A stretch of DNA of 62,580 nt, counting the filler, from Bipalium vagum (taxonomy: Eukaryota): NCBI GenBank assembly GCA_037834085.1. It is 3 parts of 3 records of this genome, joined end to end, with 100 filler letters (N's around TTAATTAATTAA, not from the genome) between each part and the next. Parts side by side here need not be neighbours in the genome. Positions count along the whole stretch, not along the records: positions 46,963 to 62,580 come from JBBMKC010155602.1; 2 more parts are not named here. One strand, written 5' to 3'. The notes beneath the pieces were generated by a model, which was not told the origin of the DNA, made no database searches, and saw only the letters and a list, made by a program, of their open reading frames with translations. A program made the position numbers and the translations under genes. The first letter of the stretch is position 1. Every line of letters begins with the position of its first letter. Below, one piece after another: positions 1 through 62,580 of this stretch.

Positions 1-1174
1 ATCTTATATATTACTTCTGATCATTTTACAGTCTTTAACATATTATTTTACGGTGCACAGGACGAATAATAAATAATTTTTTATTTAATTAAAGGTATTT
101 TAAACTTTTAAAAGATTATTTTATTTATTAATATTATATGTGCCATATAATAGCGTTTTCTTATCAATAATATCAAGGATCGCGAGAGCCACTTTTTTAA
201 AGCCATTTCATTTACAAAGATATTAAAAAAAGAAAATGGAGCTGAGAAAAAAATTTCTTAAAATAAATAATTGAAATGATAAAAATAAATGAAAATAATG
301 AAATGAATATATTCTGCTGGAAGGGGAAAACATAAACTATCGAAAAGTAGGGATCAAATAATTTTCCTTGACTGTTCCATAAGTAATTCACATTATTTCG
401 CAAGCGGAGAGCAGATGAAAGAGAATGATGAGAAATAAATGAAGTGTCAAGTTTCAAAATTAAGAGGACTTTATAAATTTTTCTTCAGTCATTAAAACAA
501 ATCGATCAATCATTAAAATAATTTCCAAGTCAAAAATTGTGAAGTCAATTTAATTTAATGCATTTAATTACTAGCTCAAACAAACAAAATCCAATAATTA
601 ATTGTGTTTTCATTGTTCAAAAATTATATGTAATTTTGAAAATATTGATTAGTAACTCATGAATATTACTTTGGTAAATCACGAAATTTCATATTAATTC
701 AAAATGATGAAAGCAGAAATCAATTAATGATTATTGTTTTATCGAATTATTTTTTAATTTATTTAAAAAAAAATTATATTGTATTTAAAAAGAATTTTAA
801 TTTAACAAATAATATTTTTTTAAAACAATTTCATAATATAATTGTGGGGGAATAAATATTTAAATTAATGAATAAATAATAATCATTCATAAATAATGAA
901 TGAGTGAAGACACGACTTTTTATAATATATACTTTTAATACAATGGTTTTACACTATTTTAACTAAGCAAAAATTTATTTATTAAAAACGAGCCTCTTTC
1001 GAGGTGGATGTACATTTGTATCATCTACCTCTTGTTTTTTGTATTTGGCTTGATTTTCCATCTCCGCTCATCTTCTAATATGCCCTGAAAAATCATTAAA
1101 TGAAAGAAGGTAGCGAGGAGTAAAAAAGAGGAGTAAGTCCGAGAGTCTAATATTAGAAAATATGGATTGCAGAT

Positions 1175-1175
<1 letters not shown>

Positions 1176-1228
<53 letters not shown>
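1176..1228. repeat. (AAT)n microsatellite
   Basis: Perfect AAT run; explains the poly-Ile ORF 1167..1400. Confidence 0.95.
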
Positions 1229-1230
<2 letters not shown>

Positions 1231-1706
1231 CTTCAGAATCTTTAATTTATTTCCAATTTAAATTAATTTCCTTGGAACTAATTATTTTTCGAATGTCATA
1301 TGTAATTATAAATAATATTTTTCTCAAAAAATTATCATTCTTTGTAAAGGCAACTAATGTCACAAAAATCAAGAATAAACAATTTTTCTCCATCAATTGA
1401 TTAATAATTAAAATTTAGTTAAAACAAAAAAACTTGTTTTATTTAAAATAAATATTATATTGTAAACAGAAAAATTCCTTTTCAAAGTTTGTAATCGAAT
1501 TGTAATCGAAAATTAATTTCGTTCTGGTTAATTTTATTATTTATTTTTTTTGTTAAGTGGAAAATTTTGTTTTTTTGTTTATTCATTTTTTTCCAATTTT
1601 TAATTTTTTCCAAAATAAAAAATCCAAAGGTGACAGTTTTATTCTGAGGAATTAAATTTTGATTTAGAGTGGATTAAAAGTTATGTCGTTCCATCTGGGA
1701 TAAATC

Positions 1707-1722
1707 AGAGAGAGAGAGAGAG
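1707..1722. repeat. (AG)n microsatellite
   Basis: AG dinucleotide run. Confidence 0.9.
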
Positions 1723-2063
1723 AAAGAGAAGCAGTTTCCTGCTTCCATCACGCCCGAGCCTGGTCTTCTAAATTGGCATTTCTAATTTCTGACGATTTTT
1801 GGCCAGATGAGCAGGATTGTAATAAAATCTTGAGGTTTAACCGGGAAATTGGTGGGAAACCAAACCTGTTATCCCTTGCTTATTTCACGGACATTTCTTC
1901 AATTAAAGAAATAATATATTAATTATTATTAAATGAGAATAAAATATAAAATTTTCATAAATAATAATAAAATTAAGGTCATGTTTTTGTCTTGACCAAA
2001 ATGACTAACAAATTTATTTTTTGACCAATCGATTATATCAAGTACATTTTTTGACCGATTTTA

Positions 2064-2541
2064 TTGGGTTGTTCCATAATTATGGTTTTGGTTTTTCATT
2101 TTAAATTCTAAAACCTCTATTTTATTGGTTAATATATTTAGTCATTATAGAAAATACAGACAATCAATAGTAAATATATTTGAAAATAATCTATAAATAG
2201 TTAAGATAGACTTATTTTTAGACTTATATTTATCCCGATTGAAAAAATGAACATTTTCCAGATGTTCTTATTTTCCTTATCATTGAAGCCAAAATGCTGC
2301 CGAAGCCACTCGGGAAATTTGCATGGTGTATGAAGATGGTGCCATTGCTGAATCCACTGATAGGAAATGGTATGCAAAATTAAAAAATGACCAAGTGGAT
2401 ATTGGAAATTTGGACCGGATTGGTCGTCATTCTGATTTAGATGAGGAGTGTCTTAATGCACTTTTAGAAGAAGATGGCCTTCAAACATTCCGAGAAATAA
2501 CTGGAATTCTGCACTTCGACATAGCAACAATATATAAATAA
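2064..2541 (+). mobile_element. Decayed mariner (DD34D) 5' part: left TIR plus N-terminal HTH domain
   Basis: TA|TTGGGTTG TIR-like start. Frameshifted NEHF...REICMVYEDGAIAESTDRKWYAKLKN...GRHSDLDEECLNALLEED matches the mariner transposase HTH region. Confidence 0.85.
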
Positions 2542-3299
2542 TCAACTTTTTCATGTTGATAATAATCCAATAAATATTAAATTAAGAAACCACACAGTGA
2601 TGGATGTTCCATCCAACACAATTCTGTTTATATTAGAAAACAGTCTGTTATTAATATAAAAAAATGATCCTAAAATTATCGATCAGAAAATCGAAACAGA
2701 ACAGAATTGATGAACAGTCATAATGAATTTCATTAATTAATCTTAAAATTAAAAATTAAAAAATTGTTTTTCATTTATTAAATTCCTTTTATTATAATTA
2801 TTTTTTCAAGAACCATGTTACCTGTTCTTCTGTTGAAAATAACTCAGGAAAACTGTAATTAAAATTAATTAATGCTCCAGAGAAATTCTAATTTAATTTA
2901 ACCTTATTAATGACCCACTCTATAATTTCTACTATACTTTTATAATGTATACTTCCTCTGTAACAATTTTATAAATGACACTGGGATAATTAATCAAAGT
3001 AACACTTTTTTGACCTAATAAAAATTGTCTTATAGTTTTTGTAAAATAATATGACATATTAATCAAAAAGGTTACCATTTTCTTCATAACGAAGCTCCTT
3101 TTTTTTAGTTAAGATGAAATAATTTTAATAAAAGTGATAATAATAAAAATATTTTATTAATTCCTTTATTGGTTTATTAATATAAATAAATAAAGATTTA
3201 AAAATGTATTTTTATTAAACCAATTAAATTAGACTTACATAAAAAATGAATAATATATAATGTAAAATTATAAATATTGTGTGTCAATCCTCTTCCAGT

Positions 3300-3600
3300 C
3301 ATCTAGATAGAATAATTTTGAGATCTAATAGGACGCACTACCTTTTATAGCACAGTTCCAGTTAAAAATCGGCCATATGAACAACGAATACTAAACTTAA
3401 CCCTTGTCTTATCAAGAAAAATTATTTTGTCATTATTTAAAACCCTGAAGTTCGAAGTCATTTTTTTTTAAACATTATTATTATTTCTAGCTTCTGGAAT
3501 TAGAGTTACCTTTTTGAATGAATATGAAAATCCTGCAATCGCCCTATAAATGGTTGATTTTGAAGTATTGATGTTTAATTGAAGATCGATATTTAAAATT
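3300..3600 (-). mobile_element. Decayed IS630-like/Tc1-superfamily transposase fragment
   Basis: Minus strand reads SKSTIYRAIAGFSYSFKKVTLIPEARN...NDKIIFLDKTRVKFSIRCSYGR...IRSQNYSI, matching the IS630-like pattern (IFxDEtGF...YGRS) around the first catalytic Asp. Confidence 0.7.
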
Positions 3601-3694
3601 TATTAAACATTCTGAAAAACTGTGAATAGGAATAAAAAAGTAATATTAACTCCATTTTTAATTAATTTAATATATACCATAATACATTTATTAC

Positions 3695-3995
3695 ATTTCT
3701 GGGTTTCATCAGAGACAGAGCCTTGATATTTTTCAAAGCGATCTGCATTTTTTGGAAATTTGATCTGGCTAACCCATGATTTTGTACACTTTGGATTTTC
3801 AAAATAAAATAAATTTTCATCTTCAGTCAAAATTCGATGTAAGAAAGACTTTTTTCGTACCATTGTAACAACATCTTAATGATTTTCAGTTTTCCAATAT
3901 TATTAGTCCAACTGATACAGTACCAGTTTTGTTTTATATAAAGTTTTATCCGTATCATTTAATTGAGCACATATCTTCTGCTGAGTAATCCCTAA
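3695..3995 (-). mobile_element. Decayed mariner fragment (Mos1/mauritiana-like)
   Basis: RKKSFLHRILTEDENLFYFENPKCTKSWV resembles Mos1 KRKSFLHRIVTGDEKWIFFVNPKRKKSYV. Confidence 0.85.
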
Positions 3996-4269
3996 TTTTA
4001 AGAAAAGTTAAATTTAAGATTGATTTAAAAATGAACCATTTATTCAAAAAAATCATTTATAGTACAAACTAAACATTATTTATCTATCACACTTAAATCA
4101 TCATTTCTGAACTAACGCTCTTATATATATATATATATAAAAATTCATAAAATTCAAAAATTGTCCAACGGCTTTCTACAGCATTTCTGTTCATCATAAT
4201 GAATAAGACCCTCTAGCAAATTATTTTTACCCAGGATATATGGCTAATATATCTAGATATAAAATTGTT

Positions 4270-4880
4270 GGTCGCGTTTTACTATTTGGTACATTTTTGA
4301 AAAATACACAATTACAAAATCATTATATAATTTTAAAATTGCAAAATGGTCAATTAAAATTATTTGGTACAATTTTAAAAATTTTGAACCCAAAAATTAT
4401 TCTAAAAAAACTTATGTATATTTTAATAATTAACGACAAAACATAACATAAAATAATTTCTAACTAATAACATAAAATACTTTAATAATTGACAACATAA
4501 AATAATTTTATTTTATTATATATTTTTCTCGTATCAATCGCAAAAGCTCTTCGAAGTGATCAATAACATTTAGATGCCATTCGCGCCTAGCCAAATATTT
4601 GCACAGAGTTGTTTTGAAGGAATCTTCATTTGGCTGTCGCTTTCTAAACCAATTCTTCTTTGTCCACCACATTGATTCAATTCGGTTTTTGTGGATTCCT
4701 TCAGCATCTAAAAAATGAAAACTATTAATGAAAAAAATAACTTTTAAACGGATGCTTCTTGTCACTATGATTAAACTTCATATGTTTGTATCCAAACTGA
4801 GGAAGGCAATCATAAATTTTCCAATAATCACTGTGAATAATTGAACCACGAGCCACGTGTTCAATTATATTAGGGATCGT
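4270..4880 (-). mobile_element. Decayed Merlin (IS1016/IS1595-like) transposon, C-terminal DDE region
   Basis: IIEHVARGSIIHSDYWKIYDCL...YKHMKFNHS...FLDAEGIHKNRIESMW matches the Merlin motifs (GSIIxSDxWxxY; HxTVNHS; GxHTNxIExxW). GG-starting TIR candidate at about 4270 is uncertain. Confidence 0.85.
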
Positions 4881-7074
4881 TTTTATCAATATTAAAACGC
4901 AACCAAATTTTTAATATATTAATATATATATTAATAACTCATGAAAATTTGAATAAATATTCCAGTAATTAGCGGTTATTTATCAAAATGCATTAGATTA
5001 GGATTCAAAATTATATTATGTCAGTGAATCGATTTAAACCAATTCGCATTATTTATTCAATAAACCATTTTATATATTATCTTTTCTGGCAGTTTTATCA
5101 AATTTTTACATTTAAGTTTTTAATATTTCCTAATAACATTGGTTTATTAAACAAATTTTTCCAAATATTAAATGAAATTATTCACATTTAATAAAATATT
5201 TAAAATTACAAAAAAATGTTGAAAAAACAAAACAAGAAAAGTAAATGAAAATAGAAATTTTTTTAAAATTTTAAATTAAATTTTTTCGATGTACATTGTA
5301 ATCATCGTGTTCCAGTAAAAACATTATATTTCATCTTATTACTATTTGATTAAATTATATATATTTTTCATATTTTTTTATACAACACATTCTGTAATTA
5401 AAAAGCAAAAAAGAAATAAAATCCTCTGCAAATGATTTTTTCAGAAAATTTAATTAATTTTACCACAGAATATTTTCTCGTAAAACAGATTTTTAACCTT
5501 GACAAAAACATTTGAAAATTTTTTTTCGATTATTTTTTTTAATATTTATTTATATTTTCTATGGAAAATCTCGGGGAAATGGAATTTATTTTTCCACGAA
5601 AATATTGCTTTCAAGTTTCATTTCAGAAGTAATCGTTTTTGAATAGAGCCATAAATTTATTATGGAATCCACTGTGACAGTTAATTCTGTTACAGAGTTT
5701 TTTGCTGCTTCCACAGAATTTGGGAAAAATTCCACCAAAATATTTTTGCTGAATTCCTTATCTCTCTTTTTGATATATTTTCTCTTGCGGCACCGAAATT
5801 TCCTCATTTTCCGCTGTTTAATTCATTTATAGTTTCATAAAAGACTGGTGATTATTTATTAGAAATTCATGTATAAAAACACTATTGATTTTCTAATTAT
5901 TTTTTTCCTAATAATCCTCGTTCGGTGCTTTGGGGAATTTTAGCGAGATGGAATTATTTGTAGAAAAAATAAATAATAATAAAATTGTGTCCTAAGTAGC
6001 CCCTATTCCAGGAAATGACGTTAGATTAAAAATTGTGATTATGGATATTATTTATTATTTTTATAAAAATGACAGTATTATCTTTCAAATTAAAAAAATC
6101 GTTAATATAGGTCTTCAACGGAAAAAATATTCCTTAAAAGAAATTTCATGAGAAAGTAAAAATAAAGTATTAAAGAATGACTTTGTTAAAATAAAGAAAA
6201 AAAATAATTAATTTTTTGTTTAAACGAATGCTTTGAAATGAAAATGTGTTCTTTTGATATCTAAATAGAAATCAAAATTTTTATTTATTTGTTTTTTGGT
6301 TTAAATAATGGTAAAAACATCTACAGTGACTAAACTTTTTTGTGGAGATAATATTTTTTCAATAAGAAATTAAGAGGTAGCGGATCTTAATTATTCCAAA
6401 GGACGAAAAGATGAATTTAGCCTGTCTTTAACTTGATTCAATGCTATTGGTTAAAGTTTAAACGAATATACCTATTGTCATTCAAGCAAAAGTAAGACAA
6501 CAAGTAGTCAGGTATAAGTGCTGTTCCAGATGTAATCCATTCCATTGTTAATACTAATAATAACTTTTTGTTTATAATCATAAATTATTTAAACCTAATC
6601 ATTTTCTTTTGAAAGGAACAAGGAAGATGAAAATGAAGAGGATTTGTAAAACATAGTTTGTTAAAATGTTTAAAAAATTTCTTGTTCTAGTTTATTCATT
6701 ACCATTATTTGTGCATTATAATTCCAAAGGGCGTAGCCAATCAGGAATATCTCTTATCCGTGTCTTTTTTTGTTCTGATGTCATGACGACTTAACCTTAT
6801 TAATTGATGTTTGTGACATCCTTAGTTTCAAGATCAAAATACAAAATTTCTTTATGTTTCCATGCTACAAAACTTAATTTCTACTTCGGGTGTAATTTGT
6901 CAACCGGCCTGAATTAAGTTGTGACCTTTCTCATTTCTGCTTTAAAAAATTCTGTTTTTCAACTTCAACAGTTATGCGATGAACAAATGACTTTCTTTAA
7001 CTCTTCTCGAATTAAAACTTAATAATGGGTATTTTTAAATTTTGAAACAAGGGTGGCACATTTCTTCAATTAAA

Positions 7075-7885
7075 GGGGGTATTCAATAAGTTTCTGAGTC
7101 TATTTATGTACTTCACAATACTTTTTTTAAATTGAACATGAAAGGGGTGGTCTCTAGGAAATTTTTTGTCATATAAAATAATGTATAAACTTTTTATCTG
7201 GAAATGAAACATAAATATAAACAAAAATGTTGATGATTCTCATGCTTCTCTACATAATTGATATTTTTCTCTAAAAATTGACAATGAAAGATTTGGCATA
7301 ATGTGCGCTTGCCATATTTGGTCAAAAGAGATAATGGCCATCAGAATGTTATACTGAAATGAAAAGATTGATTTGCTTCTTGTTTAAATTATGTAAATAA
7401 ACCTCCTAATTAACGAAAGGTGCGCCTTAGAAACGTTGATTGAAAAAGCACTAATGGACCAGTACTTTTGATTCATTTTCGCAACCGTTTTTTATTTGAC
7501 ATTATCAAGCATTGAAAATTAATATAAGGTATTTGTAAGTGCATTACAATTTTTTTTGAGATTAGATTTTTCTCATTGGTGTCTTTGTCATGTCTTTTCT
7601 TGATTGAGGAATTTCGATTTAAAATTTAGTATTTAGAATTTGCAGGTTTCATCAGAAATACCTTCTAATCTAGGAGAAGTATGAAATCATGGCACTCAGG
7701 ATGAGAAGAAAGGTCAATCTTTCAGTGTTTTCTCTGATCATATAAATGGTTTGGACATGTTAATTCCTTTAAACAGAGCAGTCATCAATTATTCTGTGTA
7801 TAGCTTAGTTTTCAGCATATTTTTAGGAAAAAGAAACGGGCTTATTTCTAAGAAATGGTAAATTTTATTTTAATCACAATAATTT
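7075..7885 (+). mobile_element. Highly decayed mariner (irritans-like)
   Basis: GGGGGTATTCAATAAGT TIR-like start; remnants such as KVNLSVFSD...KRNGLISKK resemble KVMASVFWD...KRPGL..K. Confidence 0.55.
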
Positions 7886-7889
7886 CTAT

Positions 7890-9069
7890 CGTTAGCCATG
7901 GCATTTGACCACTTTTCTTCCATCGAAAAAAAAATTTCGGCTTTTGATTTGATTCATTCTTTGAGCCATTTTTTTGATTTTTTGGTGGTTTCTGAAAGCT
8001 GGTTTTTGAACTACACTTGGTATGGATCGGAATAAATAGGCGACTATCTTATTTCCATTTGAATTTTCCAATTAAATGCTTTCAATATATTTTTTACTTG
8101 TTTTGAGACATGTGATTGAGCAGCTGTACAACAAAATTATTTTACGATATGTGCTAGCTAGAATCAAAGGTTTTCAGTCAATGAACGTTCAAATCAATTA
8201 ATTATTGTTCACCCATAATAGTTTTCTTCGATTTTAGAAATCATAGTTTACCACTCCTTTGAGATCCCATCAAATGCACAACATAACCTTTCTTCCATGA
8301 ATGTTTCTTTTTGCTCATGATGTGGATGGGTCGCCTGGATAATCAAATATTTTTTGCGTTTAGAGATAAATCTATTTTTTATCAAGGGCATGCATCGAAA
8401 AAATATTTTTGATGTTTTGTCACAAAAGAGCTGCTAACCATTAAACGATTTTCAATGTTGGCTTTCGTTGGTTGAAGTGGTACCCAATTTCTTCATTTAT
8501 TATAATCTTCATAGCACACAGACGCTTTTTTGTGACTGCTTCAGTGACATCCAACTGTTTTGCAAGTTCTTTTTGTGCTTGAAGTGAATTTTCCGTTAAT
8601 AATGCTTTGAATTCTTAATTTTGACATTTATTTTTGACCAGAATGTTTTTAACACTAACATCAAAACCACCACTTCTAAATTGTTTAAACCAATTTTCGC
8701 AAGTCTGTTGCATTGGTGGATGTTTACTACAACTTTTATAAAGGCAAATGAAAACTTTCGACGGCCTTTTCAATTTGAATAAAACAACATAGAAATACTG
8801 CTTTGTTATTATAAACTTTGACATGTTAAAAAAGTAAACAAATAATTTTCACGAATATTGATATATTAAATGATAATATAGAATGTCAATAATTTTAAAA
8901 GATGTCATTAGCATTCAAAAAGAATGTTTACCTCTTAGAAAAAAAACAAAGTTATACACCTAATACTATGTCAAATAACCTTTGGTTTTCGTCGATAAAA
9001 TCCGATTTTCATCCGATTTCCAAGCCAACTATTATTCTTGAGAAATCAGGTGAATTATTTTCACTCTGT
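7890..9069 (-). mobile_element. Decayed near full-length mariner (mauritiana-like)
   Basis: MSKF...TCENWFKQFRSGGFDV, KALLTENSLQAQKELAKQLDVT, WVP region and C-terminal KKWLKE..KSK..FF remnants, with multiple frameshifts. Confidence 0.85.
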
Positions 9070-10941
9070 TTTTTTCTTTTCTAAAGTTAAGGCATTTACA
9101 AAGACATTTCTGACTAATATTTCTAAATATAAAATAAATAAATAACAAGAAAAAATTACGTACTATTACTATTTTTATCAACTAATATAAACCGTAATAC
9201 AAACTTTAGGATTACACTTTGAGTGTTTTGATGTACCCAGGGCTCATTTTTTGTGGAATGTAATAGATAATCTATTGTATTAATAATTAATTTATTCCTG
9301 AAATTTTTGTGCATATTTTCTAAATAACTAAATAAAAAATATTTTGTCTATAAATTTTTAGTTTACTTTCCTTTACCTTTGATGAAATAAAGTATTATAA
9401 TTAATTAAAAATATTTTAAAAATAAATAACAATATTTTTAAAGAATTATTTTCTAAAATAATATAAAATTAGTAATGTATTTTTCAAATAAACGCATTTT
9501 ATCAAAGTAAAACAAAATCTATTCAAATATTTATTTTCTTGCAACATGTTTCGAACTTTTCACTTCTTCATGAGCCAAGAAAGTGCTTTTAATATTTACA
9601 ATTTAACTTAATAAGCAAATGTAATTATAAATTTAAAATTATTTTTCTTAATTATTATTGGACAAAATTATCTTTTTAATTAATCACAGTAAACATTAAT
9701 TATCTATTGATTTTTACCCTGTCTGTAAGACAAATTCAGTATAATTATGGGAAATTTTGATAATATTGATACACGAAAGATCTGCAAATCATTATTAATC
9801 AAAGAAATGCAAGCAAATAATAACATCTAAACGGGATAGGTAATGCTGGAAAGTCAATTTTTTTATATATTTATTAGAACTTAAATTAAATATTATTTTA
9901 CATTAGTTCATTTACTTACAGAATATTTACTTGCTTTTAAAATTATATATATAAATCGATTAATTAAATGTTTTCAACTATATAATAGACTGCTTTGAAA
10001 CAGTTAAACAAAAAAAATCACTTATGACTAACCTTTTATTTATTTCAATTAATTACAAAAATATATTCAGAATATTAAAAATCTAATTAATTTAAATGCC
10101 TAAACTTTTCTAAACTCAAATTTTTTTGGTAATACCTGTTTTTATAAATTAAATTTAATATTATAACAAATATTTTTTATTTTAAAATTCTCGCGTAATT
10201 ATTTCTTTAATTAATATTTTTTATTTTATCGTACTTATAAAAGAATTAAAATTAAAAAAATTATTGAAAATATTTCTGTAAATTTTGACAATAAATATAA
10301 TTTTTATATTTATATAAGAAAAATAATTAAATTATTATCAATTGAATTAAACACTTTCTTTCAGAATATTCATAAGTCACATAATCGCAATTTTAATTCG
10401 ATTTTTATTTGATAATTATATTAAAAAAATATTAGCCAAATAAGAAAAAAATAATCTTAATAATATTTAATAATATTTAAGTCTTTGAAATTAAATTTTA
10501 CTGTCTTTGGGCAATTTTCTAAATGATTTCAAAGGAAATTAAATTGAAATGTCTTGTTTCAAATTTAATAAATATTTTTATGTAACATAAATATTTAAAA
10601 TTTTACCTAAATTATTTTAAAGGGTGAAAAAAAATTGAATTAAAATTGAATTTTTTGGAAATTATCTGGAAATATTTTCAATTTCCGTTTAAGACATGAC
10701 TCAAGAATACTTAAGCAGTTAGTCAAGAAATGAATTTTAATTATTTTATCATTTAAATAAAGTAGCTAAATTAATTTTTTAATTTATTAAAATTTCACAA
10801 TAATATTAATCTTAAATCTCATAAAAAGAGATCGTAAATAAAACATTAAAAATCTCGTAAAGTCTAATTTCAATAAAGTCTAATTAAAATTAATTAAATT
10901 AAACAGACTTTAAAGTCTGTTAGGTTAAAGTCTAACCTTTA

Positions 10942-11970
10942 TTAGGTAACAAAAAAAGTTCTAGGAAAAATTAAAAATAAATAATTTTTAAGTAAAATTT
11001 CTAATAATAATTATATTGTATTTTTATTCGCATTATTTATCGAAGGTTAATCGAATTTTCGATTTTTGATAAATTTAAATTTATTATAAATAATATTTTT
11101 TAATATAATCTTTTAGATTTATTTTTTTTTGTAGATGAAAAGTTTGCAAATTAAAACAATAATGTTCTATGAGTGGAAAAGAGATTTCTCTGCTCAAGAA
11201 TGCTTGAAAATTATATGAAATCATCTTTAGGCGATGGGTTTGTATGCAAGTCGAATGTTTATAAGATTTTTTAGAAAATTCAAAGATGGAAACTTCAGTT
11301 TAGAAGATGAGACACTTCTTGGTCGTCCAAAAGTAATGGATGATGTAGTTTTATTTGGAACAATTCAAGCAAATCCGACAATTAGAATCGATGAATTATC
11401 GAACTTATTCAGCAAAACATGTATAACGATTAGAAATTATGTGCATGATCCTGGTTATTGCTCAGTGTAGATTAAGTGGGTACCATTTACGCTTAGTGAG
11501 GTAAAGAAAGAAAATAGAGTGAATGTTTGTAAAGAACTACTTGATATGTACCAAAAGAAGATTTTTTTCCCCAGGATGGTAACTGTTGATGAGAAAAGAG
11601 TGTATTATGAAAACGTATCTAGACGCAGATCATGAAAAAACCTGTTGCAGTAGCTGAACGTGATTTGACTCATATGAAGGTATTGATGTGCATTTTGGGT
11701 ATATTAGAGGAGTTTTGTATAAAGAATTTCTGTAAAATGGACAAACAATTACTTCAAAAGTATATATTTAACAAATAGATAAAGTCAATTCGGTAATCAA
11801 AAAGACTTGGCCATCACATCTAATTAGAAAAGGATTAATCTTGAAGGCAGTTTTGAAATATGCCTCTTATTCTCCGGATAAAGCCTTTTCAGATTATTAC
11901 ATATTCAGATATTTGCAGAAAAGTTTATCTGGAACTAAATTCAAATCGAGTGGTGAAACAATTCCACAAG
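10942..11970 (+). mobile_element. Decayed mariner (DD34D) with internal deletion
   Basis: TA|TTAGG TIR-like start; ATG at 11135; KFKDGNFSLED..GRP, WVPFTL, MVTVDEK and YSPDKAFSDYYIFR motifs; the segment with the second catalytic Asp is missing. Confidence 0.9.
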
Positions 11971-12149
11971 TTCAATCATTTGTATCGTTTTGTATGATTT
12001 ATAAAAGGACATATTTAAACAATTGAAAACTGTACAGAAATGCAACCATAATTACGGATTTTTGCACAAGCTGGACAGCTAAGCAAAATCTTTTGTTCAA
12101 CTCTGTTGTGCCGTTTTTTAAATGGAAAATTATGAATTCAAAAAATTAA

Positions 12150-12850
12150 CAATGAAGATCCAAGAAGATCAAAAGCAAAACGATAAAACATTCTGGAATG
12201 CTAAAACGGTTCGAAATGTTATTTATAAAGGTCATAGATACCGTATAAGAAGAGACCATTTTATAACGCAGCACACAAAGGAAAAGCGTTTAAAAAGGTA
12301 ATCAACAAAAGAAGATTAATACTGTGCACCTGTTAGTGGATGCTGTAAACGATGAAGGTGATATATGCCTCCACATTTTTCCAAAGAGGTTTGTGATTCA
12401 ACACTGATGCTTATTTGAATGATTTGAAATATATGTTCGTTTCGTTGATGAAGTAAGTGACAAATTTACGTTTCTTTCAATAAGAGAATGCTGTAGCACA
12501 AAACTCTAAAAATTGCAATAATCCTACTAAAATCTGACCACTCAGTTTACTAGTAGCAAATCTTTTGGACTATCATGGGTGGAGTGTTTGTTAAGGAGAA
12601 TTAAACAAACACCCCGTCAATATAAGCGCTCTACAAGTTAAGATTAAAAATGTTATGGTGTTAATAGATAAAATATTTCTTATTAAAGCATGTTCAAGAT
12701 TTCGAAGTCGAGTTAAGCCTATCATTAGTTGAGATTTTTTAAACCATTCAAAAGAAAATATCTGCCTTTATATTTTAAATATACAATACTTCTGAACGAT
12801 GTTGTATTATTTATTAACATTTTTCCAGTTTATCGGTCTAACTCACGCAA
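12150..12850 (+). mobile_element. Decayed maT (DD37D) transposase C-terminal region
   Basis: Remnants VNDEGD(I/V)..PH.F, NTDAYL, NLLDYHGWSV and LIKACSRFRSRVK match maT/DD37D transposases. Confidence 0.7.
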
Positions 12851-13745
12851 ATATTATCGAATCTGTTTTAAACTTATAACCGTCTATTGACATTATTTGT
12901 AGGGCTTTCTTAAAATATGTATTAGCCATTTTAATTTCTCAGTTTTGTTCATTTTTTAGTTTTTAGGAGGACAGATAAGAAAAATATTATTTATCAGTTA
13001 AAAGAAGCACATAGAAATAAAGCTCCATGCAAAGATGCTATTTATAAATGGACCAAATATTTTTAATCACGTAGAAACCATGTGTTTGATGAAAATAAAG
13101 TAGACTACCAAAAGTAATTGACGAGGAGAAATTCGAAAAAATAAAATTATTGTGAGAGAAGAGACACCACCCAAAAAGGTTTTATTGATCAACAGATAAA
13201 CCAAAAAAAGATTACGACTGAAATATATATCGTTTAAGGAGACCATTTTTTAAAGAATTTTCAAAATATGTTTTAATTAATTTCTCTATTTATTTTTTTG
13301 TCCAACATCTTTTTATATATTGCTTTTGAAGTCTTTTATTAAAAGTCGTATGACAGATTTCAAAAGTTTTTAAAAGAACCCTTAAATATAGGTTTTATGT
13401 TTTTATAATGCGCTTTGAAAATAAAAATATTCAAAATATAACTAAGTTTTTTTTATTTATCTTAGTTTAAAAATATAATTGTTTCAAAGTATCGACGACC
13501 GTCTCATTAATTTAACATAAATCTCCAGAGATTTCGATTCTTAATTACACTATACATTTAAATATTATTTTTTTCTTAAATGAAATAAATGACAAATAAA
13601 ATATTATTTATATTATTATTTCTTAGAATAAAGTAACGGCTTATTAAAAAATCAATTCAAATTAACTCAGCTAAAATAAATACGTATTACAATGTAATTA
13701 TTTATTCTTCCTGATAATATTGATTTTGTTATGACGAGTCATTAC

Positions 13746-14051
13746 TAGGGCCCCCAAAAAATTGACGTAAAAATCATTGAAATAGACCTAATTTTTTGAC
13801 CTATTAATTATTATAAATTGACCTATAAACTGTAAAATTTTGACTTTATTGCCCTTATAAATTATAATTCAAATAAATCAAAAGAAAATTAAATATGAAC
13901 AGTATTTATTTATTCACTACTCATATTACATGATCCATAACAATTTTTTGAAATATTGTGACTTTTAATTGACTGTTTAACTTTAAGTTATTATTTTGAC
14001 TTTATTTTGACGGTCAATTTTTTTTGACTTTATTGACTTTTGGGGGTCCTA
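13746..14051. mobile_element. Non-autonomous hAT-type MITE (306 bp) with TIRs and TSD
   Basis: TIRs TAGGGCCCCCAAAA / TTTTGGGGGTCCTA; perfect 8-bp duplication GTCATTAC at 13738-13745 and 14052-14059; multiple subterminal TTGAC motifs. Confidence 0.88.
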
Positions 14052-14769
14052 GTCATTACTTAATTAATCGTTAATTTTATCAAATATTGAATTTGGAGTA
14101 TTTAAGTGAATTATTATTTTTATATAAAAACTTTAAAATATTTTTATCAGTAAAAAACATAATTATTTATATTTATTAAAAAAAAGGACGATGATATTAA
14201 AAAGAGAATAATATTTTGTGTAAAGTTTTGTGAAAAAGGAAATTATAAATGGGAAAACGAAAAAAATATTACAGAAATATGAAAATACAAGAACAACGAA
14301 TAAATCAGATGATTAGAAAGAAATGAAGATTTTAGGAACTGTTTTAATAAGTTAAATAAATAAATAATAAGTGGAATCCATTTTATCAGATCATAGACAA
14401 AGAAACACTGTAGAATCCCTTCATATACTTATTGAACAATTCAGAAGATAAAGTACAGGACCATGAACTTATTATTTGATAGGTATATTTATGATGCATT
14501 CATAATATTCAAATAATTAAAATGCGTTCGAATATGAGGCTGTAAGACAAGAGTGATCTTTCACAAACACAGACTTTACCATAAATCGGATATGGTATTG
14601 CAGTGGCAAGAAATTCTTTATAGAGAAATATGATCGGAAAATCCAATATTTTAATCTAAAAATGAAATGATTGAAACTCAACTTAAAATAAAATTTTTTA
14701 ACTTCAAATTCTTTCTTTTTGTTTTTTTTCTGCAAAATCATATAAAACTAAAAAAAGTAAATAGACCAA

Positions 14770-14920
14770 TTATTTTTTTGACTTTCTCATCAAATATTTA
14801 TTCTCCATATCTTTATTCTCTACCAGCAGTGATATCTCGACCCCTCTTAAAATAGAATTGGAGAGCGCATTAAATAATCTATGATTTCCTCAAAATTCAC
14901 TAACGGAAGCAAATTATAGT
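14770..14920 (-). mobile_element. Possible mariner N-terminal fragment
   Basis: CALQFYFKRGRD...YGE-like remnant. Confidence 0.35.
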
Positions 14921-16029
14921 TTTTCTATTTTCTCTTTCTTTTAAATTTTTAGAACAAATAGAAATAATGAACTTTATTTCCGCAAGAGATAATTCACAAA
15001 TTTATTTTTCTACCTGACCAAAATATAATAAAATAATTTTATTTTTTACATTAATGAAAATAAGTTTTAATTAAAAATATTAAAATTTAATTAATTTTAA
15101 TTAATCCAAGATAAAATAACTTATTCTTTTTATATTGTTTCGGTTGTACAGAAAATAGGGAGATACCTGTTTTAAAAACCTTTTTAATAATTTCGAGACT
15201 CTGAACCTTGAGATAGGATATCTTATCATAATTATTAAATCCTTCGCTAACTATTTTTAAGAGTTGGTGTCGTCTTTTCACGAAAAGCATTAGTTATATT
15301 CAATTGATCAATGGAAACTCAAGGATGCAGTGTCTCATTCAGTTTTTTAAAATTGGAACTTATCCTATAATTTCACTTTCGTTAAAGAAGCTGAAATGGT
15401 TAGAACCCAATCTTGACCACAGAACCAATATCATCTTTTTTGTGAACTTCAACATGATTTAATAATGGATAAGATCGTTGTTTTTAATAGTCTGTCTTAA
15501 ATCTTTCAATAAATTTTTAAATTCGTCACTTTCGTCTTTTCATTGAGCATAAAATAGATAAACCAGCGAAATATCACACGAACCTTAGAAATCTGCAATT
15601 TTTTCGAAATTTTATTCGGGGAATTATCCATGTACATACTACTCACATATTTAATCAATATATCAAACCATAAATTATAATCTATAAAAAATCATTTAAA
15701 ACATTATTAATTTATTTTATAAAAAGTAAAAAATCAGGTATTATTTTCAAATAACATAAATTTCATAATAGTTTTATAAATCATCTAATGCATTATCATC
15801 ATTATCATTTAATATTTCTTTCATTAAACATTTCAGTTCTAATGATAATTTTAATAAATGTTTTGTCATAAACAACTTGTGCAATACGTTTTGTGATATT
15901 TCTTCATCTGCTTGTAAATGAAATGAATTTTGTTTTGATTCGTGTTCATTATTTCTCTCAACCAATAAAAATTCAGATTGAAGGCCAAGTATCAAATTTT
16001 GTTTAAATAGAATGAGACACTTATTATTA

Positions 16030-16300
16030 TTGTATTAAGTCGCAAGAATGGAGTTCTCAATACTTCCTAGAAACCAATCCATCAAAAGAAATTGTCTAAA
16101 ACGCCTGTAAGTTTTATAACAGATCGATGAGTTTCCATCTAACGCATTTAGAAAATTGTTAATATTTCTAGTACAACTGTACACTACTTTTTAAGAGACA
16201 ACTTGGAAAATGTGAAAAGTTGTCTCTCAGTCACAGTTAGATGATCAAAAGAAGCCAGAGTGGTACTTTATGTTAACATGAAATGAATGGGTTACTTAGA
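16030..16300 (+). mobile_element. Decayed mariner second-HTH fragment
   Basis: ITDR.VSI.RI..IVNISSTTVHYFLRDNL resembles DRRVxVxEIA..GIS.GTVH.IL.E.L. Confidence 0.45.
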
Positions 16301-17014
16301 TATAAAAATTGTTGAAAGTATTATATTATTTTATTATTATTATTATAAATTTTCAGTATTTATTGATGAGCATTTTTTTTTCTTTAATTAAATTGAATGA
16401 CTTAATATTTTGTTTAAATTTACCAAAAAGAAAATTATATATTTTAAAAAATGATAAATTGCAGCCTGAAGATTCGATTACCATTATTAGAATCACCAGT
16501 AATTAAATTATTATTAATTATTAATCAAAACTAATTAGTAAGTTAATTTTTTCTCTTCAGTTGTAAACCTTTTCAGTGAAAAAGCGACAATCACAGCTTG
16601 TAAAGGCCGAAGACTGTAAATAACAGGGGAAAACAATTGTTTAATAATTTTTTGGAATTAAATTTTATGAGGAATAAATTAGGATTATAAATGCCAAATG
16701 AAATGGGAAAAATCGAAATAAAATGTTTAAATGAGCCCAAAAAATTAAAAATTTTTTTGAATGGATAAAAAAGAAAAATTTTAAATAATGGTAAAAATAA
16801 AATTTGTGAATGCTCTCAAAATTAAAATTAATTTCAGTAAAAGTATTTGAAATGTGATAACACTTAGACCTGTAGCTTGGCTTAAGGCTCTGGTGGGAGT
16901 TTTTTTTAAATAGATCATAAGTCAGAAATAGCAACGCAATAAGCCTGTTTCAACTGCTTTCTAATCCATAATAATAATCCTTTAAAGTGATGGTTGGTCT
17001 TGAGGATTTTAAAA

Positions 17015-17400
17015 TAGGTTGGTCAGTTCATATCTCTTTCAATTTCTGATGAAGCAAAATTTTTCCACCAGTTTTTAAGTCATGTTTTGATAGAAAAATC
17101 GAATTAATCTTCTTATAATTCCAACTTGGTCATAATGCTTTGTTAGCGACAGTAAACGTAATCCAGATCGAACAACCTCAGATGACTGAATCTTTATTTA
17201 TAAGAAGTTAGATATACCTGCACAGTGAATGAGAAGAAAGTCACAAAAGTGCAAGTCATTGTTATTAGGATTCGTTGGTGTATAAAAACACCAGTTTACT
17301 ACTCCTTAAAAGTATTCAGGTACTAACAGTTTGATATATAACAAACAGATCATATTCGTAAGGATAAACTACTTTTTCAGAAATGCTTTTTTCAGAGACT
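17015..17400 (+). mobile_element. Highly decayed, internally deleted mariner (cecropia-like N-terminus)
   Basis: TAGGTTGGTC TIR-like start; KIELIFL*FQLGHNA and KVQVIVIRIRWCIKTPVYY remnants. Confidence 0.45.
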
Positions 17401-17713
17401 CTTGTTATTTATGTTGGTTTGTGAACCTCAAATGAAATTTTCAATTTGATAAAAGTTAATGATTTCAGAAACTGAAAGGTACGTGAATGACAAAATTTGA
17501 AAGAAAAATTCTTTCTTAACTTTTGCATTTATTTTTTGATTCCACTATAGTTTTAGATTAGGTTTTATATTGGGTTTAATTTAAAGACATAACTGTAAAA
17601 TATTTTTAAAAAATTTACATTGTTTTATTATATTGATTTATTTTTATTACTAAAGTACAATTTTTAAAGTATGTTGTGCTTACTTGCCACAAAAATATAA
17701 ATATATCATTAGA

Positions 17714-17896
17714 CAAACAGTCAAAATAAGAGAATTAACAATAACAGAACGAGAAAGAATTCCGGTTTATCATGAAGAGGGTTACTGTAAAGTTCAAATT
17801 TCTCAGAAATTGAAAAAATCTAAATGTTGCGTTCAATGGAAAATTCAGAGATTCCAAGACCAACGATATCATGAAGACAAATCACGATTCTCGTAA
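17714..17896 (+). mobile_element. Tc1 transposase N-terminal paired-like HTH fragment
   Basis: KIRELTITERERI.VYHEEGY.KVQISQKLKKSK..VQ..IQRFQD...HEDKSR is a typical Tc1 N-terminus. Confidence 0.8.
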
Positions 17897-18441
17897 CAGA
17901 TGCGAATTTATATTTGATTTATCGGATATTTTATATATTTGAATGTCAGCTGATATATGGTTTATTTAAATAACTTATCTATAGATAAATTGACATAATT
18001 GTAGAAATCAATAAATACTAAATAATAATGTTTTTGTTTTAAATAGGTTTTGTCTGGAAACTTTATTTCCAACCCAATATATTGAAAACAATAATCTTAA
18101 TTGTTGAAAATATTTCTTGTCTTTGAAAGATAATTTCCACACAGAAAACTGAAACTTCACAAATTATTTATTTCAAATGAGAAAGATTTACAATTTCTAT
18201 AATGTTTCCCTGGCCAAAAAATTTTCTTTTAATCTTTAGTATTTTTCTTTTAAAAATAATTTCATTCTTAATTCATTTCTTTGAAAGTTTTTTTTGATGT
18301 TTCTTTAAATTTTTTCTGGAATTAATAAAATAAAAATGTTAAACGATTTCAGAAAAATTAGTAAAATCAATTAAAAAATAAAATTTATTTTAATTTTGAT
18401 TGCGCTATCTGTGAAAAATTATATTGTATATAATTATTTAT

Positions 18442-18442
<1 letters not shown>

Positions 18443-18479
<37 letters not shown>

Positions 18480-18500
18480 TTTATTTTTATTATTATTATT
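18443..18500. repeat. (ATT)n microsatellite
   Basis: ATT run, imperfect at the 3' side. Confidence 0.9.
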
Positions 18501-19149
18501 AATCATTGTCATTATTAAAATTATTAAAATAACTAAAATTATTATTTGTATTATTAGTATTATTAATATTATTAATATTTAAAAATTTTTTTGTCATTAA
18601 AATTAATTATTATTAAAATTATTATTATGATTATATCTTGAATTTCTTTTAAGTTTAAACAAAACACAAATATGTTTTATAATTTTGAAAATTATATAAT
18701 CTAAGACAATTAAGATTTCTCGATGAAGAAAAAAAGATATTCCTTGCCAATTTTCCGATTAGGATTTCATTCTCCTACTCTGACTTCAATGGGATATTTA
18801 CATCCTTTTTTCGACCAAAATACATAATAAATAATTTCTGAACAATTTTTTATATCTAACAATAAATATATTATCATTACAATTATAATTATTATAATAA
18901 CAAGTCAAGATGGAGATTAACGGATTAAGGAAATCCATTGTCTAACAGTTTGCTCATATTTTTTTAAAAAGGATATCTTTCGAAAACAAAACTGTTTTTG
19001 TAATGGTAAAGTGCACATTCAAAACGAACCAAAATAAAACAAAATGTAAATTATAAATATGATTATTTTTCTATTCTATTATAATCTTCTGAGCCATTAA
19101 TACCATTAGAATTTAAAATTTTTACAACGTGCCTTAATATTAACAATGG

Positions 19150-19390
19150 TTGTGGGTCAGCTCAATATACCATCTTCATAAAAACTTCACGGGTTTTCTA
19201 CAAAAAATAATGCAACCACTTCTTCATATCTTCAACTGAATGAAGTGATTGCTAGTTCACATTATTTTCAAGCAATCAGATAAAATGGAAATCCGAAGGA
19301 GATATGTCTGTTGAGTACGATGGGTGCTGCAAGTATATGTTTGTTCACCAAAGCAGCATGTGGCTTAGCGTTGTCCTAGTTGAAGACAAA
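19150..19390 (-). mobile_element. Decayed mariner C-terminal catalytic fragment
   Basis: DNAKPH and HPSYSTDISPSDFH motifs. Confidence 0.8.
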
Positions 19391-20130
19391 AATAAAAACA
19401 GAATAAAAAAGTAGGTTACACATAAAATGCTGTTTCACTTCTTCAGTTTGATTTTTCTCATTAACTCTGAAATTACGAATATTATTCAAAAAATTGTTTT
19501 ATACAATTAAATTGTCGCCAAACAAATCCAGATATTATTTAATCGATTTGAGATTAATAATTATTTGAATAAAATTTGAATTTAGTAGTTGAAGATTATG
19601 CATAACATCATTCGCAACGTAACAGATTGGAAATTAATAATAATTCAAGGTCAATTAATTATTTCATTAATTTTCATTTTCAAAAGATCCTTAAGCCAAT
19701 GAAATTAAACTGTACAAATATTTAGCCAAATAATATTAAATATATTTAAACATTTTTAAATTTATAATTTAAATACAATCAGAATTTTTCTGATTTTGAA
19801 ATATATAAATTATAAAAAATATGGCGAATAAAATTTAAATATCAAATATTATTTTTCTTATTTCTTTTTGATGTCTTTTTATGCATTTCATGTGATAAAA
19901 ATTAAAACAGATTAAATAAATTTATATATTAGGATTATTTGTTTATATTTAATGAAATCTGAACTTTATGTATCATTATTTTTTCAATTTTACTTCTTAC
20001 CATTCGTTTTCCTATTTGATAAAAATATTTGTTTTAATTGGTCGAAAATCTCAATAAAATAATAAATTTTGTAATATTTTTTAAAATTGATTTTCGCGCT
20101 TGTCATTGTTTTTATCTTCATTTGGTATAA

Positions 20131-20504
20131 ATGCTTTCAGCAACGGTAGAACCCCAAATCATGACAACGAACATTACCATTTCTTTTGATCTGAGGGTCC
20201 CGTGGAAATTGTTTCTGATCATATTTGTATTCTCCATCATTTTCCTCTTGTCCGTCATCGGGAACGGAATAATGATCTGGATTATCTTATGTGAAAAATC
20301 AATGAGAAACTCAACCAACGTGTTTCTGGTTAACCTGTCGGCTACCAACGTACTCATGGCCATAACCCACATTGTTCCCAATATTTATTATTGTATTAAC
20401 AATCAATGGATATTTGGATCAACACTCTGCAAGTTGTCTCAGTTCATGACGGCTTTTACAGTTTCCGTTACGGTTTTGACATTCATTGGCATGGCAGCTG
20501 ATAG
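20131..20504 (+). CDS. First coding exon of a class A (rhodopsin-like) neuropeptide GPCR, tachykinin-receptor-like; TM1-TM3 only
   Basis: N-glycosylation sequon NIT; TM1 GN (VIGNGIMIWII); ICL1/TM2 MRNSTNVFLVNLS; ECL1 WIFG..LCK; TM3 ends ...MAADR at donor AG|GTAAGA (20505), a phase-2 intron inside the DRY Arg codon as in tachykinin receptor genes. Downstream exons not found; an assembly gap follows at 20644. Confidence 0.92.
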
Positions 20505-20643
20505 GTAAGATAGACCTACCCTTAGGGATTTACATTGGGAGCATGATATCGTGTACTAATTTCATCGACTTATAAAAACTTATGTACAGTATTTAATACT
20601 TGATGTTACAGGTATAATATAAAATATATATTTAAATAATATA

Positions 20644-20743
20644 NNNNNNNNNNNNNNNNNNNNNNNNNNNNNNNNNNNNNNNNNNNNTTAATTAATTAAN
20701 NNNNNNNNNNNNNNNNNNNNNNNNNNNNNNNNNNNNNNNNNNN
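20644..20743. other. Assembly gap with artificial linker (N44-TTAATTAATTAA-N44)
   Basis: Exactly 100 nt, central 12-mer giving stops in all six frames; identical copy at 46863. Confidence 0.97.
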
Positions 20744-21060
20744 TATCTTCAGAATATTGTTCGAATGTTTTCAAAAATATTTAAAAATCATTTAATATCA
20801 ACAAATCCATTCATTTCGTCGGAAGGATTTCTTAACTTGTATCCAGTTTGCTTTCTAAATTTAGATAGACAACCAGTAGAGTTTTTGAATTCTAATAACC
20901 CAAGCTCACCTGAAAATTGCTGGTTTTTGATGCAAAAACTTATCATTTAGAAGTGCACTTTTCTTTTCCATGTCATCAAACCACGTCCTTAATATTTTTT
21001 CCAATTGTGAATAATTAGCTTGACAATTCCTTTGTTTATCTGGATTGTCATTTGAAAAAA
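20744..21060 (-). mobile_element. pogo/Tigger transposase CENP-B-type HTH fragment
   Basis: ANYSQLEKILRTWFDDMEKK...FSGELGLLEFKNSTGCLSKFRKQTG resembles Y..LE..L..WF...FKAS.GWL..FK.R.G. Confidence 0.75.
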
Positions 21061-22291
21061 GATATTATAATTTTAACTTCTTTTTTATTAAATTATTATT
21101 GACTGTGCGACGCTCGACAACAGTTTTGATCTTCGTTGGAAAGTATTAGGTTGTAACATAAATTCCCGTAATTTTGTAATTATCATTTATAAACAAGAAA
21201 CACAACTTATTAACACCATTTATTTTAAGATAATGACAACCGAGTAGACGGCGACATAATCACCGTCATTGGTAACAACCTGCTTCCACCTGTCCACCAC
21301 TTTGTAAGACCTACTGTGTTCAGGGACTTTTGTAAGGTCCTCCTTATCGAATATAAGGCCCACCATTTAGTTGGACAACGAGCGGAAAAGATGGAAATCC
21401 CTAGGAGCGAGGTCAAGAAATAAAAAAATAATTATAAAAAACCGGAGAGAGCTTGATAGACACAGCAAGCAGTTTGCGTTATTAGGGAGTAGGATAACTT
21501 CAGCTTTTCGGTTGGGTCTTTTTTGTTTAATAGTATCATTCACTTTTTGGAATTGGGATATATAAAGGTTTTTATCAACCATCTGGTTCCTCGGAAGAAT
21601 TTCCCATTGCAAAATATCCTCATAATTCCACCAAGCACACCATAATCTTCTTTGGACGAAGTTTTGCTTAATGCTAGTCTTTGGCGTGCTTTGAGAACCC
21701 AGCCATTCATTCCTTTGCCTGAAATTACCATTGAGACACAATTTCTTGTCTCTCATTACTATTCTGTGGAGAAATCGATCTTTGTGATAATCTGTTGCTC
21801 GATGCCGAGCGATATGTTGAGAGGCAATCACTGACAATCTTGCTTGTGTTTTTGGTTGAGGTGGTGAAGCACAAAATTCCCAGTTTTTCGGAAAACCCAT
21901 TGATCTAAGATGCGAGATTGTCATTGCATTGGTATTCATCTTAGCTATTTCTCTGCATGTTTCACAACTATCCTTCATCAAAATCACATTTTATTTGTCC
22001 ATGTCAAATTTGGATGGTGTACCACTGCGGGGTGTGTCTTGAAGATTGAATTTTTTTTTTGGAATTTTGTGTATCATTCTTTAGCACTGCACAATTGCGC
22101 ATACATCACAGAGATATCTTGAACTACTTCGTCAAATTTTTGGCCTTTGCTAAAGTCAAATAAAATTAAATATCGGAAATGCTGTTTTTTATCCGCTTGT
22201 ATTGTAATTTCTTAAGTTTAAAAAAATAGAGTGATATTGAATATGATTAATATAGTTTTGTAGAGCAGAAAAAGAGGACTCAAAAAATATA

Positions 22292-24252
22292 CAGTCTTGC
22301 CGCACTATTAAATATCACATTTTTATATATTTACAAAGTATCAAAGTTAACAAAAGTATAAAAAAGTAAAAAGATAATGTTGTAGTCATCTTATTATTAT
22401 ATATATTTATTCCAAAAAAATAATTCTATCTAAGAAATAAGTAAATAGGCAACTTAAAAATATCAATAATTTATTGCCGCACTTTTAAGAAACTATAATA
22501 CAAAGATAAAGTCTCAAAAAATGTATACTCACTTCATTGATAGTGTGAACTAGCCTCGGTATGTAGCATTTCATATGGCAGCGCTTCAAATTTCAGTGAA
22601 CATAATCTTTTGAGATTCCTAGCTCAAGAGATGCTTGTCTCACAGATGTTTGTGGGCTTCAATTAAACAATTAAACAGTATTCTTTCTTCCTTTGTGGTA
22701 CTTTTCGATATTCTCCGTCTTCAAAGAACGGTTCTTGTTGACATTATTAGTAGTTCCATCTTTTTCGAATTTATCCTTTATTCGACTGATTGTCAGTCTT
22801 GTTGGAGGATCTATCTGAAATTCTTTCTTGAACTTTTATGTTTTCAAACTTGAAGTAATTTTTGATAATAAATTTTCGCTGCTCAAAGTTCAACCTACCT
22901 TTCATGATTCAACCTTTAAGAATAAATTTATAGATTTAAAATAGTGTAATTTCTTACCAGTTATTGTAGTATTTAAACAAACTATAAAACAAGTAATAAG
23001 GACTTATAATTACTTAACAATTTATATTTAAAGTGTGTATATATATTTTTGAGACACTCTGTATATGGACACTTAAACTGTTATCAGAATATATCACTTG
23101 AAAAATTCTGTTTACCAGTGCTTGAAGTACCCTGTTATCGATTTCGTTCCAACAACGAATTACAGAACTTTGCAGGTCCTCTAATGATATTGTTTCCCTT
23201 CAGCATAGACCCAAAAAACAAGTATTCCCCATAAATTCTAGATCGGATTCAGGTTTGGTGAATAAGGAGGCCATTGCCTTCTAATCATTGCAAAGCGGAA
23301 CGCGCAATATGGCTTCTGCAATTTTCTTGTTGAAAAATTGCAATTCCTTCACCAAAGGACTTTAAAAATTGAAAATGTTCTGTTAATTGCCTTTGATACG
23401 CGTACTGATACTTTTTGTCGGTAATTATCGCCAGAGTGGATTTCCCATGATAACTGAAATAACCCATAATCATTTTTGAGTTTTTTCGAAAAAGATATCT
23501 CATTTCGCAAATCGTGCCAATAATGAGCAAGCTACCCGGTCCATTCAAATTGAATTTTTTTCGTCACTCCAGATGACATCTTTCATTCTTCAACCAGAGA
23601 AATTTTACCTTTAGCCCAAGATAGATGACTCATTTTGTGTTGTAGCTTTAAAGGGGCTATACTAATACTTTTTTATGCCTGATGTTTTGAGATTTGTTCA
23701 ATATCAATCGTATACTTTCGACGGACATATTAAAATTATTTTGACTTATTTTTTTAATAGATATACTTTTCTTGCTAGCATTACTCACAATGAAGAGCTT
23801 CATTAGTTCAGAAATGTTTGGTTTCACCCCGCATCTCTTTCTCTCGTTTTTTGTTCTCAAATGTTACCCGGTGGTACTTTCATTTCTTCTTAGCTCTTTT
23901 GCAATCAATCTAATGGATGTCCCCGTGTTCTTGTACTCCTGGATCTATCCAGTACTAAATAAATATTCTTATAATAATTTAGTATTAAAAAAATAAAGGC
24001 ATTTGGCTTTAATATTTATTCGTATCAGATCTAAATATACAAACTTTTACATAACTGCGGCAAGAATTAATGGGAATTTAATATATGATATATTTAAACA
24101 ATTCAGTTTAATATTAAGTAAGACTTTGATTGAACTTCAGTAACTTGTTAGAAAATATTAGTAACTATACCATAATAAAAAAATTTTATTATCTAATTAA
24201 ATTAATTATTACTTAATTATTTATGGTGCGGCAAGTATTATTTGGAGGACTG
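22292..24252 (-). mobile_element. Tc3-like (Tc1, DD34E) element with IR/DR ends, inserted at a TA in the mariner 5' region
   Basis: TA|CAGTC..TTGCCGCAC and GTGCGGCAAGTATTATTTGGAGGACTG|TA termini; inner TTGCCGCA repeats at about 22474 and 24055. FNLNGPG, GYFSYHGKS, IFQQEN and WPPYSPNLNPI remnants at 23190-23950. Confidence 0.88.
22501..23061 (-). mobile_element. Internally deleted rosa/DD41D-type element nested in the Tc3-like element
   Basis: Degenerate TIRs (..GTCTCAAAAAATGTATACTCACTT vs AAGTGTGTATATATATTTTTGAGACACTCTG) flanked by TA; MKGRLNFEQRKFIIKNYFKFEN...PPTRLTISRIKDKFEKDGT N-terminus. Confidence 0.8.
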
Positions 24253-27200
24253 TACAAATAGGGATAAATAAAAATAGTAAAGCAAAAAACAAAACAGTGA
24301 AAACAAAAAAGTGAAAGCCAAACAATGAAAAGAAAACAAAATAAATAAAAGTGAATAAAATCAAGGGAGTTATGCTACAACCAAATATTTGTGCTATCAT
24401 CTTATCCGATCCACTAGCATTTTTTTGTGATTAATTATCTTTTATTTTTGATCATATGTTAATGAGCATATTTCTTATTTGATTTAGCTATAACTTTTTT
24501 CTGTCATCTACAAATATAAAGAAATAAAAATCGAACATAAAAACAAATTGCAAAGAAAGATAGAAATAATGTAAAAGTTTACAATGAATTAAATTTAAAA
24601 TCCATTATTACATTCATTTATTTTTTTAAAAAAATTTGGATAATAGGGTATATTACAGGAAATGTTATATATTATGCGTATAAATAATTTTTTAGTAATG
24701 AAAAATTAGAGATTTTGCAAACCATGGAACAGGTAAATTATAGTACATTTACTGTATATGATTTTCACTGTGTAATTTATTAATATTTAATATTAGCCAA
24801 ATTCGTAATTATATTTGATTCCAAAGTGTGTTCACTTATTATTAACTTTTCACTATAAAAATAATCAAAAAATCCATAAGTTTAAAACTTTAATTCAATC
24901 GGAATGCAATAATGACAATTATAATTTTTCAAAAATGTCTGAGATACCCTTATGGAGTACCAAAAATCTCAGTGCCTCAAAAGAAAAATAAAGAAAAGAA
25001 AATAAAAGAAAAATAAAATAATCAATTCTTACTAAAAATCAATTATCCTTTATTTAAAACAAAAAATTACTTTGAGAACTGTATCAATATTCACAAAATA
25101 TTCTTCTGCTGTTTCTCAGTTTGAGGATGTTAGAAACTTGCGAACGATTCAGTCAGGAAAAACGGATAACTTGGGCAGATGAAAAATAAGTAAAGAAATC
25201 AGATGATTTTTCTTAAACCTTTTTTCAAAAAATTAATTAATTCAGACGACCAATACTACCTAAAAAAATTAATTTTTATTTTATTATTATTATATATTAT
25301 TATTTTTAATTATTACTTTTAATGTTACAATTCAATAATTTTTAAAAAAAATTGTGTCAATTAATTTTTTAATCATTATATAATAATAACAATGATAATA
25401 ATGAAGTATTAAAAATTATAAATAATAGAAAATAATAATAAAATAATAATAATAAAAATCGAAAATTAAAACAAAAAAAGAATTAAATTTAATAAATATT
25501 TAATCAAATTTATTTCTTTTATTTTTGAATAACCATGAATTTTTATTTCCCACGAATAACCTGAAATAAACAATGAAATTTATGTGTCTACAATGTCATC
25601 ATAAAATAAACATAAGGTCTTTGAACTTTGTAAAGAAAATATTAATTTTTTTGAAAAGGATAATTTTTATATTTCTATACATAAAACACGCAGAATTAAT
25701 GGGAATCAAAAATGTCAAAATTTACGATTCTCAATATCGACTTGTCTTATCATTATTATAAAAAAATATTAATATTAATTATTCCGATTTAAATAGTTTT
25801 ATATTTTCATTCATTTTTAAAATATTTCTTTAAAATTATATATTAAGAATTCTTTATCTGTGAAAATCTATAATTATTTAAGAATTTTATGAAATATTAT
25901 CAGATGATTTTCCAAACAGTAACTGAAATTTATTATTATTTATTATTATTACTATTTATTATTTTATCATTATTATTAATCATTATTGTATATTGACATA
26001 AGATCGGATAAATTAAACTTAGGTTGCTTTTACTGATCTGTGGTGCAATTTTGAAACCAAATATCTTTTAAGCTTTTGTTTTTTTGGATTTTAAAATTTC
26101 TATTTTTAAATATCCGTAAGTTAAATTTTTTCAAAAACATTAAAGTGTAATAGAAAAGCAGTGAAAACATTTTGAAATTCAGACAGCACAATCTGTAATA
26201 TCATGTTCCAATTCTAAAATCATGAATGTAATAGTCGATACATAGGAGACAGTCACTTCAGAATACTTTCTTTGTGAATTTTCGCGATTAAATAAATTCA
26301 ATTAAGTTTTAAATCTACATAAATTCTGTTTTAAGAAAAAGAAAAGTTTATGATGAAGAATTGAGTCATATTTCGGTGTACATACCACAAAATTGTTTGT
26401 TTATTAAAATTAATGTATTTAATTAATTGTTGTATATAATATACAATATATAGTTTAGATATATTTCAATTTTATCTAATAATTAAACCAATTGAAGAGT
26501 TAATATTTAGTTAAGAAATAGTACTGATTTGGAAAAGAAATGATTCATGGTATTTTCAAATTTAATAATTGCAAAATCTGGTAAATAAACTATTAGTTGA
26601 AAGTTATTTTCAATTTGAACTGCTATTTAAAGTTTCTGTAACTGGAGGAAAAGCCATTAGTTATTTTAAGGAAGACCTACTTTGAAATAGTCTTTTCTGA
26701 ATAAGGGTTAATTTTTTACTTGATAATTCAATGAAAATCTATTTACTGTTCATTTATTTAAAGTTCATGGAATTTTATCATTACACAACAATAGAACATA
26801 ATTGTAAAAAAAAATTTTAATAATACATAATTTTCGAAAAAAATTTTGCTCCTTTGAATCTAGTTAAGTACGGATTTCTGTATTTTAATAAAATCACATG
26901 ACAACAAAATTAAGAATTTTTGAATTTGTGAAGATATGAAAATATAAGTGCAAAAAGATGCGGTTACACAATCATTTTATTTTAAGAAATCTAATAAAGT
27001 TGCCTGCCTCTTACTTTAATATTTTTATCTCTAACTCCATTTGTATTAAATGCAATTCTTTAATTCTTGTTCAATTATCTCCAGGCTGTTTCTCAAAATA
27101 TATTAGCAGTCGTTTACATAAATCGAGTAAATCCGAATAAGAACTATATTTTTTTATCATTAAGCGCAATAATTTCTCAAATCTTTTCTTTAGATTTCAA

Positions 27201-29518
27201 TATCTTTGAAGTTAGTTTTCTATCTAATTTTAAATTATTTTGCGACACACTGGACTAAGGCAGCTTGGTTTGAGTTTTTTGCAAACATAACTACATTTTT
27301 TCATAAAGTGATATTGCAGGTATCAAATAAGATTTAAATTTTTTCTGACAATAAATATTTAAAAATCATTTGTATTCATTCAATGGAAACAAAATTGGGA
27401 CTAGTAAGAAAAATGAAATTAAAATTTTTCTGAAGATAACTTTAAAATTAAAATTCTGGCTTTTTAATTTTTTGTACGAAGCAAGAACGAATAAAAGCAG
27501 TAAAGCTTCCTTTGGGACACTATGTACGTCTTTATTTTAATCATGGAACTCTTAGTTCAAATCTAAACGGCTTTGATCATAATTATTAACATTATTGATA
27601 AAATATGTATTTGATAATTCTAAATCTATAATTATACTTAAGTGCAGATGTCTATTATTAAAACATAATAAGATAAGCGAGTTTAAAATTTTAATAGCTT
27701 AAAGTTAATTTTTTAGAGAATCATTTATCAATCTTTATTCCAGTAGAATATTTAAATCTTATTCCACTAGTTGTAAAATCGTAACAGTCGGGAGACCTTG
27801 TATTTTGTTATTCAAAATAACCATTTTAATTCACATATATTCTTGGTATATATTGTATTGTATTGTATTGTACTGTATTTATTGTGTTCCCATCACAATA
27901 TGAGTATTATTTTGTCATTATTTTTTATATTATAATTATAAATAATTAATATTCTGACCAACATTTGGAAATTCTTCTTTCATTACACAGTACTATCAAC
28001 TTTCATAAAATCACTGAAGTCAATGGCAAATGACCAAAATTTTAGTGGCAATATTAAAATTGGTTTTCTAATTTAGTCATAATGGATAAACATAAGATTA
28101 TAAACCAAGATAACAGATATTTTGATATTTTGATGAAATAAAATTTAATTAAATTAAAAGATAAATTCATAAATTCCGCTCTGAAGTAAAATATAAAACA
28201 ATTACAGAAAGATTTCTAGAATAATAATTAACAATTAAAAATAAATAATTATTTAGTCAGTGAAAGTAAAAGTTTTTGAGATACAATGTAACTATTAACT
28301 GAAGCAGACTTTCTAAAACAATGTAATGCTTTAAATATTTTTTGTGGACAACTATTAGCTTCGATTTATCAATAAAAATGTATCTATTATTTTTTATTAA
28401 TTCTAAATAAATATCTAAAATAATTTAGCTGAAAACTGTCTCCAATTTTTAATAGTAAAATCGGAACAAAATTTACAATTCAAAATACGTTTTTATTCCA
28501 AAATTTTTGTGTCAAAGTAACAAAGGAGATCAAGCCACAATAAGTTTAGTTATCAAGAGAACAGAAACAAAATACTTGAAATAATTATTAATCCTATTAT
28601 TTTTGGTTATTACAAATCGATAATTTACTACACACATGCCGGAATCACAAAAATAACTTTCAGGATATTGAAATTTTTTTTGGGTTAAGTACTAAAATAA
28701 CTTAAAACTTCAGCCTTTGTGCGTCGGTTGAAAATTGAAGGAAATTAAATCGATAGTAAAAGTCATTTAGGTAAATATTAAAAATATAAAATATAAAAAG
28801 TTTAAGGTAAAATACAAAAATTATTTCCTGAAACAATATTTTCAAATATGCGGAATAATAGAAATTGTTCTGCATCGCAAATAAATAAAATAGGATAGGA
28901 AATACTTTGGATAATAACTTAGATTTTATACTATATTTTAAGTATCAGGATTTGTGACTGTAATCTCTTCATCGGTATCATAATAAAATAGATGTTCAAA
29001 ATCTTCGTCCTGGTCATGAAACAAATTTATAATGACATGTTCATAAAAATTTTTGTTTATCACTTGGTTCATAATTAAATGACCTTAACTTCATTAACAT
29101 TATCAAATTATGTAATGATTTTATTAATTATTAAAAGAAACTCATGATTTATCATTAAATCAAGTTAACACAATTAAAATTTTTTGACAAGATATAAATA
29201 TCAGAGACGGAACTGAATCCATTGTATAAAAAGATATGTTTTGGTTCGGATACTATTTAATTTAGGGTTTTGGTCTGGTAGCGGTTAATGGAGTCTATAC
29301 TTTTTAATTTCGGTTCGTTTATGGTTAAGGTACAGAAAAAAATTGTTTACTAGTTTAAAATTGTATTTAAATTTGCTAGTTAAATTTTTAGTAAATTTAA
29401 TAACACATTAAAATTAAGTAATATTAGGTTCATTATTATTACTAGTTGCATTAATTCTCAAAGTTTTTTAATAAAAAAATTAAAGTTCTTATACGTACTT
29501 TTATTTTTACATAACATT

Positions 29519-30510
29519 TCATTCAAAATAGCATCCATCATTTCTAACAAAATTCTCCCACTTTTTTGGCAACAAAAGAATTCCACGATAAAAATTTTTT
29601 TCTTTCTTGGAATTTGCCCAATAGTCTAGCCATTTCTCGTTATCATAATGATTATTGAAGTTCTGTTAGAAAGGTCGTGTTGCATTAAGCGAAATAGATG
29701 ATAATCACTTGGTGTTATGTTTGGTGAGTATAGTGGGGGTTAGGTAAAATCTCCCATTGAAATTCTGCTATCGTATTCATCACTAAAATCGAAGTGTGTG
29801 GTCGAGCATTATCATTCTGTAACAACACCGTCTCATGTATATTGGAACAATCTAGCCTTTTCTCATGTAATGGTTGCCTCTTTTTTAAAAATGTTATTTA
29901 TATCATTGACCACCAACTTTTCCACGTTTGAACAGCAGTTCAAAATAAATAATACTTTATTGATTCCAAAATATAGATAACATCATAATGTACGAATGTA
30001 AGTCTCGTCTTGGTATTGAATTTTCAGATGGACCCCAGGCTTCACCACACAATTCGCTTCGGATTTTCATAAAAAAATCCAGTTTTCATCATTAGTAGTA
30101 ATGAGATGTAATGAGCTTTTCCCTTTATCTACTGGGCAGCGTCTACAAATTTCTAAATTTTTTGCGATATCTAATTTCAATTGACGAGGACCATCTCTCG
30201 AGTTTTTGTTTGTATCCATTGGCTTTTAATCCTCTAATTATGATAGATTTATTTTCATTAATAACTTCGGACATTGTATCAGTTGTTTTGGATCGATATT
30301 TTCTAAATCTTCACCTAAAAAAAGCTTTGGTTGACCTGGACGTTGTGCATCTTGCAAATCAAAGTCACCAATTTTGAATCAATCTCAACAGCATTTTTCA
30401 GACAGCATCGTTGCCATAAGCTTCTGAAAGCATTCTACGAAAGCACATTTAAGATGAAAATAAAAAAGCAACGCCTTCCGTAAATGTTCTTTTTTAAATA
30501 AAAATGTTCT
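29519..30510 (-). mobile_element. Decayed mariner (mauritiana-like) nested in the hAT
   Basis: KEHLRKALLFYFHL N-terminus, YSPNITPSDYHLF, and C-terminal YRGILLLPKKWENFVRNDGCYFE*. Confidence 0.85.
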
Positions 30511-31070
30511 ATTAAGAAGATCGGTTTTTGTTTGCTGTAATATAACTAAATAATATTCCATTATTTTAACATTTAAATATTAATATTTAAAAAATCTTAC
30601 CAATTGATTTAAATTATCGCTGAAATATTTAATAAATTAGTGAATAAAAACAAACAGTGAGAATTAATACAACTACCTAAAAATTTGTTGTTTAAATTGA
30701 TGATCAACATATCCTTTAATAAGCTATCTTCTATATTATTTCTTTTATCTGATAAAATAAAGTTTAAAATTGAAAAAGCTCTTAACTCTAACCTGGATAG
30801 CAGGAACAGCAAAAAATTTTTTTACAAGCTTAGATAATCTATGTCCTAAAATTATCATATATTTACACTTGCATTAAGCCTTTTAATAGAACCTAGAAAA
30901 GCATTCAACTTTTCTTTCATACTATGTCACATATATTTATCAAATTCCATTTTATTTGTTTTCTTAGGTTTCATATCCTCACATAAATCATTAATATTGT
31001 ACTTGTGAGCTTCAATAGAACTCAGGTCTTTTGGATAAAAATTTCTCCTTTAACATTTATTTAATTAAAA

Positions 31071-32736
31071 TCGGTTTTCCTTTTATCAAAATCTTTTGTT
31101 TGACTCGTCTTGTGCATCCAACATCCCACTTAATAGACAAATTCGTCTTCGTATTTCTTTAAAATTATCATTAATTTCTGATCTCCTTTGGCTTTAACTA
31201 ATTTTACTGCTCTTTTGAATCTCGTGATGAAATTAAATCCCCAAACCTAGCTTCTAATGTACATGTCCATTCATCTCCTCTCGAAATTTCCATTTCTGCG
31301 CCTGACTTTCCATGCAAGCTAAGACCAAATTGCTTCTCCATCCGATAATCTCTGGTGATTAGTCTGATTTTCGATCCAACCTGAACACATGATGTTCGAC
31401 CTGCAATTGTTAATCTGCTTTTATTCGCATATCGCAATTTTTCCGTGGTAGGCATAAGTTCCAGAGTCTTCAGGGCTAAAAATACTCGCTTACTCATCAT
31501 ATTGACTCTTGCACCCGTATATAGCAAACATTCCAAGAGTTGCCGTTTATTTTTATCGTCATACTCGATCTCTTTGGTAATATCTCAACATAGGTTTTAA
31601 ATCGTCATTCATTGTAGCATCTCACATTCCTCATCATTTTTCCGAAAGTTTCACTCTGTTTTGATAAACCTCTTTTGAAACTCGTTCTCTCGGGCAGCTT
31701 TTTTCCTGGTTAATCCAATATTTCCTCTAATGCAAGGTCCCGATCATATCCCATCAGATCGAGGTCAATACATTTGGGTTCTCACTTCACATTCTTCATA
31801 ATTGTCTTTTTTGTCTGTAATTGTTATTCTGGTCTGCGTCTTGAATTTCATTCGAATATTTTCTTATATCCTCTACAGTATTGACATACTGTTTCCTGCT
31901 CCCATCCAATCCACGTGTTCTTGGATTTTACTGTATATTTATTTGAAAATAAGTGCATTTACTTTCTCCATTTCCACTTCTTTGGCATTTAGAATATCTG
32001 TTGTTTGGACAAAAATCTGCTTACAATGCCGGAAATAAGTCGTCCAGATCATAAAAATTTTAAAAATTCAAATTATTTTTGCCAGAAACACAAAAATCAC
32101 AAAACAAATTTATTCTAACATAAGTTAATATAAAATAATATTACAATAAAATAGGACAAAATTTCAATAACATATCTGCATTCCGCGAGAAGCGATAATG
32201 TGATCTGGTATACACGTGAAGCATTTTCTTTCCGACTTATGTGACACTGTTTATTGCATGACCAGCATACTACACTTGCATTCGAAATTGAGGGTTTGTC
32301 TCTTGTCTTTATTTTTACCCCTGAACTCTTGAAATCCAGTATTCAACAAATCTTTGTAGGGAAATGCACATCATTTATTTTACTTAAATCATTTTCAAGA
32401 TCAGTTATTATCCATATACAATTTCTTCGGTTCTTCGAAAATATATTTCACATCCTCTTTTTCTTGTCTTTGCTAAGAATTTCTTCTAAATCTGATAATA
32501 TATTTTTTTGGTCTGCTAAAGGCGAGTCCCAATTTCTCTTCAAAATTTGCCGCTTTCAATGCTGTTTCAACGTATTATTCTTCCAGATCTTCGTGTCCCA
32601 TTTTTTCAATCCAGAATTCCAGATCTTTTTTCTTAATCTGGATCAGATCGAAATATCGATTGCATTATTTGATATTTTTTTGCAAATCATCTCGGAATAG
32701 ATCGATTCAGGATATTTGCAGATTGGAAGGTGTTGC
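31071..32736 (-). mobile_element. Ty3/gypsy-like LTR-retrotransposon debris (gag with zinc knuckle; aspartyl protease)
   Basis: LECLLYTGARVNMMS is a degenerate retropepsin LLDTGA motif (31204-31536); CWSCNKQCHISRK is a degenerate CCHC knuckle at about 32230-32275. Confidence 0.75.
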
Positions 32737-34292
32737 CATATAAGCTTCAAAAGAAGTCAACTCTTTTGGGTAAGACAAATCCTCTTCTTTTAACATTTAT
32801 TTAATTAAAAAACTGCCAAGCTTCTCGAAAAATTAAACAACTTCAATTATGACGTAATTAAAATATAAACAATAATTTTTAAATTTTAAAGTCTCATAGT
32901 TCTAATGCTCAATTTCTTGCAATAAATATTCAATATAATGTTCTTGTATATAGTTAAAATTGACAAGAAAATTATTGCCCAAACTGTGAACCTAATCTGT
33001 GAATATTTTGAGACGTGAAATATCGCTTGGAATACTTATCTGTACTAAATGGATTTTTGCCTGTCTTTTCTTACTATATCTAAAAGTATCTGAAATTGAA
33101 AATCTAGAAATAAGCAAGCGACTATTGAATCACTTCTCATTAGTATCTTGATCCATTTATCTAAGACGGCTAAATATACTTTTGCATATTTATTCCGGTT
33201 GTTTAGGTTGCTTAATTTTTCTTTACACATTACTCATACAATATAAAAATATCCCATAGTTTCTTTTAAATATTTTGAAATATGTGATTGGTAGGTTTAA
33301 GTATTGATAAAATTTTCTGAAGAAGTCAACAACTTCCTTTAACATTAATCATTTTGTCAAAAACAATATTTTTATTATTTAGTTTTATTACTGTTCCTCT
33401 TCGAATCCATATAATATATACTATATACCGTGTTAGTATCGGCCTGCTTTTAATTTATGCCTGTCTCATTAATTTATGCTAATTATACTGACTAAAATAT
33501 AATTACATTATGGGACTTTTCGGCTTTGTGGGTTATATAAAATTTCTTTTTTATTTTATTTTTTGTTGTTTTTGTAAGACTATTAATAATAAAAATGATA
33601 AAATTTTTATTAATTTAAGGTACAAACCTGCTAAAATTAAACTAATATATTGAGTTATAAATTTAATACAACTGATTTTTATACAAAAGAGAATATTTAA
33701 AAAAACTGTATATTCATTCTATTTAAGTTTAGTTCGGTTCAAAAAATCATAACCTGGTTCGATTTTTGCACTATAAAATGTACGGCTTACGGTATTTATG
33801 ATTCAGTTCTAACCCGATTTCTATCTCTGATAAATGTAAAATGTCAAAATATATAAAAAGATTAGCTAATAATTACTTAAAATTAAAATATATTTTAGGT
33901 CTATAGACCATATATATAAATAAAATTTAGTGATAAACTATTAAGAGGACGCATTAATTCTGGTCTAAAATTAAAATAAGCAATAAGGTTGGTTCTAGAG
34001 TAAAACCTCCATTAAAGTACATCCAATATCCACAAAAGAAGTTATGGAATATGACTTTATAATGTATGTACCTCAAATATTTTAATCTAAATTATGACAT
34101 TACGTTATATTACCTTGTCTAAATGTCTAAATTTAATTTCAAAAAATTTATTTATTATTATTTATTAATATTATAATCATAGTTTTCCAAAGAAACGCAA
34201 TAAATCTATTTTAATTATATCAACATAACAAACAACATTTTTAAAAAATTTATTACCTTTTCCTAAAATCATTTTATTAGAACAATATTTAA

Positions 34293-34935
34293 TTATAAAT
34301 ATTCATCCAGTGTTTTTTGGAATTTCTTTTCTTCCAATAATTCTACAGTGAATTGTTCATATTCACAATGTTTCTGAAAGTTTTTCGCTCGATGTTGAAC
34401 ACCTCGGTGAAGAATTTTTGAAGCTTCTTGCATTTGAGAATCGATTGGAGTAGTTTCCAAAATTTCTTCTTTTTCGATTTTATCTTTGTTTAGTGATATA
34501 TTCGAATCTATAACAGATTGACAAATGTCTGATGTTGTCATTGTTGATACTGCTGGACATCATTATCAATATCTAACCAATTTTCAATTTTTTCTTTTGA
34601 CATATCATATGATTGCTGGTCCAAGATATCGCTAGCAATATTATAATCTTGAAATTCAGAATCTAGTTTTAAAAACCCACTCTTTTTGAAGCAGTTTATG
34701 ATTGAGTTCTCTGTGATATGTTTTCACGACATTGTTACCAAGTGCAATGTATCAAGGAGGGAAAATGATTGTGTAATTTCATTTGCATCAAGTGGATCTG
34801 GATTATCAGTTATGATTCGTGCACGTATTGCTTTGGGGTAATAAGTTTTTAAAGTTCGTATAATGCCTTGATCACATGACTGAATTAACGATGTAGTATT
34901 CGAAGCTAAGTAAATAATTTTGATTTTCTTTAATT
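34293..34935 (-). mobile_element. Tigger/pogo transposase C-terminal (DDE_1) remnant
   Basis: IKIIYLASNTTSLIQSCDQGIIRTLKTYY...LLDTLHLV...ITENSIINCFKKSG. Confidence 0.88.
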
Positions 34936-35951
34936 ACATATTGATTCGATTCTTTGTTTTTCATTTACGGACAAATGTACACGTTTCAAATTTATTTTTT
35001 TTTGAATCCACAAATTTTAAATTTTGTAATAACCAGGCTTAATATTTAAACAAATGTAATTGATTTGTGTGATTCTTCATTAGATGATAAAACTTTTTTT
35101 AATAAATTGATAACATAAACCAAACTTTTATTTCAATAAACGGCTTATTTTTTTTATTAATTTACATCGAAAAAATCGGGCCATGATATTTTTAATAACA
35201 CATTACCCGATTGATATTATCTATCTACGGAGTTACGTGATTCTGAATTACTGATAATGTTTTTGTTCAGTGTATTATTTTATATTGATTTTTAAAATAA
35301 ATTTAACTATTTCATTTTGATAGGTGCTGTCAATAATTAATTTTCAAAAGATTATTAATATTTAAAAAAGAAAAGTGAATTGATTTTAGATTACTTTTTT
35401 CAAATTAGATTCTCAATTTTTGTTATCTTAGAATACGTAAAAAATTAATTTGAAAGTGTCCTATTTGAAAAATCTTTGTGTATCAGGATTAAGTAACAAA
35501 ATTTTACGTTTAAAATAATTAATAATAAAATTAACCCTTTTTTAATAATACAATTTGTAAAATTTTTTAAAAAAAAATTATAAAAACGATAAGAATAAAA
35601 TTGATTTAAAAAATTCATGAAACTTTAATCATGAATGAAGCTTAAATTAACAGTTTTACAACATATTAAGTATTAAGTATTAATATTATCGGAATTTCAT
35701 ATTCAATATATCTGAAAATTTTTAAGCTGTAGATGAATATGTACAATTAATATACAAACAGAAATTTATTTTGCAAAGAAAAAAATGATAATTTCTGCAG
35801 GTTCATAATTATCAATTTAAAGTTTTTTCAGAACTTCTGAAAAAATTTTCTTTTAATTTCAAAAATTTTTAATCTTTATATGATTTGTTACAATTTTTTA
35901 ATTAATAACTTTAATTTAATTGATAAATAAAAATTTTTATGTATTTTTAAG

Positions 35952-36227
35952 AGATGTGTTTCGTCAAAAATTATTGGACATCTTCTTGTAATTCCTTGTC
36001 TATCATTAAGTTCGGGTGATTATTTTAATCGAAATAGTTTAGTGGAAAAAAGAACAGGTCTTTTAATGCTTCAATTATTATCAGTTTTGGCTACAGACCA
36101 AGAAATAAACAGACTAATGTTTTTTAATCAAATTGAATATCTCCATGTTCTCCATAGAATATTGATGCAATTAAACATTCAAGATATTGAAAAGCATGGT
36201 TTTCTTAGTTTTAATTGTTCAAAGACT
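35952..36227 (+). CDS. Internal exon of an unidentified host protein gene (helical, ARM/HEAT-like)
   Basis: ttttaag| acceptor, 92 open codons RCVSSKIIGHLLVIPCL...GLLMLQLLSVLATDQEINRLMF...NCSKT, |GTAAGT donor in phase 0. Confidence 0.7.
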
Positions 36228-37776
36228 GTAAGTTCATTTTTATTTACTAAATGTTAATTTTCCATTTTTATATTTAATATATAATAAAAAGGAAAAATTA
36301 GAAATATAAAGATGAGAAATATAATAATAAATTTTAAATTAAAAGAAAAATGTGAAATAAAATGAAATATAATAAATTAAAATGAAATTAAATTAAAGTA
36401 AATTAAGGCTTAATTAAATAAAGCTCTTAAACATTTTTAAAAAATAAATTGAAGTTAAATAAAACTTTACAATAAGAAATAAAAGAAAATATTTTTAAAG
36501 AAATATCTATAATTTTATGAAAGTATTAATAATAAATAATTAAAAATTTTTATTTTAAAGGAATAGTTATTACTGCGCTGTGATCTATTTTTTGGTTTTC
36601 AAATCTCGTTTTTTTATATTAGCTTCATTTTTAAAACAATTTTTTAACATTAATTAATACATTCTTCGTTGACACGATTAGAGATTTCCATTTAATTCTC
36701 ATTAGTCTGTACTTAGTATAATTATAAATTTTGTTATAATAATATTTTATAATTCGTTATAATTTCTCAAATGAATTATTTAATTTTTTTGAAAAAATAA
36801 TTTTTCTAATATATTCAAAGAACTTATTGAATAAATAATTAGTGTTACTTAATTTGAATTTTAAACTTATAATTAAAGATCTTTTTTCATGATAATTTTA
36901 ATATTTTTATGACATTTATTTTATTTTATTTCGTATGGGTTATAATGCAAGAAAAAGTAAGTAAAATATTTAGTTTCTTGAAAATAAGTTCTTTTTTTCA
37001 AAAGTTCCAGACTTTCATTTAAAAAAATACCTGATTTTTAAAAACTGTTTTAACAATTTTTTATTGAATTTTTTGAGATTTCTAATGGTAACATGAAACC
37101 GTTTTCAATCCCCTTAAGAGTTTTCAAAGAATTGGAAGTTGCATACTCCAAAAAAACTCTCCTATCACCTTATCATCGGAGGTTATCCAGGTTTTCAAAG
37201 ACTTTCATCGATAAACCTTTGTATCTTTATTAAATATTTCATGCAGTTGAGTATGTTTACATTTTTTGTAGAGGTTTTTTTACTATAGTAATGTTTCTAA
37301 CAGCCATTGTTTCAACAACTTGGTCAATTTTTTATTCTTATATAAAAGTGCTCGAATATAACTTTGATTCAAACGAGATGAAGATATGAAGTAGATTAAA
37401 TCAAAAAAAAATAAATATTAAAGTAAATTTAAATGCAAAACTTTTAAAATGAGATAAATAATTTATTAAAATTATTTATGATTAATGATTTTTATTAACA
37501 AAACTTTTAGAAAATTTTAAAGTGCAAAATCTTAAATTCATATTGATTTTTCTATATTGTTATTGAAACTTATTTAGGAAAATCTATAATTACCTTAACT
37601 TAATTATGACAATTTAATTTTGATAATTGTGTAATCTTGAAATTTTTTATTTGAACTTTAGAAAGAAAATTTAAACTGAAATCAGTTATGTATTGTAACA
37701 TTAAAAAGTGAAAAGAAGAATAACTTGTTTTTAACTCATTTTATATATCATTCTGAATAATTACCAATGTGTTTAG

Positions 37777-37852
37777 GAATCAAAGTATATTTTGAAAATC
37801 ATTGCATATTACCTATTTTACAATTCGAATTCGATCGATTCTCTGTTGACTG
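37777..37852 (+). CDS. Next exon of the same gene (phase 0 in, phase 1 out)
   Basis: gtttag|GAATCA...ACTG|GTAAGT; ESKYILKIIAYYLFYNSNSIDSLLT-G continues the previous exon in frame. Confidence 0.6.
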
Positions 37853-38189
37853 GTAAGTAGGTTTGTTTTCATAACAAAATTCTAACTGGTCCTAGAAATA
37901 TAAATTAATAAATAAAAGCAACTATCACATAAAATTTAAAGATAAATTATCAAAATTTTTTTTGATTGATCAAGAAATTTATAAATTTACTTTGAAAGCA
38001 TAGGTATATTATTTTTGTAAGGTCAAGAATAATTTTAAAAGATGACACGTTATTTTCATTTTATCTATATGTCGATTCTTAAGTCTAATTTTATAAAATC
38101 AATATTTTAAATTTTATTTTATAGTAAATTGTATTTATTTCGAGTTTTCTTAAAATTAAAACCAGGTTTTTAAGAATTAGAAGTAATTA

Positions 38190-38640
38190 GTATTCACATA
38201 CTAAATAAAACTGATTTCCAGTCATTGACAGTCCAATTTTTTATGAATACGAGCAAACGCCAAATGTTTTGTAACATTCACTGATGACAGTAGGTGCTTT
38301 ATGGGTACTATTCTTCCGTTCAAACCAGCTTCTTTCAGTCTTTTTCGAACTGTTATTTCTGGTAAATTTATGCAATAGTCCGTTTTATTCGTTCTAGTAC
38401 TTCAGGTTGATTCTCTAGAGATGTTTAGGCAAGAATCTTCCCAGTTGGTCGTCTTTCTAGGTTTCCCAGTCTTCTGGATATCTTTGACTGAGCCAGTTGC
38501 CTTGTACTTATTCACAATTGCCTGTAAATTTCCTCGACTTGTTTTGAGCTTCTTTACAATTTTTCTTTTAGGAATTCGATTTTTGGGCCATAAATACGAC
38601 ACCTAAACGAACTTTGTCTGATAATTTCAGATAATATCAA
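38190..38640 (-). mobile_element. Tc1 transposase N-terminal half remnant
   Basis: IVNKYKATGSVKDIQKTGKPRKTT, RLKEAGLNGRI and LAFARIHKNWTVNDWKSVLFS motifs. Confidence 0.85.
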
Positions 38641-39123
38641 GTTTCTAAGAATGAAAATAATTTATAATAATACTTAATTAATACTTAATAATACTTAATT
38701 ATATTAATAAGAAGTATAATGAAACAAATCATAAATGCATATCATTACTGGTGTCATATTACTTTTTTCCAGGTAATGTAAGTCCTATTAATGATAAATG
38801 ATGTTTAAATCTTGCGGTATGTCACAGGACAATTAAGACCTTGGATGGTATCAATGTTTGGTAGCATAAGATTGATTTTGAACGCCCTACTTAAATTGAT
38901 TTTTCGGGAAACTACAACCATTATTAAATACTTAAGATCACGTTATTGAGATAATCCTTGTCAGAAATCATGATAATAAACTATAGCAATGAAATTATTC
39001 CGAATTAACTTTATTTTTATACTGAGAATGAGATTTTGAGATTGAAATATTTATTTTTCAAATAATTAGTCAAATAAAGTAAAAATCTATTAAGAAAAAG
39101 TCAGGTCAAATCTTGTTAATATA

Positions 39124-40099
39124 CAGGGTGGGCAAACAAAGACAATCTTATGTAGACTAAAAGTATTTTGCAATTATTAAAAATTTGTATGTATAGAAAA
39201 TGTTTTACCAAATATAATTTATAGAGATTTGTAACACTATATGAGATATCATATCTTTCAAATTACTCTTACAATCTTGCTGTTATGTTAGAACTCTTTT
39301 CAAAGTATTTTCCATAACTGATTGTAAAGTTTCTGGAGATAATTAATTATTTTCAGATAGAATGTTTTCCTTCAGTTGCTCAATTGTTTGTGGTTTGTTA
39401 ACGTATAACTCTGTTTTTCAAGAAACCACAAAAGAAAAAGTTTTGACCTGACAGATCTGATGAACAAAAAGGCCAAGAGAAGTTTGCATTTCTAAAGCAG
39501 TCGTCAAACATTTCATGAAGAATATAATTCGTGCCTCGAGCAGTATGAGTATTGGCTCCGTCATGTTGGAACCAAATACCTTCAATATTCGTTATCACAG
39601 GTACGTCAGAAAGCTTACAGTATTGTCCAGTACCGGGTTGTATTAGGAGTTTGTGCATGACCTACGTTCTTCATCTTTAAGAAATATGGACATAGCACAA
39701 TACCAAGCTATTTCTTGATCCATTTGAATTTTGTACGGGTATTTAAAAATCAATCTTTATAATGTTCTGAAAAATCTTAATTTGGATGCACGCTTTCGCG
39801 TTGGGACACGTCGATTTTCGCTGAGACTCTGTGGGACAAACTCCACAGCTTCTGGAGAGCTTTTGGGCATCTGCTAGCACACTCTGTCAAGATATTATTG
39901 TTAAGTTTCAATAACAAATCGTTCCGATGAATAAAATTTTAAATTATCTTACACATTGCTTCACTTTGTAATTGTGCATAACAAATTTTCAGCTATTTAC
40001 CTAAAATTCACAAAAAAATTAAAATATTTAACATGTTTAAAAATTTTTAAAAATAGTTATTTCCTTTTTAAAGCAGATTGTCTTTGTTGGCCAACCATT
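39124..40099 (-). mobile_element. rosa/DD41D-type element with both TIRs, internally deleted
   Basis: TA|CAGGGTGGGCAAACAAAGACAATCT and AGATTGTCTTTGTTGGCCAACCATT|TA; WFQHDGANTHTAR...WPFCSSDLSGQNFFFCGFLKNRV. Confidence 0.88.
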
Positions 40100-40327
40100 T
40101 ATTGTCAGTTCCAAACATATCGAGTAACTTATGTATTATTACAATAAAATATTATTAAAAATATTATGAATAAAAATAAAAATATTATTTTGCTGTCCAT
40201 TAAGTTTTGGAAGTTTTAATATATAAGTTTTAATGTATATAGTTTTTATTTCACTTTTACGTCGTCTCATAAGTCTACGGAAAATATGTATAGAACAAAC
40301 ATTATTTTATAAAAACACAGGAATATT

Positions 40328-41338
40328 TTATTCGATAATATAATGTCCATCGTTATCAATTATTTTTGTCCAACGTTCAGACAAAAGTTCAATACCATGC
40401 TTTAAAACCTTCTTGTCCTTGCGGACGAAATACAGAGATGGAAATTTCGACAATGCATTTTGTATTGAATTTTTTCCCTTTAAGAAGTGGTGTAATGAAC
40501 AGAAAAGATAATAATCTGTTGGAGCAATATCTGGACTATACGGTGGGTGAGGAAGAAGTTACCAAAAACTCTTATAATTTCTCCCTGGTCAATTTTGATG
40601 TTTGCGATTTTGTATTATCTTGTTGAGGAATAACGCCTCGTCGGTTGAGCAGAAATGGTCTGGTAAGTTTCAATTTATCACATATTTAACTCAATTCTTA
40701 CAATTGACCTGCTTAATGATGGTTTCCCTCATATTCAGGAGCTCCATATATATTATTCCCTTCATATATCACCACACACAGAGAAGAACTTCTTTTGTAT
40801 TAAGACCTCGTTTAGCCGTTGGAATTGGTTCTTCACCAGAACCTAACCACTGCTTTTACGCTCAGCATTGACATATAAAACCCATTTTGCATTTCATCAT
40901 ACAATTCTTTCCAGAAATGGATCTAGATCATGGCGAGTTAGCAAAGATGAGCAAACTGTCACCGATTCAAAAGTTTCTGTTCATCTAGAGCATCTGGAAT
41001 TCATTTTCCGCATTTAAAAGTTTTCCCATTTGAATTAAATGGCGATGAACCCTTGCCTTAGACGTGTCAGTGACTTTTGCCAATTTCCGTATTGTTCGAC
41101 AAGGATCTTCTTCCACTAGTCTATTTAGGTCGTCAATGTCTGTTTGTACAGGTCGACCTGATCTGGGCTTCTCTTGCATGTCGAAACCTTTGTTCTGAAA
41201 CTTCTAAAACCATTTTCCACATGTACTTAAAAAATAAGATTGATTAATGCCTACATAATCGTTCATAAGACTGTCTGGTGTTTAATCCGCACTTAAAGTC
41301 AACAGACAGACCCTTATCATTTCTTGAGTAAGTTCCAT
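40328..41338 (-). mobile_element. Decayed mariner transposase, near full length
   Basis: MELTQEMIRV start, EKPRSGRP..DIDDLNRLVEEDP..TIRKLA, YSPDIAPTDYYLF and WTKIIDNDGHYYIE* end. Confidence 0.9.
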
Positions 41339-41539
41339 CTCTAAGAATAAGAAATCTTAAAATATAATGTAAGAATAATACATTAATTTTATATAGAAGC
41401 ACCTTTAAATAATATTATTTTAAATAATACGCTTATACATTATTTCAATTAATGTGGATAAGGAATACTAAATATGAAAATAAGGAATACTATATGAAAA
41501 ATCATAAAAACTTATGAGACGACTTAATAGACAAAATCC

Positions 41540-42520
41540 ACAAGAATAAAATTCATTGTTTTGACAGACAACAGCCCAGTGATAGGTTACCTTTTGGATT
41601 CCACTTTTAGTCTGTAGATCTGGAGTCAAAAATTTATTTTTTATGTACTGTCCTCGGAGAAAATTTGAAATTGAGTGAAACAAATGAAAGTCAAAATCTG
41701 TAAAACCTGTCGAGTAAGGTGGAGGTGTCAATAGTAAAATTCCACCAAGACTGTTGATAGTTGTCATTGATTTTCGTAAAGTATGAGGCTTTGTGTTATC
41801 TGCTTGTAATGAAACTAACAACGCCCGATTGATTAAAAAAGGATTTTTGGTAATTTTTCATAATTTCATTCAAAATCTTTAATTGTGTGGAATAAATATC
41901 TGAGGTTAAACTATTATCACAGGGCAGGATTCCAAAGAAGAGGATTTCATAGTATTTTCAAAAAAGCTCAACATAACCTTTATTCCAAATCGCTGTACTT
42001 TAGGAAAAGAAAGAGGTGACTCATTTGGAGATGAACAATAATATTTTTGTTTAGATTTTTAAATAAGAACCATTTTTCATTCATGATAACAACATTTTGA
42101 AAAAATGGTCCTCCAATGAGCTTTTACGTGACTTACACATTTCAAGTCATTTATTTGTTTGACTTTCCGATATTTTATAAGGATCAACTCGAGGAGCTCT
42201 ATATTTATTCCCAATGGAATGAAAATGTTGTTGGATGGTGGACTTTGAAGGAAGCAACTTCAGAGTCTAATTGACAAATTGATTGAGAGGGATTGCATTC
42301 AACAGATTCTTTCAAGATATCTCATCAAAAACGGATTCATTTTGCAGCCTGATTGATGTTGGAGGCTTGTGTCACCTGATTTGAACTTTGCAGATCCATA
42401 CATGTCTGTCCTTTTATTTTTCTTGGGCTTTCAACTTCTGTAATAAAACGGATGGCTTCTGACTTGGAAATATATTTTTTCCAATAAGTTTGTAAAATTA
42501 CTAAAATTTCATATTTACTG
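41540..42520 (-). mobile_element. Decayed mariner transposase of a different subfamily
   Basis: YEILVILQTYWKK N-terminus; LQADNTKPH and PPPYSTGFTDFDFHLFHSISNFL. Confidence 0.85.
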
Positions 42521-42583
42521 TCATTTGGCGCTAAAAATAGATTATTAAAGCAAATTGATATAACAAAATTTCTCACTATTATA

Positions 42584-44966
42584 GCGGGTACCAACCAAAA
42601 TTTCATGATAATGTATGTGCAAAATAAAGTTTATAAATAAAGTAATCAGTATATATAAAGAAGTTTATAACGTTGTGATGATTGATAAATGTATTTGGCA
42701 TTTTAAGTAATGGTTTTTATAGATTCAATTCATTTATATTACATTTTTAGATAGTAATCAAAATATGACTAAAGAGCGGGATGTATTAAGAAAATGCCTG
42801 TACAAATTTTATGAGAGTAATCATATGGCTAGTAAAAAGTTTACTGTTTTACATTTGTCACTAGAAAATGTCTCAAAGCAAACAATTTATTCCATTTTAC
42901 AAAGATACGATAAGAGATTATCAGCAAATAAGGTCAGTAAGCGGAGGTAAAACCAAAATGTTTACGGTTTTAAAACTAAATCAGATCACATTCCATTTTG
43001 ATAATAAAGATGATATTAGTAAGGTTTATTTATTATAATATGTACATCTGTACAAGTTACAGCAGTCGAACACATAATTAAAAATTTTAAATGTTACAAA
43101 ATTCTCCAAGTCTTTGGTTGTGTCCAAGGTAATCGATCCGCGACGTCCAAACAGGTCTAAAGATAGACATCAGTGCAAATTTAGGGTCTGGAAAAATCAC
43201 ACGTGGCTCACTATCGAGACAGATTGAGCTCTGTCTCCATCGCAGTAGACATCAGTGAATGGGGAGTAGGAAAACATACACTAATCAACAACACAAAAAT
43301 AAAACCCTTATTAAGGGTAAACTATACAAGTCGGAAAAAGAGGGGGTATAAACAGCGGAGGTGGTACATAAACGAAAAAATAGGACCAGATCCATTTTGA
43401 TAATATACAATGTAAGTTGGAAACGGTGATAAAATAAGACAAGGTAAAGATGAAAACAAAATAAAGACAACTATAAAGGGGTCGGGGATTACTGCGGCAT
43501 AACCTGGGACCAAGAGGCAATCAAATCGTAAAAATATTAACAACAATGGGAGGGTATAGTGAATAAAGCAACAAATATATATATATATATATATACAACA
43601 CATACCAGTAGACGTGAGATGGAGATAAAGATAGGTTGTTGAGAGCTAGAGAATAAGTACAGAGCAAAGAAAAAGAAAAAAATTTGACGAATATGAAAAT
43701 AGAGATGTGATAATAGTAGATAATATAACATATATGGAAATGATAGTAAATAGTACTTGTTAAAGAGAGGAGACATCTAAGACGGTGGCGGTCCCACAGG
43801 GGCATTGGGGAAGGCCACATGACTAAAGAAAATGTGTTAAGATTCCCAGTCTGCATTAACCAAAAGTTTATGGGTAAGTGCCGCACACTGATCTTTAGTG
43901 AGACCAACATTTTTCAGCGGGACATCATTGGCCGGGTCCCAAGAGCCGAGGGAACCAACCAACATTGAGAACATCCAGCAATACTGTGGAGCGTTTGCTG
44001 ATGGCCAGATCGTCGGCAAGGGATGTATATTTGCGACGATTGTTCTCACGTTGGGTGGAGAAATTTTGGATAGTGTCTTATGTACTTTGATGTCGAGTAC
44101 AAGAATTACGCTGTGCGGCTAGGAAATTTAATGTTTCGAAGTTATATTTACAAAAAAATTGACAAATAAGACAACTTAAATATCATAAGAAAGAAAAATT
44201 ACCTAAACGAATGGAAACCCAAAAATTTCCAGCAAATTGGCAATGTGGTCGATAAAAAGCTCTTCAATAAAAAGTTTGTTCTTGATGACAAGCCTGATTT
44301 TACTTTATTCAATTCAGCTATGTCAGGAAATGATCTATATTATATCAACAACATCCAAAGTGTTCGAGTTGGTGGAAAATTTCAAAGAACGTAAAAATTT
44401 AAACAAAAGGCTATGGCCTGGATACCAATTGGTCCTGAAGTTTTTAGTACTCCATTAATTCGAAAATCAGGTACTGCTACAAACTCAGAAATATAAAAAA
44501 TATTTTATGAAGCGTCGTTTAGTTCCATATATCAGGAATAATTAATACAAAGATGAATGTGTGCTTTGAGCCTAATTTCTTAGTTTACATCATTCAAAAA
44601 GTGCTAAAATTCTTAAAGAAAATGATATAAATGCTGTTAAAAAATCTAATCCTATTTATACTCCAGAAATGCGTATTATTGAAGATTTTTGGGTGGATCT
44701 AAAAAATACATATGGACAGGACTGGGAAGCTACAACTACTAACCAATTTATTAATCATATTAAATATTGCCTTAGAAAATTGAATAATATTATTGTACAG
44801 AAGCTAGCCAGTTACAAAGGGTCGAAAAATATAGGTTAAGAAGAACTTAATGAAATTAAATGATATTTCTAAAATGTAAATACCTTAATGCAGATTTGGA
44901 AATAATATAATTAGTTAAAAATTTTTTAATATTTAAAAATATTATGAAGTTTCATTAGACACCCGT
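42584..44966 (+). mobile_element. Decayed ITmD37E (DD37E)-type transposon interrupted by a non-LTR insertion
   Basis: Degenerate TIRs TA|GCGGGTACC..TTCATGATA vs TATTATGAAGTTTCATTAGACACCCGT|TA. MTKERDVLRK..YKFY N-terminus, FVLDDK first-Asp region, NPIYTPEMRIIEDFW. The frame DDIS|LRCAARKFN is split at 43020/44106. Confidence 0.8.
43021..44105 (-). mobile_element. 5'-truncated NeSL/Utopia-clade (RLE) non-LTR retrotransposon: endonuclease C-terminus plus about 800-nt 3'UTR
   Basis: VLDIK...RENNRRKYTSLADDL...VGSLGSWDPANDVPLKNVG...HKLLV matches the restriction-like endonuclease end of NeSL/Utopia elements; ends with AATAAATAAA near 43025-43035. Confidence 0.85.
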
Positions 44967-45189
44967 TATTTAGAGAGTTAAGGGAATTTTAAAACAGTAA
45001 TAAATAATAAATTAATAATAATAATTATAATAATAAATTAATATCTCAGATCTCTTCATACAATAAATGTATTTCATTTAAATCTTATTAACAAAAAATT
45101 AATTCTTTTTATGGGACAACATAATATGATTATTTTATTAAGTATTATTATTATTTTATAAATTTAACTGTTACTTTTTTTTCTCACAG

Positions 45190-45225
45190 GTTTTAATTCT
45201 GTGCAAATATGCAAAAATGGAATTG
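45190..45225 (+). CDS. Probable further small exon of the 35952 gene (phase 1 in)
   Basis: Strong polypyrimidine tttttttctcacag| acceptor; G-FNSVQICKNGI in frame with the 37852 donor. It then either stops at 45236 or splices over a 40-nt intron to 45266-45327 (DSMTYQSISSLFLPITCRNR*). Confidence 0.45.
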
Positions 45226-46054
45226 GTTTTGTTTAAATTAAATAATTTTTATCTTATTCTAAAAGATTCAATGACATATCAATCAATATCCAGTTTATTT
45301 TTACCAATAACTTGCAGAAATCGTTAAAATAATCTATTTACATAATCTGAATTTTGGAAAATATATTCCAAAAAAATAAACATTTTTTTGAAAAATTTGT
45401 CCGTGCATAAATTGAATTGTTAAACATTATAGAAAAATTTACTCTTAGTTGGACTTGAAATGATATCAAATCACGAGGCACCTCTTGAAATATGATCTGT
45501 TGACCTTCACAAATCGATACAACTGGTCATAAATTGTAAATTTCTGGATACAATTACCAGTTTCTGGTTTACACATTAACTTAAACTAGACCTTTGACAA
45601 TGAGTGGAACTCTGTTCATTTCATACAAGTATTGCTAGAATTGTATTTCTTTCATCTGACCCAAATATTTATTAAAAAAAATATATTCTGGTAAGAAATT
45701 TTACTGTTAATGGTTCATTAACTACACACCAGTTTTACTTCAAAATTTGAGTTTAATTGTTTAAAAAATTAATTCCATTTTAACATTAATTGAAAAATTA
45801 TGCTAAAAAATTTTATGCTAAAGTAAATGTTAATTTAAAATTAAATTAAAGAATGAGATAAATCATTTTCAAAAGAAACTTGTTTCTCTTAATAAGAGGA
45901 AGCTGAATGCTTATAAAATTGAAAATAAATTCAGCAAAAATATACGGCTGACTATATAACTTTTTAATCGTTTTCTACTTTTTGTATAGAGTTATTTGAT
46001 CTTTAATTAAAAACAATTTTTAAATTTTATAACTACTTATTTTAATTTTTTCAG

Positions 46055-46284
46055 TTCTACAGTATAAACATTATCAAGAATTAATTGGTTGTTACGAATT
46101 CCTTTTATGGCTTGATGATCGATATACAACAGCTTTGTTAGGGCTTGTTAGGGGTCTTATGTTTTGGAGGGTTTGCTTGAAACTGACGAAGCAAGAGAAT
46201 TTGTCAGTTGAGGCCGTTACAAATTTAGGTGAAAGTATTTATTCTATCGGCTTAGGTCTTACTTTAGAGGACATTGTTAAAATG
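46055..46284 (+). CDS. Exon encoding a TPR-like helical segment (unidentified host gene)
   Basis: ttttttcag| acceptor (alternative ends at 46062), open frame LQYKHYQELIGCYEFLLWLDDRYTTALLGLVRGL...LEDIVKM, |GTAAGT donor in phase 0. Missed by the ORF track because it lacks an early start codon. Confidence 0.7.
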
Positions 46285-46341
46285 GTAAGTAATGGTAAAT
46301 TCTGAGAAATGATTTTCCCTTAATGATTTTTCTCCAATCAG

Positions 46342-46545
46342 ATTATCACTCCTCTTACTCTCAATGATTCTTATCTGGATTTCGATGGTTTGGGATGTTG
46401 GGTTCTGCACGCTTTATTTCTTGTACTCCAACAACATTTCAACCTTTCTGAACTATTAATGCAATGTAACGGATTTTTAGATATAATCAACAAAAAGTTA
46501 ACACCAAGAATTCAATCGGGATTAGAAAAAGATGATTACGGTTCA
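46342..46545 (+). CDS. Following exon (57-nt intron), helical ARM-like segment
   Basis: ttctccaatcag| acceptor; in-frame IITPLTLND...GCWVLHALFLVLQQHFNLSELLMQCNGFLDIINKKL...DYGS then GTATGA (donor, or V-stop at 46551). Confidence 0.7.
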
Positions 46546-46862
46546 GTATGAATTTATAATTTTATGTCATTCTATAATTTATTTTTAATAAATTATTCTA
46601 TTTTTACAATATTCATTTGATCATTTTATAATTTTATATTCCTTTTAATTTGATTCAATTAATTTTACAACAAATTTTAATATTTATTTCTTTTTCAAAC
46701 CATTTATTTTGTATATAGTCCTTTTCAAATTTATTGAACAGTTTACATTTTTGTTTTTTATTTGTAGAACTACCCAAATAAGGATAAAATAATTGTTAAC
46801 TTTTAAAGTTCAATTATTAAAGTACTTTCCTAACACATCCAATATATAAATAAAATAATAGT

Positions 46863-46962
46863 NNNNNNNNNNNNNNNNNNNNNNNNNNNNNNNNNNNNNN
46901 NNNNNNTTAATTAATTAANNNNNNNNNNNNNNNNNNNNNNNNNNNNNNNNNNNNNNNNNNNN
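46863..46962. other. Assembly gap with artificial linker (N44-TTAATTAATTAA-N44)
   Basis: Same 100-nt construct as at 20644. Confidence 0.97.
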
Positions 46963-47560
46963 TTTAATAGAAATAAAAGTTTTAAAAATTGTTTGTTTGC
47001 CTTGTTTGTGATCAGTACACTACCTTAGGAGTCAGATCAGGATAAGTCATACACAACCTCAATCTTTCAAAACTTAACAGTTTTATGAAACACTTCATTA
47101 TTAATTATGTAATCTTGTAATATTTTATTTTTTGTAGCATAATTTTCTTTTACAACTTTTTCAATTTTATTTTTTATTCCAGTTAAAACTTCTTCATCTT
47201 TTTTACATTATTCATTATTTCTTCCATTTTAAAAAAAAAATTTATAAATTTGAAAGAAATTATTCATCCACCATTTTTTCAACATCATTCATTGTTAACG
47301 AATCTTTTGTGATTTCCGGTTTATTTGATTTTTTAAAATTTTCTAAAATATTATATTCAACCCCTATCTGATAATTTTTTGGTTTTTTTAATTTGGATAA
47401 TTTTGTAAATATTGATATTTTTGAAAAATTTGTGAATTTTGTAAAAATTGTAAATTTTAATTTTTTGATATTTTACAACTTCTTAAATGAATTTTTAAAC
47501 CTGTTTCACTTATACAATTTTTGTTACAAATTTACAAGATTTTTATCTTCTTTATGAACT

Positions 47561-47797
47561 TTATTTGATTTTTTTCATTGGAACATCATAAGAATAAAAT
47601 AATTTTATTTGTAAATCTTGTCTAATTCGATTTAAAGTTGAAAAAGAAGTTCCAATTTTCTTAGCAATTTGATCTTCTGTTAAAGTTGGATTAGAAGATT
47701 TTGTTTTTGTAAAATCATCTAAAAATTTTAATTTTGAAAATCTCCGAAAAATATCAGGATTAAAATCTTTAAAGACATTTTGAATTTTTAAAAACAA
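47561..47797 (-). other. Small helix-turn-helix ORF, possibly a Polinton/Maverick-like accessory gene remnant
   Basis: KSSNPTLTEDQIAKKIGTSFSTLNRIRQDL is a clear HTH pattern; the element assignment is only a recollected resemblance. Confidence 0.4.
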
Positions 47798-49793
47798 AAT
47801 TTTTTATTTTTTAAGAAAAAAATTGAAGAAATTTAAAATAGCTTAAAAGAGAAAAGTGATCAATTTTGAACAAATTTGAATGGTGCCTAAACATTTGGTA
47901 TAAAATTTTATATGAAAACCTTTATAATATAAAATGTCTTGGTATAAAATTTTGCATATAAAATTAATGATAATTAACTTATTTTTATACTCAAAAAAAT
48001 TCAGATTTTAATTCAATTTAACATATATTTATTTATTTGAAATTTGTTTAAATAACTTTTATGTATCTGAAAATAATTTGAAAACAAAATGTCTGAAACT
48101 ATATCATTTAGTTCAATGGTCCCAATTTTTATTGGCTAACCGTTTTTGAAACATGATTGACTACCGTTAATTCCAATAACAACTCATTAGATTGGATTAA
48201 AAGTGACATTTCATCAATTAAGGAAAAATTAAATGAGAAAATCAAATTCTTAACAGCGAGGAATAAAGATCGTATGAGAAAATAAAAGAAGACATTGAGA
48301 GTATATCTTTGCTAAGTACAAAAATAGATAAGATAAATGAAAAGATTAACGGAATTATATTTGCTCAAATTTAGAAATTATCATGACATATATGTATAGT
48401 ATTTGCATACTAGGTATTTGTATCTCTATGACTATATAAAAAGACGGCTTTTCCCCAGAAATTTGAGATAAACTATGTGGAAGAATTCAACATTTTTTTA
48501 AAAAAATATTTGCCGAAGACGATTCAGTTTACAGTAATTTTATCTCAACGCTATGATTATGCAAAAGGATTTTACAGCAAGTCCCGTTGAGTTTCGGACT
48601 TTCTAGGCGACCTAAAAAGGGCCTAGTGGACAACCCGGGGACCTGTTGCGCTACGGGTGATACCGATTCATTTACGTTACTTTGTTTCTATTTTCGTTAC
48701 TTAATTTGATTGTATTTTTCTTTATTATTAACATTGTCATTGGACTTGATTTCCTTTCAAATATTGATAGATTTACGGTTTTGATTTGATTTATGAATTG
48801 ATTTTGATTTTTAATTGTTGTGATAGAGTGAATAAAGTTTTATTGTGAGTGTTTTGATTAAGCTTTTAGGGTGCGGATAAAGTATTACAGTGGGAGTTTT
48901 GATTCAGTGAGAAAGCAGTTAAGGTTTTATAATGAGTGGTTTTAATTCCTTTTGGTTTTAAAATCGAAAAAACGAACACAACACATTAAAGTAAAGAGTT
49001 GTTGATACATGAGCGAAGGTTACTTGTTAAGTTTAATAGTAACAAATTTCAGATATATTTCTTAAATACCAGAACAAACGGCAATGATTCACTGTTGCAA
49101 TCGATAATATCTACTATCAAGAAAGTATATTTCTGTTGTTTTTCTTCTCCAAAGGTAAACTACCAATGAATGATGATTAAACGTTCGATTAAGTCAGGCA
49201 TATTGAATACACTTACAAGCAAACACAGGCATAATCTTCATTCTCCGACAAAAATCCAATCAAACAATTCCTCATCAAAATACTCATTATCATTTGATGA
49301 AAAATTATTAAAACTACTGGATATCTTTCTATTCCTTTAAGTTTCCTTCAAATACTAAAGAATTTATTGAATTAAAAGATTAACAATATATTAATATTAT
49401 TAGAGAGGTCAACGAAAAATTCTTTAAAATATCTGATATTGATGAACCTTGTACAATATCAAATAAATTTTAAATATAATGGTTTATTTATAAAAATAAT
49501 AAAGTAAAAAATTTTTAGAAAAAATTAGGACTGTCTATAAAAATAGATTATTTCATGGCGAAAATAAGGTTGAAAAAAGAAATAATAGAGTTGAACATGA
49601 AAGTTGTTCATAAAACATAAAATTTTTAATATTTCGAATTCACTGATAATATTAAGTTGATCAATATTTTTAATCATTTTTTATAGATCGCTTTTGAAAG
49701 AAATAAAATCTCTTAAAATAAATTAATTACGTGTTCCAACATTTATTAAAGATATAACATCTTAGTTCAATATATTTAAATTTCTATGAAACC

Positions 49794-49917
49794 ATGAATA
49801 ATGAAGAAATGAGAATTATAATTTGGAATGAGTTCCTACTTGGAAATACTGTATCAAAAAACTAGGGATATTCGAAAATTACATAAAAATGATGTTGCTT
49901 CAAATATATGGTTCAAT
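49794..49917 (+). mobile_element. Mariner N-terminal fragment
   Basis: MNNEEMRIIIWNEFLLGNT resembles M.K..IR.I.LYEFKLG. Confidence 0.5.
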
Positions 49918-52533
49918 GCCAGCCACACAAATTATAACGCAAAAAATTTCTGAAAAAAGAAAAACACACACAAAGAACAAAGAAATCATAAAAATAATAA
50001 ACTTAACGAGGCGCAATAAATCGCAAAGGTCAAACATAAAACGAAAACGAAGATTTCCAGAAAGCAATAAAACGATATTAAATTTTAAGGACAACATCTT
50101 TTTTATAAGAAGAGAACTTTCATCAAAATCCATAATCAGTTCAGTATCCGGCAATCAACATTATATTCGACAGTAATTACAGCCGCAAATATCATTTAAT
50201 AGACCATCACGAAGAATTCCCGATTACGAGACCCACTATATAAACAATCAAAATCAACAGCAAAAGGAAGAGAGCGAAAAAAGAAAAAAAGACAGAGTCA
50301 ACATCTACGAACAGTTTGGATATTCCCGTCGTGAACAGATCAATTCACAGGAGCAAATTCTTAGACTACGACAAAAAACCCTTCAATTATTCAAGTCTTA
50401 GGAGAACCGAAGTGAAATCAGAAGACGAGCATTTTATGCTTATTTGAAGAAGTAAATCTTTAATATTATTTTTTTTACTTGTAATAACTAACAACAAAGT
50501 CCTAAATAAATTTTGCTCTCATTTGGAATTAGTCTTTAAAAAAGTATTAAATATTTTTGAAAAGTATTGATAAAGTTTTATTATAATCATAATGTATCTT
50601 TGTGTTAATTTAAACGTTGCTATATTCATAATTTAATATATCACTAGCTTATAACCTAAGGATTATAAGACCGATCTTAAGTAATTCTTTTAATTTGCCA
50701 TTTTATTATTAAGCAAGCGTGTCTTGTCAGACAAGACATAGTTTGAGTTAAATAAATAAGTAAATACTCAGACCAGGATCTGAGTATCATCTAACCCTTT
50801 TGCTCCTTTTCTTATACAATTTTATTTTTTTTTGTTCGTATTTCACACCCTAAGTATGGCGGTGAGATATAATTTTATTCTTTACTGAGGACCTCTGAGC
50901 CTAAGCACGAGAGGATTTTTATTAAATAATAATTATAATTAATAAACTTTTCAACGATCAATCAAATTCGATATTACTCATTTTTATTAATCTGTTTACT
51001 TTATTACGTTTGAATAAAAGTATTAACTCTAATATTGTTCTCTCAATTGACTTAATTAATACCGAACACAACCTAAAGCAACCTTCAACCGTTAAGTCCT
51101 AAGAGTTAACTAAGCTCCGACTTTAACAACATTTATCTACCAAACTTAGGATCTAAACAATATAACTGGTAGTCAAAAATATTAAGATAGTGAACTCATG
51201 ATCTGACAAAAAATATAAAGTTTTTTGAATAATTTTCAGTTTACTTGAATAGAAATAATTAATTTATTTCTTGACAGAATAGTGATGTGTGATGAAAAAG
51301 TTATCTCTTAGGCCAATCACAAAATATAATACTGATAGCTTAACAAAAGTGAATTCCCCAATGTGTCGTATAGGGCTCTTCCCTTTCAAAGATATTGTTG
51401 ATATCAGTTTGGTAAAATATTTATATTATTATAAATTTAGATTACTTATATTGTACTTGTCAATACTTGTCAACTAGTGAAACTGTCACTTCGGATACCT
51501 ATTGCGATTATATTGACAAAATGCATCCAAAGCTAAATGTGTAACCAACAAAACTTATTCTGTTGCAAATTAATATCATACAGTAAAATAATAAATATCA
51601 TTTATAATAAAAACTAATCGAAAACTTCTGAAACTGGTCAATGAAGTTACTGCGATGAACAATATTCATCAAGCTTAGTCCAAATAAATTTCTGACGTTA
51701 CTTTTCTTTTTTTACTCTTGAGAAAAGTAAGAAAATTACTATCGAATATTTCTTTAAATAGAAACTCAAGATTTATTAAAATCCTGAATTTATACACTGC
51801 AAAAGATTTGATCAAATTTTGTACAGAAAAGTGAAAAATCACATTACTCAACAGTAATGACATCGAAAAACCAAAAAGCTTTTGAACGAAAATAAGAAAA
51901 ACACTTTCAAAATGAGTGAGAACTTCTACTCACTTAAGAACCTCGAGTTTGTAAGATTCACATATAACCATGACCTTGGAAGTAATCATCAGGTATCTCT
52001 GTTTAATTTTATGAATTTTTCTATTTAAATAAAGATGATTCATCTAATACTAAACACGATAATCCATACTGTGATTTCTCTAGAGGCCATCTATTATTTA
52101 TATTTTATTATTATTATTTCATAAAATCCTGCCACTTATCTAAAAGGAAAACATTTTCCTAAGATAATAAGAAAAACCAAGTTCAACTAAGCATTGAATC
52201 ATTCCGAAATAAAAAATTAAGAATAAAAATTTCGACTTAGGATGTTAAGTGGAAAATAAATTAACTGATAATATTTTTTAATAATTCCAAATGTATGGTT
52301 GGGTTATCAAATTTTTAATAATATTGAATATTTAAAACAATTTTTTTTAAAAAAATTTCATTGGTTCAATGTGAAACAAATATATATTCATGAATCGATG
52401 GATTATATTATTAAACATATTACATAATACAACTCGTTTACAGAACTCCTTTCAATAATTGAAATTATTTCGTAATTAATTTATATTACAATTATTTAAT
52501 ATAAATATTTTATTTAACCAGAACAGTTTTTTT

Positions 52534-54255
52534 ATGAAGAAGATTAATAGTTTCGATTTTTTCCATTTAATTCACGTTGTGAAAGAGCCAAATACCTTCA
52601 AACATTCGGATAATGTTCGAGATCATTTGAAAAGTGTTAGAAACTATTTTGAACAGACAAAATGTCCAGAAGATCTTAAAACACAGTTATTCTTAAAATA
52701 TCTAAGTCTCAGTGTTTTGGAAGACTTAAAATTACAAATGGATTACCATGATAAGGTTGATTTTGAATGGTATGAAGATAAATTACTTGAACTTTATGAT
52801 GACAGAAGGTCAATGGCCATGGTCCTTGTGGAATTGGTAAACATGAAACAGAAATTGCCAGAAACTATACTTGACTTTGCAACCAGGATTAAACAGAAGG
52901 TAGAAAATAGGAAAATACCAATTACTATGCAAGAAAATATTAAAGTACAAATATTTATTAATGGATTGTTCAAAAGAAACTATGCAATGGCTCTTCAAAT
53001 TTTAAATCCAAAAACATTGACTGAAGCTGTCAATATGATAAGGATAGATTTCAATATCAGCGAAAAAAGTAATGAAAACGATGATAATAGTAACCAGAAT
53101 AATGATTATTTGAGTATAATCAAATCTCTAACTGAAATAATAACCAATGAAGTTAAATCTTCTCAAAAAAATCAATCAAAGATTTCTGCAAATGAAGATT
53201 TAACTTTCTGTCCAGTTCCTTCCGAAGATTACAAGGTTCTTCTTTCGGAAATTGTGAAAAAATTTCAAAAATCTGAACCCAAAGGAATCATAATTTTCCC
53301 GAAATATAATGGAAAATTCAGTATTGTGGATATACCAGAAAATGATATAATGGTTGGAATTCCATTCGAAAATCAATCTTATGAAATAATCGGTTGCAAA
53401 AAGAATTGTGGATACATAATTTCTGACAGATTGACGAAAAAGCATGCAGTTTATAAGCTCCCAAGTGAAGAAACAACGGTGATCGGCCCTAGTGGAAATA
53501 TTCGTTTTGTCAAAAAGCCAACATTGATCGGTCCTTCGAAAGTGGATAATAAATTGGAAATTATTTCACTTCCTCAAAATCTTGTGGATGAGAACAAAAA
53601 TCATTTAACTTGTGAAGAAATTATTTCGATTTTAGAAATGCACACTGATAAAGAAATTAATGGAAAGAAAACCAGTCAGCATGACATCTTTGATAACTCA
53701 TTAGTAATAAAACCAAAAACAAGTAACGACTTTATACAGCCAATTAAAGCTGGAAATCAAATAAAATTTCCGATAAAGTCTGATGATACGGATTTAAATT
53801 CCATGACTGATCAGAATGATATTTATCAATCAATCGCAAAAGATGTTCAGAGTTATGAAACTATAGATTTTAATAGTTCTCAATGTTTGCAATTTTCTTT
53901 AGATATTGATCATTTAGAAAAGATCCGAACTCAACAACCTATTTCACTGAAAGAATGTAACAATGACGATGACTATGTAACACAATTAACAAAGGAACTG
54001 TTATTAGATGCAGACACCACAAATCTCGACAATTATAACAACATGTCAAGTGTTAACTCACAGTATTCTATAAGTGAAACCAACGTCTTTCAAACAATAA
54101 ATACAAATTCTATTTACAAAGAAGGCATGAATATTGATTCAAGTACAATAAATGTGGAACAACTAACAAACATGACGAAGAATATCAACGGTGAAAATAT
54201 TGGTTCTGAGAAAGTAGTGGGTCGGTTTAAAATCACTGCCGTCCATCAAAACTAA
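52534..54255 (+). CDS. Intact 573-aa stand-alone Ty3/gypsy Gag-capsid-derived protein with a novel C-terminal extension (candidate domesticated gag)
   Basis: aa about 17-170: EPNTFKHSDNVRDHLKSVRNYF, MHR-like MKQKLPETILDFATRIK, FINGL, PKTLTEAV. No CCHC knuckle, DTG/DSG protease or downstream pol; uninterrupted frame amid decayed TEs. Confidence 0.85.
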   Translation: MKKINSFDFFHLIHVVKEPNTFKHSDNVRDHLKSVRNYFEQTKCPEDLKTQLFLKYLSLSVLEDLKLQMDYHDKVDFEWYEDKLLELYDDRRSMAMVLVELVNMKQKLPETILDFATRIKQKVENRKIPITMQENIKVQIFINGLFKRNYAMALQILNPKTLTEAVNMIRIDFNISEKSNENDDNSNQNNDYLSIIKSLTEIITNEVKSSQKNQSKISANEDLTFCPVPSEDYKVLLSEIVKKFQKSEPKGIIIFPKYNGKFSIVDIPENDIMVGIPFENQSYEIIGCKKNCGYIISDRLTKKHAVYKLPSEETTVIGPSGNIRFVKKPTLIGPSKVDNKLEIISLPQNLVDENKNHLTCEEIISILEMHTDKEINGKKTSQHDIFDNSLVIKPKTSNDFIQPIKAGNQIKFPIKSDDTDLNSMTDQNDIYQSIAKDVQSYETIDFNSSQCLQFSLDIDHLEKIRTQQPISLKECNNDDDYVTQLTKELLLDADTTNLDNYNNMSSVNSQYSISETNVFQTINTNSIYKEGMNIDSSTINVEQLTNMTKNINGENIGSEKVVGRFKITAVHQN

Positions 54256-54341
54256 TTATCCTATGTACATATATATAAACTTTTTCCTTGAGTTATTCGA
54301 TTTTTAAATTTTAGCAAAATAATTGTTAAATTTTTAATGTA

Positions 54342-54347
54342 AATAAA
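54342..54347 (+). promoter_or_regulatory. Candidate polyadenylation signal of the gag-derived gene
   Basis: AATAAA 87 nt after the stop; weak evidence in AT-rich DNA. Confidence 0.35.
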
Positions 54348-57077
54348 ATATAAAGTACCTTAATTTACTTGGTGACTATAATCAATACTTTAAAAATGAA
54401 TTTTATGAAAATTCGCTTTAAATCACAAAATTTAATCTTGATGTAAAATTATCTTAGAATAAGAAATTTTAAAAATATACTTTTTTGTATTAAGGATTTT
54501 TAAAAAAGATAATTTAATTTACTTTTAAAACATAAATCTGAAAATATTAAATGAATCAGTATATTTTCTATTATAATTTAGTAATCAATATTTGAATACT
54601 TTTTTATTCCAACTATTAATTATGTTGAATTTTTCGAAAAAATAAAAAATAATTATATTTTTAGAACATTATTTGTTAATTCTGTTCAAAGCTGAGTTGG
54701 TAAATAAAAACAAATTTATTTTTATTAAGATTTATGAAAGTATATTTTATAATTTTATAGAATTTTTTAATCAAAAGATTATCAATATCAGTAAGTGAGT
54801 TTGAAATAATTATCAATGTTTTTTGAAAAGATCTACAATGTATCAATTTTAACGATCATACCAAATAACTTTTTTTAATCTTAATGTCTTTCAAATTGAT
54901 TTTGTCATCAACTTTAATAATTTTAATTACCAATTGACTATATTTTGTAATTAATTTTAAATTACAAACCACAATAGATAACGAATACTCATACAATTTA
55001 AAACATTCTGAATACCCGTATTTCACATACCTCAAGAAAGTGGTAATTATAAATGTAACTCAATTTTAAAAACATACAATTACATAATTGATTTATCAAA
55101 AATGAATTGTGCTAGTTGTGTAAATCATTTCATTAGTTACTCAATGCATCTTTTATGAATTTATCAATCTAAATTATTTTATTTGTTTATCAAATAGATT
55201 TTGTAATATCTAATTGAATAAGAAAAATGTTATTTCTTTAATTTTAATCAATAATGTACACACAGTTATGTTAATTAATCTTGGTACGATATAAATGGAA
55301 CTCAATTCATTTATATTATTAGTTTTACTCTGAATTCGAATTTATAATGTTCACTAATTTCACTATGAAAGATAATATTTGATTGTTTTTTTGTACATTA
55401 AAAAAATATTAGTAAATTTGAATAATTTTAAATAAGAACATTGTATCACTGAATATTTAACTAGTATTCTTTTCTTTTTATTCGTTCTTATACGTAAATC
55501 CGTAAATATATTCCTGCGATATATATTATATTAAGAAAATAAGGGTAAAATAAAATTAAATAATTCATAACCACAAATATTTAAAAAATAAAATTGCGGA
55601 TTTTAAAGCTGATATGAAACAGAATAAATACCTGATGATCAAAATCCAATTGAGCTATGAACAATATTTGATTTACATTAAATTAAATTTATTGTTATAA
55701 TTTGAGATAGAATTTAATAATGTTTAGGTAATATTTTTATTTTGTTAATTAAAATAATCGAACTTTCATAATCATATAACATTATAAAACCTTATTAGCT
55801 TTGTTTTAGTTGTGCGAAAAACAAATTATCAAAATTTTAAATAACGAGGATTAACTTTTATGATGATTATATTTTAATGAATAATCAAAACAGTGTTTTT
55901 TAATTTTTAAAAATAAATTTCTTATTCCAAAGTATATTTAACTTTTTATAATTTTTTAAAAATATCAATTAAATTAACAACTGTTTTTATTCCCTTTCAT
56001 AATGAATCTACTGATAAATTAAAGTTCATAATTTCTTATTCTTAGTAATTTGAAAAATGTAATTTACTTATTCAAAATTAAGTTTACAAGTGATGTTTAA
56101 GAACTCCGAATATTTTAAAAATTAGTCCTTTACTTTAAAAAATATCTTTCACATTAAGAAATATAGATTTCTTATGTATTTTTTTTAAATATTTAATTTA
56201 AATGATTTTAATTAAATATTAAAAAATAATTTTAAAAATCTATCTAATCTTTTTAAAATCTATCGAAAAACTCAAAGTTCAGTAAATTACTTTTTCAGAT
56301 AATATTTTACCAATTTCAGAGATTGTAAACTCTTGAATATTTTAAAAAGAAATTATTTATGTAAATTTTTAAAAATCTAGATTATATTACTATAAAATTC
56401 AGATCCATTTAAATAAATTTCAAGAGTTTTTAATTATTCTCTCATAGAACTAGAGTAAAATAAATAAAAATTGAAAATTAAAGTTAAATTATTAAATAGG
56501 TCGAGAATCAAAAATAAAGGAATAAAGCTAAAGATCATTTTCGAGTACAAGGACCTTTAAGAAATAAATGTAATTTTTGTTTAAAAACCAATAGAAAAGG
56601 ATTGATAAAAAAATAGTCAATCAAGTAAATTTTTACCAACCGCTAGAACTCTAAATTACCCATAGACTTTAGTATACTTGGATCCCTAAATAATAAATAA
56701 TTACTCGAAGTAACCTTTACTCTTTAGTAATCGAGAATCATTTATATTTCCTTAGGCTTACTATATTAGTCAAACTCAAAATTCTTTATATTACAAGGTG
56801 GAGAAAAGTCTTTACTAAGGACTTCTTTAGACTTAATTAAGTCGAGAAGATTCTCATTCTTCTAAGGAAAGTATACTAAAATAATACGAGTTTAGAACTT
56901 AAAAATTAAAGTTCTAAAAATTAATTTATTGCAATTATTCTTCATTATTTTTAACATTTATAACAAATAATTGACTTTTCTCTATAAATTCATAAATACA
57001 ACGGTATTTATTTAAAACGAAAAACAATTTACTTATTAAAAGATGTTGGATTGGCCAAAGGTACAAAACCCGATGGT

Positions 57078-57079
<2 letters not shown>

Positions 57080-57143
<64 letters not shown>
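57080..57143. repeat. (AAT)n microsatellite
   Basis: Perfect run; explains the poly-Tyr tail of ORF 57079..57306. Confidence 0.95.
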
Positions 57144-57189
57144 CGGGAGAATAATAAAAATAATAATTTGGGGAGAATTTGTAATCACA

Positions 57190-58260
57190 ATTGTTATTTA
57201 TTTTCATTGAAGTCTTGACGTCGGGACTTCGATGTATTAGAATAAAAACAATTCGAATCGAGAAGTTCAGGCCAGAAACGTGGGCAAATCGCCAAAACAG
57301 TCGCAAACATCACAACAACCAAGTGCCTAAACGCCTTTTCATCAAACGTCTCAGCCCCATCCAGACAAGTTATTCAAGACCCTGTAACAAAAAACCTAAA
57401 GATACATTAGGGCCAATATTTACCTAATAGTAGTGAAAAAGCCATGTTGCACATCGTTCAATACCAAAAAAACCCCTATAAAGAGTGTGTAAAGTTAATC
57501 AATAACCATGAAGTATTAAATTGAACCAAGCAAATGAAGAATTAGTAAATCCAACAAAAACTCTTCCTTTTACCCTACCTCTACTCGAACCAAAAAGTCG
57601 CGGTCACCAGATAATCAAATCCATATTTGAAAGCGGAAAAGCCGTAACGTTAACAATGGCCAATAGGTATAGTGCCACTAAAGCATCCGATCAATCAGAT
57701 TCGGAATATGAAGATTGCATCCTAACCATAGAGGATCCTATGGATACCTCTCTAGATATGCCCATAGTAACAACTAAGTCAGAAGCACAGGACACAGAAG
57801 TACTAAGCACCACAAATAAAGACTCTGATACTAGTAATAATACCGTATCGTCATTGACAAATAGAAAAAGGTTAAACCTTCCTATAAAAAAAATAAACGA
57901 CCAAAAGAAAAGCAAACAAGCAATAAATAAAGCCCCATAATACAGACAACACAATTAAACCTGTTCACTGACGTTGACGTACCTATATCGACCATCGCAG
58001 GTCGACCAATAAAATACCAAACGCAAGCAATTCATAACTTTCAAATACCTACGCAATTAATATCACAAAATGGTCAAATAATAACTATAAAAGGATTTGT
58101 GGCGGAGACAACAAGGCGAAAAAATTTTAATTCAATTACCAATCAATCAATCTACTTTTGAGGACAAAAGTTCTCAAAATGAGGGAGAAATGTGGAGACT
58201 TCCAGGCACAGACTTCCAAACACAGAACCAGACCAAGACCTCAATAAATAAACAAAACAA
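57190..58260 (+). mobile_element. Possible 5' fragment of a non-LTR retrotransposon (broken A/C-rich ORF)
   Basis: Strand-biased, interrupted ORFs 57191..57427 and 57521..57940 with an acidic S/T/D-rich low-complexity tract; no diagnostic motif seen. Confidence 0.3.
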
Positions 58261-58599
58261 AAACAACTAATGACATTTGCCTTTTGGTTAACTTAGTTAT
58301 TGATACAACGTGATTTAAACTTAGTGAATAAATCTCTCATCTGAACGTTACACACTATAAACCCTTCTGACTAAATTTCGAGCTTCGTTAAGTTTTGAAA
58401 GAGTAATAACTTAAAGCCTCATTTCGAATACTTAACAACATCATAAAATTAAAGATTGAGTCACATCAAAAGATTATGATTCATGTGTACGACTTATGAT
58501 TTATGAAGTTCCCATTGATTTATACAGAAACCAACCAAATTTCAATTCAAGTAGAAGAGTATGAAATGGCCAAGATCAAGAATATGGTGATTTTCCGGC

Positions 58600-61110
58600 T
58601 TCAGAGTTCCTGATCCAAATCTTTGAATATTTTCTGCTGCCCGATGATTGGGCTATGCCCCAGAGGACCTGGGAAGGGAAATTTTTGAAAATTTCCGAAG
58701 GTACCAAAATTTTACACATGTGGGTTTTAGCCCTTGGGGAAGGCGTTTTACCACATGTTGAATGCGGTAAAATTGTAATTTATACCCCCATTTTGCCGCT
58801 ACTGCGCTCAGAGAGGAACCACTCTTGGACGTTTCCTGCTGCTCGGCGGCTTCCAACCGGCCTGTCGTCTTCAATCAACATCGCTGAGATCCTGTGGCAC
58901 GGCCTAATGAATGCTCCGAAAATCCCCAATGCACCTGATTCCCTGTGGACCCCTCTTAGAGTCGGAGGAGGTGACTTTTTCACAAATTTCACTAAATTTT
59001 TAACTGATAAACTGAACTTTAAATTTTTATTTATGTATTTTTGTATGTTAGACATTTGTGTATATCCGTATGATGTGCTTCCTTCTCTTGAACTAGGCCC
59101 TTCTGGCCAAAATCCCCAATTTTATCGGTATTATACTTTATATGAGGCTCACCACCCTAATTCAGCCTATCCTTTTTACTATACCACTTACATCACCCAA
59201 TTCTTGGCTACTGACTCCTTTCTACCATCCCAACATCCTTCTGCAATGTCACCTTCCAACTCTCTGTCCTTTTCCTGTATTAAATATCAATTTATTAAGG
59301 TTTTTTACACCTTTAAAAATCTGCCATTTATGGGGAGCCTCAATATGAATTATTATATATGTTATAATTTTGTTTATCTCAAATCCCACCAAAATTTTTA
59401 CATTTATAAAATTTTTTAAATTTCTGATTCTTATGGTGAAAAAATTATTAAGATCCGTGGCCGGGATCAAAAGCTATGAGGCTTTTAATTTCGAAATATT
59501 TATTAATTATAATTTAAATAACTCTAAGATTGTACTTAGAGTTATTTCTTATTGTTATTTTTATTATCCATCGATCTGTTATATAAAGTATTTCTGTCCT
59601 TCCATCTTGGATAATCCTTTGGCTCTTCCTATTGTCGTCCCCTGGCCATCCTCTACTTCCGGTTCTGCCCTCTTCCAACATTGTCCTGCTAAAAATTGGC
59701 CTTTTCCTCAGGACCTTCCTGCCCCAATGGCTCCTACTCCAGCCGAACTGTGACCATCAAGCGTGGTCTTGATAAATCTATTGAGGAAAAATCTAGCGAA
59801 TTTATACCCATCTGGTTCCCACAATCATTGGCTTCTCCTCCACCCTCTACTACTCTGCCTTCCAAGCCGGCCATTTCGTTAACTTCCAAACCTGCTGATC
59901 CTCTTCCAGATCCTCCTACGAAACATGTCTCCTTTAAGGATGCCGTTTTTTCTGGACCAAAAATGTGCAATCTCCCTAAGACACTGCAACCCTCGGAACC
60001 GCGGAAAACACCTCAACCGAAGGGTCTGCCCTCGGCAGCAGAGAAAATTTAGCTCCCGAAGTCTGATACATTACAACCGTTGAAAGATCAGGCGAGAATT
60101 CTTCCTACTGAGGATCTCTTGTCAAAGTTTGCCCTCAGCCCTCCCAAGCGGTGGGTGAAACGGCCTCTCATCTCAATATTGACTCTGATCCGCCTTCTCC
60201 CCTGGTGGACTATCCTGATAATGTGGCTTTACCACCTGCACCTGCTTCTTTTGATGTGGAATGCCAGGTGGACCTGACATACATGGACCAATCAGTACAG
60301 ACTGAACGGCATACTGTTGATGTTTCTGTCCAAGCTGAGTTGCCGGCCCTTCCGCGACCATCTCAAATTAACACTCCAAGACGCTTTGGCCCTCGTGGTC
60401 GCCTCTACTGTAACCCCTTTGATTACGGTCAAGCATCTCCTCCCCTCTTCTCTGGACAGCCGCCGACTCCTTTTGAAGTAACATTCTCTCCACTGGTTGG
60501 ACCCCTTCCTTCGTCTTCTGTAGATGTTCCCCTAAGACCCTGCTCCATTAGTCTCTCCGGATCTGTTCCCCGCTGCCCTGATGAGGTTTCATCACCTGCT
60601 CCACTCTCTCGATGTGTCGCCATCACCTCGATCCCCAGCTCGCTTGAGGTTCTGGAGGTGGATGAAGAAGACCTAAATTCGGATTCTCTCTCCCTGGACC
60701 AGACTGTCGACCTTGGCGCCATCAATTTTTCCGGTCATTGCGGTTGCTCTCTCCATGGATGAGCTGAAATGTGCCCATTGTCGAAAGACATATGGAATTA
60801 AATACGGGAAGAGCATGAACCTGGACAAGCATCTGCACCAAGTCCATCAGATTGAGTCGAACGGCACAGATTTATAAATGCATCTGTGGGCTGATCCTCA
60901 ATTGAGAGGCTTTTTTCCCTCACATCGCCTCCCATAAACGGGCACCTTCCTCGACCCCGAGCCAATCAATGGATGACATCCCAGTGACAGAGGAAGACCG
61001 TACCTCCAGTTGACTTGGAGGGCATGCAATTGAGGCCTATATAAGGGCCAACATCTCGGACCCTTTAGTTATCTTTGTTAGGCCCGAGGCCTGCGATTGC
61101 CCTCATACAG
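58600..61110 (+). mobile_element. 5' part of a NeSL-clade non-LTR retrotransposon: structured leader, Pro-rich region, C2H2 zinc finger, start of a Ulp1/C48-like protease
   Basis: GC-richer island; Pro/Ser-rich frames 59696-60762; CAHC-x15-HLHQVH finger at 60770-60847; DIPVTEEDRTSS*LGGHAIEAYIR (60969-61050) resembles the Ulp1/SENP I.IT..D...WL....I..Y motif; truncated before RT. Confidence 0.72.
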
Positions 61111-62478
61111 AGGAATTGAAAAAAGAAAAAATTGAATAAAAATTAAATAGAATAAAATATAAATAAATAATATCATAAATTAAAACAAAAAAAATACAAA
61201 AATACAGTAAAAAATAATATAGTAAGTATAACTTACTAAAAATAGATTTTATATAAAAAAATTAAATAACAAAAAATATAAATGGGAACCTATAGGTATT
61301 AAAGAAAATATTTAATTTATTATTAGTAAATTATTACTGCTAAAAATAAAATTTATTATTTTATATAAAAACGATCAACATTTCTGTTGAATCGTACTTA
61401 AAAAAAAATAGATCAAACTTAGAAAACAAAACGTACCTAGAAAGCATTTGCATAAACGTCAGACAATGAAATTCCTACATAAATAGCGAAAAATTATTCG
61501 ACCACAAAGATAGCTGAACATTTCTATAAAAGCACAGTATCACATATTCCGTCAATATTTCAAGCTTACAAGTAATTTATTTGTTATAATTATATTATTA
61601 TTTCTTTTTAATATTAAACTTTAATTTTGTAATAAATTAAATTTAATTTTTTAATAAATTACACAACTGTTTTAATTAATTGCCTTGAAAATAAATGTTA
61701 GGGTCTAACCCTAAAATCAAATAACTCTTTATTTTTTCCTCATTTCTGTCGCAGATTTTTTATTTTTGTAGTTCACACACTAATTAGTGCGGTGAATTAC
61801 ATATCTTTGAGACACTGATATTTTTATCAGTGCGAAAAGATTTCCTTCCTTTAATTAATCCTAAACTCTGGCAAAGTTTTCTTACAGAGGATTGTTCAAA
61901 CAGCAATCACTCTTGCTTTGTAAAGTCACTCAACCAATTGTTATTTAATATTAATAGTTTATAAAATATTATGTTATTTTAGTCGATCAAAAATCATAGT
62001 CAGATCACGCTTAAATCAACCTTCTAACCGTTAAGCTCTTAGTTTAGACTTAACAACAACATCCCACATATTACTCTATTAATGGAAAGTCTTATTTTAA
62101 ACCAATCGAGAAATCAGAAATTTGAAAATCAGGAATTTACTCGGCGCTTGGTTTTTACATTCAATTCGCACTTAACTTCGCTTTGACAAGTAAGGTAAAA
62201 TTTGCTATTTTAAAGGTAATCGACCTTTCCGTTTTTGTTTTCTTTACTAACCGATTTTGATTCGCTTTAGGCAACAGAATACGTATTTTTGACAACAGGA
62301 CTTCTTCGGTTATCATAAAACCAAGAATACTTTAATTAATTAATATTATTGTGATAAGAGAGATTTATTTTTGTTTTATGAAATATATTTTTCTAAAACA
62401 AATAACGTTATTTATACTACCTTTGAAGGAGTAGGTGAACCAAAATCTACCATATTTATTTATAGTTAGCAGTTAATA

Positions 62479-62580
62479 CAGGGTGCGCCAAAAGTTACTT
62501 CCCACCTAAAAATGATCATAACTTTTTGTAATTTAAATAATTTTCAAATTTTATTTTTTAGATAAATTATATGAACAATG
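62479..62580. mobile_element. Terminus of a Tc1/mariner-superfamily element cut by the window end
   Basis: TA|CAGGGTGCGCCAAAAG start, similar to the CAGGGTG terminus at 39124. Confidence 0.6.

Follow-up and report, generated by a model that had tools for sequence, protein, structure and literature searches.

Does a long open reading frame (ORF) that resembles a retrotransposon Gag belong to its host, or to a mobile element? The question is raised by positions 52534..54255 of a 62,580-nucleotide stretch of DNA from Bipalium vagum, referred to here as the window, in which the initial annotation proposed a capsid gene domesticated in the manner of Arc, PEG10 and PNMA. The ORF lies in the 15.6-kb piece at positions 46963-62580 (JBBMKC010155602.1). 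A survey of 2,011 eukaryote proteomes identified only 14 deep events of this kind, seven of them in animals, and among these seven the only invertebrate events were dArc and beetle Crtg1 (PMC8321522). The window gene would be a further independent co-option of gag.

The open reading frame

The ORF is complete and intronless, and comprises 573 codons on the plus strand (52534..54255), from an ATG start to a TAA stop. Scanning and shuffling of the 15.6-kb piece confirmed the long intact frame that had been described. It is the longest in the piece 46963-62580; the runner-up encodes 254 amino acids and is situated within a block of higher GC content. When the piece was shuffled block-wise 300 times, the longest ATG-initiated ORF had a mean length of 98 amino acids and a maximum of 187, and the probability that 573 codons stay open by chance at the ORF's own base composition is ~8e-23. 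Each of the five other frames of the ORF stretch contains 29-71 stops, and an in-frame stop is located 19 codons 5′ of the ATG.

Scans of the piece for Rfam families, tRNAs and tandem repeats returned nothing relevant, and the flanking ORFs in the piece have no Pfam match at any family's cut-off score. The DNA around the ORF is repeat-rich in appearance and without recognisable genes, and the genome is very AT-rich and animal-like.

A Gag capsid domain at the N-terminus

An exhaustive phmmer search with the window protein gave 158 matches at E <= 1e-3, the best having an E of 2e-16; among the 150 matches listed, the similarity is confined to query residues ~7-234. All ten of the best matches that were scanned are proteins with a capsid, a zf-CCHC zinc knuckle and an aspartyl protease, and in both of the two Gag-protease relatives looked up, RVT_1, RNaseH and rve are encoded by the gene that follows. 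A tblastn search with a retrotransposon Gag-protease aligned to positions 52606-53052 with an E of 8e-21.

The sequences were compared in an alignment of 42, consisting of 40 retrotransposon Gag proteins, the window protein and its relative P0001 from a second species (see below). Pfam Retrotrans_gag (PF03732) is matched by 15 of the 42 at E <= 0.1, with a best E of 3e-5, and PNMA or Ty3_capsid by a few. The window protein, searched whole and as its two parts, matched no Pfam family at E <= 10, Retrotrans_gag (PF03732) and Ty3_capsid (PF19259) included, so that its link to Retrotrans_gag is only transitive, by way of the aligned sequences. A search of PDB sequences with the single window protein found nothing at E <= 10, and a profile search of the same sequences gave insignificant matches only, with HIV p24 CTD, dArc2 and PNMA2 at E values of 0.25-1.5. 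The top matches of the profile search were rejected as coiled-coil artefacts from the linker.

The capsid hallmarks named in the initial annotation are all present in the window protein: P-x-x-F as P19-N-T-F22, Q-x3-E-x3-DF-x2-R as Q106-x3-E110-x3-D114-F115-x2-R118, FINGL as F141-I-N-G144-L and PKTLxEAV as P159-K-T-L-T-E-A-V. The second of these is an exact instance of the Q-x3-E-x7-R major-homology-region pattern (52849..52887, plus strand; Q106-x3-E110-x7-R118), placed at the start of the C-lobe, and the pattern recurs at residue 106 of P0001 and at residue 117 of P0002, a retrotransposon Gag. The columns conserved with the 40 retrotransposon Gag proteins are P-x-x-F, Q106, E134, F141, G144 and P159, with Q106 invariant across all 42 sequences.

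Structure prediction with AF2 gave a two-lobed helical domain for residues 10-170 with pLDDT values of 91-97, the N-lobe helices spanning residues 28-89 and the C-lobe helices residues 94-176. Comparison of the model with the PDB using Foldseek returned the PNMA2 capsid (E 1.6e-3, prob 1.00) and the RSV CA-CTD (target-normalised TM-score 0.76, rmsd 2.1 Å), together with the Copia, Arc, dArc1, PEG10, MOAP1, HIV and MLV capsids; capsid proteins make up most, not all, of the returns. Matches in BFVD included a retroviral Gag and a metavirus ORF1, both with a prob of 1.00. The capsid fold called for by the initial annotation is thus present in the confident model, in its Foldseek matches and in the homology to Gag-protease proteins (E 2e-16). 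Residues ~10-178 (52561..53067, plus strand), delineated by phmmer, tblastn, AF2 and Foldseek, are a genuine Ty3/gypsy Gag capsid (CA) domain.

Sequence downstream of the capsid domain

The capsid is followed by a poorly conserved linker, residues 179-244 (53068..53265, plus strand; pN 0.49, AF2 pLDDT 42-74), with two helices predicted at 192-215 and 231-244 and a gap that is acidic and N-rich. It occupies the position of the zinc knuckle in the retrotransposon relatives, as exemplified by P0002, whose CCHC knuckles are at residues 239-279.

Residues 245-400 (53266..53733, plus strand) form a conserved beta-rich domain with ~57% identity to P0001 and a dN of 0.31. It is predicted to contain about ten short beta-strands (251-345) followed by a helix (360-377), at low AF2 confidence (pLDDT 44-68, and 44 when modelled alone). 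The domain has no Pfam or PDB sequence match and no detectable relatives beyond P0001. Foldseek matches to its model, all with a prob below 0.1, were treated as meaningless.

The remainder of the chain, residues 401-573 (53734..54252, plus strand), is a predicted disordered tail with pLDDT values of 29-56, rich in N, S, T, D and Q. It evolves fast and its sequence is not conserved, pN being 0.60 vs a pS of 0.76 in the comparison with P0001, whose tail is similar in length. The frame of the tail is open in both species; for 173 codons to be open by chance at its composition has a probability of 2e-7. The initial description of some 400 unrelated residues after the capsid is therefore apt for residues 401-573, where the sequence is unconstrained, and does not hold for residues ~235-400, where the conserved domain lies.

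Retroelement parts missing from the locus

Regular expressions for C-x2-C-x4-H-x4-C and for D-[TS]-G found neither motif in the window protein, and Pfam gave no match to protease, RT or integrase in it. In tblastn searches of all six frames of the 15.6-kb piece, two Gag-protease and two Pol proteins used as queries matched the capsid part only, with no trace of nucleocapsid, protease or pol; the pol-free stretch around the ORF extends 5.5 kb upstream and 8.3 kb downstream. The earlier statement that CCHC, protease, RT and integrase are lacking agrees with all three methods. In the retrotransposon relatives, pol begins 63-72 nt past the gag-protease gene; the 3 kb downstream of the window ORF have a GC content of 18-20%, no ORF and no pol similarity.

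The 15.6-kb piece contains no direct repeats of at least 40 nt and no second copy of the gene. As had been claimed, there is no clear LTR pair in it, the repeats of at least 20 nt being AT-rich chance matches of 24-40 nt with 72-88% identity. We considered whether the middle domain might be a decayed zinc knuckle and protease and rejected this: the hhalign probability is 1%, and the sole local match, of 22 columns, lies at the wrong distance from the expected D-T-G position. A frame-shifted remnant of the zinc knuckle or protease was ruled out by the six-frame tblastn search.

A relative in a second species and the selection on both proteins

A relative in another species, as sought by the initial annotation, was identified by sequence. 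P0001 (566 amino acids) has the same start codon, layout and losses as the window protein, with 61% identity to it over residues 1-400, and its residue 1 lines up with the start codon of the ORF. It is encoded on a 1775-nt contig (Logan contig L001), which likewise has an in-frame stop upstream. The contig ends 12 nt past the stop codon and so gives no hint of a following gene.

Between the two sequences dN is 0.14 in the capsid and 0.31 in the middle domain, and the synonymous sites are saturated, which places dN/dS away from 1, as anticipated for a domesticated gene, in this one pairwise comparison. The identities at the three codon positions are 0.71, 0.82 and 0.38, set against 0.27 expected by chance at the third. 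Low dN beside saturated synonymous sites, from comparison with one relative, indicates strong purifying selection on residues 1-400. Low dN/dS alone is no proof of host function, because purifying selection acts on gag within active retrotransposon lineages too. Domestication has been assessed elsewhere by natural selection, by orthologues that are syntenic or whose tree follows the hosts, and by expression (PMC8321522); natural selection is apparent here from the dN values of 0.14 and 0.31, the saturated dS and the open frame of the tail.

In a tree of capsid domains, the window protein and P0001 are sisters with a support of 100, on a long stem (1.19) that ends in short tips (0.08 and 0.19). 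Each is a singleton in the samples and in a collection of ~15 billion proteins. No further relatives emerged from a word-index search with either protein, from exact look-up of the window protein in protein collections, from back-translated pattern scans of metagenome contigs or from a scan of viral contigs with the back-translated pattern from the whole-protein alignment only. No Pfam model exists for the family of these two proteins, and beyond this pair the public collections searched contain no member of it.

Host gene or mobile element

An intact ORF that encodes a capsid and nothing else of a retroelement, and is conserved in a second species, is most likely a capsid gene captured by a host, and we think it probable that the window ORF is a host gene that arose by an independent takeover of a Ty3/gypsy capsid gene. 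The independent domestication put forward at the outset is to that extent supported, the grounds being the capsid fold, the purifying selection, the lack of LTRs and pol, and the relative P0001. It is unlikely that the gene is still mobile, whether as the sole gene that a non-autonomous, gag-only LTR retroelement carries or as the last gene still intact in a copy undergoing decay, and improbable to the same degree that the ORF has been kept intact by the need of an element and not by that of the host. Such a reading would fit the observations that every one of the closest relatives is a retrotransposon Gag, that low dN/dS is seen also in the Gag of active lineages and that the surroundings look repeat-rich and hold no recognisable genes. 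Yet no LTR pair rises above the AT-rich chance matches, and neither pol nor protease has left a trace in the 5.5 kb upstream or the 8.3 kb downstream. The derived layout is common to a second species at saturated synonymous divergence, so that a gag-only lineage would need to have persisted for a very long time; the short capsid-domain tips after a long stem also speak against mobility, and a multi-copy family would normally leave variants, whereas both proteins are singletons. With no LTR pair, no nearby pol and two singleton proteins, there is no sign of a young gag-only element.

A host gene could also work in the manner of Fv1 or enJS56A1, through dominant-negative action of its Gag, and this we regard as a conceivable though rather unlikely role. 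The protein would then block incoming or nascent related capsids by binding to them or co-assembling with them, instead of forming particles of its own. The predicted capsid fold is intact and retains its major-homology-region motif, everything needed for replication has been lost, the bulky C-terminal addition would be expected to disturb a regular shell (judging from PMC6525542), and the tail evolves fast, as might suit a gene in conflict. Contact would be made by the capsid, however, and no other part evolves as slowly (dN 0.14); nothing in it points to an arms race. Co-assembly with a present-day element is doubtful, since the nearest Gag among the sampled retrotransposons has an identity of only ~30%, and the 15.6-kb piece holds no related element. 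A further reading, raised at the outset for a giant retroelement, is that the ORF belongs to a retroelement or virus-like element that is much larger or unconventional, the remaining genes being situated beyond the 15.6-kb piece. We consider this very unlikely; giant retroelements do exist and the piece is short, but pol follows gag-protease almost at once in the relatives (63-72 nt) and is not detectable, as ORF or as similarity, in 3 kb here. The idea of a chance ORF or dead pseudogene, which has nothing to recommend it beyond the missing Pfam match, can be set aside in view of the chance probability (~8e-23), the longest shuffled ORF (187 amino acids), a conserved relative with saturated synonymous sites and a confidently predicted fold.

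Possible modes of action

If the gene was captured by the host, its capsid domain would have been retained almost intact, with both helical lobes and the major-homology-region motif, and the nucleocapsid knuckles, protease, pol and LTRs would have been lost from the ancestral element. A beta-rich domain and a long disordered tail would now stand downstream of the capsid. This layout would be older than the split of two species that are now synonymously saturated, and selection since then would have acted on the capsid and the beta-rich domain. Judging by the fold alone, the two CA lobes may mediate self-association of the capsid type, leading to dimers, to pentamers or hexamers, or to a lattice or shell, and the beta-rich domain and disordered tail may have become the new part that serves as effector or cargo.

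In the shell of Ty3, the inner layer is built by the CA C-lobe (PMC6525542), so that the 393 residues after CA would be expected to face the lumen. This part has a mass of ~43 kDa and by simple arithmetic a volume of ~52 nm3 per chain; taken over 540 chains, the post-CA parts would take up over half of the space (~5e4 nm3) inside a Ty3-like T=9 shell. A lumen as crowded as this, combined with the lack of a zinc knuckle, would make an RNA-filled, Arc-like capsid less likely than a shell filled with protein, than a lattice or scaffold of open form, or than a Gag decoy acting against related retroelements. More specifically, the capsid shell of an invertebrate-type protein may have been re-tooled so that, in place of nucleic acid, it encloses or displays the conserved domain that is new to it, a proposal that we advance as a long shot; that such a protein-loaded, virus-like carrier or compartment came about separately from Arc, PNMA and PEG10 is equally doubtful.

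The layout is unusual: the capsid is near-untouched, a knuckle for binding nucleic acid is lacking, and the newly gained conserved domain stands where a Ty3-type shell faces inward. The gene may thus offer a natural experiment in the uses of a capsid domain without RNA packaging, be it as protein shell, scaffold or retroelement decoy, and, provided that the protein assembles, would be a compact candidate from which to engineer particles that carry protein.

Comparison with known capsid genes

The closest sequence relatives of the window protein are the Gag-protease ORF1 products of 5.1-kb elements of the Ty3/gypsy order, P0002 (L002-L005) and P0005 (L006). Gag proteins of this type are 28-31% identical to the window capsid over ~150 residues (E 2e-16 library-wide), and they have in common with it the motifs P-x-x-F, the major homology region, F-x-N-G-L and P-x-x-L-x-E-A. 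In P0002 and P0005 a pair of CCHC knuckles and a D-T-G protease come next in the chain, and the ORF is followed by an RT-RNaseH-integrase gene; the window gene has none of these.

To Arc and dArc, PNMA, and PEG10/RTL the resemblance is at the level of the fold only, the sequence similarity being insignificant. Drosophila dArc1 and dArc2 and tetrapod Arc likewise have a two-lobed Ty3/gypsy capsid and lack pol and LTRs, and the rat Arc and dArc1 capsid domains are among the Foldseek matches of the window protein. In sequence, dArc2 has no significant similarity to the window profile (E 0.34), and the window protein groups with a Gag-protease lineage other than that of Arc. It is longer at the C-terminus by ~390 residues, among which is a conserved beta-rich domain absent from the Arc proteins. 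Capsid formation and RNA transfer have been shown for Arc, whereas the window protein is known from its sequence and predicted fold. Drosophila Gagr and beetle Crtg1 are invertebrate single-copy genes under selection that derive from Ty3/gypsy gag (PMC7231272, PMC8321522), and it is by these published descriptions that we liken them to the window gene. An Mdg3-like element is reported as the origin of Crtg1; in the lineage from which the window gene stems, the protease is part of the first ORF.

The sushi-ichi-derived PEG10/RTL genes also stem from a Ty3/gypsy gag(-protease), and the capsid-like C-lobe of PEG10 (7lga) is among the Foldseek matches, but PEG10 retains the zinc knuckle and protease that the window protein lacks. 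The best structural match is the PNMA2 capsid (8rb3, 8uyo), with a prob of 1.00 over ~175 aligned columns. PNMA2 and the window protein are alike in having a Gag capsid fused to a non-Gag part and no zinc knuckle; their identity is 13-14%, with a profile E of 0.86. In PNMA the extra domain precedes the capsid, unlike that of the window protein, which follows it. The window gene would represent an event independent of PNMA, in a different and very AT-rich genome.

Coding capacity of the piece

The sole long open reading frame in piece 46963-62580 lies at 52534..54255 on the plus strand; it starts with ATG, ends with TAA and encodes 573 residues, in agreement with the initial annotation. The GC content is 30.5% within the frame and 18-30% around it, and stop codons are frequent in the piece because the DNA is extremely AT-rich. 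In 300 block-wise shuffles, the longest ATG-initiated frame had a mean length of 98 aa and a maximum of 187 aa; at the frame's own composition, 573 codons would stay open with a probability of about 8e-23. The other five frames of 52534..54255 contain 29-71 stops each, and an in-frame stop is situated 19 codons 5' of the ATG.

The N-terminal capsid domain

A Pfam scan and a single-sequence search of the PDB with the window protein gave no match. Exhaustive phmmer searching of 1.84 billion representative proteins revealed 158 relatives at E <= 1e-3, the best at 2e-16. Among the 150 listed, the matches are confined to query residues ~7-234, with the exception of P0001, a relative from a second species. 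In all 10 of the best hits scanned, the matched part is followed by CCHC zinc knuckles (one or two) and an aspartyl protease of the retropepsin type. RVT_1, RNaseH and rve are encoded in the next gene of both relatives looked up, which gives the Ty3/gypsy domain order. In an alignment of 42 sequences (the window protein, P0001 and 40 phmmer hits), Pfam matches were to Retrotrans_gag (15/42), PNMA (3) and Ty3_capsid (3). The conserved columns, P-x-x-F, Q106, E134, F141, G144 and P159, correspond to the four motifs on which the domesticated-gag proposal had been based, all of which were located, at residues 19-22, 106-118, 141-145 and 159-166. The exact major-homology-region pattern, Q106-x3-E110-x7-R118, is present here, in P0001 and in P0002, the retrotransposon Gag-protease of the nearest elements.

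AlphaFold2, supplied with the 42-sequence alignment, predicts residues 10-170 to form two helical lobes with pLDDT values of 91-97. The best Foldseek matches of this model in the PDB are mostly capsid proteins, including the PNMA2 capsid (E 1.6e-3, prob 1.00, 175 aligned columns) and the C-terminal domain of RSV CA (target-normalised TM-score 0.76, rmsd 2.1 Å). Copia capsid, rat Arc, dArc1 and the capsid-like C-lobes of PEG10 and MOAP1 were also matched, as were the HIV, MLV, BLV and HERV-K capsids. Some 400 poorly modelled residues in the query structure account for the modest E-values. Against predicted viral structures, prob 1.00 was reached only for retroviral Gag proteins and metavirus ORF1. 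Sequence and predicted fold both identify the N-terminal domain as a capsid of retrotransposon type, as had been proposed.

Absence of other retroelement components

Neither C-x2-C-x4-H-x4-C nor D-[TS]-G occurs in the window protein. When two Gag-protease and two Pol proteins from the nearest elements were used as tblastn queries against the six frames of the piece, only 52597-53052, in the capsid part, was matched, with no trace of protease, Pol or zinc knuckles. In the relatives looked up, pol starts 63-72 nt after the gag-protease gene; the 3 kb 3' of the window frame contain no ORF and have 18-20% GC. The piece has no direct or inverted repeats of >=40 nt, and at >=20 nt only AT-rich matches of 24-40 nt. 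The earlier observation that CCHC, protease, RT, integrase and an LTR pair are lacking is upheld.

The closest retroelement relatives, which encode P0002-type Gag-protease and Pol, were recovered from four independent samples (contigs L002, L003, L004 and L005). Three of these contigs have ends that overlap exactly, by 141, 120 and 99 nt, and are therefore self-closing. In the unit of ~5.1 kb, the pol stop is separated from the gag start by 138 nt, so that an LTR could be at most ~138 nt long, unless the forms are tandem or circular. Another of the relatives, the 820-aa ENA metagenome protein P0004, is predicted to join part of a protein kinase and ubiquitin to Gag-zinc-knuckle-protease; it is probably a gene call running through a retroelement inserted beside host genes.

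Residues 179-573 and conservation in a second species

P0001, of 566 aa, is encoded on a 1775-nt Logan contig from run SRR33002330; its initiating methionine aligns with the start of the window protein and is preceded by an in-frame stop. The two proteins are 61% identical over residues 1-400. P0001 likewise has no zinc knuckles or protease, shares the middle domain and has a tail of similar length.

The linker (residues 179-244), in the zinc-knuckle position of the retrotransposon relatives, is poorly conserved and acidic, with two predicted helices. The middle domain (residues 245-400) is ~57% identical to that of P0001 and is predicted, with low confidence, to consist of ~10 short beta-strands followed by a helix; no other relatives were found in Pfam, the PDB or the protein library. 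It has no profile similarity to the zinc-knuckle/protease region, and derivation from that region was rejected. The tail (residues 401-573) is rich in N, S, T, D and Q and predicted to be disordered. Its alignment between the species is unreliable, and the frame is open in both; the chance of an open frame at the tail's composition is 2e-7.

Synonymous sites are saturated between the two genes (pS 0.8-0.98), with a third-position identity of 0.38 against a chance expectation of 0.27. The capsid domain has a dN of 0.14 and residues 235-400 one of 0.31; in the tail, dN is >1. Even at an assumed dS of 1, omega would be ~0.14 and ~0.31 in the first two regions; in this comparison with one relative, dN/dS is not near 1. 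In the capsid-domain tree, the two proteins are sisters with support of 100; their stem is long (1.19) and their tips are short (0.08 and 0.19). Since the layout is common to both proteins and low dN accompanies saturated synonymous sites, we conclude that the derived arrangement of capsid, middle domain and tail is of long standing and has been maintained by selection.

The exact window protein is absent from a collection of ~15 billion proteins, the P0001 cluster consists of a single protein on a single contig, and no third family member emerged from searches that started from either protein. Both are singletons in the searched collections, with no sign of a multi-copy family.

Comparison with co-opted gag genes and possible mode of action

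The known co-opted gag genes include Arc, dArc, PNMA, PEG10/RTL, Gagr and Crtg1 (PMC8321522, PMC7231272). The window protein lies outside the families compared, namely Arc/dArc, PNMA and PEG10/RTL. No significant sequence similarity links it to Arc, dArc or PNMA, and its nearest kin are a Gag-protease lineage distinct from these. Among the marks of co-option in PMC8321522, selection on the protein is seen for the window gene; for synteny and congruence with the host tree there is the single relative P0001, on a contig without flanks. The mode of action is most likely like that of these co-opted genes.

As judged from substitution rates and modelling, the protein is a strongly constrained capsid-fold domain fused to a constrained domain and a disordered tail. 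Constraint on both lobes and on the major-homology-region motif points to retention of self-association of the capsid type. The Ty3 shell has an outer layer of N-lobes and an inner layer of C-lobes, and the T=9 particle has 540 chains around an interior of ~5e4 nm3 (PMC6525542). An inward orientation would therefore be expected for the 393 residues after the C-lobe, which, by our own arithmetic (~43 kDa, roughly 52 nm3 per chain), would fill more than half of a Ty3-like lumen. With the lumen so filled and the zinc knuckles lost, three alternatives would be more likely than an Arc-like particle that carries RNA: a shell filled with protein, an open lattice or scaffold, and a decoy Gag acting on related elements.

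Other features of the piece

A block at 57200-61120 has 35-51% GC amid 18-28% GC and is adjoined upstream by a (TAA)n microsatellite of ~29 units (57080-57167). It contains broken proline-rich ORFs on the plus strand (57521-57940, 58655-59419, 59696-60052 and 60151-60762), a short Cys/His-rich stretch past 60764 and, at its end, an A-rich run (~61114-61180). In a Pfam scan, its four long ORFs all stayed below the family cut-off scores. The block has the appearance of a degraded insertion from a different element. A 78-aa ORF at 47561-47797 on the minus strand has sub-threshold matches to HTH_24, HTH_3 and Tc3 transposase HTH (E 0.05-0.2) and may, from these matches, be a DNA-transposon gene fragment. 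The last 120 nt, 62461-62580, open with CAGGGTGCGCCAAAAGTTACTTCC..., which may resemble the terminal inverted repeats of mariner-type elements; no transposase is reached before the end of the piece.
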